Source: Obrimoposthia wandeli (taxonomy: Eukaryota). Taken from it: a DNA stretch of 64,000 bases. Made by a program: the position numbers and the translations under genes. Shown piece by piece: positions 1-64,000 of the stretch. The notes below the pieces were generated by a model. It was not told where the DNA came from. It worked only from the letters and a program-made list of their open reading frames with translations, and searched no databases. The DNA lies in assembly GCA_977020255.1 (NCBI GenBank), contig CDROCS010003649.1, positions 1-64,000 of the forward strand, written 5' to 3'. The first letter of the stretch is position 1, and each line of letters starts with the position of its first letter.

Positions 1-255
1 TTCTTCCGATCGGCTAAACGATATAAGTCAAAATGATAAACATTCCAACTACACCATAAGGTCGCCGGGGCTTTTTAACATTCTCTTTGATGACCCAGAG
101 TGATTGTGCCAAAACCACGGTTAATGTTGTTTTACCTTGCACCTAAATCACCATGTAAAAAATGCACGTTGCACTATCACATACACTGCAAGGCTTGCAC
201 CAAAAGCAACGGTTTCACAGATTCATCTGTGGAAAACTTTTACTGTATTTGTCAT
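1..255 (-). pseudogene. tsaE: TsaE (YjeE) t6A biosynthesis ATPase, 5' part, multiply frameshifted; runs off the window edge
   Basis: The reverse complement gives TsaE peptides in changing frames: MTNTVKVF / TVAFGASLA / VCDSATCI / HGDLGA / GKTTLT / WNVYHFDLYRLAD (Walker A GDLGAGKT split by a +1 indel). Divergent from queG, near its usual position. True pseudogene versus read error is unresolved. Confidence 0.85.
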
Positions 256-462
256 CTAATTTAACTACCTTAAACATTAAAATAAACGTTATTTTTGAGC
301 AGTGCTAAATACTCAACTCACATTGAACAAGAAATGTATTTAACATGACGCATACTTATGCAAAAATTGGACAGGTATGTCGATTCTACAAATTGTCGAG
401 CCCAAAGAAAACCACAATATGATAAACTTTACCTCAATTTACTAATAGACAGATAATAAACC

Positions 463-1605
463 ATGCCTCCGATAGACTATCAACAACTTACGCAACAAAT
501 TAAAGCCTGGGGGGCAGAACTTGGTTTCCAACAAGTCGGGATCGCAGATACTGATTTATCCACTTACGAACCACATTTTCAAACTTGGTTAGATAATGGT
601 TATCATGCTGACATGGATTATATGTCACGTTATGGCACCATGCGAACACATCCAGAAGAACTCTACCCTGGCACTATTCGCGTTATTTCGGTACGTATGG
701 ATTATCTACCACCCGACGCATTAATGGCGACCACTTTAAAGCAAAAAGATAAAGGTTACATTAGCCGTTATGCGCTTGGTCGTGATTACCACAAAATTGT
801 GCGTAAACGTTTGAAAAAACTGGGTGATAAAATCAGTGAACATTGTGAAACCCTCGATGCTCGGCCTTTTGTTGATACAGGCCCTTTACTTGAACGCCCA
901 CTCGCTGAAAAAGCTGGGTTAGGTTGGACTGGGAAGCATTCATTAATTTTAAACAAGGAGGCGGGTTCATGGTTCTTCCTTGGCGAAATTTTAATAAACC
1001 TACCACTACCTATTGATAAACCTATTGAAAATCAATGTGGAAAATGTACAGCGTGTTTACAAATTTGTCCAACACAAGCCATTGTCGCACCTTATAGTGT
1101 CGATGCTAACCGCTGCATATCTTACCTCACCATTGAGTTGTTTGGCGCGATACCAGAGCAATATAGAAGTTTAATTGGCAATCGTATCTACGGTTGTGAT
1201 GATTGCCAGTTAATCTGTCCGTGGAATCGTTTTGCCGCCATTACTGACGAGCAGGACTTCCACCCAAGATCAAACTTACACTCACCCGACTTATTAGCGC
1301 TTTATGCATGGGATGAAACTTACTTCCTTAAACAAACGGAAGGTTCACCGATCCGCCGTATTGGTCATGAACGCTGGTTACGCAATATTTCCGTCGCACT
1401 GGGGAACGCAGCACATTCAGCGGACATTGTTGAAGCTTTAACAACCAAGTTTGCAGACACGACAGAGATGGTGCAAGAGCATATCACCTGGGCACTGCAG
1501 CAACAGCAAGCCAAAGCAGACAATATCATCCCTGTATTGCAGATAGACAAGACCAAAGACAAGCTCATTAGAATGGTCGAAAAAGCACTACCACGCGATG
1601 CTTAA
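463..1605 (+). CDS. queG: Epoxyqueuosine reductase
   Basis: SRYALGRDYH, RPFVDTGP, Fe-S motifs CGKCTACLQICP and YGCDDCQLICPWN; next to tsaE and tRNA-Gly as in enterobacteria. Confidence 0.95.
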   Translation: MPPIDYQQLTQQIKAWGAELGFQQVGIADTDLSTYEPHFQTWLDNGYHADMDYMSRYGTMRTHPEELYPGTIRVISVRMDYLPPDALMATTLKQKDKGYISRYALGRDYHKIVRKRLKKLGDKISEHCETLDARPFVDTGPLLERPLAEKAGLGWTGKHSLILNKEAGSWFFLGEILINLPLPIDKPIENQCGKCTACLQICPTQAIVAPYSVDANRCISYLTIELFGAIPEQYRSLIGNRIYGCDDCQLICPWNRFAAITDEQDFHPRSNLHSPDLLALYAWDETYFLKQTEGSPIRRIGHERWLRNISVALGNAAHSADIVEALTTKFADTTEMVQEHITWALQQQQAKADNIIPVLQIDKTKDKLIRMVEKALPRDA

Positions 1606-1642
1606 GCTATTAGAAAACTATTGATAAAAAGTAATCAGTCAT

Positions 1643-1682
1643 AAAAAAAACGCGTACAGGATAGACCTATACGCGCTTTTTT
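1643..1682. terminator. Bidirectional intrinsic terminator between queG and the antiporter
   Basis: A-run, CGCGTA...TACGCG stem, T-run between convergent genes. Confidence 0.75.
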
Positions 1683-1723
1683 CCGTCTATTTTCCTGTCA
1701 CTTACAAGCCCAAAAACTAATGG

Positions 1724-3070
1724 CTATTTATCCGTTTTATCAACAGAGTCACTGCTTTGCGTTGATACACTTTCAGCCTCAGTTTTCTTTACGAGTTGCT
1801 CAGCTTCCCACGCTTTAGCCTTATGAATCAAGCCAGTGATCGTTGAGCCTTGTACCAAAATAGAGAACACCACGACTGAATAAGTCATCACCAAGATAAT
1901 TTCTCGTACATCGATACTTTTATCTGGAATAACGTATACGCCCGCCGGAATTGCCAGTGCCATAGCCAGTGCTAAACCACCACGTAATCCACCCCAAGTC
2001 AGGATAGTCACAGATAGTGGGTTATAACTGCGGAAACGGTTAAAGAATAAGTAAGAGAATTTCACACTTAAATAACGCGCTACCAATACCAATGGGATCG
2101 CAAACACCATTAAGATCCAATCTTCTTTATGGAAGCTAAACAACAACATAGCCATACCAATCAGTAAGAATAGAATACCATTAAGGAATTCATCCACTAG
2201 TTCCCAGAAGTGGTCCAGATGGTACTCACTTTCTGGTGAGAAACCTTTTTGACGAGTCCAGTTACCAATCATGATACCCGCAACCACCATCGCCAATGGA
2301 CCTGATACATCAATAATGTCAGCAAACACATAACCCGCGGTAGGAATAGCTATCGTCAACAACAGTTCCATCGAGTGGTCGTTCGTCGAACTGATTAAAT
2401 AATGGAAGACTAAACCAAGTGCCAGACCATAAATGATGCCACCAATCGCTTCATGCAAGAATAGCTGAGTAACACTGCTGACAGTCGGCGTTTCAGTACC
2501 AAAAGCCACGGTAAACAGCGTCATAAAGATCACTAGACCAAAACCATCATTAAATAATGATTCACCTTCAATCTGTGTTGAAATACGTTGTGGCGCATCC
2601 AAGTTTTTCACAATCGCCAGCACCGCGATCGGATCCGTAGGCGAAATAAGCGCACCGAATAATAAGCAATAGATGAAGTCTAATGGAATACCTATAAGTT
2701 GACAGAATCCCCATAACACGCCACCAATAAAGCCCGTTGAGAATAAAGTCGCGACTAGCGCTAATACAGTGATTTCCCATTTTTGGTCTTTCATGTGCCC
2801 GAGCTTAATGCCGAGCCCGCCAGCAAATAATAAGAAACCTAAGATGCCTTTTAATAAAAAGCTTTCGAAGTTGATATTATTTAATTGCTCTGCGGCGATT
2901 GCTTCTAAATGAAACCAGCCGCTTTGACCCGCAATCACAATACCTAAAGACAGTATTATTGATCCCGCAGTGATCGCAATAGTAGTTTGCATTTTGCCAA
3001 TTTTGCTATTAATAAACGCAATAAAAATAGCTATTGCTGCGAGAAAACACAAGGTACTGTACACCGACAT
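1724..3070 (-). CDS. Na+/H+ antiporter, CPA1/NhaP family
   Basis: About 12 hydrophobic helices; motifs ISPTDPIAV, GESLFNDG, WGGLRGGLALA. Confidence 0.9.
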   Translation of the reverse strand: MSVYSTLCFLAAIAIFIAFINSKIGKMQTTIAITAGSIILSLGIVIAGQSGWFHLEAIAAEQLNNINFESFLLKGILGFLLFAGGLGIKLGHMKDQKWEITVLALVATLFSTGFIGGVLWGFCQLIGIPLDFIYCLLFGALISPTDPIAVLAIVKNLDAPQRISTQIEGESLFNDGFGLVIFMTLFTVAFGTETPTVSSVTQLFLHEAIGGIIYGLALGLVFHYLISSTNDHSMELLLTIAIPTAGYVFADIIDVSGPLAMVVAGIMIGNWTRQKGFSPESEYHLDHFWELVDEFLNGILFLLIGMAMLLFSFHKEDWILMVFAIPLVLVARYLSVKFSYLFFNRFRSYNPLSVTILTWGGLRGGLALAMALAIPAGVYVIPDKSIDVREIILVMTYSVVVFSILVQGSTITGLIHKAKAWEAEQLVKKTEAESVSTQSSDSVDKTDK

Positions 3071-3403
3071 GCTACACCTCTGATTGAAGTAGATTTGATT
3101 AGATTAAACTGAAGATTATTTTTATGAGCTACACAATGTTCTTGTTAAGGTTAAAAATCAAGTTCTTTCAGCAATATGGCTAGCAACTAACAATGAATAG
3201 AGTATTTAACCCAAACAACACCTAAAAACTACCTACTATTATATAGTTACGTTTAACAACAAAATACTTAGTTAAAAGCCTGTCGTTCTATCTCCAATCA
3301 CCATTTAATATAAGAAAGGTAAAAATAGGTATGCCGATTTTTGCATAAATAAAAACTATTATAAAAAGAATAAGGATAGCAAATTAGTGCGGAGAAAGGA
3401 TTT

Positions 3404-3471
3404 TACCGAAACCACGAATTGAGGATCATCTTGCCGCTATTGAGCAAGACTTACATTACGCCGTTTCGGTA
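3404..3471. repeat. 68-bp palindromic element (9-bp outer inverted repeat, 6-bp inner hairpin)
   Basis: TACCGAAAC (3404-3412) / GTTTCGGTA (3463-3471) enclose TCTTGC-N9-GCAAGA (3429-3449). Confidence 0.55.
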
Positions 3472-3486
3472 TATCAAAATCGAGGA

Positions 3487-3978
3487 TTAACGTTTTTTCG
3501 GTACCCAAGCCCAAATGAATTCAGCCTTAATAGGTTGATTACCTTCGCTGTCAGTGATGATCACTGGTACTGATATATCACCTTTTTCGGTATTACGAAT
3601 ATGGTTAATCTGTTCATCAGTTAATGTCGCTACCGCCGTTAAATCACCCGCAGCACGACGAACATAATCAATGTTCATATTTTTTAATAAGGGAATACGG
3701 TTATCAGGTACGTGCATGCCAATCAAGAAACCTGTAGCAGACTCGCCTAGTAATGCCATTGCTGCAGCATGTACACCACCGATGTGGTTTTGTACTCGCT
3801 TACGATTTTTCAAGCTAAGTTTAGAACCAGAGAAATCTAGCTTTTCGACGCGTACTTTTGAGGTGCCGGCAAATTTAATCACTTTACCAAACACTAAAGA
3901 CAGTGCTGGTGCATGACACCCCTTTGGCAGCAGCGTGACTTTCTTCACTATTTTACTGAGTTTATTATCCGCTTTCAT
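3487..3978 (-). CDS. Hotdog-fold thioesterase-like protein (PaaI/DUF4442 type)
   Basis: NRKRVQNHIGGVHAAAMALLGES motif; start moved from 4008 to ATG 3978 behind an AGGG Shine-Dalgarno. Confidence 0.8.
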   Translation of the reverse strand: MKADNKLSKIVKKVTLLPKGCHAPALSLVFGKVIKFAGTSKVRVEKLDFSGSKLSLKNRKRVQNHIGGVHAAAMALLGESATGFLIGMHVPDNRIPLLKNMNIDYVRRAAGDLTAVATLTDEQINHIRNTEKGDISVPVIITDSEGNQPIKAEFIWAWVPKKR

Positions 3979-4129
3979 GTCAATCCCTGAGATTATAATA
4001 GATTCCAAAACAATTACTTAGCTTGTATTAATATACCCGTAAGCAATAAGTGATTAAGCACTATAGCATTTAATAAATAAGTGCAATTGGTCTAAATGAC
4101 ATGGGATAAAAATTAACGATAATAAATAG

Positions 4130-4169
4130 GTAGATTTGTAGATTTGTAGATTTGTAGATTTGTAGATTT
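4130..4169 (+). repeat. Tandem repeat (GTAGATTT)x5
   Basis: Five perfect 8-mers read directly. Confidence 0.97.
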
Positions 4170-4229
4170 TAAAATAATAGGAATAGTAAATAAAGATAAA
4201 TAGTAGGAAGGTATTATAAGAAAGGAAAT

Positions 4230-4305
4230 TGGAGCGGTACAAGAGGCTCGAACTCTTGACCTCAACCTTGGCAAGGTTGCGCTCTACCAACTGAGCTAGT
4301 ACCGC
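4230..4305 (-). tRNA. tRNA-Gly(GCC), copy 9 in transcription order
   Basis: GCGGTACTAGCTCAGTTGGTAGAGCGCAACCTTGCCAAGGTTGAGGTCAAGAGTTCGAGCCTCTTGTACCGCTCCA: full cloverleaf, GCC anticodon, U73, encoded CCA. Confidence 0.99.
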
Positions 4306-4379
4306 TTAATTTTGTGTTCTCGTCTTGAAACAGGGTTTCACAACTTATCTCTATTTATCATTGGTGTGATAAGAGAGAT

Positions 4380-4455
4380 TGGAGCGGTACAAGAGGCTCG
4401 AACTCTTGACCTCAACCTTGGCAAGGTTGCGCTCTACCAACTGAGCTAGTACCGC
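4380..4455 (-). tRNA. tRNA-Gly(GCC), copy 8
   Basis: Identical 76-nt sequence. Confidence 0.99.
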
Positions 4456-4515
4456 ATCACTGTGATTTATAGTTTCTCAACTTATCTATCTAATCATTGG
4501 TGTGAAAAGAAAGAT

Positions 4516-4591
4516 TGGAGCGGTACAAGAGGCTCGAACTCTTGACCTCAACCTTGGCAAGGTTGCGCTCTACCAACTGAGCTAGTACCGC
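4516..4591 (-). tRNA. tRNA-Gly(GCC), copy 7
   Basis: Identical 76-nt sequence. Confidence 0.99.
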
Positions 4592-4662
4592 ATCACTGTG
4601 ATTTAAAGTTTCTCAACTATCCGACTCACTCAAATGAATTAACATTCAAATCAATCTGAATT

Positions 4663-4738
4663 TGGAGCGGTACAAGAGGCTCGAACTCTTGACCTCAACC
4701 TTGGCAAGGTTGCGCTCTACCAACTGAGCTAGTACCGC
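4663..4738 (-). tRNA. tRNA-Gly(GCC), copy 6
   Basis: Identical 76-nt sequence. Confidence 0.99.
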
Positions 4739-4797
4739 TTCATTTTGATTTAGAGTTTCTCAACTTAACCTTCTAATCATGGTATGAAAAGAAAGAT

Positions 4798-4873
4798 TGG
4801 AGCGGTACAAGAGGCTCGAACTCTTGACCTCAACCTTGGCAAGGTTGCGCTCTACCAACTGAGCTAGTACCGC
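4798..4873 (-). tRNA. tRNA-Gly(GCC), copy 5
   Basis: Identical 76-nt sequence. Confidence 0.99.
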
Positions 4874-4932
4874 ATCACTGTGATTTATAGTTTCTCAACT
4901 TATCTCTATCATCATGGTGTGATAAGAGAGAT

Positions 4933-5008
4933 TGGAGCGGTACAAGAGGCTCGAACTCTTGACCTCAACCTTGGCAAGGTTGCGCTCTACCAACTGAGCT
5001 AGTACCGC
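4933..5008 (-). tRNA. tRNA-Gly(GCC), copy 4
   Basis: Identical 76-nt sequence. Confidence 0.99.
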
Positions 5009-5079
5009 TTCATTTTGATTTAAAGTTTCTCAACTATTCGATTCACTCAAATGAATTAACATTCAAATCAATCTGAATT

Positions 5080-5155
5080 TGGAGCGGTACAAGAGGCTCG
5101 AACTCTTGACCTCAACCTTGGCAAGGTTGCGCTCTACCAACTGAGCTAGTACCGC
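5080..5155 (-). tRNA. tRNA-Gly(GCC), copy 3
   Basis: Identical 76-nt sequence. Confidence 0.99.
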
Positions 5156-5226
5156 TTCATTTTGATTTAAAGTTTCTCAACTATTCGATTCACTCAAATG
5201 AATTAACATTCAAATCAATCTGAATT

Positions 5227-5302
5227 TGGAGCGGTACAAGAGGCTCGAACTCTTGACCTCAACCTTGGCAAGGTTGCGCTCTACCAACTGAGCTAGTACC
5301 GC
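5227..5302 (-). tRNA. tRNA-Gly(GCC), copy 2
   Basis: Identical 76-nt sequence. Confidence 0.99.
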
Positions 5303-5335
5303 ATTAATTTTCTACTTGGTATTAAAATATAAGAT

Positions 5336-5411
5336 TGGAGCGGTACAAGAGGCTCGAACTCTTGACCTCAACCTTGGCAAGGTTGCGCTCTACCAACTGA
5401 GCTAGTACCGC
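5336..5411 (-). tRNA. tRNA-Gly(GCC), copy 1 (promoter-proximal)
   Basis: Identical 76-nt sequence. Confidence 0.99.
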
Positions 5412-5422
5412 ATATCATCTTA

Positions 5423-5458
5423 GGTGCCGAATTATATAGAACCGACTGGTTTTTGCAA
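5423..5458 (-). promoter_or_regulatory. Stable-RNA-type sigma70 promoter of the tRNA-Gly operon
   Basis: TTGCAA (5458-5453), 16-bp spacer, TATAAT (5436-5431), then GC-rich discriminator TCGGCACC. Confidence 0.85.
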
Positions 5459-5550
5459 GCATAGAGCTAGGCTTTATTATAAAAAAGCCTTATATTGCTG
5501 AATGTTTGGACTATAAGGTTGTTAAATTATCCAACCAGCCGATTGACTGC

Positions 5551-6117
5551 TTAAATTTTAAACATATGTTGGCGATAATGCTGTAATTCGCCAATTGATT
5601 CACGAATATCATCCAGTGCTAAATGCAAACCTTGCTTATGAAAACTCGCAACAACCTCAGGACACCAACGACGACCTAACTCTTTAATCGTGCTCACATC
5701 AACATTACGGTAGTGGAAATAACCATCTAATTCCGCCATATACTTAACCAAAAAGCGACGGTCTTGGCCTATGCTGTTACCACATAATGGTGATTTCCCA
5801 GCCGGTACCCATTGACGCAAAAATGCCAGTGTTTGCTCTACAGCTTGTTGTTCTGTCACGTTACTTGCTAATACACGCTCAACAAGACCTGAATTGGTAT
5901 GGTGGGTAGTGCACCATTCATCCATCTTATCAAGTTCGGCTTTATCCTGGTGAATCGCTAATACAGGTCCTTCTGCAAGAATATTTAATTCACTATCAGT
6001 GACGATAGTGGCAATTTCAATGATCAAACATTTTTCTGGATCAAGACCTGTCATTTCTAAGTCAATCCAAACTAAATTATTTTCATTAAATTGCGCGGTA
6101 TTGTCGGCAAGTTGCAT
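5551..6117 (-). CDS. orn: Oligoribonuclease
   Basis: [16 protein letters not shown] DEDDh exonuclease motifs, [10 protein letters not shown]; synteny with rsgA. Confidence 0.97.
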
Positions 6118-6247
6118 AGAGGAGATCCTAATAGTTGTCGTGTAATAGTATGTTTAAGGTTATTATACCTCATCGACCTCGAAATGCGATGTTCAGCAAC
6201 AGCTGTACTACAATACGTGTTGTTACAACTCAGGAATTAAATTACCC

Positions 6248-7288
6248 GTGGCTAAAAAGAAACACCTAACCCAAGGTCAAATACGTCGTGTACGTAGCAA
6301 CCAGACTAAACGTCTAGAAAAGCCAGATACAAAAGAATGGGATGACTCTCTTCTCGGCAAAAAGCAAGAAGGTGTGGTCATTAGCCGCTTTGGTCAACAT
6401 GCAGATGTAGAAGCTGAGGATGGTATCATTCACCGTTGTAATCTACGTCGTTCTATTGCGAGCTTAGTAACAGGTGACCGTGTTGTTTGGCGCTTAGGTA
6501 ATGAACAGCTACAAGGTATTTCTGGTATTATCGAAGCAGTACACGAACGCAGAACCGTGTTAACGCGTCCTGATTTCTACGATGGTATTAAACCGATTGC
6601 AGCCAATATTGATCAAATTGTGATCGTATCCTCTGTCGTACCAGAATTCTCAACTAATATTATCGACCGTTATATTGTCGCTGCCGAAGATGTAAAAATT
6701 CGCCCCGTGATCTTATTAAATAAAATTGATTTATTAAGCCAAGATGAATTGTTTACCATTAACCGACAATTACAAACTTACCGTGATATCGGCTATGAAG
6801 TATGGCAAGTATCCTCTCTCGAAGGTAAGGGCTTATCTGAGTTACAACATCTATTGAAAGATAATACCACCATCTTTGTTGGTCAATCAGGTGTTGGTAA
6901 ATCATCACTAGTTAATGCATTGATGCCTGAACTAGATGTTGAAGTAGGTGATGTATCAGAAAAATCAGGTCTTGGTACGCATACAACGACGACTGCACGT
7001 TTATATCATTTCCCATCAGGTGGTGATTTAATTGATTCCCCAGGAGTACGTGAATTCTCGCTCTGGCACATGAAAGCAGAAGAGATCGCTAACGGCTTTA
7101 TCGAGTTCCGTGATTTCTTAGGTGAATGTCGTTTCCGCGATTGTAAGCATAAAAACGATCCAGGTTGTGCACTGCAAGATGCGATAAAACAAGGCAAAAT
7201 TAAAAAAGTACGCTTTGACAACTACCTACGTATATTAGAAACCATGTTAGATAACCGTCCGACTCGTCATATACCAGTGCGTAAATAA
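6248..7288 (+). CDS. rsgA: Small ribosomal subunit biogenesis GTPase
   Basis: Circularly permuted GTPase (NKID...GQSGVGKSS...DSPG) and Zn finger [14 protein letters not shown]; GTG start. Confidence 0.97.
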
Positions 7289-7316
7289 CGTCTCCTCGTA
7301 TTAACTATTATGATAT

Positions 7317-7350
7317 TTGTTACCTTGTTACTATAAAAACAAGGTAACAA
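7317..7350. terminator. 13-bp inverted repeat downstream of rsgA (probable terminator)
   Basis: TTGTTACCTTGTT...AACAAGGTAACAA. Confidence 0.55.
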
Positions 7351-7465
7351 TTAACAGCTTAAACTCATCACGCTAATTATGACAACAGCTAATTCTGACA
7401 ACAATAGTCAAAGTTGTTACAATAGCGTTAATTCTACCTTATTCAATTATTTAAGAGGCTCTCAG

Positions 7466-8326
7466 GTGCTAGACAAGATTAAAGTTATTGCCCAATACTG
7501 CTTTCCTCAACACGGTTTATCTCGTCTTATTGGTTTATTCGCAGCCGGCGCGCACGGTAAAGTAACCACAAATGTAATCACTTGGTTTATCAAGCGTTAC
7601 AACGTGAACATGGATGAAGCAAAACATTCAGACCCTGCACACTTTCAAACATTCAACGACTTCTTTACCCGTGAATTAAAAGAAGGCGTACGCCCAATCA
7701 ATGCTGACGACAACATGTTATGTCAACCAGTAGACGGCGCAGTAAGCCAAGCAGGTCCAATTACGCAAGGTCGTATTGTTCAAGCTAAAGGTCATGACTA
7801 CAGCGTTTGTGAATTATTAGGTGGCGATCGTCAACTAGCGAACAAATTTGAAGACGGTGACTTCGCGACTGTTTATCTGTCGCCACGTGATTACCACCGT
7901 ATTCACATGCCAATTACTGGTACGTTAAAAGAAATGATTTTTGCACCAGGTGATTTATTTTCAGTTAATCCACTGACGGCGCAAAATGTACCTAACCTAT
8001 TTGCTCGTAACGAACGTGCTATCGCTATCTTTGATACCGAAGTAGGCCCGTTTGCGATGGTATTAGTTGGCGCTACAATCGTTGCTTCAATTGAGACAAT
8101 TTGGCATGGCACAGTAGCACCATCGAAAAATAAAGAAATCGTACGCTGGACGTATGAAAACCAAGCGCCAATCGTTATCGAAAAAGGCGCCGAAATGGGT
8201 CGCTTTAAACTTGGTTCAACTATCGTTGCCGTGTTTGCTAAAGACGCGATTGAGTTTGTTGATGAACTACAACCAACAGCACCAACGCTAATGGGCGAAG
8301 CCTTCGCTCGTATTAAAGCTAAATAA
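7466..8326 (+). CDS. psd: Phosphatidylserine decarboxylase proenzyme
   Basis: [25 protein letters not shown] autocleavage motif; start moved to GTG 7466 behind AAGAGG (ORF track 7379). Confidence 0.95.
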
Positions 8327-8522
8327 GCGAGTCTATTTGCTCGATTAACCCGTTATACAACATGCTATAACGGGTTATATTCACAACTCTACTAACGTAC
8401 TACAATTAATGCCCCTATAACCAAAACACCTATATACCTATATCGACAACAATATCGACAACAAAACCATTACTCATAATGCCAATTGATCTGGCGACCG
8501 ATTGCAAGGATGTAAGCAATTA

Positions 8523-9380
8523 ATGGAACAACGTAAACAAGGCCTTTGGGCACTCCACTCTGCGACGCTATTACTTGGCGGCACCACCTTATTTTCCAAA
8601 CTAATTGCATTAAGCGCACTTGATATCACCATTATTCGTTGTGTGGTCGCGGCGACTGTCCTGTGTTTATTATTAAAAGTGACCAAGCAGCCACTACGAT
8701 TAAATAAATTGGCTGACTATGGTTGGGCGCTATTATTAGCAACATTAGTAGGCGCGCATTGGGTGACCTTCTTTCTAGGCATGCAACTTTCGACTATTGC
8801 GATAGGCTTAATCGCTTTCTATACTTACCCTGTAATGACTGTGTTTTTAGAACCCCTATTTAATAAAGAAAAGATTCAATCTCGAGATATTATTTCAGCA
8901 TGTGTGGTGTTAGTCGGCATTAGTTTGTTAGTGCCTGAACTGTCGTTAGAGAATGAAGTAACGTTAGGGATTATCAGCGGTATTAGCTCTGCATTTCTGT
9001 TTACTTTAAGGAATATTCTCTACAAACGTAAGCTCTCGCATTACAGTGGTCCCCACACAATGTTTTATCAAACATTATTAACCGCGTGTATGCTTTCCCC
9101 ATTTTTGGGTGTAGAATTAGCGAGTATAAATAATGACAACTGGACGTTATTAGTTGTGCTAGGAATTTGCTTCACTGCAATGCCACACACATTATTAGTA
9201 ACAGCATTACGTTACCTAAAAGCCAAAACAGTGGGGCTTATCTCCTGTTTACAGCCTCTTTATGGTAGTTTGCTCGCGATCCCTTTTTTAGGTGAGATAC
9301 CGAATATTGCCACCATCACAGGTGGTACGCTAGTCGTATCAGCCGCCCTTTTTGAAACATGGAATGCAGGAAAAAAATAG
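8523..9380 (+). CDS. DMT/EamA-family transporter
   Basis: Ten hydrophobic segments in two EamA-like repeats; start 8523 preferred, 8502 possible. Confidence 0.85.
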   Translation: MEQRKQGLWALHSATLLLGGTTLFSKLIALSALDITIIRCVVAATVLCLLLKVTKQPLRLNKLADYGWALLLATLVGAHWVTFFLGMQLSTIAIGLIAFYTYPVMTVFLEPLFNKEKIQSRDIISACVVLVGISLLVPELSLENEVTLGIISGISSAFLFTLRNILYKRKLSHYSGPHTMFYQTLLTACMLSPFLGVELASINNDNWTLLVVLGICFTAMPHTLLVTALRYLKAKTVGLISCLQPLYGSLLAIPFLGEIPNIATITGGTLVVSAALFETWNAGKK

Positions 9381-9451
9381 GTCCAAATAACGCAATTTGA
9401 CTACGGATAGCTTTAAATCAATCGCGTTATCAATGGCACTTATGAAATATT

Positions 9452-12400
9452 ATGATGACTAAAAATTATGTAGTGTTACTTATTCTATTTTCATTATTTA
9501 TTATGCCCGTTCAAGCACAACTGAGTTATGGTGAAGCCCAGCTTCATAATACCCTATCTCAGCTGCAAGAACTCGAGCCTACGCCGTCGATCAAATTACA
9601 GCTCAAGTACTATGAACAAGCTTTAGAAGATTTAAGCGAGGATACTAATGCCCGCCAAACTGCAGCCAATTATCAACAAATAATTGACGACTATCCAGTT
9701 ACATCACAAGCCTTAAAAGCGCAAATCAATAACTACCAACCGACCTTGTTTGCCGATGCAAGTACCTGGCAAGTGAATAGAATCGAACAAGAAATTGCAC
9801 GACAAAACTCCAGACAAACTGCGTTAAAAAAACAGCAACAAGCGCGCAGTAGCGAACTAACCACTATCGGTATTAGAATTAGCTCATTCCAGACTGATAT
9901 CGAACGTTTACGCGAGCAATTAACCAGCGTACAAAAAGATCATGATAAATTAGTCATGAGCGGTAGTAATGACGTCAGCTTAAACGATGTACAGGAAGCC
10001 TTACGGGTTGCTCTGCAAGTAAAGAAATCATCATTATCAACCCAGATCCAAATGCTGGAACTTGAACAGCTCAGTGCCAGTAATCGTAGCGAATTAGCCC
10101 AGCTCAATCGTCGTTTAAACTTATTAGAACAAAAAGACGTTAACCTCTACCTCACCACATTGACCGAGTTGCGCAACAACATATTACGTAAAGAAACCGA
10201 AGATGCGATCGCGCGTAGCAAACAAATCAATGATTCATCACTGATTAGCTCACCGTTTTTACAACTACAACTGGAAATTAACCAAGAACTCTCTGACGAA
10301 CTAGAGAGAGTTTCAGCTAAAAATGAAACAATTCAAGTTAAACAGCAAGATGTGTCGCAACAAGTCGATGCGCTCACCACCACCTTAATTAACTTTAATG
10401 AACAAGTTGAATGGTTAAAAATTAGTTCTGCATTTGGTGAAAACTTACGTGCTCAAGTCAGTAGTTTACCGGCAGAACCACCACTAGATAAACTAGAAGA
10501 AGAGATCGTAGAAAGTCGCTTAGCACGTTTTCGTTATCAAAAAATGCTCACGCAATTAGACAATCTACCGTTAACAACAAAGCCACTAACAGCTGAAGAA
10601 GAAATCAGTTTGTTGCGCTTTATTGAGTTACGTCGACTGTTACTTAGCAAACTAATTTCTAGCTTAGATAACCATATCTACGAACAAGCAAAATTAAAAG
10701 TTAGCTATAGCAAAATGAATAGCACCTTAGTGCAAATTAAGCAGCAAGCCGATGAGCATTTATTCTGGGTACCAAGCATTCCCTTATTAGGCACACAAAG
10801 TATTACAGAGCTCTTTTCGAGTATGTTGTGGCTAACTTCAATCGAGAACAGTATTACCATTCCACAGGCTATATTCTCGATACCGCTCGGCCCGCTAAGT
10901 CTTGCCGCCTTGTTAATTTTAGGCCTGACTTATTTACGCACGCCATTAAATAAATTTTTTACCAAACATATTGCAGAAACATCACCAAAAGTCGGCAAGG
11001 TCACCCAAGATAAGTTTGCTTATACACTGCGTAATCTTGCTTATTCCGCTGCTGATGCACTGATCTTACCGATCACGCTATTTATCATTTCCGAGCTATT
11101 GATAAATGCATGGCAGTATCCGTTCGCCGTCAATATTGGTCATGCATTACAAGACTCATTATTTTTATTAGCCATCTATTTATTCATGCGTAACCTGACT
11201 CGCCATAAAGGCTTACTGCAGATCCACTTGAAAATTAGTAAAGAGCGTATTGCGAAAGTTTGGGGCTATTACCAAGTACTATTTTTTATCTCTTGGCCGT
11301 CGTACATCATCCAAGTGCTATGTTACCAATATCCAGAACAAGCCTATGACGGTTCACTCGGCCGCCTAGCATTCGTCATTACATGTGGTGCATTGGTGCA
11401 ATTCTATTACCGTTTGTATCGTGAAAAGCTACCGTTAACCTATCAGAAAAAGAATAATGATAAGCCGCATATTGTTCATCACACAATTTGGACTGTATTT
11501 ATTCTTGCGCCTGTAGCGTCTGCAATTATGGCGATCATGGGTTACTTGTATACCGCCCAAGTATTATTAAAACAGATGGAATCCTCATTATTAATGGGGC
11601 TGTTCTTTTTATTAACGTATTACTTAATTCGTCGTGGCATGCATTTGCAGAAACGCCGTCTTGCCTTTGAACGTGCCAAAGCGAAACGTATCGATATTAT
11701 CGCTCAACGTGTTAAAGAAGTGGAAAAAGGTGGCCAAAATGCCAGTCAAGAAAGTCACTTTGATATCGAAGAGCCAGAGATCGATTTAGATCAAATTAGT
11801 GCGCAATCACTCGGACTATTGCGAACCTTATTAACACTGTTATTTATGGCCTTGAACGCACTGTTCTGGTCAGAAATTCAAAGTGCATTTATATTCTTGG
11901 ATACCATCACCTTGTGGGATGCTTCCAGTACCTTAAATGGGATTGAATATGTTGATCCCATCACTTTAAAAAGTTGTCTATTAGCGCTGATTATTTTTGT
12001 ACTTACCTTGGTATTGATACGCAACTTATCTGGTGCACTGGAACTGTTAATTTTACAGCATTTGGATCTATCTCCGGGTACCGGTTTTGCCATCACCACC
12101 TTAGCTAAATACATGACAATCTCGATTGGCTTTGTGGTTGGTTTTAACTTCTTAGGGGTTGATTGGGCGAAAACCCAGTGGCTAGTCGCCGCCTTAACCG
12201 TCGGTTTGGGTTTTGGTCTGCAAGAGATTTTTGCCAATTTCGTTTCCGGTTTAATCATCTTGTTTGAAAAACCGATTCGTATTGGTGATACCGTTACAAT
12301 TCGTGATTTGACCGGTAGCATCAGTAAGATTCAAACCCGTGCGACGACAATTGTCGATTGGGATAGAAAAGAAATTATTGTGCCGAATAAAGCCTTTATC

Positions 12401-12790
12401 ACCGAGCAATTTATTAACTGGTCATTATCTGACTCCATTACTCGTGTGATCATTAATATTGGCGTGGAATTTAACTCTGATATTGAGCTAGTCACAAAAC
12501 TACTATTAGAAAGTGCCGAAGAGAATAGCTTAAGCCTAGATAATCCAGGGCCAGAAGTATTCTTTATTGAATTTGCTCAGCATGCTCTACGCTTTGAAGT
12601 GCGTTGTTATGTATCAGAAATGGGCCATCGTTTGACCATGACCCATGAATTGAATTCGCGCATCACGCATGTCTTCAAAGAACACAATATTCGCATTGCC
12701 CTGCCACAGCTAGACTTACGCGTAAAAGATGGTTTTAAAGTCAGTGACAGTAGCCACATCATGAGCATGAAGAAAGGCAGCTTAAGATAG
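9452..12790 (+). CDS. mscM: Miniconductance mechanosensitive channel MscM (MscK/YjeP family)
   Basis: Signal peptide, long coiled-coil periplasmic region, TM bundle, MscS core GLGFGLQEIFANFVSGLIILFEKPIRIGD; follows psd as in E. coli. Confidence 0.88.
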   Translation: MMTKNYVVLLILFSLFIMPVQAQLSYGEAQLHNTLSQLQELEPTPSIKLQLKYYEQALEDLSEDTNARQTAANYQQIIDDYPVTSQALKAQINNYQPTLFADASTWQVNRIEQEIARQNSRQTALKKQQQARSSELTTIGIRISSFQTDIERLREQLTSVQKDHDKLVMSGSNDVSLNDVQEALRVALQVKKSSLSTQIQMLELEQLSASNRSELAQLNRRLNLLEQKDVNLYLTTLTELRNNILRKETEDAIARSKQINDSSLISSPFLQLQLEINQELSDELERVSAKNETIQVKQQDVSQQVDALTTTLINFNEQVEWLKISSAFGENLRAQVSSLPAEPPLDKLEEEIVESRLARFRYQKMLTQLDNLPLTTKPLTAEEEISLLRFIELRRLLLSKLISSLDNHIYEQAKLKVSYSKMNSTLVQIKQQADEHLFWVPSIPLLGTQSITELFSSMLWLTSIENSITIPQAIFSIPLGPLSLAALLILGLTYLRTPLNKFFTKHIAETSPKVGKVTQDKFAYTLRNLAYSAADALILPITLFIISELLINAWQYPFAVNIGHALQDSLFLLAIYLFMRNLTRHKGLLQIHLKISKERIAKVWGYYQVLFFISWPSYIIQVLCYQYPEQAYDGSLGRLAFVITCGALVQFYYRLYREKLPLTYQKKNNDKPHIVHHTIWTVFILAPVASAIMAIMGYLYTAQVLLKQMESSLLMGLFFLLTYYLIRRGMHLQKRRLAFERAKAKRIDIIAQRVKEVEKGGQNASQESHFDIEEPEIDLDQISAQSLGLLRTLLTLLFMALNALFWSEIQSAFIFLDTITLWDASSTLNGIEYVDPITLKSCLLALIIFVLTLVLIRNLSGALELLILQHLDLSPGTGFAITTLAKYMTISIGFVVGFNFLGVDWAKTQWLVAALTVGLGFGLQEIFANFVSGLIILFEKPIRIGDTVTIRDLTGSISKIQTRATTIVDWDRKEIIVPNKAFITEQFINWSLSDSITRVIINIGVEFNSDIELVTKLLLESAEENSLSLDNPGPEVFFIEFAQHALRFEVRCYVSEMGHRLTMTHELNSRITHVFKEHNIRIALPQLDLRVKDGFKVSDSSHIMSMKKGSLR

Positions 12791-12853
12791 TTTAAACGAC
12801 AGCGAAAAGGGTGAGTAACGCATCGTTATCTCACCCTTTTTTATAGGCGTAAT

Positions 12854-13828
12854 TTAAGCTCGAGGGGTAGGAAAGGCAATTACCTCATCAAGGCTATTTG
12901 CACCCATCATCAGCATCACTAACCTATCTATACCTAACGCCACACCTGCGCAATCAGGGAAGCCTGCCGTTAATGCATCAATCAGATGATAGTCGATAGG
13001 TTGCTCAGATAAATCCATGGTCTTACGCTTAGCATTATCGGCTTTAAAACGTCTTAACTGCTCTTGCGCATCAGCGAGTTCATGAAAACCATTAGCCAAT
13101 TCAATGCCTTTAAAATACACTTCAAAGCGCTCTGCCACACGTGAATCCTGTGGGCTAATACGCGCTAATGCCGCTTGCGATGCAGGGAAATCATAAATAA
13201 AACACGGCACGTCTTGGCCAATTTTACTCTCGACACCCACGTAAAATAATAACTGTAAAATAGTATCTCGGTCAGGTTCATTCTCTAATACGTCATAAAC
13301 CCCGTACGGTTTTGCCGCTTGACGTAATTCATCCATCGTCGCGGTTAGCGGGTCTAGCTGTAAAAATTGTTTGAATGCATTTTGATAAGTGAAGCGCTGC
13401 TCTTTACCAGAACCTAATATAAGAGTGATTAACTCAGACATTTCATCCATCAATTTAAAATGGTCAAAGCCGATCCGATACCATTCCAGCATAGTAAATT
13501 CAGGGTTATGATGACGCCCAGCTTCTTCGTTACGGAACGATTTACTCATCTGATAAATACAACCACTGCCTGCTGCTAGCAACCTTTTCATGTGGAACTC
13601 AGGGGATGTTTGCAGATATAAGGACAGACCTTGGCTGTAACCGGGGCCAACAAATACCGTGCTAAATGCATCTAAATGCACATCTGTCACAGCAGCTTGA
13701 CTCATCGCCGGCGTATCCACTTCTAATACATCACGCGTCGCAAAAAACTGACGAATGCTATTCAATACCGATGCTCGCGCACGTAATGCTGTAAAACTTG
13801 CACTCGGCTGCCAATTTAATTCACTCAT
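12854..13828 (-). CDS. epmA: EF-P--(R)-beta-lysine ligase
   Basis: LysRS-like catalytic domain only: [51 protein letters not shown]; start moved to 13828 behind GGAG. Confidence 0.96.
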
Positions 13829-13881
13829 ATCCACTCCGGTTATCATAACCTAAAAAGTTAATGCTATTCATCGTCTGCATA

Positions 13882-14032
13882 ATACCCATTCCTATAAACC
13901 ACTGTGCAGAGAAATATTATTGCTATCGCAAACATACATGGCCATGGATGGCCTTGTCTAAGCGAACATGGATGTCTTGAGCGGTTTGCAGGAGTAATAT
14001 TATTTAGCGCATTTAATTATTGAAATTTGTAT
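13882..14032. mobile_element. 151-bp MITE-like dispersed repeat, copy A
   Basis: Same length and near-identical core as 34876-35026; imperfect terminal inverted repeats ATACCCATT/AATTTGTAT; nested internal palindromes; no ORF. Confidence 0.8.
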
Positions 14033-14050
14033 TATGGTTTTCCAAAAACT

Positions 14051-14077
14051 AAAATGCCAGTCAAAGACTGGCATTTT
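14051..14077 (-). terminator. efp intrinsic terminator
   Basis: AAAATGCCAGTC-AAA-GACTGGCATTTT perfect 12-bp stem. Confidence 0.85.
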
Positions 14078-14116
14078 ATCGTTCATTAACACTAATCAAG
14101 TTAGCGCATAATCAAC

Positions 14117-14683
14117 TTATTTAACACGACCAACATATTCGCCAGTACGTGTATCAACTTTAACTACTTCACCGATTTGGATGAATAGTGGTACGCGTAC
14201 AACGGCACCAGTAGTCAATGTTGCAGGTTTACCACCCGTACCCTGTGTATCGCCTTTTAGGCCAGGATCTGTTTCTACTACTTCCAATTCAACAAAGTTT
14301 GGAGGTGTAACAGCAATTGGGTTATCGTTCCACGTAGTAATAACGCAGATATCTTGTTCAACTAACCATTTAGCCGTATCGCCAACTGCTTTTGCGTCAG
14401 CTTCAACTTGCTCAAACGACTCATTGTTCATAAAATGGAAGTATTCGCCATCGTTATATAGATACGCTAATTCTATTTCCATTACGTCAGCTGCTTCAAC
14501 AGTTTCGCCAGACTTAAATGTTTTTTCTAGAATTTTACCAGAAACTAAACGACGAACTTTAACGCGATGAAATGCTTGGCCTTTACCTGGTTTTACATGA
14601 TCATGGTCGATGATAGAGCAAGGCTCATTATCAAGCATGAATTTTAAACCGCCTTTAAAATCACTGGTTTTGTATGTTGCCAT
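14117..14683 (-). CDS. efp: Elongation factor P
   Basis: VKPGKGQAF loop with the modified Lys; C-terminal TDPGLKGDT...[11 protein letters not shown]...DTRTGEY. Confidence 0.98.
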
Positions 14684-14727
14684 GTTATCCTCATGAAAAA
14701 ATAGAATTTAATAATTAGAGTTCAATA

Positions 14728-15741
14728 ATGCCGCAAATGATAACCCGAAATGGAGCAAAGATGCAGGAAAATTGGAAAAAAGACTTAGCAAGTGCCATTT
14801 CAGATCCTAGAAAGCTACTTTTTATACTAGAACTTCCCGAGACAACTTTCCAAGCGGATTTTGCGGCAAGGCAGTTATTCCCTATGCGCGTCCCCCAATC
14901 GTTTGTGGATCGCATGGAAAAAGGTAACCCTAAAGACCCACTGTTTTTGCAAGTAATGCCCAAACAGCAAGAGTTTATCCAAAAAACTGGATTCGTTAAA
15001 GATCCGCTTGATGAGCATGAATCTATCGTGCCGGGATTACTGCACAAATATACCAACCGGGTACTCTTCATTGTCCGTGGTGGTTGCGCGATCAACTGTC
15101 GTTATTGTTTCCGTCGTCACTTTCCTTATCAAGACAATAGTAATAACAAGCATGAATGGCAACAAGCGATAGACTATATTCGCTCTAAACCCGAGATCAT
15201 TGAAGTTATTTTCAGTGGCGGCGATCCGCTCATGGCCAATGATGAACAGCTAGGTTGGTTGATTAAACAATTAGAACAGATCCCACACCTTAAGCGCCTG
15301 CGTATACACACCCGTTTACCGGTGGTAATGCCTAGTCGTGTAACAGATGAATTCGTCGCGCTGTTAAAACAATCAAGCTTACGCTGTAGCGTGGTGTTAC
15401 ACATTAACCACCCGAATGAGTTGACCGCAGAATTACCCGCTGCATTAGCGAAACTAACCGCCGCTAGGATTGACCTATATAACCAAGCAGTATTATTGGC
15501 TGACATTAATGATAATGCCGATGATTTAGTTGAATTACACGAGCGCTTGTTTGATAACCGTATTCAACCTTATTACTTACATGTGTTAGATAAGGTCGAA
15601 GGCGCCAGTCATTTTGAAGTGCCGGAAGCCAAAGCCGTTGCACTCATGAATGAACTGCTATTACGTTTACCGGGATTTTTAGTACCGAAGTTAGTACGTG
15701 AGATTGGTGGAGAGAAAAGTAAAACGCCTATTGCGATTTAG
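14728..15741 (+). CDS. epmB: EF-P beta-lysylation protein (lysine 2,3-aminomutase-like radical SAM)
   Basis: CAINCRYC radical SAM motif, SGGDPL, PYYLHVLDKVEGASHF; divergent from efp. Confidence 0.96.
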   Translation: MPQMITRNGAKMQENWKKDLASAISDPRKLLFILELPETTFQADFAARQLFPMRVPQSFVDRMEKGNPKDPLFLQVMPKQQEFIQKTGFVKDPLDEHESIVPGLLHKYTNRVLFIVRGGCAINCRYCFRRHFPYQDNSNNKHEWQQAIDYIRSKPEIIEVIFSGGDPLMANDEQLGWLIKQLEQIPHLKRLRIHTRLPVVMPSRVTDEFVALLKQSSLRCSVVLHINHPNELTAELPAALAKLTAARIDLYNQAVLLADINDNADDLVELHERLFDNRIQPYYLHVLDKVEGASHFEVPEAKAVALMNELLLRLPGFLVPKLVREIGGEKSKTPIAI

Positions 15742-15842
15742 TAGCCGTTAGCCACTTATAAAATGCAGGTAATAAAAAAGGAATGACCGCTAAGTCATTC
15801 CTTTTTTCGTCTTAGCATTTATGCCCTAAATGACAATTTTAT

Positions 15843-17138
15843 CTAATGCAATTTAAGCGTTGGGCGTAATACGCGGTTTAAACTACCAACCAACATCATC
15901 AGGCCTGTTTTCACATAACCATGTAAGGCAATTTGGTGCATGCGGTACAGTGAGATATACACCATTCTAGCAATACGACCTTCTACCATCATGCTGCCTT
16001 TAGTCAGGTTACCCATCAGGCTGCCCACAGTACTAAAACTACTTAACGATACCAATGAACCGTGATCGTGATAGACGAATGATTTTAGCGTTGTTCCGCC
16101 TTGCATCAACGTCATGATATTTTTAAATGCCACTGTCGCCATTTGGTGTGCAGCTTGGGCACGCGGCGGTACAAATGAACCATCAGCTTGCGTGCACGAT
16201 GCTAAATCGCCAATCACAAAAATACTGTCATCACGACTTGCTTGTAAACTACCTTTCACCACAATCTGGTTAATACGGTTGGTTTCTAGGCCTGCGATAT
16301 CTTTCATAAAATCAGGCGCTTTAATACCCGCAGCCCACACCATTAATGATGCCGGAATTTCGTCACCATCTTTGGTCACTAACCCTTTGCTATTCGCTTC
16401 AGTCACCATGGTTTCGGTACGAACATCCACACCAATTTTAGTTAACTCGTGGTGCGCGGCAGCAGAAATACGCGCCGGTAATGCCGGTAAAATACTCTTG
16501 CCCGCTTCCACTAACGTCACGTTTAACGATGCTTGGCTTACATTGGTAAAGCCATAAGCCGATAATTGTGATGCGGTATTGTGTAATTCAGCAGAAAGCT
16601 CAACACCGGTAGCACCTGCACCAACAATGGCGATATTTACTTTGGCATCTTTATCTTTGTTTGCACCATGCAACAAGAATGCATTTAACAATTCTTTGTG
16701 GAAACGATGTGCTTGATCTGGACTGTCTAAGAAAATGCAGTTGTCTTTAACACCTTTAGTATTAAAGTCATTACACATACTACCAATCGCCAATACTAAA
16801 TAATCGTATTGCAAAGTACGCTCGGCAATTAATAATTCATTACAGTCATTATATAAAGGGGCAATAGTGACAGTTTTCGTTTCGCGGTCTAAACCTGAAA
16901 AACTACCTAGCTGAAAATCAAAGCCTTGATTCTTCGCATGTGCCGCATAACTTAATGCATCAATACCAGTATCCAGTGAACCCGTTGCAACTTCATGCAA
17001 TAACGGTTTCCACAGGTGGGTTTTATTACGATCAACCAGCGTAATGCGTGCTTTACCTTTCTTACCCAATTTACGTCCCAGTTGCGTAGCAAGCTCAAGG
17101 CCACCAGCACCGCCTCCGATCACAAGAATTTTTTTCAT
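15843..17138 (-). CDS. ndh: Type II NADH:quinone oxidoreductase
   Basis: Two Rossmann motifs ([14 protein letters not shown]), [24 protein letters not shown]. Confidence 0.95.
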
Positions 17139-17326
17139 CTTATTAAGTCCTCATAGATATATCAGTTAACAGTACTCAAACAGCCATTTATCATCATTAT
17201 CTCAATGACTATTCCAATCGCGGTTTCAATGACAGTTAACTGATACAACTAAGCAGATGCTTATCTTGTCATTCATTCCATTGACTGAGTATTAAAGCAT
17301 GATTTTAAGGTTTAGATCTAGCAAAA

Positions 17327-17341
17327 TTGAGCTGGATCACA
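17327..17341. promoter_or_regulatory. Possible FNR/CRP-class site upstream of ndh
   Basis: TTGAG-CTGG-ATCAC(A), 8/10 to FNR TTGAT-N4-ATCAA; ndh is FNR-controlled in E. coli. Confidence 0.4.
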
Positions 17342-17455
17342 TTTTTCATATCAATATATAACCGCCTCACTGTGCAATATATATAAAAATATAATACCCA
17401 ATCGAGCTCAAGATGCTTATAATACCGACCCATTTATCGATAAGAATCCAGCGCA

Positions 17456-17806
17456 ATGACAAATCAACAACTTCATGAACAGCTAACCGCACAGCTTAAA
17501 GGCTTTTATCACCCAGCTATTGAGGCTGATGAGTTTCTTACGTTATTAAGCAAACGTAAAATCGGTAAATTCAGCGCTATCTTTGCGGCTGATAGTGGCT
17601 TTAAAGCAAATTCAAATCGATTCTTACCTTATATGGAAGAGTTAGTTGACGATCAGCAAGCATTACCAAAAACTGATGAAGACGGCTTTGATGTGGCAAT
17701 CGCAACATTCCTAGGTAAATTACAGCAAATGCATACTGTACTTGGTCAATTCTCTGAGCAATTAAAAGAGAAGAAGAAAGCAACGCCAAGCAATATTGGT
17801 GAGTAA
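17456..17806 (+). CDS. Small helical hypothetical protein
   Basis: Clean 116-aa ORF with its own terminator (AAGCGGCA...TGCCGCTTTT near 17841); FxxxSNRFLPY stretch resembles small Vibrionales/Alteromonadales proteins; family not assignable with certainty. Confidence 0.7.
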   Translation: MTNQQLHEQLTAQLKGFYHPAIEADEFLTLLSKRKIGKFSAIFAADSGFKANSNRFLPYMEELVDDQQALPKTDEDGFDVAIATFLGKLQQMHTVLGQFSEQLKEKKKATPSNIGE

Positions 17807-18195
17807 CAGCTTATTTTAGGCTTTATACATATTCATTCTAGAAGCGGCACCTGCCGCTTTTTTTCACTCTGTAAAACAAAGTAAATATTATCATCTATAT
17901 AAATAGCATTACTTTACACAAACTGCGTTGATTTAACTTAAAGCAGTTTAATCCACTAGAAACTCCATCCAACTATAGAGTTTAGGCTCTATCGATTAAA
18001 TATTTAAAACTAACTTTACTATCCTTTACAAACGTCATACACCCTCAATAAACAAAATAACACAAAGTTAAAAAACACTTTATTAACAATACTTTAATTT
18101 AAAATGCTATTTCATTTTTAAATAATTAAAACCACATTTAACAAGATTAGCCGCATCCAAAGAATGAACTTTATAACTTACATTCTATAAGCATA

Positions 18196-18224
18196 TTTAC
18201 GAACTAACACTAAAGAACTAGATT
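18196..18224 (+). promoter_or_regulatory. sigma70-type promoter of fadL paralog 1
   Basis: TTTACG-N17-TAGATT, also present at 20031-20059 ahead of paralog 2. Confidence 0.65.
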
Positions 18225-18318
18225 CCTTATCAAGATTTCAACACCTACATGTAGGTATGTTGTCCTCGATTAATTACCATATTCAGTATTTTAATTTTAA
18301 TTAAATCAGGTAGGGATC

Positions 18319-19590
18319 ATGAGAATCAATAAAGTCGCATTTACTATTACAACGTTACTTGCAGCCAGCCAAGTTCACGCTTCAGGTTTCCAAATTAATG
18401 AACACTCAGCATCAGGCTTAGGCCGTGCATTTGCCGGTGAAGCAGCAATTGGTGACAATGCAGCATCATTAGCACGCAACCCTGCATTAATGGCGACTTT
18501 TGATAGTGCTCAGCTTTCTGTTGTTGGTTCGTATGTGGCACCGGATGTGAATATTACAGGCCAGGATGAAGGCTTGCTAGGCGGTAATGCTGCAGCAAAT
18601 AGCGCGAGTGGCGTAGCACCTGCAGCCTTTGTTCCTGCTATGTATTATATCCAACCTATCAATGATGAGTGGGCATTTGGTTTAGCCATGTACTCAAACT
18701 TTGGCACAGGTACTGAATACGCTGATGACTATATTAATAACACCGCAGCTGGTACAACGCATATTGTCACCGCTACATTCAACCCAAACATCTCTTATCG
18801 TATCAATGAACAATTTAGTATAGGTGCTGGTGTAAGTGCTATTTATTCGACTGCAGAGTTAGAAAGAAAGAGTGATTCATTAGGTACAGTTGCGGATATG
18901 GAAGGGGATGGTATCAACTTCAGCTGGAATGTCGGCGCATTATATGAAATAAACGAAAACCACCGTTTTGGTATTAGTTACAAGCATAGTTCAGAAATGA
19001 ACCTTGAAGGTCAATACTCAGGAATTGTAGGGTATAAGTTTGGTGGGTTAGTTCCTGTTTATGGTGAGGATATTGACGGTACTATGGATAACACATTACC
19101 AGCTATTCTCGAAATATCTGGTTATCATAAACTAACCAATAAATTTGCAGTGTCGTACAGCTGGCAATATACAACCTGGTCTGATTTTGGCGATATCGTC
19201 GGCAATAGCTCAAATCCAGATGAGTGCAATACCGGAGGAGTGGCTGGCCAATGTTTATTGAAATCTGAAAATTTCAATAACTCAAGCCGCTATTCAATCG
19301 GTACTGAATATTATGCATCGGAATCGGTAACCCTACGCGCTGGTTACGCCTATGACGAGCAAGCTGCAGACCCGACTTTGAGTATTCCTGATTCAGATCG
19401 TCAGTGGTATACCGCAGGTATGACTTATAAAATGACTCAATCGCTATCATTTGATCTAGCCGCTGCCTTTATTGCTGGTAAAGAAGTTACTTTTGATGAA
19501 GAAATCCCAGGTTATATTGGAGGAGATAAGACTTTCACCTCTAATGGCGACGCTTGGTTATACTCAGCGCAATTAAATTACAGCTTCTAA
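18319..19590 (+). CDS. fadL: Long-chain fatty acid outer-membrane transporter, FadL/OmpP1 family, paralog 1
   Basis: Signal peptide; GFQINEHSASGLGRAFAG, NPA motif, SIPDSDRQW, C-terminal YSF. Confidence 0.92.
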   Translation: MRINKVAFTITTLLAASQVHASGFQINEHSASGLGRAFAGEAAIGDNAASLARNPALMATFDSAQLSVVGSYVAPDVNITGQDEGLLGGNAAANSASGVAPAAFVPAMYYIQPINDEWAFGLAMYSNFGTGTEYADDYINNTAAGTTHIVTATFNPNISYRINEQFSIGAGVSAIYSTAELERKSDSLGTVADMEGDGINFSWNVGALYEINENHRFGISYKHSSEMNLEGQYSGIVGYKFGGLVPVYGEDIDGTMDNTLPAILEISGYHKLTNKFAVSYSWQYTTWSDFGDIVGNSSNPDECNTGGVAGQCLLKSENFNNSSRYSIGTEYYASESVTLRAGYAYDEQAADPTLSIPDSDRQWYTAGMTYKMTQSLSFDLAAAFIAGKEVTFDEEIPGYIGGDKTFTSNGDAWLYSAQLNYSF

Positions 19591-20030
19591 TTACTCAAAA
19601 TTAAGCACATTCTAATGCCGTCCACCTTATTGGATGGCATATTTATTTTTAACAACACGATCAAATAAAACTAACGGCTCCCCCCCTGATCAAAAAATCC
19701 TTCAAATAAATAGTTCCAAAAAACTATAAAAAACAATATAGATACCTCTAAATGTATATCTTTTAGTTATAAAGAGTAAAAAAAGCGCTATTTTGTAGAG
19801 TCTTAGCTCTACATTTAAGGCGATCTCTTAGTAATATTTAAAATATTTGCAAACAGATCAGAGCAGTTTAATTTGAGTATTTCATAAGATGTACGACAAT
19901 GTTACTTATAGACTAATAACAACAACTTACAATCAATTGTTGATTAAATGAAACGATTGTTAACTAAATGTTGGACTCCATAAAGTATTAGAAAAATAGA
20001 CACCTAGTCATAAAAGACTATAAAAATGTC

Positions 20031-20059
20031 TTTACGATCTAATACGAAAGAATTAGATT
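20031..20059 (+). promoter_or_regulatory. sigma70-type promoter of fadL paralog 2
   Basis: TTTACG-N17-TAGATT with spacer similar to the paralog 1 promoter. Confidence 0.65.
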
Positions 20060-20148
20060 TCAATGCAAGATTTAAAGGGTATTTAAAAAGTTCATTTTAT
20101 TTAACCCTATATCGCATTCATAAATTCAAATTTTATATGGTGGTTTAC

Positions 20149-21402
20149 ATGAGAATTAATAAAGTTGCTCTAGCAGTTACAGCATTACTTGCAGCAAGCC
20201 AAGTTCAGGCCGCTGGTTTCCAAGTTAGTGAACATTCAGCTTCAGGTCTAGGCCGCGCATTCGCTGGTGAAGCAGCAATCGGCGACGACGCAGCATCACT
20301 TGCACGTAACCCTGCATTAATGGCAACTTTTGATAAAGCACAACTTTCAGTAGTTGGTTCTTATGTTGATCCTGATATTAGTGTTAAAGGCGAGACAGGT
20401 GTACCTACTTATGGTATTTCTCCATCAGATTTAGACGCTAATGATGTTGCTCCAGCACAAGCTGTTCCAGCTATGTACTACATTCAACCAATTAATGAAC
20501 AATGGGCAGCAGGTTTAGCTATTTATTCAAATTATGGTACTGGTACTGAATATGCTGATGATTACACAGGTGGTTCAGCAGCTGGTACAACTAGCATTAT
20601 GACTGTTAATTTCAACCCGAATATTTCTTATCGTGTAAATGAACAACTTAGCTTAGGTGCGGGTGTTAGCGTCGTATATGCTACAGCTGAATTAGAACGT
20701 AATGCAGGTATCGGTGCTCCAGCAGCACATATTGCAGAAATGGAAGGTGACGGTTACGGTTTCGGTTGGAATGTTGGTGCATTATATGAAATAAATAAAA
20801 ATAATCGTTTAGGTATTAGCTATAAAGCAAAAGTTAAAACTGAGCTAGAAGGTGAATTTACTGGATTGTCTTCAGGCGGGCAAAAAGTAGATGGTACTTT
20901 AGATTTAAATCTACCTTCGATTCTAGAATTGTCTGGTTACCACAAACTAAGCGATAAATTCGCTGTGTCATATAGCTGGCAGTACAGTACTTGGTCTGAT
21001 TTTGGTGATATTGTTGCTGAAAGTGCAGATAAAAATGCTTGTAATGACGGTACTCTTGGTCAATGTTTATTAAAAGAAGAAGATTACAGTAACTCAAGCC
21101 GTTATTCTGTTGGTGGTGAATACTACCTTTCTGAAGCAATAACATTACGTGCAGGTTATGCTTTTGATGAACAAGCAGGTGAAGCTACCATGAGCATCCC
21201 TGATACAGATCGCAAATGGTATACAGCGGGTCTAACTTATAAAGCAACACCTGCATTATCATTTGACTTCGCTGCAGCCTTAGTTGCCGGTGAAGAAATC
21301 ACATTTGAAGAATCACTACCAGCGGCCGGTGGTGCATCAGCAACACTCACTTCAAGTGGCGATGCGTACATCTACTCAGCACAAATGAACTACAGCTTCT
21401 AA
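20149..21402 (+). CDS. fadL: FadL/OmpP1 family transporter, paralog 2
   Basis: MRINKV start matches paralog 1 (ORF track over-extends to 20026); same family motifs; terminator at 21428-21454. Confidence 0.92.
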   Translation: MRINKVALAVTALLAASQVQAAGFQVSEHSASGLGRAFAGEAAIGDDAASLARNPALMATFDKAQLSVVGSYVDPDISVKGETGVPTYGISPSDLDANDVAPAQAVPAMYYIQPINEQWAAGLAIYSNYGTGTEYADDYTGGSAAGTTSIMTVNFNPNISYRVNEQLSLGAGVSVVYATAELERNAGIGAPAAHIAEMEGDGYGFGWNVGALYEINKNNRLGISYKAKVKTELEGEFTGLSSGGQKVDGTLDLNLPSILELSGYHKLSDKFAVSYSWQYSTWSDFGDIVAESADKNACNDGTLGQCLLKEEDYSNSSRYSVGGEYYLSEAITLRAGYAFDEQAGEATMSIPDTDRKWYTAGLTYKATPALSFDFAAALVAGEEITFEESLPAAGGASATLTSSGDAYIYSAQMNYSF

Positions 21403-21511
21403 TCCAAGCTTAATTCATCTTTGCATTAAAAAGACAGCCTCGGCTGTCTTTTTTGTTTTCTGATCAAAATCAACAAAGATCCTGTTTAAGGATCTTTCTT
21501 ACATCTACGCA

Positions 21512-21541
21512 TTGCAATTAAATAGACGATCGGTCTATAAT
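21512..21541 (+). promoter_or_regulatory. Promoter with embedded TetR-type operator
   Basis: TTGCAA-N18-TATAAT; palindrome TAGACGATCGGTCTA (21523-21537) fills the spacer and overlaps the -10. Confidence 0.75.
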
Positions 21542-21547
21542 TGAAAT

Positions 21548-22192
21548 ATGGAAAATATGACAGACATTAAAGCTAAACCTCGCCGAGGTAGGCCACCAAA
21601 AGTAGCCCGTGAAAATACCGATACCCGCGCATTATTAATTCGCAGTGGTGTGGAAGTATTAACAGAGAGTGGCTTTGCCGCTGCAGGTATCGACGGTATT
21701 TTGAAAAAGGTCGGTGTACCGAAAGGATCTTTCTATCATTACTTTAAAAGTAAGGAAGATTTTGGTCAGGTGGTGATTGATAACTACGCTAGCTATTTTG
21801 CTGCTAAGCTTGATAAGTGCTTATTAGATGAATCAATTGCACCATTACTGCGGATTGTAAAATTCGCCGAAGAAGCCAAGCAAGGCATAATCAAATTTGA
21901 ATTTAAGCGTGGCTGTCTAGTGGGTAACTTAGGCCAAGAAGTAGCTATATTACCCGACAGTTATCGCCTTGTACTGCAAAACATCTTTGCCGTGTGGGAA
22001 AGTAAGATGCAAACCTGTTTAGAGACCGCCAAGCAACAAGGCGATATCAAACAGAGCATCAACTGCGTACAACAAGCTGAATACTTTTGGATTGGTTGGG
22101 AAGGCGCAGTAATGCGTGCACGACTGGTACAGTCAGTGCAACCGTTGGATTTATATATCGCGACGTTTATTGCCAGTATCGCCACCAGCTAA
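21548..22192 (+). CDS. TetR-family repressor, AcuR-like (acrylate utilisation)
   Basis: N-terminal HTH (ILKKVGVPKGSFYHYFKSKEDF), GCLVGNLGQE, WIGWEGAVMRA; directly upstream of acuI. Confidence 0.85.
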   Translation: MENMTDIKAKPRRGRPPKVARENTDTRALLIRSGVEVLTESGFAAAGIDGILKKVGVPKGSFYHYFKSKEDFGQVVIDNYASYFAAKLDKCLLDESIAPLLRIVKFAEEAKQGIIKFEFKRGCLVGNLGQEVAILPDSYRLVLQNIFAVWESKMQTCLETAKQQGDIKQSINCVQQAEYFWIGWEGAVMRARLVQSVQPLDLYIATFIASIATS

Positions 22193-22274
22193 AATAATCA
22201 TAGGTGCCTTGTTCTCTTTATTTCTAATTTAGGCATAACGAACAAGGTATTATTAAAAATTTTTTATATTTTAA

Positions 22275-22289
22275 TAGACGACCAGTCTA
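22275..22289. promoter_or_regulatory. Second copy of the TetR operator, upstream of acuI
   Basis: TAGACGACCAGTCTA, 13/15 identical to 21523-21537. Confidence 0.75.
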
Positions 22290-22304
22290 TATTTGGAGTT
22301 AAGC

Positions 22305-23288
22305 ATGTTTAAAGGTATTTTAATCGAAAAAAATGACGACCAATACACAGCGTCAGTACAATCAATTGATGAATCACAACTGCCTGCAGGTGATGTAAGC
22401 ATTGATGTTGCTTACAGCACTCTTAACTTTAAAGACGGCTTAGCAATCACAGGTAAAGGCCCAGTAGTGCGCAGCTTCCCTATGGTTCCAGGTATCGATC
22501 TTGTTGGTACTGTGACACAAAGCGATAGCGATAAATTCCAAGCTGGTGACCAAGTATTATTAAACGGTTTCGGTGTTGGTGAGAAACATTGGGGTGGCCT
22601 TGCAGAAAAAGCTCGTCTAAACAGTGACTGGTTAATCAAACTACCTACTGGTTTAACAGCAAAACAAGCAATGGCAATCGGTACTGCCGGTTACACTGCG
22701 ATGTTATCTGTTATTGCATTAGAACGTCACGGCATGACTCCTGAAAAAGGCGATGTATTGGTAACTGGCGCTAACGGTGGTGTGGGTAGTTTTGCTATCA
22801 CACTATTATCTAAACTGGGTTATAACGTTATCGCATCAACAGGCCGTCCTGAAGAAGCGGATTACCTAAAAGCATTAGGCGCTTCAGAAATCATAGATCG
22901 TAATACCTTATCTGAACCAGGCCGCCCTATGGTTAAAGAACGTTGGGCTGCAGCGATTGATTCTGTGGGTAGCCATACACTAACAAATGTCTGTGCGGGT
23001 CTTAAATACGGTGGTGTTGTGACTGCTTGTGGTCTAGCACAAGGCATGGATTTCCCAGCAAGTGTTGCGCCGTTCATCTTACGTGGTATTACCTTAGCAG
23101 GTATCGACAGTGTTATGCGTCCTATCGCTGACAGAGAAGAGGCCTGGGCTCGTTTAGCTGAGATCTTAACCGCTGATGACTTTAATTCTATCGGTACTGA
23201 GATCGGCTTAGAAGACGCTGTAGCAGTAGCGCATGATCTAATGGCTGGTAAAGTGCGTGGCCGAGTACTGGTTAATATACAAAAATAA
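22305..23288 (+). CDS. acuI: Acryloyl-CoA reductase (YhdH/AcuI, MDR family)
   Basis: YSTLNFKDGLAITG, MVPGID, AMAIGTAGYTAML, TGANGGVGS, PFILRG; ATG 22305 behind GGAG. Confidence 0.88.
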   Translation: MFKGILIEKNDDQYTASVQSIDESQLPAGDVSIDVAYSTLNFKDGLAITGKGPVVRSFPMVPGIDLVGTVTQSDSDKFQAGDQVLLNGFGVGEKHWGGLAEKARLNSDWLIKLPTGLTAKQAMAIGTAGYTAMLSVIALERHGMTPEKGDVLVTGANGGVGSFAITLLSKLGYNVIASTGRPEEADYLKALGASEIIDRNTLSEPGRPMVKERWAAAIDSVGSHTLTNVCAGLKYGGVVTACGLAQGMDFPASVAPFILRGITLAGIDSVMRPIADREEAWARLAEILTADDFNSIGTEIGLEDAVAVAHDLMAGKVRGRVLVNIQK

Positions 23289-23318
23289 CGGTTTTTATTA
23301 ATAACAGACAACAGAATA

Positions 23319-23350
23319 ACAAAAGGCGCATCACTTGATGCGCCTTTTGT
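23319..23350 (+). terminator. acuI terminator
   Basis: ACAAAAGGCGCATCA-CT-TGATGCGCCTTTTGT. Confidence 0.85.
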
Positions 23351-23470
23351 TTACTTAAAACGAAGATAAAGCGACTACATAACCTGTCACTGCAACCTAC
23401 TACTACCTGTCACTACAAATTATATTCCGACACGAATAAATCATCTCTTCTTTCTTTAAGTGATATTTTA

Positions 23471-23517
23471 ATTTCGCAAATTGCATCTTATTTCGCAAAT
23501 TGCATCTTATTTCGCAA
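23471..23517 (+). repeat. 19-bp tandem repeat x2.5 (ATTTCGCAAATTGCATCTT), candidate enhancer
   Basis: Units start at 23471, 23490 and 23509 (partial). Confidence 0.9.
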
Positions 23518-23776
23518 GTTTACTCATTCATATTCTTCATTCTTATTGAATAAATCAGGTTTTTTTTCGTAAAAATTGTGAACAGGTCATCCTTATTGGG
23601 TCGACAATATGTCAGTGATATTACGGACGACATAAAGCCTTATAACAACGAACACGTTATTGAAATCGATGCAGATATCATAGCCAAAGGTACCATTAAA
23701 CTCGGTGTGTCTAAAAGATGCCCCCAACATAAGTTTGGTTTGATAATAATATTTATATATATGACAGATAGAAATT

Positions 23777-23792
23777 TGGTATGCATATTGCT
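23777..23792 (+). promoter_or_regulatory. sigma54 (-24/-12) promoter
   Basis: TGGTATG-CATA-TTGCT fits TGGCACG-N4-TTGCW with exact GG/GC spacing. Confidence 0.65.
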
Positions 23793-23933
23793 TTTATATA
23801 ACAACTTGAATGGTAATTAAAATGCATCTTTCATTGTGCATCAATGTCGTTCCGAGTCTTTGGTAATACCACACTCATGTATGTATCTTATATTGTGAAT
23901 ACTACCTAATTGACATATATCAAAGGGTTATTT

Positions 23934-26045
23934 ATGAAATATAAACAGCTTTATACTCTCATGGTACTCGCGTCTGCGAGCTCCCAACTTTATGCAACTT
24001 CTGTAGATTTAGATTTTTCTAATCACCTAGAAACTACGAATTTGAGCACTTATTTTGGGCCATCTTATGATGGTGCGGTTATGCACTTTCTTAATGTCGG
24101 TACCCATAATGGAAAAATCATTGATGCCAAGGTTAGCAGTCAAACTTTTGGTGACGTGACATTTTTATATCACACGCCCAATTACAAAAGTTTAGGAACC
24201 AGTGAGCCAAACGGAGATATAGGTTTTCTATATCAAGCTAATTCGCCAGGTGCAGCAGGCCTTATTTACACATTTGAATTTTATGACGGTACCGATGGTT
24301 TATCGGGTACTTTCTCAGTTCCTTACTCGGTTCCTGAGTTTGATATGATTGGTTACGATATTGATGGTGAACCAGTTCAATCAGAACAAGTTCGAGTGTT
24401 CAAGAATGAAGGGTTTTACAGCTACCAAACATCATCAGGGGCAGCAAGCTTAACAGCAGAAGAAAGCGCGGATAATTTGTCTGTATTATTCTCCGGCCCG
24501 GGGGTTAATTATAGTGAAACAGATACATCTGGCGCGGTTAAATTTACGTTCAAAAATACATCGATTGTGACTCTTCAATTTGAAACTGTGACAGCAAGTA
24601 ATAGTCCTCTACCAAACCCCATCTTTTCTGCTTTTGATGGTAATTGGGATTTAAGTGGCTTTACAAACCCCATTACAAGCTCTGATCAATCCGACTTTGG
24701 TGACGCTCCCGACACCTATAATACACTGCAGGGAAATAACGGAGCAGAGCACGCCATTTCAACAGTATTATATCTAGGTAATACTATTGATGCCGATGTA
24801 GACGGACAACCAAGTATTACTTCAGATGGTGATGATCTCGATATTGATGGTAATGACGACGACGGTATTACTGTATTAACCAATCTAGAAAAAGGTCTCG
24901 ATTCTTTAATTAAAGTGAATGTTACCGGTAGTGGCTATTTACAAGCCTGGGCTGATTGGGATATGAATGGTACTTTTGATGAAGGAGAGCAGATCCTCAA
25001 TAATCATACAGTGGTTAACGGAGAACAGGTTATTTCAATACGTGTAGGTGATAATGCGATAGTTGGTGCAGTACAAACCAGATTCCGATTATCTAGCAGC
25101 CCGGATATACCAAGTTCAGGATATGTAGGTGATGGTGAGGTAGAAGATTATTTACTGACTGTGACCGACCCAGGAACTACAATTCAATATTCAAGTTATT
25201 ACACTGCAGCCTTCGAAGATAATTGGCCTGAAGTAGGAGACTTTGATCTCAATGATGTCGTGACTTACTATCGTACAACGATCATAAGTAAAGATGGTAA
25301 AGTACTACGATTAGATATCACTGGTAGCATCACTGCTTATGGTGCATCGTATGGTAATGGTCTCGGCTGGAAATTAAACGGTTTCGCTGAATCAGATGTA
25401 AACACTCAGTTAGCTCGATTAGCAATAAATGGGACGGCTCGACAAAATATTTCACCATTCACAGGTGAAGATAAAGGCATTTCGTCTCCGACTGCGGATG
25501 TCATCGTTGTTGCATCTCTAAATTTACTTAACGATATACCTATCAATGGGGAATGTATATTCCATCGAACAAATCCCAATTGTAGTGCATCACTAGAATC
25601 TGACCAAATGACGTTCAGTATCTCTCTTCCCTTCAACACAGGAAGCGAACCGAGCGTGAGTGCAATCAACATAAGTGGATACGACCCATTTATTTTTGCC
25701 GCAGGTCAAGGTTTATTCCATGGCACAAGCTTCTCTAGTTCTCCAGGTAAAAACCTAGAAATACACACAGCCGACTTCCCGCCAACCAGCAGAGGTACTT
25801 TAGTTTCGGCGTTCTACAATCACGCACAAGATAATTCAGATCCTTTAACTAATAAATACTATCGTACAGATACAAATCTATCATGGGGCATATTGATCCC
25901 GTCAGCTTGGAATCATCCATCAGAGTACATTGATATTAGCCATGCGTATCCAGACTTCGCAGAGTGGGTAACAAGCGGTGGTGTCTCTAAACCAACTTGG
26001 TACCTGAACCCTGATTCGACTAAAACTTGGTCAACAACAGATTAA
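23934..26045 (+). CDS. Secreted LruC (DUF4842)-domain protein with GEVED domain
   Basis: Signal peptide; DFGDAPDTY, AWADWDMNGTFD...TRFRLSS...GEVEDY, then FEDNWPEVGDFDLNDVV (LruC-type); ATG 23934 preferred over TTG 23910. Confidence 0.8.
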   Translation: MKYKQLYTLMVLASASSQLYATSVDLDFSNHLETTNLSTYFGPSYDGAVMHFLNVGTHNGKIIDAKVSSQTFGDVTFLYHTPNYKSLGTSEPNGDIGFLYQANSPGAAGLIYTFEFYDGTDGLSGTFSVPYSVPEFDMIGYDIDGEPVQSEQVRVFKNEGFYSYQTSSGAASLTAEESADNLSVLFSGPGVNYSETDTSGAVKFTFKNTSIVTLQFETVTASNSPLPNPIFSAFDGNWDLSGFTNPITSSDQSDFGDAPDTYNTLQGNNGAEHAISTVLYLGNTIDADVDGQPSITSDGDDLDIDGNDDDGITVLTNLEKGLDSLIKVNVTGSGYLQAWADWDMNGTFDEGEQILNNHTVVNGEQVISIRVGDNAIVGAVQTRFRLSSSPDIPSSGYVGDGEVEDYLLTVTDPGTTIQYSSYYTAAFEDNWPEVGDFDLNDVVTYYRTTIISKDGKVLRLDITGSITAYGASYGNGLGWKLNGFAESDVNTQLARLAINGTARQNISPFTGEDKGISSPTADVIVVASLNLLNDIPINGECIFHRTNPNCSASLESDQMTFSISLPFNTGSEPSVSAINISGYDPFIFAAGQGLFHGTSFSSSPGKNLEIHTADFPPTSRGTLVSAFYNHAQDNSDPLTNKYYRTDTNLSWGILIPSAWNHPSEYIDISHAYPDFAEWVTSGGVSKPTWYLNPDSTKTWSTTD

Positions 26046-26056
26046 CTGGAGGATTT

Positions 26057-26527
26057 ATGAAAAAAATAAACTTATTACTAAGTATTCTAACTATCACTTT
26101 TCTTTCAGCTTGTGATAGCGGTACAACAAGTACTACTACACCAAATACTGCTGCACCAAGTACTCCTACACCAAGTACTGGTTCCTCAAACGTGAAAGAA
26201 AATACAATTAATACAAGTGATCTTTCTGCACCTGAGGGATTTAATTTCACCACTGAACGCATAGTGGACATAACCCTTTCGGTTGCTAGTTCTCAAAATG
26301 AACGGGGATTTATGTCTGTTTACACAGAGTCTAAGAAAGGTGAAGTTGATTCCAAAACTCAGATTGTCCTTACTCCAATGAATGATAAAACAGAGTTTAG
26401 GAGTAGTGTAATGCTTCCTAACCATGTAAATAAAATCTGGGTTGAAGTTTGGTACCCTGATGCGTTAGGTACTGAGATTAAAGCCTCGGTAGATATTGTT
26501 GATGATACTGCTAATGCAATTCTTTAA
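26057..26527 (+). CDS. Lipoprotein with Ser/Thr/Pro-rich linker
   Basis: GGAGG Shine-Dalgarno, MKK signal, lipobox LSAC, 11 nt after the LruC gene. Confidence 0.85.
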   Translation: MKKINLLLSILTITFLSACDSGTTSTTTPNTAAPSTPTPSTGSSNVKENTINTSDLSAPEGFNFTTERIVDITLSVASSQNERGFMSVYTESKKGEVDSKTQIVLTPMNDKTEFRSSVMLPNHVNKIWVEVWYPDALGTEIKASVDIVDDTANAIL

Positions 26528-26553
26528 CGCCATTCCCTCGAGTATTCTCTAGC

Positions 26554-26598
26554 TTAATCATTTTGTGGTGGTACAACCTATCGCCACAAAATGATTAA
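26554..26598. terminator. Bidirectional hairpin between the lipoprotein and nucleotidase genes
   Basis: 15-bp inverted repeat TTAATCATTTTGTGG/CCACAAAATGATTAA. Confidence 0.7.
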
Positions 26599-26628
26599 AT
26601 ACCTATGTTAAACCGCCGCTATTAGTCC

Positions 26629-28623
26629 CTACTGCACGCGATTAAACGTCACAACTTCATAACCTAATGGCGTTAACGTATTGCGTTCACTATCAATGTA
26701 ATTCATCACAGCTTGTGCATCGGTATTACATACTGTGTTCTCCGCTTTACAGTTTGGCGCATCACCTTGGTAATTTACTTGATACTTTTTGCCAACCTTA
26801 GCAATATTCTTTACTTTAAAGCCAGTTAACTTGCCATCCACAAATGCTAAATCAACACGTTCAGAGCTGTTCTTCTGTGCTTCATACAATGGCGTCCAAC
26901 CATCATTACCCGTCGCATTGTAATTACTTAACGCGACGTTATAAGTTTTGTTATCTTCAACCGCAGTCCACAATGGTGCATCTTCAGTCCCGGTCATCAC
27001 TTCCACAAAATCAACTTTACCAGCTTTGTTCGCGACTGTTTCTGTGTAGCTATAACGGATATGACCACCATACGGGAATTTACCTGCGTGTGAACCAGCA
27101 GCTAATGTTGCGCTTACCGTATCGTTAATCAATGTTTTAATCACTTTACCCGAAACAGGTAAAACAGACATAAAGTTAGCAAATGGCAACATTTCTAACG
27201 ACACGTTACCTTGACGATATTCACCCGCTTCAATGTTAGTACGAATACCACCAGCACCGATTAAGGCAAAATCAACGTTCATGCCAGTGACTTTCTGTAC
27301 TTCTGCTGTATTTGCCCAGAAGTATTGGCCTTCCGCTAAAATAGGCGCTACATCAGAACCGTGTTTGTCACTACCGCGATCGCCAGGGCGGCGTTCATGT
27401 TTAATTTCTACAGGCACTTGGGCGATAGTTTTACCGTACGCTTGGTCAACAGCTGGCTTGTAGTTCACATCAATACGTTGACGCATTGCCGCTTCTTCAG
27501 CAGTAATGGTGATATTTTCTGCTTGGTCAATAAACTCAACTACACCTTGCGTAGCTGCACTATCAAACTTCTCATCCTCTTGACGTGATGGTTTTGAATA
27601 GAATTTATCATTGCTCAGTAATACATTGTGTCCATTACAGTTAACAATGTCGCCTTGTTGATTAAAGCTCACTTCTAAACGACCGATAGCTTGTGCGTAC
27701 TCGCCAGCTTGTACAACGCAAGTTTTCCCCATGTTATCTGGGTTTTTCACTATCTGTGCATACGTGCCGTTATTGTGTAAACCAAGGTTAGTGAAGTCAC
27801 CGAGTAGCGTATGTGAGTGACCACCAACTATCAAATCAATACCATTCACTTTACTGGCTACATCAACGTCCACAGCATTACCGATATGCGTTAACGCGAT
27901 AATGTTGTTCACACCTTTGGCTTTCAACATATCAACCGTTGCTTGCGCAGATGTCACCATGTTTAAGAATTTGATATCACCGGTATTAGGCGCGATATTT
28001 GGCATGTTATCTAATGCTAAACCAAATACGGCTACCAAGTCTTTATCTGTTGGTAGGTTATCTAAATCGCTAATAGCCGTTTTGTTATTGCCATCAAATG
28101 CATAAACCATGAAAGGGCGTAAATTGGTTTGGTCTTTTAAGTCCGCATCTTCACTAGCATCAATGTTTGCAGCCAATACCGGGAAGTTAACATCGCTGAT
28201 AAATTGATTAAGCTTGGCATTGTTCAAATCAAATTCGTGATTACCCAATGCCATCGCATCGATACCGAATAGGCTTAAGATGTCTGCATTCATCGCACCT
28301 TCGTTCAACTTAAAGTACGCACTGCCCTGCCACGCATCACCACCGTGTAAGAATAAAAAGCTGTCATCATTTTGCTGTGCTTGCAGCTTATATTCATCAG
28401 ACATGGTTTTTAAACGCGGGTGACCACCAAATTCGTTATACACAGTATCGCCGTTGGCTGTGAAGCTAGATTTAACCGGATCGAAGTTGGAATGGGTATC
28501 ATTGATATGTGCAACAGTCAGATTAAAGACATCGTCTGGTTGCGACGTTTGCGCGCAACCCGCTAATAATAAGGCAACTGAAACAGCGGTTAAACGCGCA
28601 GTAAGTGGTTTTGAAAACGTCAT
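26629..28623 (-). CDS. 5'-nucleotidase/UDP-sugar hydrolase family lipoprotein (UshA-like)
   Basis: Lipobox LAGC; calcineurin-like motifs NDTHS, GGDAWQG, LGNHEFD, GGHSH; C-terminal nucleotidase domain GGIRT. Confidence 0.88.
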   Translation of the reverse strand: MTFSKPLTARLTAVSVALLLAGCAQTSQPDDVFNLTVAHINDTHSNFDPVKSSFTANGDTVYNEFGGHPRLKTMSDEYKLQAQQNDDSFLFLHGGDAWQGSAYFKLNEGAMNADILSLFGIDAMALGNHEFDLNNAKLNQFISDVNFPVLAANIDASEDADLKDQTNLRPFMVYAFDGNNKTAISDLDNLPTDKDLVAVFGLALDNMPNIAPNTGDIKFLNMVTSAQATVDMLKAKGVNNIIALTHIGNAVDVDVASKVNGIDLIVGGHSHTLLGDFTNLGLHNNGTYAQIVKNPDNMGKTCVVQAGEYAQAIGRLEVSFNQQGDIVNCNGHNVLLSNDKFYSKPSRQEDEKFDSAATQGVVEFIDQAENITITAEEAAMRQRIDVNYKPAVDQAYGKTIAQVPVEIKHERRPGDRGSDKHGSDVAPILAEGQYFWANTAEVQKVTGMNVDFALIGAGGIRTNIEAGEYRQGNVSLEMLPFANFMSVLPVSGKVIKTLINDTVSATLAAGSHAGKFPYGGHIRYSYTETVANKAGKVDFVEVMTGTEDAPLWTAVEDNKTYNVALSNYNATGNDGWTPLYEAQKNSSERVDLAFVDGKLTGFKVKNIAKVGKKYQVNYQGDAPNCKAENTVCNTDAQAVMNYIDSERNTLTPLGYEVVTFNRVQ

Positions 28624-28807
28624 GATATTCCTTTACGGTCAGAGACTAAGATTAAATTCTTCAAGTGATGAAAACTAACACCAACTAAGTTAACCGCACT
28701 ATACCAATAATAAAATATCACGCAATATGCAGACTGACAGATGTGACTAGGCTGCACAGAATATTTTATATCTAAGCATTGATATAACTAAAACCACAAA
28801 ATATAGG

Positions 28808-28859
28808 CACAAAAAAAGCCTTAATCACGATAAAAATATCAGATTAAGGCTTTTTTGTG
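28808..28859. terminator. Intrinsic terminator hairpin, near-identical to 29327-29370
   Basis: CACAAAAAAAGCCTTAATC-loop-GATTAAGGCTTTTTTGTG. Confidence 0.85.
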
Positions 28860-28878
28860 TCTTCAGTTCGACATAAGT

Positions 28879-29208
28879 CTATTTTTCTTTCAATGTAGGC
28901 CAAACAAAGGGAGCGGGCTTGGTGGCAGTCGTTTCTGCTACTGAATTATTCTGAGCGAGTATCGCCCTGATTAATTTCCCAGTTTCTTTATGCTTACTAC
29001 AAAATGTTTTTAGGTATAAAATTTCAACTCTACTGCGTGCCCAAGGGGTTGTACGCAGAAATTTCAAGCTTGATTTAAGACGCGCTTTATTGGTAAAACA
29101 ACGAATATTAAGCAACTCACCCATCTTCTCCCAACCAATTTTCTTCTCTAGCTCGGTTAGAATCTGTTCAAGTTTAACGCCTTGTAGCGGATCATTACTA
29201 TTATTCAT
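28879..29208 (-). CDS. VF530/DUF2132 family small protein
   Basis: NDPLQGVKLEQIL...GW...NIRCF...KSSLKFLRTTPWAR signature. Confidence 0.82.
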   Translation of the reverse strand: MNNSNDPLQGVKLEQILTELEKKIGWEKMGELLNIRCFTNKARLKSSLKFLRTTPWARSRVEILYLKTFCSKHKETGKLIRAILAQNNSVAETTATKPAPFVWPTLKEK

Positions 29209-29326
29209 AGTCTACCTAAAATCAAAAAATAGCATTGTAACAAGTTTCCTAAATATTGACAGACTTATGCGTTTAACTCAGGTAAAAGTGCACCAATAAC
29301 TTTATTGAAAAGCTAATTTGCGCCTA

Positions 29327-29370
29327 TAAAAAAAGCCTTAATCACGATATATCAGATTAAGGCTTTTTTA
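29327..29370 (-). terminator. groL terminator, near-identical to 28808-28859
   Basis: AAAAAAAGCCTTAATC-ACGATATATCA-GATTAAGGCTTTTTT. Confidence 0.85.
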
Positions 29371-29430
29371 ATTTCTAAGGCTTAGCGTTTAATCGCTAAC
29401 AGCAGAGATGTAATCGCAAATTTGCGATGA

Positions 29431-31089
<1,659 letters not shown>

Positions 31090-31180
31090 CTATCAATATC
31101 GATCTATTCAGCTATTAATTTATTAAGTCATAAATAGATTAATGTATGGGGTTAGCTCTATAAGTTATAAATACTAAGAT

Positions 31181-31471
31181 TTATTCAACTACTGCTAAAA
31201 TATCGGCTTCGCTCATGATTAAAACTTCTTTGCCATCAATCTTTTCAGCTTTAACGCCATAACCTTCATTAAAAATAACTGTATCGCCAACGCTAACTGC
31301 TAAAGGACGTACTTCACCGCTATCAATTAAACGACCGTTACCAACAGCAATAACTTCACCGCGAGTAGATAATGACGCTGATGCACCAGTAAGTACGATA
31401 CCGCCAGCTGATTTAGTTTCTTGCTCTTGGCGACGAACGATCACACGATCGTGTAGTGGACGAATTGTCAT
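31181..31471 (-). CDS. groS: Co-chaperonin GroES
   Basis: [20 protein letters not shown] mobile loop; start at MTIRP (31471). Confidence 0.98.
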
Positions 31472-31547
31472 TTGAAGATCTCCTAAAGAATACATGTTAC
31501 GAATATCAATGGTCGATTATTTACCGATACCATGACTATGGAGTAAT

Positions 31548-31578
31548 ATATCGGGGCAACTGCTTTCCAACTCAAGGG
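31548..31578 (-). promoter_or_regulatory. sigma32 heat-shock promoter of groESL
   Basis: CCCTTGAG-N14-CCCCGATAT, close to the CTTGAA-N13/14-CCCCATNT consensus. Confidence 0.75.
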
Positions 31579-31767
31579 AAAAAGCAAAAATAGTTAATAA
31601 AATCACGCCTTGTAAGCAGGTTTCTAACGAGTTTTAGACTTGTCACTATAAACAGAAGTGTAAATGTCAGGTAAAACTACAAGACAAGGCTGTTGGTTGG
31701 CGAAGAAAAGAGTAAAATAGCCCGATCAAAATATTAAAATTTATACACGCAATGTTAGGTAATCGAA

Positions 31768-33144
31768 TTGAAAGATAAACACGGTCTGCTCTCTGCTCCC
31801 GTCTCTCAGGTAATGACAAAAATGGCTGTACCTATGGGTTACGGTTTATTAGCCGTGCTCGGTTTTAGCTTAGTGGATACTTACTTTGTCAGTTTACTGG
31901 GTACACAGGCATTAGCTGCGATCAGTTTTACTTTCCCCGTTACCTTCTTTGTCTCTGCATTAGCCATGGGCTTAGGCACAGGTTTATCCGCTTGTTTAGC
32001 GCGTTTATTAGGGCAAGGCCAACACCAAGATGCTGCTCGCTTAACCTCTGACGGATTATTGTTAGCGCTCACTACCGTAATAATGGTTGCAGCGTTAGGT
32101 ATTAGTACGATCCAGCCACTATTTAGATTATTGGGTGCCAGCGATACCTTGATGGTGTATATCCAAGATTACATGTTCTATTGGTACCTCGCGATCCCCT
32201 TTTTAGTCATCCCTATGGTGGGTAATGCCGCCATTCGCGCAACGGGTGATACCAAAACCCCCAGCAGAGTCATGATCATAGCTGGTTTTATGAATGGCCT
32301 ACTCGACCCATTATTAATTTTTGGCATTGGTCCGTTCCCTGAACTCGGCGTGAAAGGGGCTGCGATTGCGTCAGGTCTGTCATGGTTAATTACCTTTGCG
32401 GTGGCTATATACCTACTACGCTATCGCGAACAGTTGCTACTATTAACGAAACCGAACCTGGCTAACATGCTTAAGAATTGGCGTAAGATTGCCGCGATAG
32501 GTATGCCGGCTTCGATAACCAATATGCTTAGCCCAGTCAACAATGCCTTTGTTATGTGGCAATTGGCGGCGTTTAGCACCACAGCAGTTGCGGCTTACGG
32601 TGCAGGTACGCGACTGGAAGCCATTTTATTAATTGGTATGATAGCCGTGAGTTCCATGCTCGCGCCTTTCATCGCCCAAAATTCATCAGCTAATAAGCCC
32701 CAACGTTGCTTAACCGCCATCAGATTAGCGATCCGTTATGCATTAATATCACAACTGGCTATTTATCTACTGATTGCTTTAACCGCACCGTATATCGCCA
32801 CCTTGTTTAGTGATGATAGCGCAGTGATCACTCACTTATCTTTATACCTCTATATCATTCCAGCATCCTTTGCGATGCAAGGCATTATGATGGCTGTCGC
32901 GTCGAGCCTAAATGGCTTTAACCGCCCGATGTCAGCATTGAGCCTCAGCGTATTACGCTCACTGTTAATCATTAGCCTATCGAGTATTGGTAGTTTCTAT
33001 TATGGTGAGAAAGGTATCTTCTTTGGTATTGCCGGCGCGAATGTTTTAGTAGGTTTAGTAGCTTTGTATTATGCCTATAAATTACAGCTAGAATTGCGCA
33101 ATGATGTACTCAATGCAGCACATGTGAAACTAGACCCTCAGTAA
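31768..33144 (+). CDS. MATE family efflux transporter
   Basis: 12 TM; DTYFVSLLG, RATGDTKTP, LDPLLIFG..PELGVKGAAIAS; TTG start. Confidence 0.9.
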   Translation: MKDKHGLLSAPVSQVMTKMAVPMGYGLLAVLGFSLVDTYFVSLLGTQALAAISFTFPVTFFVSALAMGLGTGLSACLARLLGQGQHQDAARLTSDGLLLALTTVIMVAALGISTIQPLFRLLGASDTLMVYIQDYMFYWYLAIPFLVIPMVGNAAIRATGDTKTPSRVMIIAGFMNGLLDPLLIFGIGPFPELGVKGAAIASGLSWLITFAVAIYLLRYREQLLLLTKPNLANMLKNWRKIAAIGMPASITNMLSPVNNAFVMWQLAAFSTTAVAAYGAGTRLEAILLIGMIAVSSMLAPFIAQNSSANKPQRCLTAIRLAIRYALISQLAIYLLIALTAPYIATLFSDDSAVITHLSLYLYIIPASFAMQGIMMAVASSLNGFNRPMSALSLSVLRSLLIISLSSIGSFYYGEKGIFFGIAGANVLVGLVALYYAYKLQLELRNDVLNAAHVKLDPQ

Positions 33145-33393
33145 TAGCCTATATAATCAGCCAATTCATCAGCGTTAATGGATCTCGGTATAAATAGCAA
33201 ATTTACAGATCGAATATGCACTAAAAATCCAACAAGCTTGCTGTATCTTAGGGCAAATAAAAATATATTTAGCATTTTTAAAACTTTGTTTATAAAGGTG
33301 ATCTACGCCCGTTTTATCCTCGAAATACCACGTATTATCCGCTCATAAATTTTGAATTCCCCCTACGTTTAGATAAAATAGCAGAGTGTACTA

Positions 33394-34845
33394 ATGACTG
33401 TATTAGCAACCGATTTTTCTCAAGAAACCCGCCTAGAAACTGACTTACTAGGTGTTAAAAAAATACCTGCACAAGCGTACTACGGTATTCATACATTACG
33501 TGCAATGGAAAACTTCCGCATCAGTAATGAGAAGATTGGTGACTGTCCCGAATTTGTACGCGGCATGGTAAAAACGAAAAAAGCAGCAGCATTAGCCAAT
33601 GGTATTTTGGGGACTATTCCTGAAGACATCAGTGATGCGATCGTTAAAGCCTGTGACACATTACTAGCAACCGACGACTTCTATAATCAATTCCCGATTG
33701 ATGCGTTTCAAGGTGGTGCTGGTACATCAGTAAACATGAATACCAATGAAGTGATTGCGAATATTGCCTTAGAGCAAATGGGACACAGCAAAGGCGCTTA
33801 TGCTCATATCAATCCCAATGATCATGTAAATAAAAGTCAAAGTACTAACGATGCCTACCCAACAGGCTTTCGTGTTGCCTTGTTCGAACGTTCAAATGCT
33901 GTATTAGCAGCGTTAACGTCATTAAGCGATACTTTCTTAACTAAATCAGTCGAGTTCAACGACGTATTAAAAATGGGTCGTACCCAGTTACAAGACGCTG
34001 TTCCGATGACATTAGGTCAAGAGTTCCGTGCGTTTGGTATTACCCTAAGAGAAGAAATTAAAAGCATCAAACGTTGCCAAGAATTACTGCTGGAAGTTAA
34101 CTTAGGCGCAACTGCAATCGGAACAGGGTTAAATACCCCAATCGGTTATTCAGAATTGGCGATTGCTAAACTAGCTGAGATCACAGGCCATGCATTTGTA
34201 CCTGCTGAAGATTTAGTGGAAGCAACGTCTGATTGTGGTGCTTATGTAATGTTGTCGAGTGGCTTAAAACGCTTAGCAGTAAAACTATCTAAGATCTGTA
34301 ACGATTTACGCCTGCTTTCTTCTGGTCCTCGTACTGGTTTAAACGAAATTAATCTACCAGAAATGCAAGCGGGCTCATCGATCATGCCCGCTAAAGTAAA
34401 TCCCGTTATTCCTGAAGTAGTTAACCAAGTAGCATTTAAAGTGTGTGGTAATGACATCACTATCACCATGGCTGCAGAAGCAGGTCAATTACAGTTAAAC
34501 GTAATGGAACCAGTGATTGGTCAATGCCTATTTGAATCGCTAACGTTATTAGAGAATGCCTGTTTCTCACTAGAGAACAAATGTATTAAAGGTATTACTG
34601 CTAACCGCAAGGTCTGCCAAGACTTCGTATTAAATTCAATTGGTATCATCACTTATTTAAACCCATTCATTGGCCATCATGAAGGCGATACGATTGGTAA
34701 AATCTGTGCAGAAACAGGTAAGAGTGTACGCGAAGTGGTTCTAGCGCGAGGCTTATTGTCTGAAGCTGAATTAGATGAAATATTCTCTATCGAAAACTTA
34801 ATGAATCCAAAATATACAGCGCAACGTTTCTCGAAAGCAGTCTAA
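33394..34845 (+). CDS. aspA: Aspartate ammonia-lyase
   Basis: [38 protein letters not shown] signature. Confidence 0.97.
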
Positions 34846-34875
34846 TGTTGAAGGCATAAGCTAAGACATAAGCTA

Positions 34876-35026
34876 ATACCAATTACTATAAATAACTGTA
34901 CAGAAAAATGCTATTGCTATCGCAAACATACATGGCCATGGATGGCCTTGTCTAAGCGAACAGGGATGTCTTGAGCGGTTTGCAGGAGTAATATCATTTT
35001 GATCACTTAGTTTTCGGAATTGGTAT
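34876..35026. mobile_element. 151-bp MITE-like dispersed repeat, copy B
   Basis: Perfect 9-bp TIR ATACCAATT/AATTGGTAT; core nearly identical to 13882-14032; in the aspA 3' region. Confidence 0.82.
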
Positions 35027-35050
35027 AAAACATAAATTAACTGCTTAAAC

Positions 35051-35092
35051 AAAATCCCCGTTACTGCTATAAACAGTAACGGGGATTTTTTT
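35051..35092. terminator. Bidirectional terminator between aspA and the RND permease
   Basis: AAAATCCCCGTTACTG...CAGTAACGGGGATTTTTTT. Confidence 0.88.
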
Positions 35093-35124
35093 ATGCGTTC
35101 AAAAACTTTAACAACGGCTTATAG

Positions 35125-38100
35125 TTAAACCGCGACTGCTGTTACCGCAAATGCTCTTTTACGACTCATCAGTACAAAGATTGCAGGTACAAAGTAAAAC
35201 GATAATAACGTCGTTAATACCGTACCACCAGCGATAGCAATGGCAAATGGCGGCCAGAAACCACCACCCGCCAAGATTAATGGTAAGAAACCACCAACCG
35301 TAGTAATAGTCGTTGACGAGATATGTCGCGTGCAACTGGTGATAGCATTGATAATCGCCTCACGATCCCCCGCAACAGCTTTCGGATCTGATTTTAATTC
35401 CGCCAAAATAACAATCGCGGCATTAATTGCCAGCCCCATTAAGCCGAGTAAACCTATGATCACCGTAAAACCAAACGGGTAATTAAACACATAAATACTC
35501 AGTAGCCCTAACCCCACAGATTGAATTGCGGATAATACAATTACCCCACCCAAGCGGAATGAATTAAATGACAGCACCACGATAATAATCAGCAGCATCA
35601 CTATGACGCCAACACTGGCTAACAAATTACCGACAGCACTATTACGTTCCGCCGATTCACCACCAAACTCCATACGATAACCCGGCGGTAGTACAAAATT
35701 TTCACTGGCTAATCGCGCAGAAAAATCACTCAATACTGTTGACGGTAATACCCCAGATACTAAATAACCTTCAACCGTATTAACCCGCACCCCATTCCAA
35801 TGCGGAATCGCACCACGACTCGGGCTTAACGCTAACTCGGTTAGTGCCACCAGCGGAATATTACCTTGTGATAGTGGTGAGCTTAGGCTGATATTAGCTA
35901 AGTCAGACAAGCTACTGCGTTGTGCATTAGCAATCTGCACCCGTACCGGGATTGATTCCGTTGCTTCGATAATCGAACCATTCACCGTACCATGCAAGGT
36001 AGATTGTAACTGTGTTGCCACATCAGTCAGGGTTAGACCGGCTAACTGACTGACATCTTCGTTAATCTTCAGCCATATTTTCGGTAATCCAGGTTGAATA
36101 GTAGCGCGCGTATGGATGACGTTCTCAGTGCCAATTAAGATCCGCCTAGCTTCGTCACCCAAGGTTTTTAAGGTATCGAGATTCGGACCAAACAAACGTA
36201 ATTCAATTGGCGCTCTAAACGGAGGTCCCTGCTCTAATTTACGCACTAATATCTGCGCTTCAGGGATCGCCTTATCGAGTAATATTTGTAATGACGGTAC
36301 TAACGCATTAACTTGCTGAAAGCTATCACCAGTGACCATAGCTTGGGCATAATACTGGGCGCCATCTTTACTCGGCATCAAGTTATAGTAAAAAGACGGG
36401 GCATTGTTACCAATAAACCAACGTACTTTACTGATCCCTTGTTGCTGTGCTAACAAGTCACTGATAGTTTTCGTCATCACTTCTGTGGCAACAATACTGG
36501 TTTGTACTGGCATAAACAGTTCGATATGAAACATGTCGCGATCTGATGCTGGAAAAAATTGTTCATCCAGATGTTTAGCTAACATAAATCCACTTAACGG
36601 TAAGATAAATACCACTGCAATACTCAATTTAGGTCGATCTAATACCAATACTAATGACTGACGGAATGCCTTAGCTAAACCGGCTAATTCAATACCATTG
36701 TTATACCAAGTCATTGGCCGCGCAGATTCCCCTTCAGTATTACCCTTCAGGAATTGCCCTGATAAACCCGCCACTATGGTATGTGATACTAAATACGAAC
36801 CAATTAAAGCAAAGATAACGCTTAAGGCAATACCACTAACGAATTCACCCGATGGACCCGGCATCATCACAATCGGCATAAAGGCCAATATCGTGGTTAA
36901 CGTCGAACCTAATAACGGCAACCATAAATGTTTGATCGCCCCTTGTACCGCAACGCTAGCACTTAAGCCTTGTTGGCGACGTTTTTGAATGGTATCCGCC
37001 ATGACAATTGCGTTATCTACCATAATACCAAGAGCAACAACCAAGCCCGTAACTGACATTTGATGAATAGGTAAGCCGTAATAGTTCATCACAGTTAGCG
37101 TAAACAACACTGTTAACGGTAAAGACAAGGTGACAATTAATGCTGCGCGCCAGCCTAAGGTCACAAATAACACCACGGCGATCAGCGAGAAACCAATCAA
37201 GATGTTCTCGACCAGACCTTGCAACCGATCTTCGGTGTACTGAGATTGATCAAACAATACTTCGGTGGTTAATGACGCTGGTAATTGCAGGTTAAAACCG
37301 GCCACCACGTTATCTACTTCGGCACTCCATTTATCAATGCGTAAATTCGGCAACATGCGCGTGGATACCACAACCGCATATTGACCATCAACCAGTGCGA
37401 TTTCTTGCGCTGGCCACTGGAGTTTTTTGTTTATCTGGGCAATGTCCCCTAACCGCACGACACCACCGTTACTGTCATTGAGTAACGGGATCTGACGGAT
37501 CCGGTCGACAGAATTAAACGATCCAGCTACTTCGATCTGCATTTGGTTATGATCATTAATGATATTACCAGCAGACACTTTGGCATCAGCAGCTAAAATA
37601 ATGTTGGAAATAGCCTGCGTTGATAACGACAAATTAGCCGCTAAATGCTTATCTATTTCCACCAATATTTGTTCTTCGCCACGACCGAATAAACTGACAA
37701 TATCAGTACCCGAGATCACCTTTAATTGATTTTGTAATTCCTTGCCATAACGACCCAGCGTGGTCAAATCGACCTTACTATCACCCTGCCATTTAACAGC
37801 TATCAATTGCGTGTAGGCATAACCACGGTCGTCCTCTAATCGCGGTGCGACAGCCGCTGGCGGTAACTCACTAGTCACATCATTAAGTAGATCTCGCACC
37901 CGAGACCACACTGGCACTGTATCGGTAATTGTATCGTGTAATTTCAACTGCACGATAGAAATACCCGGACGAGATGTAGAGGTAATCCTTTTAATATCAG
38001 CAAGTTTACGTAGCTTCTGCTCTATTTTTTCAGTCACTAATGCTTCCACACGCTCAGCACTCGCGCCCGGTAATATCGTTAACACACTCGCGATCCGGTT

Positions 38101-38217
38101 AGTGATCCTTGGATCTTCCGTACGCGGTAATGTCGCCAGCGAACCAAGGCCAGCAACAATTAACAGAATAATCAGCAGGGCCATTAAACGATTGTTTTCG
38201 GTAAACGCCTTGATCAT
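35125..38217 (-). CDS. RND efflux permease (AcrB/D/F family)
   Basis: 1030 aa; two large periplasmic loops, VALGIMVDNAIV (TM4), GLAINAAIV; ATGA overlap with the MFP gene. Confidence 0.92.
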   Translation of the reverse strand: MIKAFTENNRLMALLIILLIVAGLGSLATLPRTEDPRITNRIASVLTILPGASAERVEALVTEKIEQKLRKLADIKRITSTSRPGISIVQLKLHDTITDTVPVWSRVRDLLNDVTSELPPAAVAPRLEDDRGYAYTQLIAVKWQGDSKVDLTTLGRYGKELQNQLKVISGTDIVSLFGRGEEQILVEIDKHLAANLSLSTQAISNIILAADAKVSAGNIINDHNQMQIEVAGSFNSVDRIRQIPLLNDSNGGVVRLGDIAQINKKLQWPAQEIALVDGQYAVVVSTRMLPNLRIDKWSAEVDNVVAGFNLQLPASLTTEVLFDQSQYTEDRLQGLVENILIGFSLIAVVLFVTLGWRAALIVTLSLPLTVLFTLTVMNYYGLPIHQMSVTGLVVALGIMVDNAIVMADTIQKRRQQGLSASVAVQGAIKHLWLPLLGSTLTTILAFMPIVMMPGPSGEFVSGIALSVIFALIGSYLVSHTIVAGLSGQFLKGNTEGESARPMTWYNNGIELAGLAKAFRQSLVLVLDRPKLSIAVVFILPLSGFMLAKHLDEQFFPASDRDMFHIELFMPVQTSIVATEVMTKTISDLLAQQQGISKVRWFIGNNAPSFYYNLMPSKDGAQYYAQAMVTGDSFQQVNALVPSLQILLDKAIPEAQILVRKLEQGPPFRAPIELRLFGPNLDTLKTLGDEARRILIGTENVIHTRATIQPGLPKIWLKINEDVSQLAGLTLTDVATQLQSTLHGTVNGSIIEATESIPVRVQIANAQRSSLSDLANISLSSPLSQGNIPLVALTELALSPSRGAIPHWNGVRVNTVEGYLVSGVLPSTVLSDFSARLASENFVLPPGYRMEFGGESAERNSAVGNLLASVGVIVMLLIIIVVLSFNSFRLGGVIVLSAIQSVGLGLLSIYVFNYPFGFTVIIGLLGLMGLAINAAIVILAELKSDPKAVAGDREAIINAITSCTRHISSTTITTVGGFLPLILAGGGFWPPFAIAIAGGTVLTTLLSFYFVPAIFVLMSRKRAFAVTAVAV

Positions 38218-39410
38218 ATTTTATGCTCCGCTGTCGCTGTATCCACAGGCTTATTAGCAAAGGCTTGTTGATGGCTCAATGTGACCATTTGTCCAGGTAC
38301 GAAACGGTGGATCCCGGCATTAACATAGGCTTGATTATTCTTCAGATCACCTTGTACATAAGCGGCGGTTTCAGTGGCGTGCAATACTGTCACCGTGGTG
38401 CTTTTCAATTGGAATAACGCTGGCGATTGTGGAAGATCAAGATCACGCGGGGTAACGTCTTGATCTAAAGTGTAAATATTCCACATGCCGCGCACCCCGT
38501 CGGTGATCGCACTGAGCGGTACCCAATAGCCCGATTGTTGATACGCTTGCGACAAAGCAAGGTAAGCCAATTGGCCATTATAAACAGGACTGTTATCTGC
38601 GATGGCAAAACGTAAACTAATGGTACGCGTAACACTATTTACCTCATTGCCCATGCTCAGCAATGTCGCGTTATAGTTAATACCTGCGATCTCAAGTTGA
38701 TGATCCTTGCCATTTAGCTGTTGGATAAAATTGGCAGGGACACCAACGATCACCTCCGACTTACCAGTTTGCAATAATCTAAAAGCCGTAGTACCCGCCG
38801 CGATCACTTCACCTTGGGCTATTTGACGGCTGCTAACAATGCCATCAAATGGTGCTAATAGTCTTGATTTATCAATACGATACTGACTTGCTTCTAATGC
38901 GGATAAGGTACTGCGGATATTAGCGGAAACTACTCGTTTTTGTGACGACAACTCATCAATCTTTTGCTCTGACGTGAAACCTCGTTTACTCAACGAGCTT
39001 AAACGGGTTAAATTTGCTTGGATCAAATCAAACTCAGCTTGGCCTTGCTGTAATTGCGCATCCAACTGGTTACGCTCAATCAATAACAACTGGGTATTCA
39101 GTTCTGCCAGCAATTGGCCTTTTTCAACTTGTTGGCCTTCAATCACATGCAGGCTTTTAATCATACCCGCGAACTCAAAACCCAAGTTAGCATCTTGCTG
39201 CGCAATTACTTTACCGACAAACTTATTTTCAACCTGATAACTAGTTTGTAGAGTTAATTGCTCACTACTTGCTTGTAAATAATGTGATGCTTTCGGCGTT
39301 TCATCAGCAACTACCTTACTACATGCTTGCAATCCGATCACCATTAGCACTACACTTAACCACTGTGCTGCTTTAATATACGGACCTGTTAGGTAACTCT
39401 TTATAATCAT
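38214..39410 (-). CDS. RND periplasmic adaptor (membrane fusion protein), lipoprotein
   Basis: Lipobox LQAC, lipoyl-like and hairpin segments (LLAPFDGIV); start moved to 39410 behind AGGGA. Confidence 0.9.
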   Translation of the reverse strand: MIIKSYLTGPYIKAAQWLSVVLMVIGLQACSKVVADETPKASHYLQASSEQLTLQTSYQVENKFVGKVIAQQDANLGFEFAGMIKSLHVIEGQQVEKGQLLAELNTQLLLIERNQLDAQLQQGQAEFDLIQANLTRLSSLSKRGFTSEQKIDELSSQKRVVSANIRSTLSALEASQYRIDKSRLLAPFDGIVSSRQIAQGEVIAAGTTAFRLLQTGKSEVIVGVPANFIQQLNGKDHQLEIAGINYNATLLSMGNEVNSVTRTISLRFAIADNSPVYNGQLAYLALSQAYQQSGYWVPLSAITDGVRGMWNIYTLDQDVTPRDLDLPQSPALFQLKSTTVTVLHATETAAYVQGDLKNNQAYVNAGIHRFVPGQMVTLSHQQAFANKPVDTATAEHKI

Positions 39411-39472
39411 AGTGAATATCCCTTTCTTGCGTGCTATCCGACGCAACCCTTTCGTTTCGACCTTTTATAAAC

Positions 39473-39528
39473 TAGACTCACGGGTCTAGCCACAAAAACA
39501 GTTAAATCAAACTAGACCGTACAGTCCA
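39473..39528. promoter_or_regulatory. Two TetR-type operators between the RND operon and its regulator
   Basis: TAGAC-TCACGG-GTCTA (39473-39488) and TAGAC-CGTACA-GTCCA (39513-39528). Confidence 0.65.
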
Positions 39529-39602
39529 CTTTAGTTGTATTAACACATATATAACATTTATTAGCAAGGCTGTATGTTCAAACTACCAGCGGTATAAGTG
39601 AT

Positions 39603-40217
39603 ATGAACAAACCAAGAACAAAGAGTGAAGTAAAGCGTAATCAAATACTCGATGCGGCAACACTGCAGTTTACTCAGCACGGCTACGCAGCAACAAGCAT
39701 GGAACTCATCGCTAAATTAGCGGGGGTTTCTAAGCAAACTGTATACAGCCACTTTGGTAATAAAGATGAATTATTTATTACCGCGATCAGCTATAAGTGT
39801 GAACAATTGGGCGTAACAGAACTGTTACCCGAGAATTTAGGTCCGGTTGAATCGACATTAACGTTATTCGCGCAACGCTTTTTTGCCATGATCACATCAG
39901 CAGACTCCATGGCCGTACACCGTACTTGCGCTGCAGAATGTGTTGCCCATCCGCATTTATCAAAGTTATTTTTTGAAGCCGGGCCACTGTTTGTTATCGA
40001 CAAATTAGCCCATTGTTTGGCCGAGTATCATCGTCGTGGCGAGTTGGATATCGAAGATTGTCGTGAAGCAGCAATTCAATTGCTCGCGATCATTAAAGGT
40101 GAACAGTGGACACGATTAGAATTTAATATTGAAGAGTCGTTATCAGAGCAGGAAATTAACCATTATTTACAACGTTCTGTGCGTCTATTTGTACGTGGAT
40201 ATCAAAGTTTAGACTAA
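39603..40217 (+). CDS. TetR/AcrR family regulator of the RND pump
   Basis: HTH IAKLAGVSKQTVYSHFGNKDELF; divergent from the pump. Confidence 0.9.
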   Translation: MNKPRTKSEVKRNQILDAATLQFTQHGYAATSMELIAKLAGVSKQTVYSHFGNKDELFITAISYKCEQLGVTELLPENLGPVESTLTLFAQRFFAMITSADSMAVHRTCAAECVAHPHLSKLFFEAGPLFVIDKLAHCLAEYHRRGELDIEDCREAAIQLLAIIKGEQWTRLEFNIEESLSEQEINHYLQRSVRLFVRGYQSLD

Positions 40218-40292
40218 GGGCTAAGTTTATAGTTTTAGTTCGAATAGGAAACAAATAATCAGCGCTATGCTGATTATTTGTTTCCAATCACG

Positions 40293-41096
40293 CTATGCAC
40301 TCGTATTAAGCGTTGCGCTAAACCAATCCAGCTTACTCGCCAGCTGTGTTACCCCACCGATAATAATCAATGACGGACTTTCAGCTTGTGCAGCAAGATC
40401 GCCAAGATCTTTTAATGATCCTTGTAAAGTGCGCTGCTGTTTACTCGTACCCTTCTCGACAATAGCCACCGGCATATCGGCATCCATACCGTGTTCAATA
40501 AGGTTACCGGCGATACCACTGCTTTGCGTTAAGCCCATATAAAATACCAGCGTATGCGTGGCCTTACCCAATAATGGCCAATCTAGCTGATTAGCATCAT
40601 CTTTTAAATGTCCGGTAATAAACTGCACACCTTGAGTGTAATCACGATGTGTTAATGGGATACCAGCATAAGCAGCGCAGCCTGATGCAGCTGTAATACC
40701 CGGTACCACTTCAAAAGGTATGTTAAACGGTAATAAGGCTTCAAGCTCTTCCCCACCACGACCAAAGATAAACGGATCACCGCCTTTAAGACGGATAACT
40801 TGTTTACCTTCTAAAGCGAGCTTAACCAGCAGATCGTTTATGCCGCTTTGTGGAACACAATGATAGCCTGCTTGTTTACCGACAAAAAAACATTCCGCAT
40901 CAGGATGAATTAACGCGATGATTTCATCGGAGACTAAGCGGTCATGTACAACGACTTCCGCTTGTTGTAATAAGCGTAATGCTTTAACGGTGAGTAAATC
41001 TGGATCACCAGGACCCGAACCTACTAAAATAACTTTCCCTGTATGACTTGCGGCCTGTAGCTCATTTACTGCTGTTAGTATTGTTTGTCCGGTCAT
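40293..41096 (-). CDS. cobA: Uroporphyrinogen-III C-methyltransferase (stand-alone SUMT)
   Basis: [42 protein letters not shown]. Confidence 0.93.
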
Positions 41097-41301
41097 TCTA
41101 TATCCTTAGCTACTACGCCAGCCATCACGGCTAGCAACTATTAACAGTGCTGTTCATCACTGTTTCTATATACCTAATAAATACCATAGCTGGGGAAAGC
41201 TTACCAATAGCGGAGTAGTATAAGTTATACCAAGCGCAGCAAGATCAAAAAAGGCGCGATCTTTCGACCGCGCCTTTTGGCATTTCTTCATTTATCGATT
41301 A

Positions 41302-41835
41302 TTAATTAAGCTTATTGTCATCTCGGTTTATTTCAACGAAATCACCTTCGATAGCGCCGTCATTTTTAGCGTTATGTGTCGCACCAGGCTGTTGTTCGAA
41401 TGGTGACGACTGTGATGTATGTGTTGATGAATAACTAAAACCTTGTGCGCCACCCGTAAATGTCGACTGTGGAATAATACGATCTTTGTATTGCGCAATA
41501 ATCGCTTTAGCTAAACGACCACGAATTTGTGGCGTTAATACTAACAAGCCTAACGCATCAGTCACAAAACCAGGGGTCACGAGTAAGACACCACATACAA
41601 GTAGCATAATACCTTCAACAATTTCTTGTCCCGGCGCTTCGCCCGCTGCTAAACGTGCTTGTAATTTTTGCACCGTTTGTACACCTTGGCTACGTACTAA
41701 ATACGAACCAGCAAACGCAGTTAAAATAATAATACCAATAGTCAGTTCTGCACCTAATAACGAGCCTATCGACATTAGTACATACACTTCAATTAATGTC
41801 ATCGCAGTAAACAGGAAAAATAAACGACCTAACAC
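41302..41835 (-). CDS. fxsA: FxsA membrane protein
   Basis: IEVYVL...AGSYLVRSQG...GVLLVTPGFVTDALG, C-terminal IEGDF; terminator near 41247-41278. Confidence 0.92.
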   Translation of the reverse strand: MLGRLFFLFTAMTLIEVYVLMSIGSLLGAELTIGIIILTAFAGSYLVRSQGVQTVQKLQARLAAGEAPGQEIVEGIMLLVCGVLLVTPGFVTDALGLLVLTPQIRGRLAKAIIAQYKDRIIPQSTFTGGAQGFSYSSTHTSQSSPFEQQPGATHNAKNDGAIEGDFVEINRDDNKLN

Positions 41836-41939
41836 ATTAACCTCTCAAAATTCAGTTGGGGTAGACAGTATAACAAGCAATAATCTTGTCATGCACTTAT
41901 CTACAAAATCCGTAAAAAACGGTTATGATATAAAGTAAC

Positions 41940-41965
41940 ATAAGGGCATTAGCCCCATTTTCAAG
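41940..41965 (-). promoter_or_regulatory. sigma32 promoter of fxsA
   Basis: CTTGAA-N13-CCCTTAT; fxsA belongs to the RpoH regulon in E. coli. Confidence 0.7.
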
Positions 41966-42046
41966 CTCTCGCCTAATAGATAGTCCATAATACTAACTGG
42001 CAGATAGTGTAATTAAGACAACAAAAACACCATAAAGTTGGAAAAA

Positions 42047-42496
42047 ATGAACCTAAAATCGCTCCTGTTATTAGCTGGCAGCCTCGCACTGCAAAGCACA
42101 ATACCCGCATTCGCCAATAATAATTTTAGTCTATTTGCCAATAAAGCACAAAGCGCTCCAGCATTCTTACCAGCCGAAGAAGCGTTTGTATTTTCGCAAC
42201 TGCAGCAAGGCCAGCAGCTAAATGTATTCTGGCAAATTACTGATGGTTATTATTTATATAAAAATAAATTGCGTGTCACCATCAATGGTAACGAACACAC
42301 TATCCAAGGATTGCCCGCAGGTAAAGATTATCATGACGAATATTTTGGTGATGTGGAGATATTTCAATACGAGTTACAGTTGTCAGTGCCTATTGCCGAT
42401 CTAGCAGCCAAAAGTGAAGTGACTATTCACTATCAAGGCTGTGCTGTTGCGGGGTTATGCTACCCACCGATGACAAAAACATTTATTAGTAAATAG
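42047..42496 (+). CDS. Stand-alone DsbD N-terminal (alpha) domain protein
   Basis: Signal peptide, FLPAEEAF, WQITDGYYLYK, HDEYFG, YQGCAVAGLCYPP, then stop; no TM or thioredoxin domain follows. Confidence 0.85.
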   Translation: MNLKSLLLLAGSLALQSTIPAFANNNFSLFANKAQSAPAFLPAEEAFVFSQLQQGQQLNVFWQITDGYYLYKNKLRVTINGNEHTIQGLPAGKDYHDEYFGDVEIFQYELQLSVPIADLAAKSEVTIHYQGCAVAGLCYPPMTKTFISK

Positions 42497-42553
42497 TTAA
42501 TTTACTCAAGCGTATCCCTGTATCAATCAAACATTAATACAGGGATACAGAAC

Positions 42554-43696
42554 CTAGATATGTTTACTACGCACCAACACGAATACCGGCACGACAGCAA
42601 TAGCCATAAAGATAAAAATATTTTCCTTTAGCTCAGGATAAAATAATCCCGAAAGAAATGTCAGCAAGGCAATAGCTAAACTAAACGGAATTGCCGCATA
42701 AATGGCTTGTACAGTCATCGTATCTTCATCTGCTACATTCTCGGCAATATAACGCATCGCCGCTAAGTGAGCGATACCAAAAGTCACACCATGTAATAAT
42801 TGCGACAACATAATCACACTCACATCCGTCGCATAACTTAACGTTAACCACCGAACAATACTGCCTAATGCGGCAATAACAAACATAGTGCCCATGCTGG
42901 TATTGGCAAATAATCGTCGGCCAATGGCCAAAAAGAATATCTCACCGACAACACCCACACTCCAAAAGTACCCAATATAGGTTTCACTAATGCCAATATC
43001 CTGCCAATACACAGCACCAAAACCATAATAGGCGGCATGTGCGCCTTGTAGTAATGCCGTAATTAACAAAAATGGCCAAAAGCTTGGGCGACTTAAAATA
43101 GTCATAAAACCGCTACTAGTCTTACTGCTTGTCATCGTATCTTGTGGCATATTACGCGCAGGAGTCACAGTTAATAACAGCAGCCCTGCTAAGCCGATAA
43201 TAATCGCTAATAAGATAACTTGATGATCGAACGACTCCACTAATAACCCCGTCGCCGCACTCGCTAACATGAATCCGATCGAGCCCCATAGGCGCGTCTT
43301 ACCATAATCCATATTATTATAACGAACCAGCTTCGCAGCCATCGCTTCACCAAGTGCCATTAGCGGTGAAAATACAAAGTTAGTTAGCACCACCAATAAA
43401 AAGACTAAATACACATTACTGGTCAAGTAAAATCCAGAAAAGGCAATCATACTGGTTAATGTTAAACGTCTCATCGCCTGCAGTAACGAGACAGTGGTAG
43501 TTAAATTACGGGTTAATAATAACGCGCCAGCTGAACGGGCAACTAACGCAAAAGCCAGCATAGTGCCGATCATCTCTGTCGATGTACCCTCGCCCTTTAA
43601 CCACAATGCCCAAAACGGGAGCAAAACCCCGTAGACACCAAAAAAGCCAATATAATAAAATCCCATCCATACTGTTGATGGCAGTGCAAAGCCCAT
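42554..43696 (-). CDS. MFS transporter, HcaT/MFS_1-like
   Basis: 12 TM; YGKTRLWGSIGF, SQLLHGVTFGIAH. Confidence 0.85.
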   Translation of the reverse strand: MGFALPSTVWMGFYYIGFFGVYGVLLPFWALWLKGEGTSTEMIGTMLAFALVARSAGALLLTRNLTTTVSLLQAMRRLTLTSMIAFSGFYLTSNVYLVFLLVVLTNFVFSPLMALGEAMAAKLVRYNNMDYGKTRLWGSIGFMLASAATGLLVESFDHQVILLAIIIGLAGLLLLTVTPARNMPQDTMTSSKTSSGFMTILSRPSFWPFLLITALLQGAHAAYYGFGAVYWQDIGISETYIGYFWSVGVVGEIFFLAIGRRLFANTSMGTMFVIAALGSIVRWLTLSYATDVSVIMLSQLLHGVTFGIAHLAAMRYIAENVADEDTMTVQAIYAAIPFSLAIALLTFLSGLFYPELKENIFIFMAIAVVPVFVLVRSKHI

Positions 43697-43993
43697 ATTT
43701 AATCCCTAAATAATGAAATATCAGTCCAATAATGAGCGACATTCTACGCCCTTAGTAATAGATAATCGCTATTTATCAATAAAATATTATTATGACCTAG
43801 ACACTGTTTCATCAAAATAAACTGCCGATTAAAGCAAGATCATCACAAAAAACTATCATTAATACTAAAGTCGTATTGCTAGATATTTACGACCATGGCA
43901 TTTTTATTCACAGCAGATGTAAACATAACTTTCGATAAGACATGCTTACATCAAGATGTGGACAAGGAATTAAATATTATTTAAGGAAGAACA

Positions 43994-45940
43994 ATGAGCG
44001 ACACTAAACTATATCCGGTACCTGCAGAATTTGCGCAAAACAGTTTATTAAATGACAGTGCTTATCAAGCTATGTATAAGCACTCAATTAACGATCCGGA
44101 AGCTTTTTGGGGTGAGCAAGGCCACATCGTCGATTGGATCAAACCTTATAGCCAAGTGAAAAGTACCAGCTTCCAACCTGGTAGTGTCGACATTAAATGG
44201 TTCCAAGATGGCCAACTCAATGTCTCAGCCAACTGCCTTGACCGTCACTTAAAAGATAACGCCAACAAAACAGCCATTATTTGGGAAGGCGATAACCCAG
44301 AAGATTCTGAAAAATTAACTTACCAAGACGTTTATGAAAAAGTCTGCCAATTTTCCAATGCATTAAAAGCCCAAGGCATTAAAAAAGGCGATGTAGTTTG
44401 TCTATATATGCCGATGGTACCAGAAGCCGCGATTGCGATGCTTGCTTGTACCCGTATTGGTGCTGTGCACACGATTGTATTTGCCGGTTTCTCTGCTGAA
44501 GCACTGGCCGACCGTATTGATAACTGTGGCGCTAAATTAGTCATTACAGCCGACGAAGGTGTGCGTGCTGGCCGCATTACTCGCTTAAAAGATTGCGTTG
44601 ATACCGCGTTAGCTAAACCCCAAGTGACCACGGTTAACAATGTCATTGTCTTTGCCCGCACTAAAGCAGATGTCGCTTGGCATGAAGGCCGCGATCTGTG
44701 GTGGCATGATGTAGTTAAAGACCAACCGACAGAATGTGCACCTGAAGCAATGAACGCCGAAGATCCATTATTCATCCTTTATACTTCTGGTTCAACTGGT
44801 AAACCTAAAGGTGTATTACACACCACAGGTGGTTACCTCGTTTATGCCACGATGACGTTTAAATATGTTTTTGATCATCAAGACTCTGACGTCTTCTGGT
44901 GTACTGCCGATGTTGGTTGGATCACTGGTCACAGCTATTTAGTTTATGGTCCACTCGCTAACGCAGCGACAACAGTATTATTCGAAGGTGTACCAAATTA
45001 TCCTGATACGGCACGTATGAGCCAAGTGGTAGACAAGCATCAAGTCACCACACTTTATACTGCACCAACTGCCATTCGCGCATTAATGGCGAAAGGTGAC
45101 GATGCAATTAAAGGTACGAAACGTACTTCATTACGCTTAATGGGCTCTGTGGGTGAACCGATTAATCCTGAAGCATGGCAGTGGTATTACAATACTATCG
45201 GTAATGCATCAACACCGATTGTCGATACGTGGTGGCAGACCGAAACAGGTGGCATCTTAATTACGCCATTACCTGGCGCGACCAGCCTAAAACCCGGTTC
45301 AGCTACTCGTCCATTCTTTGGCGTGAGTCCTGCACTGGTTGATAATGAAGGTAATATCCTCGATGGGGAGAATGAAGGTAACTTAGTTATTCTCGATTCT
45401 TGGCCTGGACAAATGCGCGGTATTTACGGTGATGAAAGTCGCTTTGAAGAAGCCTACTTCTCAACGTTCCCGAATATGTACTGTACTGGCGATGGCGCTA
45501 AACGTGATGCCGATGGTTATTATTGGATCACAGGACGTGTTGATGATGTATTGAATGTATCTGGTCACCGTATGGGTACAGCTGAAATTGAAAGCGCACT
45601 GGTTTCTCACAGTAAAATTGCTGAAGCAGCGGTTGTCGGTATACCACATGATATTAAAGGCCAAGGTATTTATGCCTACGTTACTTTGAATGCTGGTGAA
45701 GAACCTGATGAAGCGTTACTAAAAGAAGTGAAGCAATGGGTACGTAGTGAGATTGGCGCAATTGCAACACCAGATACTCTACATTGGACCCAAGCATTAC
45801 CAAAAACTCGTTCAGGTAAGATAATGCGCCGGATTCTGCGTAAAGTTGCTACCGATGACACGGATTCACTAGGCGATACCTCGACACTAGCAGACCCAAG
45901 TGTTGTTGATACCTTAATTGCCGAGAAGCAAGAAGCTTGA
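43994..45940 (+). CDS. acs: Acetyl-CoA synthetase
   Basis: [14 protein letters not shown]-binding motif, [22 protein letters not shown]. Confidence 0.97.
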
Positions 45941-46284
45941 AATAAGCCCCGCGAGTAAGAAGATAGACTCGCGTTTAAATAACCTTTTATCGGTGTAACT
46001 TTTGCCTTAGTTACATCGATTTTTTGGTTTTAAATCCCCGCAACAAATTCACCGACATTCAGCCAATTACGAATGTGCGCTAGGTTTTACTTAGAGTCTA
46101 AACTTTAATAAAATATCAGATAAGACCAGTCAAATGCTGTTATATTCTCCGAAAATCATATAATGTGTAGAGAATTAGCAACAATTGTATTTTATAAACA
46201 TATATAATTGAGGTTTTCAGAAAGGCTGACGATGTAGGCATTATTTACGAAGTTAGTGTCATTTTACCAGACAATGGAAGCAAT

Positions 46285-46743
46285 ATGTCGCACAAATCAA
46301 GAATATTGTTACTCAATGGACCGAATCTAAATCTTTTAGGTAAAAGAGAACCTGAGACTTACGGCTATCAAACACTTAGTGACATTGTAGAACATTTAAC
46401 CGATGTTGCAACTGAGCACGACATTGATTTGCGTCACGAACAATCTAACGCAGAGCACGAGCTCATTGATCATATTCATGCAGCTATGGGGAATACTGAT
46501 TTTATCATTATCAACCCAGCAGCATACACGCATACCAGTGTAGCAATTAGAGATGCATTATTAGGGGTTTCAATCCCATTTATCGAAGTACACCTCTCTA
46601 ATGTACACGCACGAGAACAGTTTCGTCATCATTCCTACCTATCAGATGTCGCTAAAGGCGTTATTTGTGGATTAGGTCCTGACGGTTATGAATTTGCACT
46701 GCTTTCTGCTGTCAAACAGCTCAAGCAAACTAACAACAAATAA
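46285..46743 (+). CDS. aroQ: Type II 3-dehydroquinate dehydratase
   Basis: [44 protein letters not shown]. Confidence 0.96.
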
Positions 46744-46754
46744 AAGAGATCATT

Positions 46755-47204
46755 ATGGACATCCGTAAAATTAAGAAACTGATTGAACTAGTTGAAGAAT
46801 CTGGCATTGCAGAATTAGAAATTTCTGAAGGCGAAGAGTCAGTACGAATCAATCGTTTTAGCAGCACTGCAGCACCGGCACAAGTTCAATATGCACCAGC
46901 ACCAGTTGCTGCAGCACCTATCGCAGCGGCACCAGTTGCTGCTGTTGAAGCTGCACCAGCAGAAGTAGCGGGCCATCAAGTTCGCTCTCCTATGGTTGGC
47001 ACATTCTATAATGCAGTATCTCCAGGCGCTGCACCTTTTGTTGCAATCGGCCAAACAGTTAATGTTGGCGATACGCTATGTATCTTAGAAGCAATGAAAA
47101 TGATGAACCAAATTGAATCAGATAAAGCCGGCGTAGTGAAAGCTATCCTAGCAACAGACGGTCAAGCTATTGAGTTTGATGAACCTCTTTTCATCATTGA
47201 ATAA
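46755..47204 (+). CDS. accB: Biotin carboxyl carrier protein
   Basis: EAMKM biotinylation motif, Ala/Pro linker. Confidence 0.98.
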
Positions 47205-47218
47205 CTACGGAGTTTCCA

Positions 47219-48577
47219 ATGTTGGATAAAGTTGTTATCGCCAATCGCGGCGAAATTGCATTACGTATTCTTCGTGCCTGTAAAGAATTAGGCATTAAGA
47301 CGGTTGCAGTACACTCAACAGCAGATCGTGAATTAAAACACGTATTATTAGCTGATGAGACAGTTTGTATTGGTAAACCAGCTGCTGTAGACAGTTATTT
47401 AAATGTACCTGCAATCTTAAGTGCAGCAGAAATCACGGGCGCGGTTGCCGTTCACCCGGGTTATGGTTTCTTAGCTGAAAACGCTGATTTTGCAGAGCAA
47501 GTTGAACACTCAGGTTTTATTTTCATCGGTCCTAAAGCTGAAACTATTCGTCTAATGGGCGATAAAGTATCAGCGATTGCGGCAATGAAAAAAGCCGGCG
47601 TACCTTGTGTACCTGGTTCTGATGGTCCACTTGATACTGACGCTCAACGTAACAAGAAAATTGCTAAGCGCATCGGTTACCCGATCATTATTAAAGCTGC
47701 CGGTGGCGGTGGTGGTCGTGGTATGCGTGTTGTTCATGAAGAAGCTGACTTGCTTGACTCAATTGCGTTAACACGTAATGAAGCCGGTTCATTCTTTGGT
47801 AATGACATGGTTTACATGGAAAAATTCCTAGAAAACCCACGCCACATCGAAGTACAAGTACTGGCTGATGGTCAAGGTAACGCTATCCACCTTGGCGAAC
47901 GTGATTGTTCACTACAACGTCGTCACCAAAAAGTAGTTGAAGAAGCTCCAGCACCAGGTATCACCGCTGATCTACGTCGCCACATTGGTGAACGTTGTAG
48001 CCGTGCCTGTGTTGATATCAACTATCGTGGTGCTGGTACGTTCGAATTTCTTTATGAAAATGGCGAATTCTATTTCATTGAAATGAATACCCGTATTCAA
48101 GTTGAACACACAATCACAGAAATGGTTACAGGCATTGATTTAATCAAAGCACAACTACGTGTTGCTGCAGGTATGCCATTAACTATTTCTCAAGATGAAG
48201 TGCGCTTAACTGGTCACTCAATTGAGTGCCGTATTAACGCCGAAGATCCAGAGACATTTATTCCAAGTCCTGGTCAGATCAAACGTTTCCATGCCGCAGG
48301 CGGTTTTGGTGTACGTTGGGAATCGCATGTTTATGCGGGTTATAAAGTACCACCACATTACGATTCAATGATCGGTAAGTTAATTACTTACGGTGAAAAT
48401 CGTGACGTAGCAATTTCTAGAATGCGTAACGCATTAAAAGAAATGGTTATTGATGGTATTAAAACCAATATCCCATTACATCTTGAAATCTTAAAAGATG
48501 AAAATTTCCAAAATGGTGGCACTAACATCCATTATTTAGAGAAGAAATTAGCACTTAAAGCTGAAAGTAAAAAATAA
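47219..48577 (+). CDS. accC: Biotin carboxylase
   Basis: [39 protein letters not shown]; terminator 48600-48633. Confidence 0.98.
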
Positions 48578-49016
48578 TCTAAGCTTTAATGAATACAAGA
48601 AAACCCAAGCGATTTACTCGTCTTGGGTTTTTTATTACCCCCTATTTTGATTACCGACATCGTTATTACAATCATAATTATCTGGTACTACCTGTGAAAT
48701 AAAACTGCTAACTCGCCATATTACCCACTCACAATCCTCACTGCCGACTCAAAATCTGTAAAAAAGAAGACATAAAAAACTTTAAAAAATCTGATGAACG
48801 TAGGCTTAAAGCCATTTCTAACTTTAAATCTTCTTACTTAGATTATTTATCATGATCCTGCAAATAATTTTATCTATAGGCACTTTTTTTACTCCCTGAA
48901 AGAAACGCACTGTGTACAAGTCCTTGTTGCCACTATAAATTTTATTGAAGTTTAATGGCAATGTTAACAATGAGATAGGATATGTCATTGCTTCAATTTT
49001 ATTATAGGGAATCATT

Positions 49017-50669
49017 ATGAAGCTTAAATCGATACTTTCAGCGGCCATTTTTACTGGCTTATGCTCAACAGCTGCTATGGCAGGGACAATCACATCACAG
49101 GACGATAATGTCGTCGTGGGTTACTGGCATAACTGGTGTGATGGTCGTGGCTACCAAGGAGGGAATGCACCTTGTGTTGAACTCGAAGCAGTTAACCCAC
49201 AATACAACGTGGTAAATATTTCATTCATGAAAGTTTATGATACCGCTGAAGGCCGTATTCCAACATTTAAATTAGACCCTACGATTGGCCTTAGTGAAGC
49301 AGAATTTATCGCTCAAATTGAAACCCTTAACAGCCAAGGGCGTAGTGTATTAATCGCACTTGGCGGCGCTGACGCGCATATCGAACTAACACGTGGCGAC
49401 GAAGATGCACTAGCAGCAGAAATTATTAGACTCACCGACCTTTATGGATTTGATGGGCTCGATATTGATTTAGAACAAGCAGCCATCACAGCAAAAGATA
49501 ACCAATTTGTTATTCCTGCAGCATTAAAAATGGTGAAAGATCATTACCGTAAAACCGGTGATAACTTTATGATCACCATGGCACCAGAATTCCCTTACTT
49601 AACCGCTAATGGCGCCTATACACCTTACCTAACAGGACTTGATGGTTATTATGATTTCATCAATCCACAGTTCTATAACCAAGGTGGTGATGGCCTGTGG
49701 ATTGAAGGTATCGGCTGGATAGCACAAAACAATGACGAATTAAAAGAAGAATTTATTTACTACATCGCAGACTCACTGATTAACGGTACGCGTAATTACC
49801 ATAAGATCCCGCATGATAAATTAGTCTTCGGCCTGCCTTCAAGTATCGATGCTGCAGCCACGGGTTACATTAAAGATCCACAAGACTTATACAATGCTTT
49901 TGACCGCTTAAAAGCCCAAGGCCAGCCACTTAGAGGTGTGATGACGTGGTCAGTCAACTGGGATATGGGCACGGACGCGGCGAATAACAGCTACAACCAA
50001 CAGTTCATTAAAGATTATGGCAACTATATCCATAATCAATTACCCCCAGTGACTGATATGACGCCAACTTTATCGGGGATCGTCGATACGCGTGTCGAGC
50101 TCGATAGCAACTTTGACCCATTAGTAGGGATCACAGCCAAAGACTATGAAGGTAACGATATAACAGCCGATGTCATCGTCTCGGGAAGTGTTAATACCAA
50201 TCAAGTCGGTGACTATCTATTAACTTACAGCGTGAGCAGTGATGATGAAACCGCTAAGCAACCTCGTAAGATAACCGTATACGAAATATTGCCTGCTTTT
50301 ACAGGTATAGCTGATACCACCATTGTAATTGGTAGCGAATTTGACCCGATGCAAGGCGTTAGCGCTAACCATCCAACACAAGGTGATCTCACAGCCAATA
50401 TCACAGTAACAGGTGAAGTTGATACTAATGTCGTTGGTGAATACGAGCTAACTTACACCCTACTTTATGGTCAAGACAATCAGCAGAACATGGTCGATAA
50501 GCGTATCGTTACCGTTGTCAGTGATGCAGTAAGTGATGATGATTGGCAAGTAGGTAGTACTTATGTCAAAGATGATAAAGTCACCCATAACGGCGCGACT
50601 TGGACTGCGCAGTGGTGGACGAAAGGTGAAGAACCAGGCACGACTGGCGAATGGGGAGTTTGGCGTTAG
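49017..50669 (+). CDS. GH18 chitinase with two Ig-like domains and a C-terminal chitin-binding module (Chi60-like)
   Basis: Signal peptide, FDGLDIDLE (DxDxE), two Ig-like repeats, WQVGSTYVKDDKVTHNGATWTAQWWTKGEEPG (CBM5/12); matches M. marina Chi60 as recalled. Confidence 0.93.
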   Translation: MKLKSILSAAIFTGLCSTAAMAGTITSQDDNVVVGYWHNWCDGRGYQGGNAPCVELEAVNPQYNVVNISFMKVYDTAEGRIPTFKLDPTIGLSEAEFIAQIETLNSQGRSVLIALGGADAHIELTRGDEDALAAEIIRLTDLYGFDGLDIDLEQAAITAKDNQFVIPAALKMVKDHYRKTGDNFMITMAPEFPYLTANGAYTPYLTGLDGYYDFINPQFYNQGGDGLWIEGIGWIAQNNDELKEEFIYYIADSLINGTRNYHKIPHDKLVFGLPSSIDAAATGYIKDPQDLYNAFDRLKAQGQPLRGVMTWSVNWDMGTDAANNSYNQQFIKDYGNYIHNQLPPVTDMTPTLSGIVDTRVELDSNFDPLVGITAKDYEGNDITADVIVSGSVNTNQVGDYLLTYSVSSDDETAKQPRKITVYEILPAFTGIADTTIVIGSEFDPMQGVSANHPTQGDLTANITVTGEVDTNVVGEYELTYTLLYGQDNQQNMVDKRIVTVVSDAVSDDDWQVGSTYVKDDKVTHNGATWTAQWWTKGEEPGTTGEWGVWR

Positions 50670-50790
50670 TAGAAAATTTTTCTGCACTTTTATTAAGTTA
50701 TTAATAGATATAACGTAGTAAATAAAGCCAGTATTAACCATACGTTAATACTGGCTTTATAACATCACGCAAAAATAAATGAAATAGTCG

Positions 50791-51573
50791 CTAGTTTCGA
50801 ATCTCTTTATCCATAAAGTGCAGCGGAGTCCGTCCCGTTTTTTGGCGGAAAAAACTAATAAAAGCACTATCACTGGAAAAGCCAAGTCGATAAGCAATAT
50901 CAGTCACCCGTAATTGCTTTGATAATAATTCAATAGCACCTAACAACCGCCATTGTTGACGCCAGTTTTGATATGGCATGCCTGTTTCTTTTATAAAAAT
51001 ACGGCTGATAGTTTTACTACTCGCGCCAACCTGTGTACTTAATTGTGCCAAGGTGGGGGCAACAAAATCCTGATCATTAATCTCTAGTACCCATGATTTC
51101 AAACGATAATCACACGGTAGTGGTAAATTTAAATAGCTATCCTTTGCGCTATTAAGTTCTTCAATAAATAGATTTAAGGAATTAATCATTTCATCTTCAG
51201 GCTTATCAAATGACCACATTGCCATTCTTTCAATCAACGCGATAAATAGTGGATTAACATCTAATATTTTCATTTCACGAGACAGCCTAGGCTGTAAACA
51301 TTCACTGAAAAACAGTGATCTATAATGGTTAACATTTGTCATTTGAGCGCGATGTTCGACACCGGCAGGGATCCAAGCCGCACGCATCGGAGGCAGGACA
51401 CATTTCATTCCATCCATGGTGATGACCATACAACCACGCTGAGAAAATAACAATTGATCCCTCGTATGTGTGTGTCTTCCTGAATCATGCCCACCAAAGA
51501 TAGATGCGACACCCACAACTAAGCCTAGATGCTCATCTAAAACAAACGCCGTATCAGCTGAAATATAAGCCAT
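50791..51573 (-). CDS. AraC family transcriptional regulator (cupin plus HTH)
   Basis: HTHTRDQLL cupin start, C-terminal LGFSSDSAFISFFRQKTGRTP. Confidence 0.9.
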   Translation of the reverse strand: MAYISADTAFVLDEHLGLVVGVASIFGGHDSGRHTHTRDQLLFSQRGCMVITMDGMKCVLPPMRAAWIPAGVEHRAQMTNVNHYRSLFFSECLQPRLSREMKILDVNPLFIALIERMAMWSFDKPEDEMINSLNLFIEELNSAKDSYLNLPLPCDYRLKSWVLEINDQDFVAPTLAQLSTQVGASSKTISRIFIKETGMPYQNWRQQWRLLGAIELLSKQLRVTDIAYRLGFSSDSAFISFFRQKTGRTPLHFMDKEIRN

Positions 51574-51714
51574 CGTCCACCCCTTGACCTTAAGTCGATG
51601 TTTAAGGTCTCAATGTTAACATTAAGCCAACCCTATGTATCATACACTTGTCGTTATCGTCACACGTTGTGATTTATGACGGATAAAACCGGTCGAAATA
51701 ATGAATAGAGGCAA

Positions 51715-52896
51715 ATGATGAATCAAGAAATAAAAAAGATCCCGATTCCTTTAGCGGTCATGTTACTGATGTTTCCGCAAATAATTGAAACCATGTATAG
51801 CCCAGCACTGACATCCATTAAAAATCATTTTAACGTATCAGCTACGGCAGCCGCACAAGCGTTATCAATTTTTTTCATTGCTTTTGCTTTCGGGGTCGTT
51901 GTTTGGGGGCGCTTGTGTGACGTGATCGGTCGACGAACCTCAACTTTGGCAGGTTTAGTCGTATTCATCATATCTGCCGTGTTTACGTTAATGGCCCCCA
52001 CTTTTACTCAACTGCTAATCGGTTTTGCCTGTTGTGCTTTTGGGGCCGCTGTCGGATCTATTTGTACTCAAACCATTATTCGCGATGGCTATCACGGTGT
52101 CGAACTTTCTCACGTATTTTCAATCGTAGGTACTTCGATTGGTTTGAGTCCAGTGGTTGGCATGCTAACTGGTAGTTGGCTAACAATACACGGCGGGTAC
52201 ACTTGGGTATTCGCGGCTATGGTTGCACTTGTTGTCGTACTTTTAATATGGTCATTGATACAACTTCCAGAAACTAAAATAGCTCACAACCAGCGTGATA
52301 GTTTAGCTGCTGTGGGCTTAAAAATGACAAAGGATAGCCATATTTGGTATGTGTCAATAATGGTCGCTATTTTTAATATCGCATTATTTTCATATTACAG
52401 TATTGCACCGTTTATGTTTGAAAAGCTTGGCGTGAGCATTGAATTTTTTGGTTATACTGGATTCGTACTGGCCGCAGGTTCCATTGTCGGCTCACTGCTT
52501 AATATGCGCTTAATCCGCCGTCATTTAAGTCATGAGCGGATTATCACTATTGCGACAATATTACTCGTTCTTAGTGGGGCTGGAGTATACCTACTGCAAA
52601 ATTCAGTATGGTTTTTCATCCCGATGATATTGGTTTCTTTGTCGTTTGGATTAGCACTACCTAATCTATTAAGTGGCGCTCTCACTGACTATCGCGCTCA
52701 CTTGGGCAGTGCTGGCGCACTACTTGGCTTGTTTTACTACCTTATGATTGGCTTTGGTCTACATGTAGCAAGTGACTTTGGCAACCTTGCCATCACATTA
52801 CTGGTATGTGGTGTCATTGCATGTATTTTGACAGGCTGTAAATTCATCACGAGTGCAATTAACATAGCTCCGGATCTAAGCGATATCGATTTCTAG
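51715..52896 (+). CDS. MFS drug:H+ antiporter (Bcr/CflA-like)
   Basis: ETMYSPAL, WGRLCDVIGRR, LPET motifs; divergent from AraC. Confidence 0.87.
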   Translation: MMNQEIKKIPIPLAVMLLMFPQIIETMYSPALTSIKNHFNVSATAAAQALSIFFIAFAFGVVVWGRLCDVIGRRTSTLAGLVVFIISAVFTLMAPTFTQLLIGFACCAFGAAVGSICTQTIIRDGYHGVELSHVFSIVGTSIGLSPVVGMLTGSWLTIHGGYTWVFAAMVALVVVLLIWSLIQLPETKIAHNQRDSLAAVGLKMTKDSHIWYVSIMVAIFNIALFSYYSIAPFMFEKLGVSIEFFGYTGFVLAAGSIVGSLLNMRLIRRHLSHERIITIATILLVLSGAGVYLLQNSVWFFIPMILVSLSFGLALPNLLSGALTDYRAHLGSAGALLGLFYYLMIGFGLHVASDFGNLAITLLVCGVIACILTGCKFITSAINIAPDLSDIDF

Positions 52897-52951
52897 TAAA
52901 CCATTTAAAATGTAGCAAGTAACGTATTTGTTACTTGCTATTTTCGCGCTA

Positions 52952-54412
52952 TTATTTATCCGCTTTACCCGCCGCATTAGCAAATTTAGCTAACTGCTTA
53001 TCAAACCAAAACGGCTGCGTTTCATTATCTTCACAGCGCTCTTTACGACGAATGGCATTACGGACCAACATAGTGCCAACCCAACGAATAGGCTCAGGTG
53101 GAAAACCGCCTTTTGGCCCTGTGGTTAAGCCGTTATGACTCCACTTATTATTATGACCTAGTAACATAGAGGATAAGATCTTACCGCCAATCCAAGTCTG
53201 CCCTACACCACTGCCGGAATAACCAAAGCCATAATAAATATTACCGCTTTCTTCAACCTTACCGAAAAATGGCAACCCCGTCGCAGAGCGGTCAGAAGGC
53301 CCTGTCCAAGTCACTGCAAATTCTTCATCCACCAGCGTCGGGAATAATTTATCAAACGATTCACGTAATATTTTTCCATAGCGTGTCGGTTGATTAAAGA
53401 GCGGCCTTACCGCATTAGCGTAAGAGAAATGATTCCCGCCCTTACCTAACATTAATCTGCCATCTGGTGTCGTGCGGTAATAATGCACAAACGTGCGTGA
53501 ATCCAATATCGTTTTACCATCGGTTATGCCCATTTCAGCGAGCTTTTCTGGTATCGGTTTAGTGATTGCCATATCTGACGATACCACCACAATTTTATTT
53601 TTAAACTGCGGAAATTGCTCTAGCATCCAAGCATTTAATGCCATGACAGATTTTGTTGCATAAACAGTCCCTTGTGGGGTATTAATCACAATATTATGCT
53701 TAGCTTCTTTAGTACTTTTTACTGGTTTGAGCGAATGATCATTAATCGCTAACATCGGCGTGTTTTCATAAATACGCACCCCAAGCTGTTCGGCTACGCG
53801 CTTCAAACCTCGGGCTAATTTACCCGGCTGCACACTCGCAGCGACAGGAGAAAAATGTCCTGACTGATGTAATTCAGAGCCAGCATGGCGCTGTAGCTTC
53901 TCTCTTTCCCAGGCCTGCCAACTGTTTAATTCATGCTTATCTAACGCCGCTAATGTCGCGTCTAAACCACCAGCCTGTGCGCTATTGGTGGCAGTAAAGA
54001 GTGTACCGTCACGACGTAATTCGGCATCAATATTATGCTGTAAACAAAAGGCTTCAATTTCATCCACCGCTTGCTCCGACGCTTTGACTAACTCAACGGC
54101 CTGCGCTTCACCGTACAAACGTTTCATCGACAGATATTTCGTCGACCAAGTCAACATACAACCACCATTACGCCCTGATGCCCCACTACCACAGAGACTT
54201 TTCTCTATGATCATCACATCAAGACTCGGCTGCTGTTGCTTGAGCTGAATAGCTGTCCATAATCCGGTATAGCCACCGCCCACAATACACACATCTGCAA
54301 CGGTATCAGCGGTGAGCGTTTGTGGTGACACGTTATTGCGGTAGTCCGATTCGAGATCCATTGCTTGTTGAAACCAAAAAGGTTGAAACTCAGGCTGCTT
54401 AGTCATGATCAC
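52952..54412 (-). CDS. FAD-dependent aminophosphonate oxidoreductase
   Basis: IVGGGYTGLWTA Rossmann, GASGRNGG, WTGPSD, GYSGSGVG; immediately downstream of phnX. Confidence 0.8.
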   Translation of the reverse strand: MIMTKQPEFQPFWFQQAMDLESDYRNNVSPQTLTADTVADVCIVGGGYTGLWTAIQLKQQQPSLDVMIIEKSLCGSGASGRNGGCMLTWSTKYLSMKRLYGEAQAVELVKASEQAVDEIEAFCLQHNIDAELRRDGTLFTATNSAQAGGLDATLAALDKHELNSWQAWEREKLQRHAGSELHQSGHFSPVAASVQPGKLARGLKRVAEQLGVRIYENTPMLAINDHSLKPVKSTKEAKHNIVINTPQGTVYATKSVMALNAWMLEQFPQFKNKIVVVSSDMAITKPIPEKLAEMGITDGKTILDSRTFVHYYRTTPDGRLMLGKGGNHFSYANAVRPLFNQPTRYGKILRESFDKLFPTLVDEEFAVTWTGPSDRSATGLPFFGKVEESGNIYYGFGYSGSGVGQTWIGGKILSSMLLGHNNKWSHNGLTTGPKGGFPPEPIRWVGTMLVRNAIRRKERCEDNETQPFWFDKQLAKFANAAGKADK

Positions 54413-54487
54413 ACTCGCGGTAGTTGTTATTTTAAGTAAAAAAATAGCTAACCATTTGGCTAGCTATTAAGGTTTAAACATTCGTGA

Positions 54488-55330
54488 TTATGGACGTTCG
54501 CCAGCGGCTAAACGAGCATCAATATCGGCAACTACTTGTGGTAAGTCTGCGATGGTATCAACCAAATAATGGGCATTGAACGGCGTGAAACGGTCACGCG
54601 CTTTTTCACGAGCTTGGTGTAGTGTCGCTTCGTCTGCTGCAAGGTATTCAGCCAGCGTTAGACCCGCTTCATTACCCGACAACAATAAACCGACAGTCCA
54701 CATACCGGCATTATGGCCTTCTTCAATACCCGGAACAGAGTCATCAACCTTGATACAAGCGCCAACATCAGTCACTGCCATATCAATAACATTTTTAAGC
54801 ACCATGTACGGTGCAGGACGGCCACCAGCAGGTAAATCATCAGTCGCGACAACACAATCTGGCACATAGCCTTTTTCTGCCGCAATCGGTATTAGTTTGT
54901 CCATAACGACACGTGGATAACCAGAACACGAACCAATTTTAACGCCTTGCTGTTTTAACCCATTAACCACATCTAATGCATGCGGGATTGGGTCTGCGTG
55001 TTCGCCTACTTTAGCAATTTGTAGCGGCATAAATGTTTCATAAATCGCATCAATATCAGCCTTGCTGATCGTTGTGCCAAACTGCGCCTGCCATCGAGCA
55101 GCTACAGCTGGTAATTCAGATACTGCTTTAATGTGATCCCATTTACCCAGACCCATCGGCACTCGCGCTTCCGCTAGGCTAATATCAAAATCATACTGCG
55201 CTTTAAATGCGGCAATAAAAATAGTGGTTGGGGCAAATGAACCGAAATCAACGATAGTGCCCGCCCAATCAAAAATAACAGATTGAACATGGTTAAGTTT
55301 TACTGACTGTGCTTGTGCGATGTTAGACAT
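54488..55330 (-). CDS. phnX: Phosphonoacetaldehyde hydrolase (phosphonatase)
   Basis: HAD motif FDWAGTIVDFGSFAP, ARVPMGLGKWDHI, GRPAPYM, KVDDSVPGIEEG. Confidence 0.96.
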   Translation of the reverse strand: MSNIAQAQSVKLNHVQSVIFDWAGTIVDFGSFAPTTIFIAAFKAQYDFDISLAEARVPMGLGKWDHIKAVSELPAVAARWQAQFGTTISKADIDAIYETFMPLQIAKVGEHADPIPHALDVVNGLKQQGVKIGSCSGYPRVVMDKLIPIAAEKGYVPDCVVATDDLPAGGRPAPYMVLKNVIDMAVTDVGACIKVDDSVPGIEEGHNAGMWTVGLLLSGNEAGLTLAEYLAADEATLHQAREKARDRFTPFNAHYLVDTIADLPQVVADIDARLAAGERP

Positions 55331-55361
55331 AATAATATTTTCCCAAGTAACTATTTATTAA

Positions 55362-55394
55362 TAATGATTTTATTAATGATTTTATTAATGATTT
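55362..55394 (+). repeat. 12-bp tandem repeat (TAATGATTTTAT)x2.8
   Basis: Read directly in the phnW-phnX gap. Confidence 0.8.
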
Positions 55395-55472
55395 ATGAAT
55401 AATTTTATTCACTAATTTATGTATGAATAATTGCCTATATCCGTGTTAAAGATTGCCTTAACATGTTATTAA

Positions 55473-56579
55473 TTATGCCTTTATTTCCCAATGCTTCGCA
55501 GTTTCCATCGCCACTAACAGACGTTGAATATCGCTAGGATGGACATCACCAATGTTACCGATACGGAAACAATCAGCGTTGGACACCTTACCCGGATAGA
55601 TAACAAAACCTTGTTCTTTCAGGCAGTCGTAAAACGCTTTAAATTGGTAATCACTGTGTGTCGGAGAATAGAACGAAGTGATGATTGGTGAATGTAATGA
55701 TGCATCCAGTAGCGTAGAAAAACCCAGTTTCGCCATACCTGCAACTAACGTTGTTTGATTTTCTTGATAACGTTGATGACGAGCGGCAATGCCACCTTCT
55801 TCTTCAAGTTCTAATAACGCTTGGTAAAATGCACGCACCGTGTGGGTTGGTGACGTAAAGCGCCACTTGCCACCATTTTTTTCCATACAATGCCATTGGT
55901 CATACAGGTCAAGCGTCAATGAACGCGCTAGCCCTTTGCATTTTTCCAACTCACTTTGTTTAGCAATAACAAAGCCAAAACCCGGTACACCCTGAATACA
56001 TTTATTGGCTGAACTGATCAGGAAATCAACGCCCAGTTCGGCAACATCCAATGGGATACCACCAAAGCTCGACATCGCATCCAAGATAACGATCTTACCG
56101 TGTTGTTTCGCTAGCTTAATAACCTCATCAATCGGGTTTAACATGCCTGTTGTGGTTTCACAGTGCACAATCGCGACATGAGTAATGCTGTCATCGGCGA
56201 TTAATTTCGCTTCGACTTCAGCAATACTTGGTTGCGCCGTTTCACCTGGGGCAATAACGTCACAAGCAATATTTAAGTAATCAGCAATTTGAGCGATACG
56301 GGCACCGTATGCGCCGTTATCAACTACCAATAATTTACCATCAGCAGGAATAACACTGCCAATTGTTGCTTCCACTGATGCGGTACCGCTACCTTGCATC
56401 AATACACTGGTATAACCCGCTTGTGGGGTTGCTAATTGAACTAACTTAGCGCGGATAACTTCAACAATATCTTTGTTATATTCATCATCCCAAGTACACC
56501 AATCTTTTAGCATGGCTTCTCGTACACTTGTTGTAGTAGAAAGTGGACCCGGTGTAAGTAATAAATATTCGTTTTTCAT
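55473..56579 (-). CDS. phnW: 2-aminoethylphosphonate--pyruvate transaminase
   Basis: [38 protein letters not shown] (PLP Lys), WRFTSPTH; start moved to MKNEY (56579). Confidence 0.96.
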
Positions 56580-56592
56580 CTCTGCTTCCATT

Positions 56593-56605
56593 TGGACTAT
56601 ACCAG
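56593..56605. promoter_or_regulatory. GntR/HutC-type (PhnR) operator upstream of phnW
   Basis: TGGACTATACCAG, exact reverse complement of the site at 58076-58088. Confidence 0.75.
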
Positions 56606-56754
56606 TTGATGGGAACTCTAGCAGTGGATGAGTAGGTTGGTAAATAGCCCAACAGCAGAATTCACAAAAGCTTCATATTCGCAGACGTTAAGAAAAAACG
56701 ACGAGAAAAGTGCAGAGATAAAAAACCAGAAATAAAAAATATTAATTAATTTAA

Positions 56755-56799
56755 CTGACATCAATCGGTCATATTAATGTAACAAAAGCGCTCTATTAT
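56755..56799 (+). promoter_or_regulatory. Pho-box promoter of the phosphonate binding protein gene
   Basis: CTGACAT, CGGTCAT, ATGTAAC at an 11-bp period, then 10 bp, then -10 TATTAT. Confidence 0.7.
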
Positions 56800-56812
56800 T
56801 ATTCCCAACAAA

Positions 56813-56828
56813 TCTGGTACAGACCAGA
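56813..56828. promoter_or_regulatory. PhnR-type operator upstream of the binding protein gene
   Basis: TCTGGT-ACAG-ACCAGA palindrome just downstream of the predicted start site. Confidence 0.75.
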
Positions 56829-56859
56829 ATCAACCGTTAATAATTTTTGGAGTTACCGA

Positions 56860-57867
56860 ATGAAACAACGTTGGATGATAGGTTCTATCGCTGCCCTAGG
56901 CGCTTTATTTACTGCACCAGTATTTGCCGCAGAAGCCGTGGTGGTTTACACCGCCTTTGAAACAGATGTATTAGCGAAATACAAAGTTGCCTTTGAAAAA
57001 GAAAACCCTGATATCGATATCAAATGGGTACGTGATTCAACGGGTATCATGACAGCAAAATTATTAGCTGAAAAAAATAACCCTCGCGCAGAAGTGGTTT
57101 GGGGTTTAGCGGGTTCATCAATGGCATTACTTAAAAACGCCGGCATCTTAAAACCTTACTCACCAAAAGGCGTCGAGAATCTGCGTACGAGCATGATCGA
57201 CCCAGAAGAAAACAAAGCATGGTATGGCAATGACGCCTGGTTCAATGCCATCTGCTTTAACGAATACGTTGCGAAACAGCACAACCTACCAAAACCAACA
57301 TCATGGGATGATCTACTAAAACCAATTTATAAAGGTCACATCGCCATGCCTAACCCGGCATCTTCAGGTACTGGTTATATGCAAGTATCAGCATGGTTAC
57401 AAACTATGGGTGAAGATAAGGGTTGGAGCTACATGACCAAGTTAAACGAGAATATTGCTCACTATACTCACTCAGGTTCAAAACCTTGCGTACAAGCAGG
57501 CATGGGTGAAGTGGCTATTGGTGTGTCGATGGCATTACGTGGCGCAAAATTAAAAACCCAAGGCGCACCACTTGATGTGATCTTGCCAGATGGCGGTATC
57601 GGTTGGGAATCAGAAGCGGTTGGTCTCGTTAAACCATCGGCAGCGGCTAAACGTGTTATAGATTGGTCTATCTCAAAACAAGCCAACGAATTATATAACG
57701 AGTCATATGCGCTTGTTGGTCATAAAGACGTAAGCAAAGCCGTGACAAACTATCCAAATGTCCAAGACGCAATGGTCGCAATGGACTTTAGTAAAATGGC
57801 TGATGACCGTAAAGCAGTATTACATACCTGGTCAGAAAAGTTTGATTCAAAATCTGAAGCTAAATAA
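56860..57867 (+). CDS. phnS: 2-aminoethylphosphonate ABC transporter substrate-binding protein
   Basis: Signal peptide, VRDSTGIMTAKLLAEK, MPNPASSGTG, YTHSGSKPC; cluster context. Confidence 0.85.
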   Translation: MKQRWMIGSIAALGALFTAPVFAAEAVVVYTAFETDVLAKYKVAFEKENPDIDIKWVRDSTGIMTAKLLAEKNNPRAEVVWGLAGSSMALLKNAGILKPYSPKGVENLRTSMIDPEENKAWYGNDAWFNAICFNEYVAKQHNLPKPTSWDDLLKPIYKGHIAMPNPASSGTGYMQVSAWLQTMGEDKGWSYMTKLNENIAHYTHSGSKPCVQAGMGEVAIGVSMALRGAKLKTQGAPLDVILPDGGIGWESEAVGLVKPSAAAKRVIDWSISKQANELYNESYALVGHKDVSKAVTNYPNVQDAMVAMDFSKMADDRKAVLHTWSEKFDSKSEAK

Positions 57868-57900
57868 GCGCTAATCACGCAATTTAAGCATCCAAATTTT

Positions 57901-57936
57901 ACCAAGCTAGAGGTTATTAATAATCTCTAGCTTGGT
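57901..57936. terminator. Long hairpin after the binding protein gene
   Basis: ACCAAGCTAGAG...CTCTAGCTTGGT 12-bp stem extended by TTATT/AATAA. Confidence 0.65.
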
Positions 57937-58040
57937 CGTTTCTAACATATAACTAAGCAGTAAATCCCCTATCTACATGCAGCAAATTTAATCGCTTAAA
58001 TTAATCATAATAAGTGTAAATTCCATGTAAAAATAACCAT

Positions 58041-58088
58041 TTGTCATCAAACTGTCACTTAGCCTGCCTACCATACTGGTATAGTCCA
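58041..58088 (+). promoter_or_regulatory. Pho box, -10 and PhnR operator upstream of the ATPase gene
   Basis: TTGTCAT-CAAA-CTGTCAC (58041-58058), 10 bp, TACCAT (58069-58074), CTGGTATAGTCCA (58076-58088). Confidence 0.8.
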
Positions 58089-58096
58089 ATTTACTT

Positions 58097-59212
58097 ATGA
58101 GTAGTCAGATGAACACGTATCTCAACATCAATAATCTTGTTAAAAAATTCGGTAATTTCACTGCATTAAACGATATTTCATTGCAGATAAACCAAGGCGA
58201 GTTCATCTGTTTTTTAGGCCCATCAGGCTGTGGTAAAACCACCCTATTACGCGCTATTGCGGGTCTCGATTTAGCAACATCTGGTGCTATTTTACAAGAC
58301 GGTAAAGACACCACATTCTTACCACCAGAAAAACGCGACTTCGGCATTGTATTTCAATCTTACGCATTATTCCCTAACTTAACCGTCGCAGAAAATATCA
58401 GTGTCGGTCTACACAACCAAGGTAAATCAGTCGCTGAAACAGTTGATATCGTTAATCACTGGCTCGGTATTATTGGTTTAGAAGATTCTGCACCGAAATA
58501 TCCAAACCAATTATCTGGTGGTCAGCAGCAACGTGTCGCCTTAGCAAGAGCACTCGCCTTATCGCCAGGACTATTATTATTAGATGAACCACTATCAGCA
58601 CTCGATGCGCAAGTGCGTACTCACTTAAGAGAAGAAATTCGCTCGTTGCAACGTAAACTTGGTATCACCACGATAATGGTCACCCATGATCAAGAAGAAG
58701 CGTTAGCAATGGCTGACCGTATTGTCGTAATGAATCACGGCATCATTGAACAAGTCGGTACACCACAAGAAATTTACGATAAACCCGCGTCGCGCTTTGT
58801 CGCCGAGTTTGTTGGTAACATGAATTTCATTGGCAGCTCAGTGATCAGCGATAACCAAATTCGCATTGCAGAAACCCTACTGCCAAAACCAAAAGACACC
58901 TTAAAACGAGGTGAGATGTTTGACCTAGCCGTGCGCCCTGAAGATATTCAATTTAGTAAGGATGACCAAGGCTTACCGATACAAATTAAAGCCATGGAAT
59001 TCCAAGGCACTTATGTACGCGCCGATTGTCAGTTGCTCGGACAGATGGATGCAGCCATGATTAAAGTCGATGTACCAATCCGTGACGTAAGATCCCTTGA
59101 GCTAAAAAATGGTGAATTTCGCCATATCAATTATAGCGATCAGTTTTCGCATACCTTCCCACGTAAATTTAATCAATCTTCACCAGTCAAGACCGCTGCG
59201 GTAGGGGTATAA
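58097..59212 (+). CDS. phnT: 2-AEP ABC transporter ATP-binding protein
   Basis: GPSGCGKTT, LSGGQQQRVALAR, LLLDEP, TOBE-like C-terminus. Confidence 0.85.
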   Translation: MSSQMNTYLNINNLVKKFGNFTALNDISLQINQGEFICFLGPSGCGKTTLLRAIAGLDLATSGAILQDGKDTTFLPPEKRDFGIVFQSYALFPNLTVAENISVGLHNQGKSVAETVDIVNHWLGIIGLEDSAPKYPNQLSGGQQQRVALARALALSPGLLLLDEPLSALDAQVRTHLREEIRSLQRKLGITTIMVTHDQEEALAMADRIVVMNHGIIEQVGTPQEIYDKPASRFVAEFVGNMNFIGSSVISDNQIRIAETLLPKPKDTLKRGEMFDLAVRPEDIQFSKDDQGLPIQIKAMEFQGTYVRADCQLLGQMDAAMIKVDVPIRDVRSLELKNGEFRHINYSDQFSHTFPRKFNQSSPVKTAAVGV

Positions 59213-59213
59213 C

Positions 59214-60932
59214 ATGGAATCGACCATCAACAAAGAGCAGCCGACGCCAAGTTATTTGCAACGATTAACGCTGTCATTTAGCCGAGATAGCATGTTACTG
59301 GCGAGCATCTTAATTATCTTAACCGTGCTGATGGGCTTTTTTATTGTTGCGCCGATGCTCACCATGTTTGCCAAAAGTGTCCAAGATATTGAAGGTAACT
59401 TCATTGGTTTAAGCAATTTTACAGCGTATTTCCAATCCAGTGCCATGTTGCACTCGATTGCCAATACCGTCACTGTGGGTTTAATCACAACGGCCATTGT
59501 CGGTGTACTCTCCTTCAGTTATGCCTATGCGTTAACTCGCAGTTGCATGCCTTTTAAAACTTTATTTCAAATTGTCGGTTCAGCACCTATCTTAGCGCCG
59601 TCATTACTGCCTGCGATAAGCTTGATTTATTTATTTGGTAATCAAGGTATTGCCAAAGAATTACTGGGCGGTGCATCTATTTATGGTGTCATCGGTATCA
59701 CCATTGGTATGGCGTTTTGGACTTTCCCGCATGCGTTAATGATTTTAACCACTGCGCTACGTACTTCTGATGCGCGTTTATATGAAGCCGCTACCGTATT
59801 AAAAAATCACCCCGTTAAAACATTTTTTATGGTGACCTTACCGGCAGCAAAGTATGGTGTTATTAGTACCTTGATCTTAGTGTTTACCTTAGTCGTTTGT
59901 GACTTTGGTGTACCCAAAGTGATTGGCGGTAGTTATAACGTATTAGCCACCGATATTTTCAAACAAGTCGTTGGCCAGCAAAACTTTGCCATGGGTGCGG
60001 TAACCAGTGTACTGCTACTATTACCAGCTGTATTAGCATTTATGATTGATCGCCACGTGCAACGTAAACAACAAAACTTATTTGATTCACGTTCAGTTGC
60101 TTACATCCCCAAACCACATAAAGTACGTGATGGTATTTGCTTGGTATTCTGCAGTACGATTGCGCTAGCCATACTGACTGTTATTGGCATGGCAATCTAC
60201 GCGTCATTTGTGACATTTTGGCCTTGGAATTTAAGCTTAAGTTTCAACAATTATAACTTCAGTGAAGTCAGTACTTATGGTTGGACGCCTTACTTTAACT
60301 CATTAACATTAGCGAGCTGGGTAGCGGTATTCGGTACAGTGATCATCTTTATTGGTGCTTATGTTATCGAAAAAGGCCGTGGCTTTGGTCCTATCCGTCA
60401 GTTACTACAAATGATAACTATCATTCCAATGGCCGTACCAGGTATCGTATTAGGCCTGGGTTATATCTTCTTCTTCAATGATATAAATAATCCACTTAAT
60501 GGTCTGTATGCTACGATGATATTACTGGTAGTAAATACCGTCGTACATTACTACACGGTCGGTCATATGACTGCATTAACGGCGTTAAAGCAATTACCCG
60601 CAGAAATTGAAGCCATTTCTGCCTCAATCAAAATGCCGCAATACAAATCATTCTTCCTGATCACCTTGCCAATTTGTGCACCTGCTATCATGGATATTGC
60701 AGCCTATTTATTTATTAATGCATTAACCACCACTTCCGCCGTTGTATTTTTATATGCGACCGATACAATTCCAGCATCGGTGTCAGTGTTAAATATGGAT
60801 GATGCAGGACAGACAGGATCAGCTGCAGCGATGGCAGTGATGATCTTAATCACGGCAGCGACCGCTAAAGTTATTCACTTAATTGCCGCATCATTTATTA
60901 ATAAAAGAACTCAGGCTTGGCGCCAAAAATAA
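59214..60932 (+). CDS. 2-AEP ABC transporter permease (two fused permease halves)
   Basis: 572 aa, two EAA-type loops (LYEAATVL, EIEAISASI). Confidence 0.85.
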   Translation: MESTINKEQPTPSYLQRLTLSFSRDSMLLASILIILTVLMGFFIVAPMLTMFAKSVQDIEGNFIGLSNFTAYFQSSAMLHSIANTVTVGLITTAIVGVLSFSYAYALTRSCMPFKTLFQIVGSAPILAPSLLPAISLIYLFGNQGIAKELLGGASIYGVIGITIGMAFWTFPHALMILTTALRTSDARLYEAATVLKNHPVKTFFMVTLPAAKYGVISTLILVFTLVVCDFGVPKVIGGSYNVLATDIFKQVVGQQNFAMGAVTSVLLLLPAVLAFMIDRHVQRKQQNLFDSRSVAYIPKPHKVRDGICLVFCSTIALAILTVIGMAIYASFVTFWPWNLSLSFNNYNFSEVSTYGWTPYFNSLTLASWVAVFGTVIIFIGAYVIEKGRGFGPIRQLLQMITIIPMAVPGIVLGLGYIFFFNDINNPLNGLYATMILLVVNTVVHYYTVGHMTALTALKQLPAEIEAISASIKMPQYKSFFLITLPICAPAIMDIAAYLFINALTTTSAVVFLYATDTIPASVSVLNMDDAGQTGSAAAMAVMILITAATAKVIHLIAASFINKRTQAWRQK

Positions 60933-61022
60933 CCACGTCACGCTTAATATAAAACTTAACCTGCTGCTATGATAAAGAATGCTCCAATAGCAGCAGGTTA
61001 GTCGCCAATATCAGAGGCTTTT

Positions 61023-61745
61023 GTGCAATACCTAAAAATTAAACAAGACATTTTACTGCAGATAGAATCAGGCTCACTATTTACCTCAGGGCAAAATCGA
61101 GCTTCAGGACAGAAGTTAAGCTCAGAACGAAAACTGGCAGAAGAGTTCAATACGACTCGTGTAACCCTGCGCGAGGCACTATCGCTGCTAGAATCAGAAG
61201 GTCACGTCTATCGTGAAGATCGCCGGGGTTGGTTCATCTCCCCAGAGCCATTGCGTTATGACCCCACCAATACCACCAATTTCCATAACCTTGCTCTCAG
61301 CCAACAGCGTATCCCGAAAACAGAGCTAATCAGTGCCACGATTGTACCTGCGGATAAACATATCGCAGCGCTATTGCAAATAGCACCGCAAACTAACGTG
61401 ATCCGTATTCACCGTGTACGTTATTTAGATGAACGTCCTGTGGTATTAGTCACCAATTATGTATTACCAAACCGATTTCCTCATTTACTCAGTCATGATC
61501 TGTCAACGTCATTAACAGATATTTACCAGCAACATTACGATACCCTTTATCAACAGACCCACTATCGTATACGTTCTTCGTCATTAATCGCTGATACTGC
61601 GGCGCCATTACGCGCTACGTCAGGCTGCGCCGCTATGTATATAGAACGGGTTAATTATGATCAACATGGTCAATTATTGGATTGTGATCTAGAATATTGG
61701 CGCCATGATGCGGTCACTATTGAAGCGCAAGCGACACGTAAATAA
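61023..61745 (+). CDS. phnR: GntR/HutC-family phosphonate regulator
   Basis: wHTH KLSSERKLAEEFNTTRVTLREAL plus UTRA-like domain; ends the phosphonate cluster; GTG start. Confidence 0.88.
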   Translation: MQYLKIKQDILLQIESGSLFTSGQNRASGQKLSSERKLAEEFNTTRVTLREALSLLESEGHVYREDRRGWFISPEPLRYDPTNTTNFHNLALSQQRIPKTELISATIVPADKHIAALLQIAPQTNVIRIHRVRYLDERPVVLVTNYVLPNRFPHLLSHDLSTSLTDIYQQHYDTLYQQTHYRIRSSSLIADTAAPLRATSGCAAMYIERVNYDQHGQLLDCDLEYWRHDAVTIEAQATRK

Positions 61746-61977
61746 TACACATTCATAATGGTTTACTGTAAGCGCCATAAATAAACGCCGATAATAACCT
61801 GTCGGCTTTTTATCGCATATATAAGCACCAAAATTACCACTTTAACGCATTAAATAGACTGTACTTTGTCATGTATTAGAAATAATGTAACATATCAAAA
61901 AAGGCTGACTAATATAGTCTAGAATACCCTATGCAGGTACACGCATATTTAACACTCAAAATGATAGGAATTTATCC

Positions 61978-62811
61978 ATGGAATATCTCGAACAATTAAT
62001 CGAAAAAGCGCCAGAGCTTGCTACCATTTACGGTACCAAAATACTCATGGCATTAGTGATCTTTCTCGTTGGTAAATACATTGCCAATGTGATGAAAAAA
62101 ATAACCTCGGGCTTATTAATAAAACGTAATATTGATAAAACCGTTGCGTCTTTTATTGGTAACATAGCTTGGAGTGTGGTGTTTGCTTTCACCGTGATCG
62201 CAACACTAAGTCAGTTTGGTGTACAAACTGCATCACTGGTTGCTGTTATTGGTGCTGCTGGTTTGGCCGTGGGTCTTGCGCTACAAGGTTCATTATCGAA
62301 TTTTGCCGCAGGTGTATTAATCGTTATCTTCCGCCCTTGTCGTATCGGTGATTACATCGAAGCTGCAGGCGTATCAGGTACCGTTGATGAAATTACTATT
62401 TTCTCTACTCGTTTAATCACGCCTGATAATAAAGTAATTATTGCACCAAATGCAGCAATCATGGATGGCACAATCACTAACTATTCAGCGTTAGGTAAAC
62501 GTCGTTTAGATCTTGTGGTTGGCGTATCGTATGACGCTGACATTAAGCAAACTAAAGCAATCTTAACAGCAGTAATCGAAAACAATGAATTTACTTTAGA
62601 AGATCCTGAACACACTGTGGGTATTTTAGAATTAGCTGATTCATCGGTTAACTTCGCAGTACGCCCTTGGGTTAAAACTGCAGATTACTGGGGCGCTTAC
62701 TTTAGCATGCAAGAAGAGCTAAAATTAGCCCTTGATGCGGCAGGTATTGCTATCCCTTATCCACAATTAGATTTGCATGTACAAGGCAACCCAACGCCAC
62801 CAGCAAGCTAA
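61978..62811 (+). CDS. mscS: Small-conductance mechanosensitive channel
   Basis: AAGLAVGLALQGSLSNFAAG, IGDYIEAAG, DNKVIIAPN, IPYPQLDLH. Confidence 0.92.
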   Translation: MEYLEQLIEKAPELATIYGTKILMALVIFLVGKYIANVMKKITSGLLIKRNIDKTVASFIGNIAWSVVFAFTVIATLSQFGVQTASLVAVIGAAGLAVGLALQGSLSNFAAGVLIVIFRPCRIGDYIEAAGVSGTVDEITIFSTRLITPDNKVIIAPNAAIMDGTITNYSALGKRRLDLVVGVSYDADIKQTKAILTAVIENNEFTLEDPEHTVGILELADSSVNFAVRPWVKTADYWGAYFSMQEELKLALDAAGIAIPYPQLDLHVQGNPTPPAS

Positions 62812-62833
62812 TTGCATATAATAAATAGTGTAT

Positions 62834-62866
62834 AAAAATGGGAGCCATTGTGGCTCCCATTTTTTT
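62834..62866. terminator. Bidirectional terminator between mscS and the ABC permease
   Basis: AAAAATGGGAGCCA-TTG-TGGCTCCCATTTTTTT. Confidence 0.88.
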
Positions 62867-62888
62867 ATTCACTTTTTATTAATTGCCT

Positions 62889-64000
62889 TTATTCAATACT
62901 TTCTGATTCAGCACTCAACCTATTAGGTCTGTATAACCGCTGTTTATAATAAATCAGGATGATTGCTAATAGCCCATAACCCAATGTTTGCATTAACAGT
63001 TGCGTTTGAAAATGGCTGACCATCTCAAAACTTGCGCCCATTTGGTTTAATTGCAACAAACCTTGAATCGCAGCAGTGCTCGGGAATAATTGTGATATCG
63101 CCACCAGCCAAGTCGGGATCTCACTTATCGGCCAAATAAAACCACTGGTGAATAATACGGGCATCGAGCTAAGCAGAATAACTTGCGTCGCCGTTTCAGC
63201 TTGGTTATATAACTGCCCTAACGCCACACCCAGACAAACAACCGCCAATAAGAATGGTACTAATAACTTAAGTATATCCCACGCTGCTGCGAGTCGATTG
63301 ACCCCGTAAAAATCCAATGCAAAACCAAAATAATACAAGCTAAACACCAGATATAACCCTAGGAAAACCAGTCCCCGTGCCAGTAATAACAAGGTCGGTG
63401 ATGCAGTTAACCAATAACCCTGCTCTTTTGCCCTTGAGCGTTCATTTTGACTCGCCGATAAAATGCCGCTAACAATGAGTAATGTTTGCTGCAAAATCAA
63501 AATAAACACCGCAGGTACTACGTAATCTAAATACCCATTTACCTGATTAAATACCGGCTGTAAGTTTAACGACGCAGGTTGCCACTGCTCTTTAGCTAAC
63601 AGGATACTTTCTGTATCGACCGTTAATCTCGCCACTTTAATCTGTGCAGACAAAGTGCCACCCGCTTTGAGAATACCCGATGTGATCGTTGAGTAAGTCA
63701 TGAAATAACTGGCATCACCACCGAGTGATAAGTTCACCGGTTTTTTCATCAACAGATCACGACGAAAATGCTTAGGGATAACTAAGAAACCTTTTATTTT
63801 CCCTTGTTCAATTAACGCCTCGGCATCACGTACTGAATCAACCTGACCAGTAATGTGTGCATCTGGCGTCGCGTTCACCATACGGATCAACTCACGACTC
63901 ACCGAGCTGCGGTCATAATCAATCACCACAATTTCGGCGTCTCTTGATACCTGTTGAGAATATGGCAGCGGGTACAAGATAGAATACATAATGATGCCAC
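62889..64000 (-). CDS. ABC-2 type exporter permease (YhhJ/YbhR-like), 5' end outside the window
   Basis: YSILYPLPY, VVIDYDRSSVSR, GYLDYVVPAVFILILQQ, FTSGFIWP; frame open to the window end. Confidence 0.85.
   Translation of the reverse strand, partial: GIIMYSILYPLPYSQQVSRDAEIVVIDYDRSSVSRELIRMVNATPDAHITGQVDSVRDAEALIEQGKIKGFLVIPKHFRRDLLMKKPVNLSLGGDASYFMTYSTITSGILKAGGTLSAQIKVARLTVDTESILLAKEQWQPASLNLQPVFNQVNGYLDYVVPAVFILILQQTLLIVSGILSASQNERSRAKEQGYWLTASPTLLLLARGLVFLGLYLVFSLYYFGFALDFYGVNRLAAAWDILKLLVPFLLAVVCLGVALGQLYNQAETATQVILLSSMPVLFTSGFIWPISEIPTWLVAISQLFPSTAAIQGLLQLNQMGASFEMVSHFQTQLLMQTLGYGLLAIILIYYKQRLYRPNRLSAESESIE

What the first reader, a model, noticed from the sequence alone, without database searches (positions are those of the whole stretch)
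13882..14032. 151-bp MITE-like repeat carrying CsrA-type GGA hairpins (copy A; copy B at 34876-35026)
Seen: two copies 21 kb apart, both exactly 151 bp, with TA-CC...(G)G-TA termini and nested palindromes: TIR, AATATTA arms, GCAAAC/GTTTGC, and two inner hairpins GGCCAT-GG-ATGGCC and ACA(T/G)GGATGT, plus a third CAGGAG. Known: CsrA/RsmA binds ANGGA in hairpin loops, with selected consensus close to ACARGGAUGU, which copy B matches. TA-flanked TIR miniatures are typical of IS630/mariner-mobilised MITEs. Inference: a mobile non-coding element that seeds CsrA-binding modules around the genome, acting as distributed sponges or adding Csr control to host transcripts. This is my best candidate for an undescribed system in the window.
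Basis: partly seen in the sequence, partly recalled or inferred. Interest (0 to 1): 0.72.

Follow-up and report, generated by a model that had tools for sequence, protein, structure and literature searches.

The report
Jumping DNA carrying twin CsrA-type hairpins
The repeat is a small gene-less jumping element (an IS630-type MITE) of a marine Moritella bacterium. Its central 60-odd bases form a two-hairpin RNA shape, found in many marine bacteria, whose loops spell the docking site of the global regulator CsrA; actual binding has not been tested.

Summary
Two 87%-identical copies lie at 13882-14032 and 34876-35026. The element proper is 145 bp (CCAATTCC...GGAATTGG) between TA duplications.

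It is a MITE of the IS630 family:
- It occurs in 5 of 13 Moritellaceae genomes, with copy numbers from about 1 to 20.
- Site B is empty in all 13 relatives, and the closest relative has a single TA there.
- An IS630 transposase remnant in another Moritella ends in the same 15-16 terminal bases.
- The genomes that carry the MITE hold no IS630 transposase, so the copies look stranded.

The main result is that the central module (GCAAAC ... two hairpins ... GTTTGC) is not confined to Moritella. A covariance model finds it in 17 of 151 genomes of the order, at the apex of palindromic repeats with unrelated arms. The stems covary strongly: 16 of 21 pairs show compensatory changes, and 92.5% of cells are paired against 34-45% in slid controls. 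Both loops stay C-A-N-G-G-A-U-G, spaced 22-25 nt apart, which is the CsrA/RsmE consensus. One old Moritella copy is under purifying selection.

Against a sponge role, copy orientation shows no bias towards transcription of the GGA strand, and binding is untested. The same scan noted similar modules in Colwellia contigs of this assembly. I found no paper that links CsrA with MITEs.

The parts
13883..13884 (.). TA target-site duplication, left of copy A
   Evidence: TA flanks both ends of every full-length copy. TA is also the duplication flanking the full IS630 element of G007.
13885..14029 (+). MITE copy A, element proper (145 bp). It lies between the efp terminator and the epmA start, in the opposite orientation to both genes.
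   Evidence: The same insertion is present in the closest relative G003 but absent from 11 other Moritellaceae genomes.
14030..14031 (.). TA target-site duplication, right of copy A
13928..13989 (+). Twin-hairpin core module of copy A: P1 13928-13933/13984-13989; hairpin 1 13936-13957 with loop UGGA at 13945-13948; hairpin 2 apex ACAUGGAUGU at 13966-13975
   Evidence: CM R1 scores 106.4 bits on the + strand against 17 on the - strand.
34877..34878 (.). TA target-site duplication, left of copy B
34879..35023 (+). MITE copy B, element proper (145 bp). It is inserted between the aspA stop codon (34845) and the aspA terminator, in the same orientation as aspA.
   Evidence: The site is empty in all 13 relatives, and G003 has a single TA there. 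Metatranscriptome contigs run from aspA into the element, and none cover 35081-35202 past the terminator.
35024..35025 (.). TA target-site duplication, right of copy B
34922..34983 (+). Twin-hairpin core module of copy B: P1 34922-34927/34978-34983; hairpin 1 34930-34951 with loop UGGA at 34939-34942; hairpin 2 apex ACAGGGAUGU at 34960-34969
   Evidence: CM R1 scores 106.7 bits on the + strand against 15 on the - strand. Fold energy is -41.5 kcal/mol, z -3.2. Covariation is shown.
34879..34886 (+). Left terminal inverted repeat (CCAATTAC here; family consensus CCAATTCC)
   Evidence: It is identical to the end of the IS630 remnant of G013 over TA + 13 nt.
35016..35023 (+). Right terminal inverted repeat (GGAATTGG)
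35051..35092 (.). Bidirectional intrinsic terminator shared by aspA and the convergent RND permease gene. It lies downstream of copy B.
   Evidence: It is conserved in all relatives.
14051..14078 (.). efp terminator hairpin, next to copy A
33394..34845 (+). aspA (aspartate ammonia-lyase), the gene whose 3' UTR received copy B
   Evidence: TIGR00839, 779 bits.
12854..13846 (-). epmA (EF-P beta-lysine ligase), downstream of copy A on the minus strand
   Evidence: NF006828, 485 bits.
14117..14683 (-). efp (elongation factor P), upstream of copy A on the minus strand
   Evidence: TIGR00038, 255 bits.

Best explanation
The repeat is a 145-bp non-autonomous transposon (MITE) of the IS630 family in a Moritella bacterium whose contigs sit in a large eukaryote-size assembly. 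An IS630-type transposase moved it by cut-and-paste into TA dinucleotides, mostly just downstream of genes. That transposase is no longer present in the genomes that carry the element. Its long imperfect palindrome folds, as RNA of the + strand, into a rod. The apex of the rod is a three-way junction with two short hairpins that each present C-A-N-G-G-A-U-G, spaced 22-25 nt apart. This geometry suits the two RNA-binding faces of one CsrA dimer. The twin-hairpin module is the conserved payload of a wider group of palindromic repeats in marine members of the same order. I infer that it is kept because, when a copy is transcribed in the sense direction (as copy B is in the aspA 3' UTR), it clamps CsrA. 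That would tie the host transcript to the Csr system or titrate a little CsrA.

Shown here: mobility, the IS630 affiliation, the fold's covariation, the invariant loops, and purifying selection on one old copy.

Inferred: CsrA binding and any regulatory effect.
For: MITE evidence:
- TIRs and TA flank every full-length copy.
- The element is in 5 of 13 Moritellaceae genomes, with copy numbers from about 1 to 20.
- Site B is empty in 13 of 13 relatives, with a single TA in G003. Further empty sites were found for a G001 copy and a G003 copy.
- The 16-mer ATACCAATTCCTATAA matches with 0 mismatches at the outer end of two IS630 transposase remnants in G013. Those remnants match DDE_3 and NF033545 at 134 bits.
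- A complete 1,096-bp two-ORF IS630 relative in G007 has TIR CCAATTGC and TA/TA flanks.

Module evidence:
- BLAST finds the core alone, at 93% identity, in another genus with different arms.
- CM R1 hits 17 of 151 genomes of the order, often in many copies, and 3 of 150 further genomes sampled from the class.
- In 39 distinct sequences, 92.5% of pair cells are paired against 34-45% when slid. There are 176 double-change cells against 53 in shuffles (0 of 500 shuffles reach this), and 16 of 21 pairs show compensatory change.
- CANGGANG is present in 34 of 39 sequences (hairpin 1) and 37 of 39 (hairpin 2), spaced 22-25 nt.
- Within the G016 family, N takes all four bases while its neighbours stay fixed.
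- The fold is strand-specific: G.U pairs are common, and the model scores 106 bits on the + strand against 15-17 on the - strand.
- The old copy in the thiolase/sufE spacer is 96-98% identical over 111 nt, while flanking third codon positions are 70-79% identical.

Context:
- The published CsrA site is SELEX RUACARGGAUGU, an ANGGAN loop closed by C-G, with dual-site bridging over 10-63 nt (optimum above 18 nt) (PMC7652899).
- CsrA is present once in each of five module-bearing genomes tested.
- Contigs from RNA libraries extend from aspA into copy B and stop before the convergent gene.
Against: There is no orientation bias towards sense transcription:
- Moritella, 26 loci: 14 convergent, 4 sense-tandem, 6 antisense-tandem, 2 divergent.
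- Judged by terminator positions, about 10 contexts are sense-transcribed and about 9 antisense.
- Other genera: 3 sense and 6 antisense.

Within the young Moritella copies the GGA loops are not better kept than their neighbours; hairpin 1 is the least conserved part of the core.

Loop conservation among distant hits is partly circular, because the covariance model rewards those loops.

Rfam CsrB/CsrC/Rsm models do not hit the element.

The RNA evidence consists of unstranded contigs only.

The genome already has a CsrB-type RNA with about 66 GGA sites. About 20 two-site copies would therefore add little titration capacity.
Confidence: 0.57

Rival explanations
1. It is an ordinary selfish MITE. 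The central hairpins matter only as structure: they extend the rod, and act as a transcript-end stabiliser or terminator-like element after insertion downstream of genes. The match to the CsrA consensus has no biological consequence.
For: The element is strongly enriched at gene 3' ends and in convergent spacers: 14 of 26 Moritella loci and 10 of 28 loci in other genera. The old copy replaced a terminator hairpin that other species have at that site. Orientation is random with respect to transcription. The young copies show no extra conservation of GGA.
Against: A purely structural role does not explain why eight loop nucleotides stay fixed in two hairpins while every stem pair covaries. It also does not explain why only the N position is free, or why the spacing stays at 22-25 nt.
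Confidence: 0.25
2. The module is read as single-stranded or extruded DNA. In this view it is a recognition site for a DNA-binding protein (an accessory transposition factor, a HUH-type enzyme or a nucleoid protein), as with REP/RAYT elements or attC sites.
For: The conservation is strand-specific and sits inside mobile palindromes with different arms. In G016 the arms covary copy by copy, which suggests hairpin-level maintenance. There is no transcription-linked orientation bias.
Against: G.U (G.T) wobble pairs are frequent and conserved; one pair alone is G.U in 18 of 39 sequences, which fits RNA better than DNA. There is no replichore bias in the complete G003 genome: 7 of 18 copies have the + strand leading (coordinates). 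The ends and TA duplication are those of a cut-and-paste DDE family that works on double-stranded DNA. No HUH gene was seen, but none was searched for.
Confidence: 0.08
3. The copies are small independent sRNA genes with their own promoter and terminator, that is, a multicopy Csr-antagonist sRNA family rather than passengers in host transcripts.
For: This would explain why orientation relative to neighbouring genes does not matter. Head-to-tail arrays of module-bearing units exist in G031.
Against: The element contains no conserved promoter-like hexamer pair or U-tailed terminator (reading of the consensus; terminator scan). The only -10-like TATAAA sits 9 nt from the left end, so a -35 would fall in variable flanking DNA. 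There is no Rfam CsrB hit.
Confidence: 0.05

Closest known systems
ERIC / IRU elements of Enterobacteriaceae and Vibrio (127-bp TA-flanked palindromic repeats, usually counted as IS630-type MITEs). This description is from my own knowledge of Hulton 1991 and De Gregorio 2005, which I did not re-read here.
   Same: Both are small imperfect palindromes that are TA-bounded, intergenic, co-transcribed with neighbouring genes and folded as RNA rods. Both are inserted in either orientation.
   Different: There is no detectable sequence similarity: blastn of the element against 5,426 complete E. coli genomes gave no match at E<=0.01. The ERIC centre, as I recall it, has no twin CANGGAUG hairpins. This family is restricted to Moritella, and its core to marine relatives.
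IS630-family insertion sequences (NF033545; DDE_3)
   Same: The terminal repeat matches: TA + CCAATTCCTATAA is identical to the end of the G013 remnant, and CCAATTGC is the end of the complete G007 element. Both show TA duplication.
   Different: The element has no transposase gene and an unrelated interior. No IS630 transposase is found in the five MITE-bearing genomes.
CsrB/CsrC/RsmX-Z sponge sRNAs
   Same: Both carry GGA motifs in the loops of short hairpins with the CA-N-GGA-UG context (PMC7652899). The Moritella CsrB itself uses GCAGGAUGC, CACAGGACA and similar sites.
   Different: The element has two sites, not 18-66. It has no promoter or terminator of its own, is mobile and multicopy, and is not hit by Rfam RF00018 or RF00084. 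The only sequence it shares with the local CsrB is the 8-mer TTGCAGGA.
E. coli tRNA-linked repeats RrA/RrB/RrF (PMC8144298)
   Same: This is a repeated intergenic sequence family whose transcripts, made by read-through of a host operon, carry GGA motifs in loops and bind CsrA in vitro.
   Different: The TLRs are not transposable, are tied to rRNA/tRNA operons, and are found in one species group. They share no structure with the module described here.
Correia elements (CREE) of Neisseria (from my own knowledge)
   Same: These are also TA-duplicating MITEs of about 100-150 bp whose transcribed hairpin carries a functional site that alters host mRNAs. In CREE the sites are RNase III and IHF sites.
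   Different: CREE has different ends, a different core and a different bound factor. No CsrA-type loops are reported for it.

Membership tests
MITE mobilised by an IS630-family transposase | Short (under about 300 bp), non-coding, with terminal inverted repeats | tested here: met
   The element is 145 bp with CCAATTCC / GGAATTGG ends and has no ORF.
MITE mobilised by an IS630-family transposase | TA target-site duplication | tested here: met
   TA is present on both sides of all full-length copies. The empty site B in G003 has a single TA. One empty site in G002 shows a single TA; others are too diverged to read.
MITE mobilised by an IS630-family transposase | Multicopy, with presence/absence polymorphism at orthologous sites | tested here: met
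   There are 8 matches in the assembly. Among 13 relatives the copy number ranges from 0 to about 20. Filled versus empty sites are shown.
MITE mobilised by an IS630-family transposase | An autonomous element with the same ends that encodes an IS630 transposase | tested here: inconclusive
   The same 15-16 terminal bases end two truncated IS630 transposase genes in G013. The only complete relative (G007, 69% aa identity) has a similar but not identical TIR. No full-length partner with identical ends was found. None of the five MITE-bearing genomes has an IS630 transposase.
CsrA/RsmA-binding RNA element | GGA within an A-N-GGA-N loop of a short hairpin closed by C-G | tested here: met
   Both hairpins qualify. 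CANGGANG is present in 34 of 39 and 37 of 39 distinct family members. The consensus is as reviewed in PMC7652899.
CsrA/RsmA-binding RNA element | Two sites within bridging distance of one dimer (10-63 nt, optimum above 18) | tested here: met
   The spacing is 22-25 nt in all 32 sequences that carry both motifs.
CsrA/RsmA-binding RNA element | Transcribed on the GGA strand | tested here: inconclusive
   Copy B lies between the aspA stop codon and the aspA terminator. Contigs from RNA libraries run from aspA into it. These contigs are unstranded, and about half of all copies face the other way.
CsrA/RsmA-binding RNA element | Binds CsrA specifically; a GGA mutation abolishes binding | not testable with these tools
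   This needs EMSA, ITC or CLIP.
CsrB/CsrC sRNA family (Rfam CL00106) | Match to the covariance models RF00018 / RF00084 | tested here: not met
   The element gives no hit even at E<=10, while the true CsrB 128 bp from one copy scores 77-86 bits.
ERIC repeat family | Sequence similarity to ERIC copies of E. coli | tested here: not met
   blastn (word size 11) against all complete E. coli genomes gave no match at E<=0.01.

The most novel reading that the evidence does not exclude
The twin-hairpin core is a portable CsrA-docking module that different MITE lineages (with different ends, and perhaps different transposases) carry around the genomes of marine Gammaproteobacteria. If so, transposition continually wires new transcripts into the Csr regulon, and occasional copies are domesticated, like the one that replaced a terminator between the thiolase and sufE-like genes. 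This would be a mobile cis-regulatory element for a global post-transcriptional regulator, a class not described in bacteria.
Probability: 0.35. Interest if true: 0.85.

Novelty: new variant of a known kind. Interest (0 to 1): 0.7.

Why it matters
CsrA regulons differ widely between species, and how targets are gained is poorly understood. A transposable element that delivers a ready-made, high-affinity two-site CsrA clamp into 3' UTRs and operon spacers would give a simple mechanism for rapid regulon turnover. It would be a bacterial counterpart to transposon-borne regulatory sites in eukaryotes. It also yields a compact, phylogenetically supported RNA motif (about 62 nt, 21 base pairs, two invariant loops) that is absent from Rfam and can be tested directly by gel shift. 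If CsrA does not bind, the motif remains an unexplained, strongly covarying structure at the heart of a widespread repeat family.

Tried and rejected
- Rfam, at gathering threshold on the window and at E<=10 on the copies, on the old copy and on the arrays: no family matches the element.
- blastn against E. coli genomes and PLSDB plasmids: no match. ERIC membership and plasmid carriage are therefore not supported.
- A truncated right-end copy (G003, L047) was checked as a possible end of a full IS. It is only a remnant next to queA-like and other genes.
- A longer (9-13 bp) target duplication was considered at site B because of flanking direct repeats. It was rejected: those are a local 12-nt tandem unit that also exists at the empty site and varies in copy number between strains.
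- Derivation of the core from the neighbouring CsrB was considered because one copy lies 128 bp from it. It was rejected: only an 8-mer is shared.
- Orientation bias was tested with respect to transcription and replication (coordinates). None was found.
- Excess of GGA triplets in the 151 nt: 4 observed against about 1.9 expected, which is not significant on its own (my arithmetic from base composition).
- The literature was searched for CsrA together with MITE, IS630, ERIC or repeat families. No paper on CsrA-binding MITEs was found. The closest is the E. coli TLR work.

Full report
**What is there**

All the sub-features listed are present. The window is bacterial (41% GC), although it belongs to a 1.35-Gb assembly. 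An exact 21-mer from the repeat occurs only in Moritella records of the species-level genome collection, apart from one chance hit. The host is therefore a Moritella. The assembly holds 8 matches, two of them on duplicate contigs.

**Ends and mobility**

Aligning 38 matches from six genomes puts the boundaries at TA|CCAATTCC...GGAATTGG|TA. The element proper is 145 bp: 13885-14029 and 34879-35023.

Among 13 Moritellaceae genomes it is present in five. Copy numbers are about 20, about 9, 2 and 1, plus one genome that has only an old degenerate copy.

Site A, between efp and epmA (genes named), is filled only in the window and in its closest relative G003.

Site B lies between the aspA stop codon and the aspA terminator. 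It is empty in all 13 relatives, and G003 has a single TA exactly there. Two further filled/empty comparisons gave clean absences, and one shows a single TA.

**The transposase partner**

A 16-mer covering the left end occurs with no mismatch twice in G013, a genome without the MITE. In both places it is the outer end of a truncated gene. That gene matches DDE_3 and the NCBIfam IS630 equivalog.

A complete 1,096-bp relative in G007 has two overlapping ORFs, 69% protein identity, TIR CCAATTGC and TA on both sides.

A profile search found no IS630 transposase in the five MITE-bearing genomes, including the complete G003 chromosome. The copies there appear stranded. This fits their 79-98% identity to copy B.

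**The core is a conserved structured module**

A BLAST search of 300 genomes of the same GTDB order found the central 60 nt alone in an unrelated genome, G269. Identity was 93% and 80%, and the flanking arms were different.

I aligned 14 diverse versions (A2). RNAalifold gave three elements: a closing stem, hairpin 1 and a two-part hairpin 2. I built covariance model R1 from this alignment.

R1 hit 17 of 151 genomes sampled from the order, often in many copies (at least 27 in G016). It hit 3 of 150 further genomes sampled from the class.

In the resulting alignment of 39 distinct sequences:
- 92.5% of pair cells form standard pairs, against 34-45% when partners are slid.
- 176 cells changed on both sides, against 53 in shuffles (0 of 500 shuffles reach this).
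- 16 of 21 pairs show compensatory change.

G.U pairs are common, and the model scores 106 bits on the + strand against 15-17 on the - strand. The folded strand is therefore the + strand, most simply as RNA.

In every genus the module sits at the apex of a longer palindrome whose arms differ from genus to genus.

**The loops**

The stems have turned over completely, but both apical loops read C-A-N-G-G-A-U-G. This holds in 34 of 39 sequences for hairpin 1 and 37 of 39 for hairpin 2. The two sites are 22-25 nt apart.

In ten copies of the G016 family the N of hairpin 2 takes all four bases, while its neighbours never change. The Moritella copies likewise vary only at N (G, U or A).

This is the CsrA/RsmE site as reviewed in PMC7652899:
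- The SELEX consensus is RUACARGGAUGU, with ACA and GGA invariant.
- The loop is an ANGGAN hexaloop closed by C-G.
- One dimer can bridge two sites 10-63 nt apart, with an optimum above 18 nt.

Copy B matches ACARGGAUGU exactly. Copy A has U at the R position. CsrA is encoded once in each of five module-bearing genomes tested.

One caveat applies. The model rewards these loops, so distant hits are selected for having them. The within-family pattern in G016 and Moritella does not suffer from this bias.

**Selection on an orthologous copy**

Four Moritella species share a TIR-less copy (73% identical to the MITE core) in the convergent spacer between a thiolase gene and a sufE-like gene. In eight other species that spacer holds an ordinary terminator hairpin instead.

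Across three of the species the 111-nt element is 96-98% identical. Third codon positions of the flanking genes are 70-79% identical, and the adjoining spacer is 56-89% identical. The fourth species differs mainly by a 14-nt indel.

This copy is under purifying selection. Its hairpin 1 carries a compensatory C-G to G-C swap relative to the MITE.

**What argues against a working sponge**

Orientation relative to neighbouring genes is unbiased. In Moritella the 26 loci split into 14 convergent, 4 sense-tandem, 6 antisense-tandem and 2 divergent.

Placing terminators gives about 10 contexts where the GGA strand should be transcribed and about 9 where the opposite strand should be. Copy B is one of six convergent loci where the element lies inside the sense gene's transcription unit. 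Other genera give 3 sense and 6 antisense.

There is no replichore bias in G003 (coordinates).

Among the young Moritella copies the GGA triplets are no better conserved than their surroundings, and hairpin 1 is the most often damaged part. The third motif, CAGGAG, is not conserved outside Moritella.

The same Moritella carries a CsrB-type RNA built of about 17 tandem 50-nt units with about 66 GGA motifs. This would dwarf the titration capacity of the MITE copies. One MITE copy lies 128 bp beyond that RNA's terminator in the opposite orientation, but the two share only an 8-mer.

**Expression**

Laid on window 33800-35600 (1,801 letters), contigs from two marine metatranscriptome runs extend from aspA into the first 70 nt of copy B, where the assembly graph breaks at the repeat. 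Depth in both runs is zero or nearly so from 35081 to 35263, past the terminator.

This is compatible with copy B being part of the aspA 3' UTR. The contigs carry no strand or end information, and DNA carry-over cannot be excluded.

Two DNA runs show the insertion at site B in other strains. They also show a 12-nt copy-number difference in the tandem unit just to the left of it.

**Verdict**

The MITE reading is secure; I put it at about 0.95. I rate it at about 0.55-0.6 that the core is kept because it docks CsrA on sense transcripts. Physical binding in vitro is likelier than that, given the match to the selected consensus.

Whether the copies act as sponges, as cis-regulators of stability or termination, or mostly do nothing remains open.

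Earlier notes of this scan describe similar GGA-hairpin modules in MITEs on Colwellia contigs of the same assembly. The scan has therefore seen this kind of element before on other DNA. I tested the idea independently here.

I found no publication linking CsrA to MITEs. The nearest is the E. coli tRNA-linked repeat family, whose transcripts bind CsrA in vitro (PMC8144298).

Noticed in passing
G000 contig C506 about 2694666-2695650 (locus L006 389-1373, + strand): Rfam calls three adjacent CsrB genes here (77-86 bits). The sequence is in fact one continuous array of about 17 tandem 49-50-nt units with four GGA each, followed by a unique 3' part and a terminator. That makes about 66 GGA motifs in about 985 nt, an unusually large CsrB-type sponge, or possibly an assembly expansion.
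   Followed up: partly
window 4230-5411, minus strand: Nine tandem tRNA-Gly(GCC) genes lie at intervals of about 109-150 bp, all with the same Rfam tRNA score (67.2 bits).
   Followed up: partly
window 34846-34875: A 12-nt tandem unit (cataagctaaga-like) lies immediately left of copy B. All four public runs laid on it lack one unit (12 nt left out at 34855), so its copy number varies between strains.
   Followed up: partly
epmA-efp spacer of other Moritella species (L050, L053, L054, L059; orthologous to window 13847-14050): Where the window has copy A, six other species carry a different palindromic insert (about 73 bp in G008; ctaattaaag...ctttaattaa arms). Four species have neither. This spacer has been hit repeatedly by small elements.
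   Followed up: no
L131 734-1580 and L148 1416-2496 (genome G031): There are head-to-tail arrays of units that each contain the twin-hairpin module plus a second hairpin (5 x 168 nt and 4.4 x 253 nt). One array lies next to a tRNA gene. Neither has an Rfam CsrB hit.
   Followed up: partly
L161-L168, L142 (genome G016): In this family of about 125-bp elements the long arms change in a compensatory way from copy to copy (for example ATGTCTGGG/CCCAGACAT against GTGGCTGGA/TCCAGCCAC). This suggests that the whole rod, and not only the apex, is maintained.
   Followed up: no
L089 470-1734 (G013): The IS630 transposase gene with the MITE-type end is cut off at its 5' side next to a 206-aa ORF on the opposite strand. 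That ORF looks to me like an IS110-family transposase (by eye, no family scan run), which would mean one IS inserted into another.
   Followed up: no
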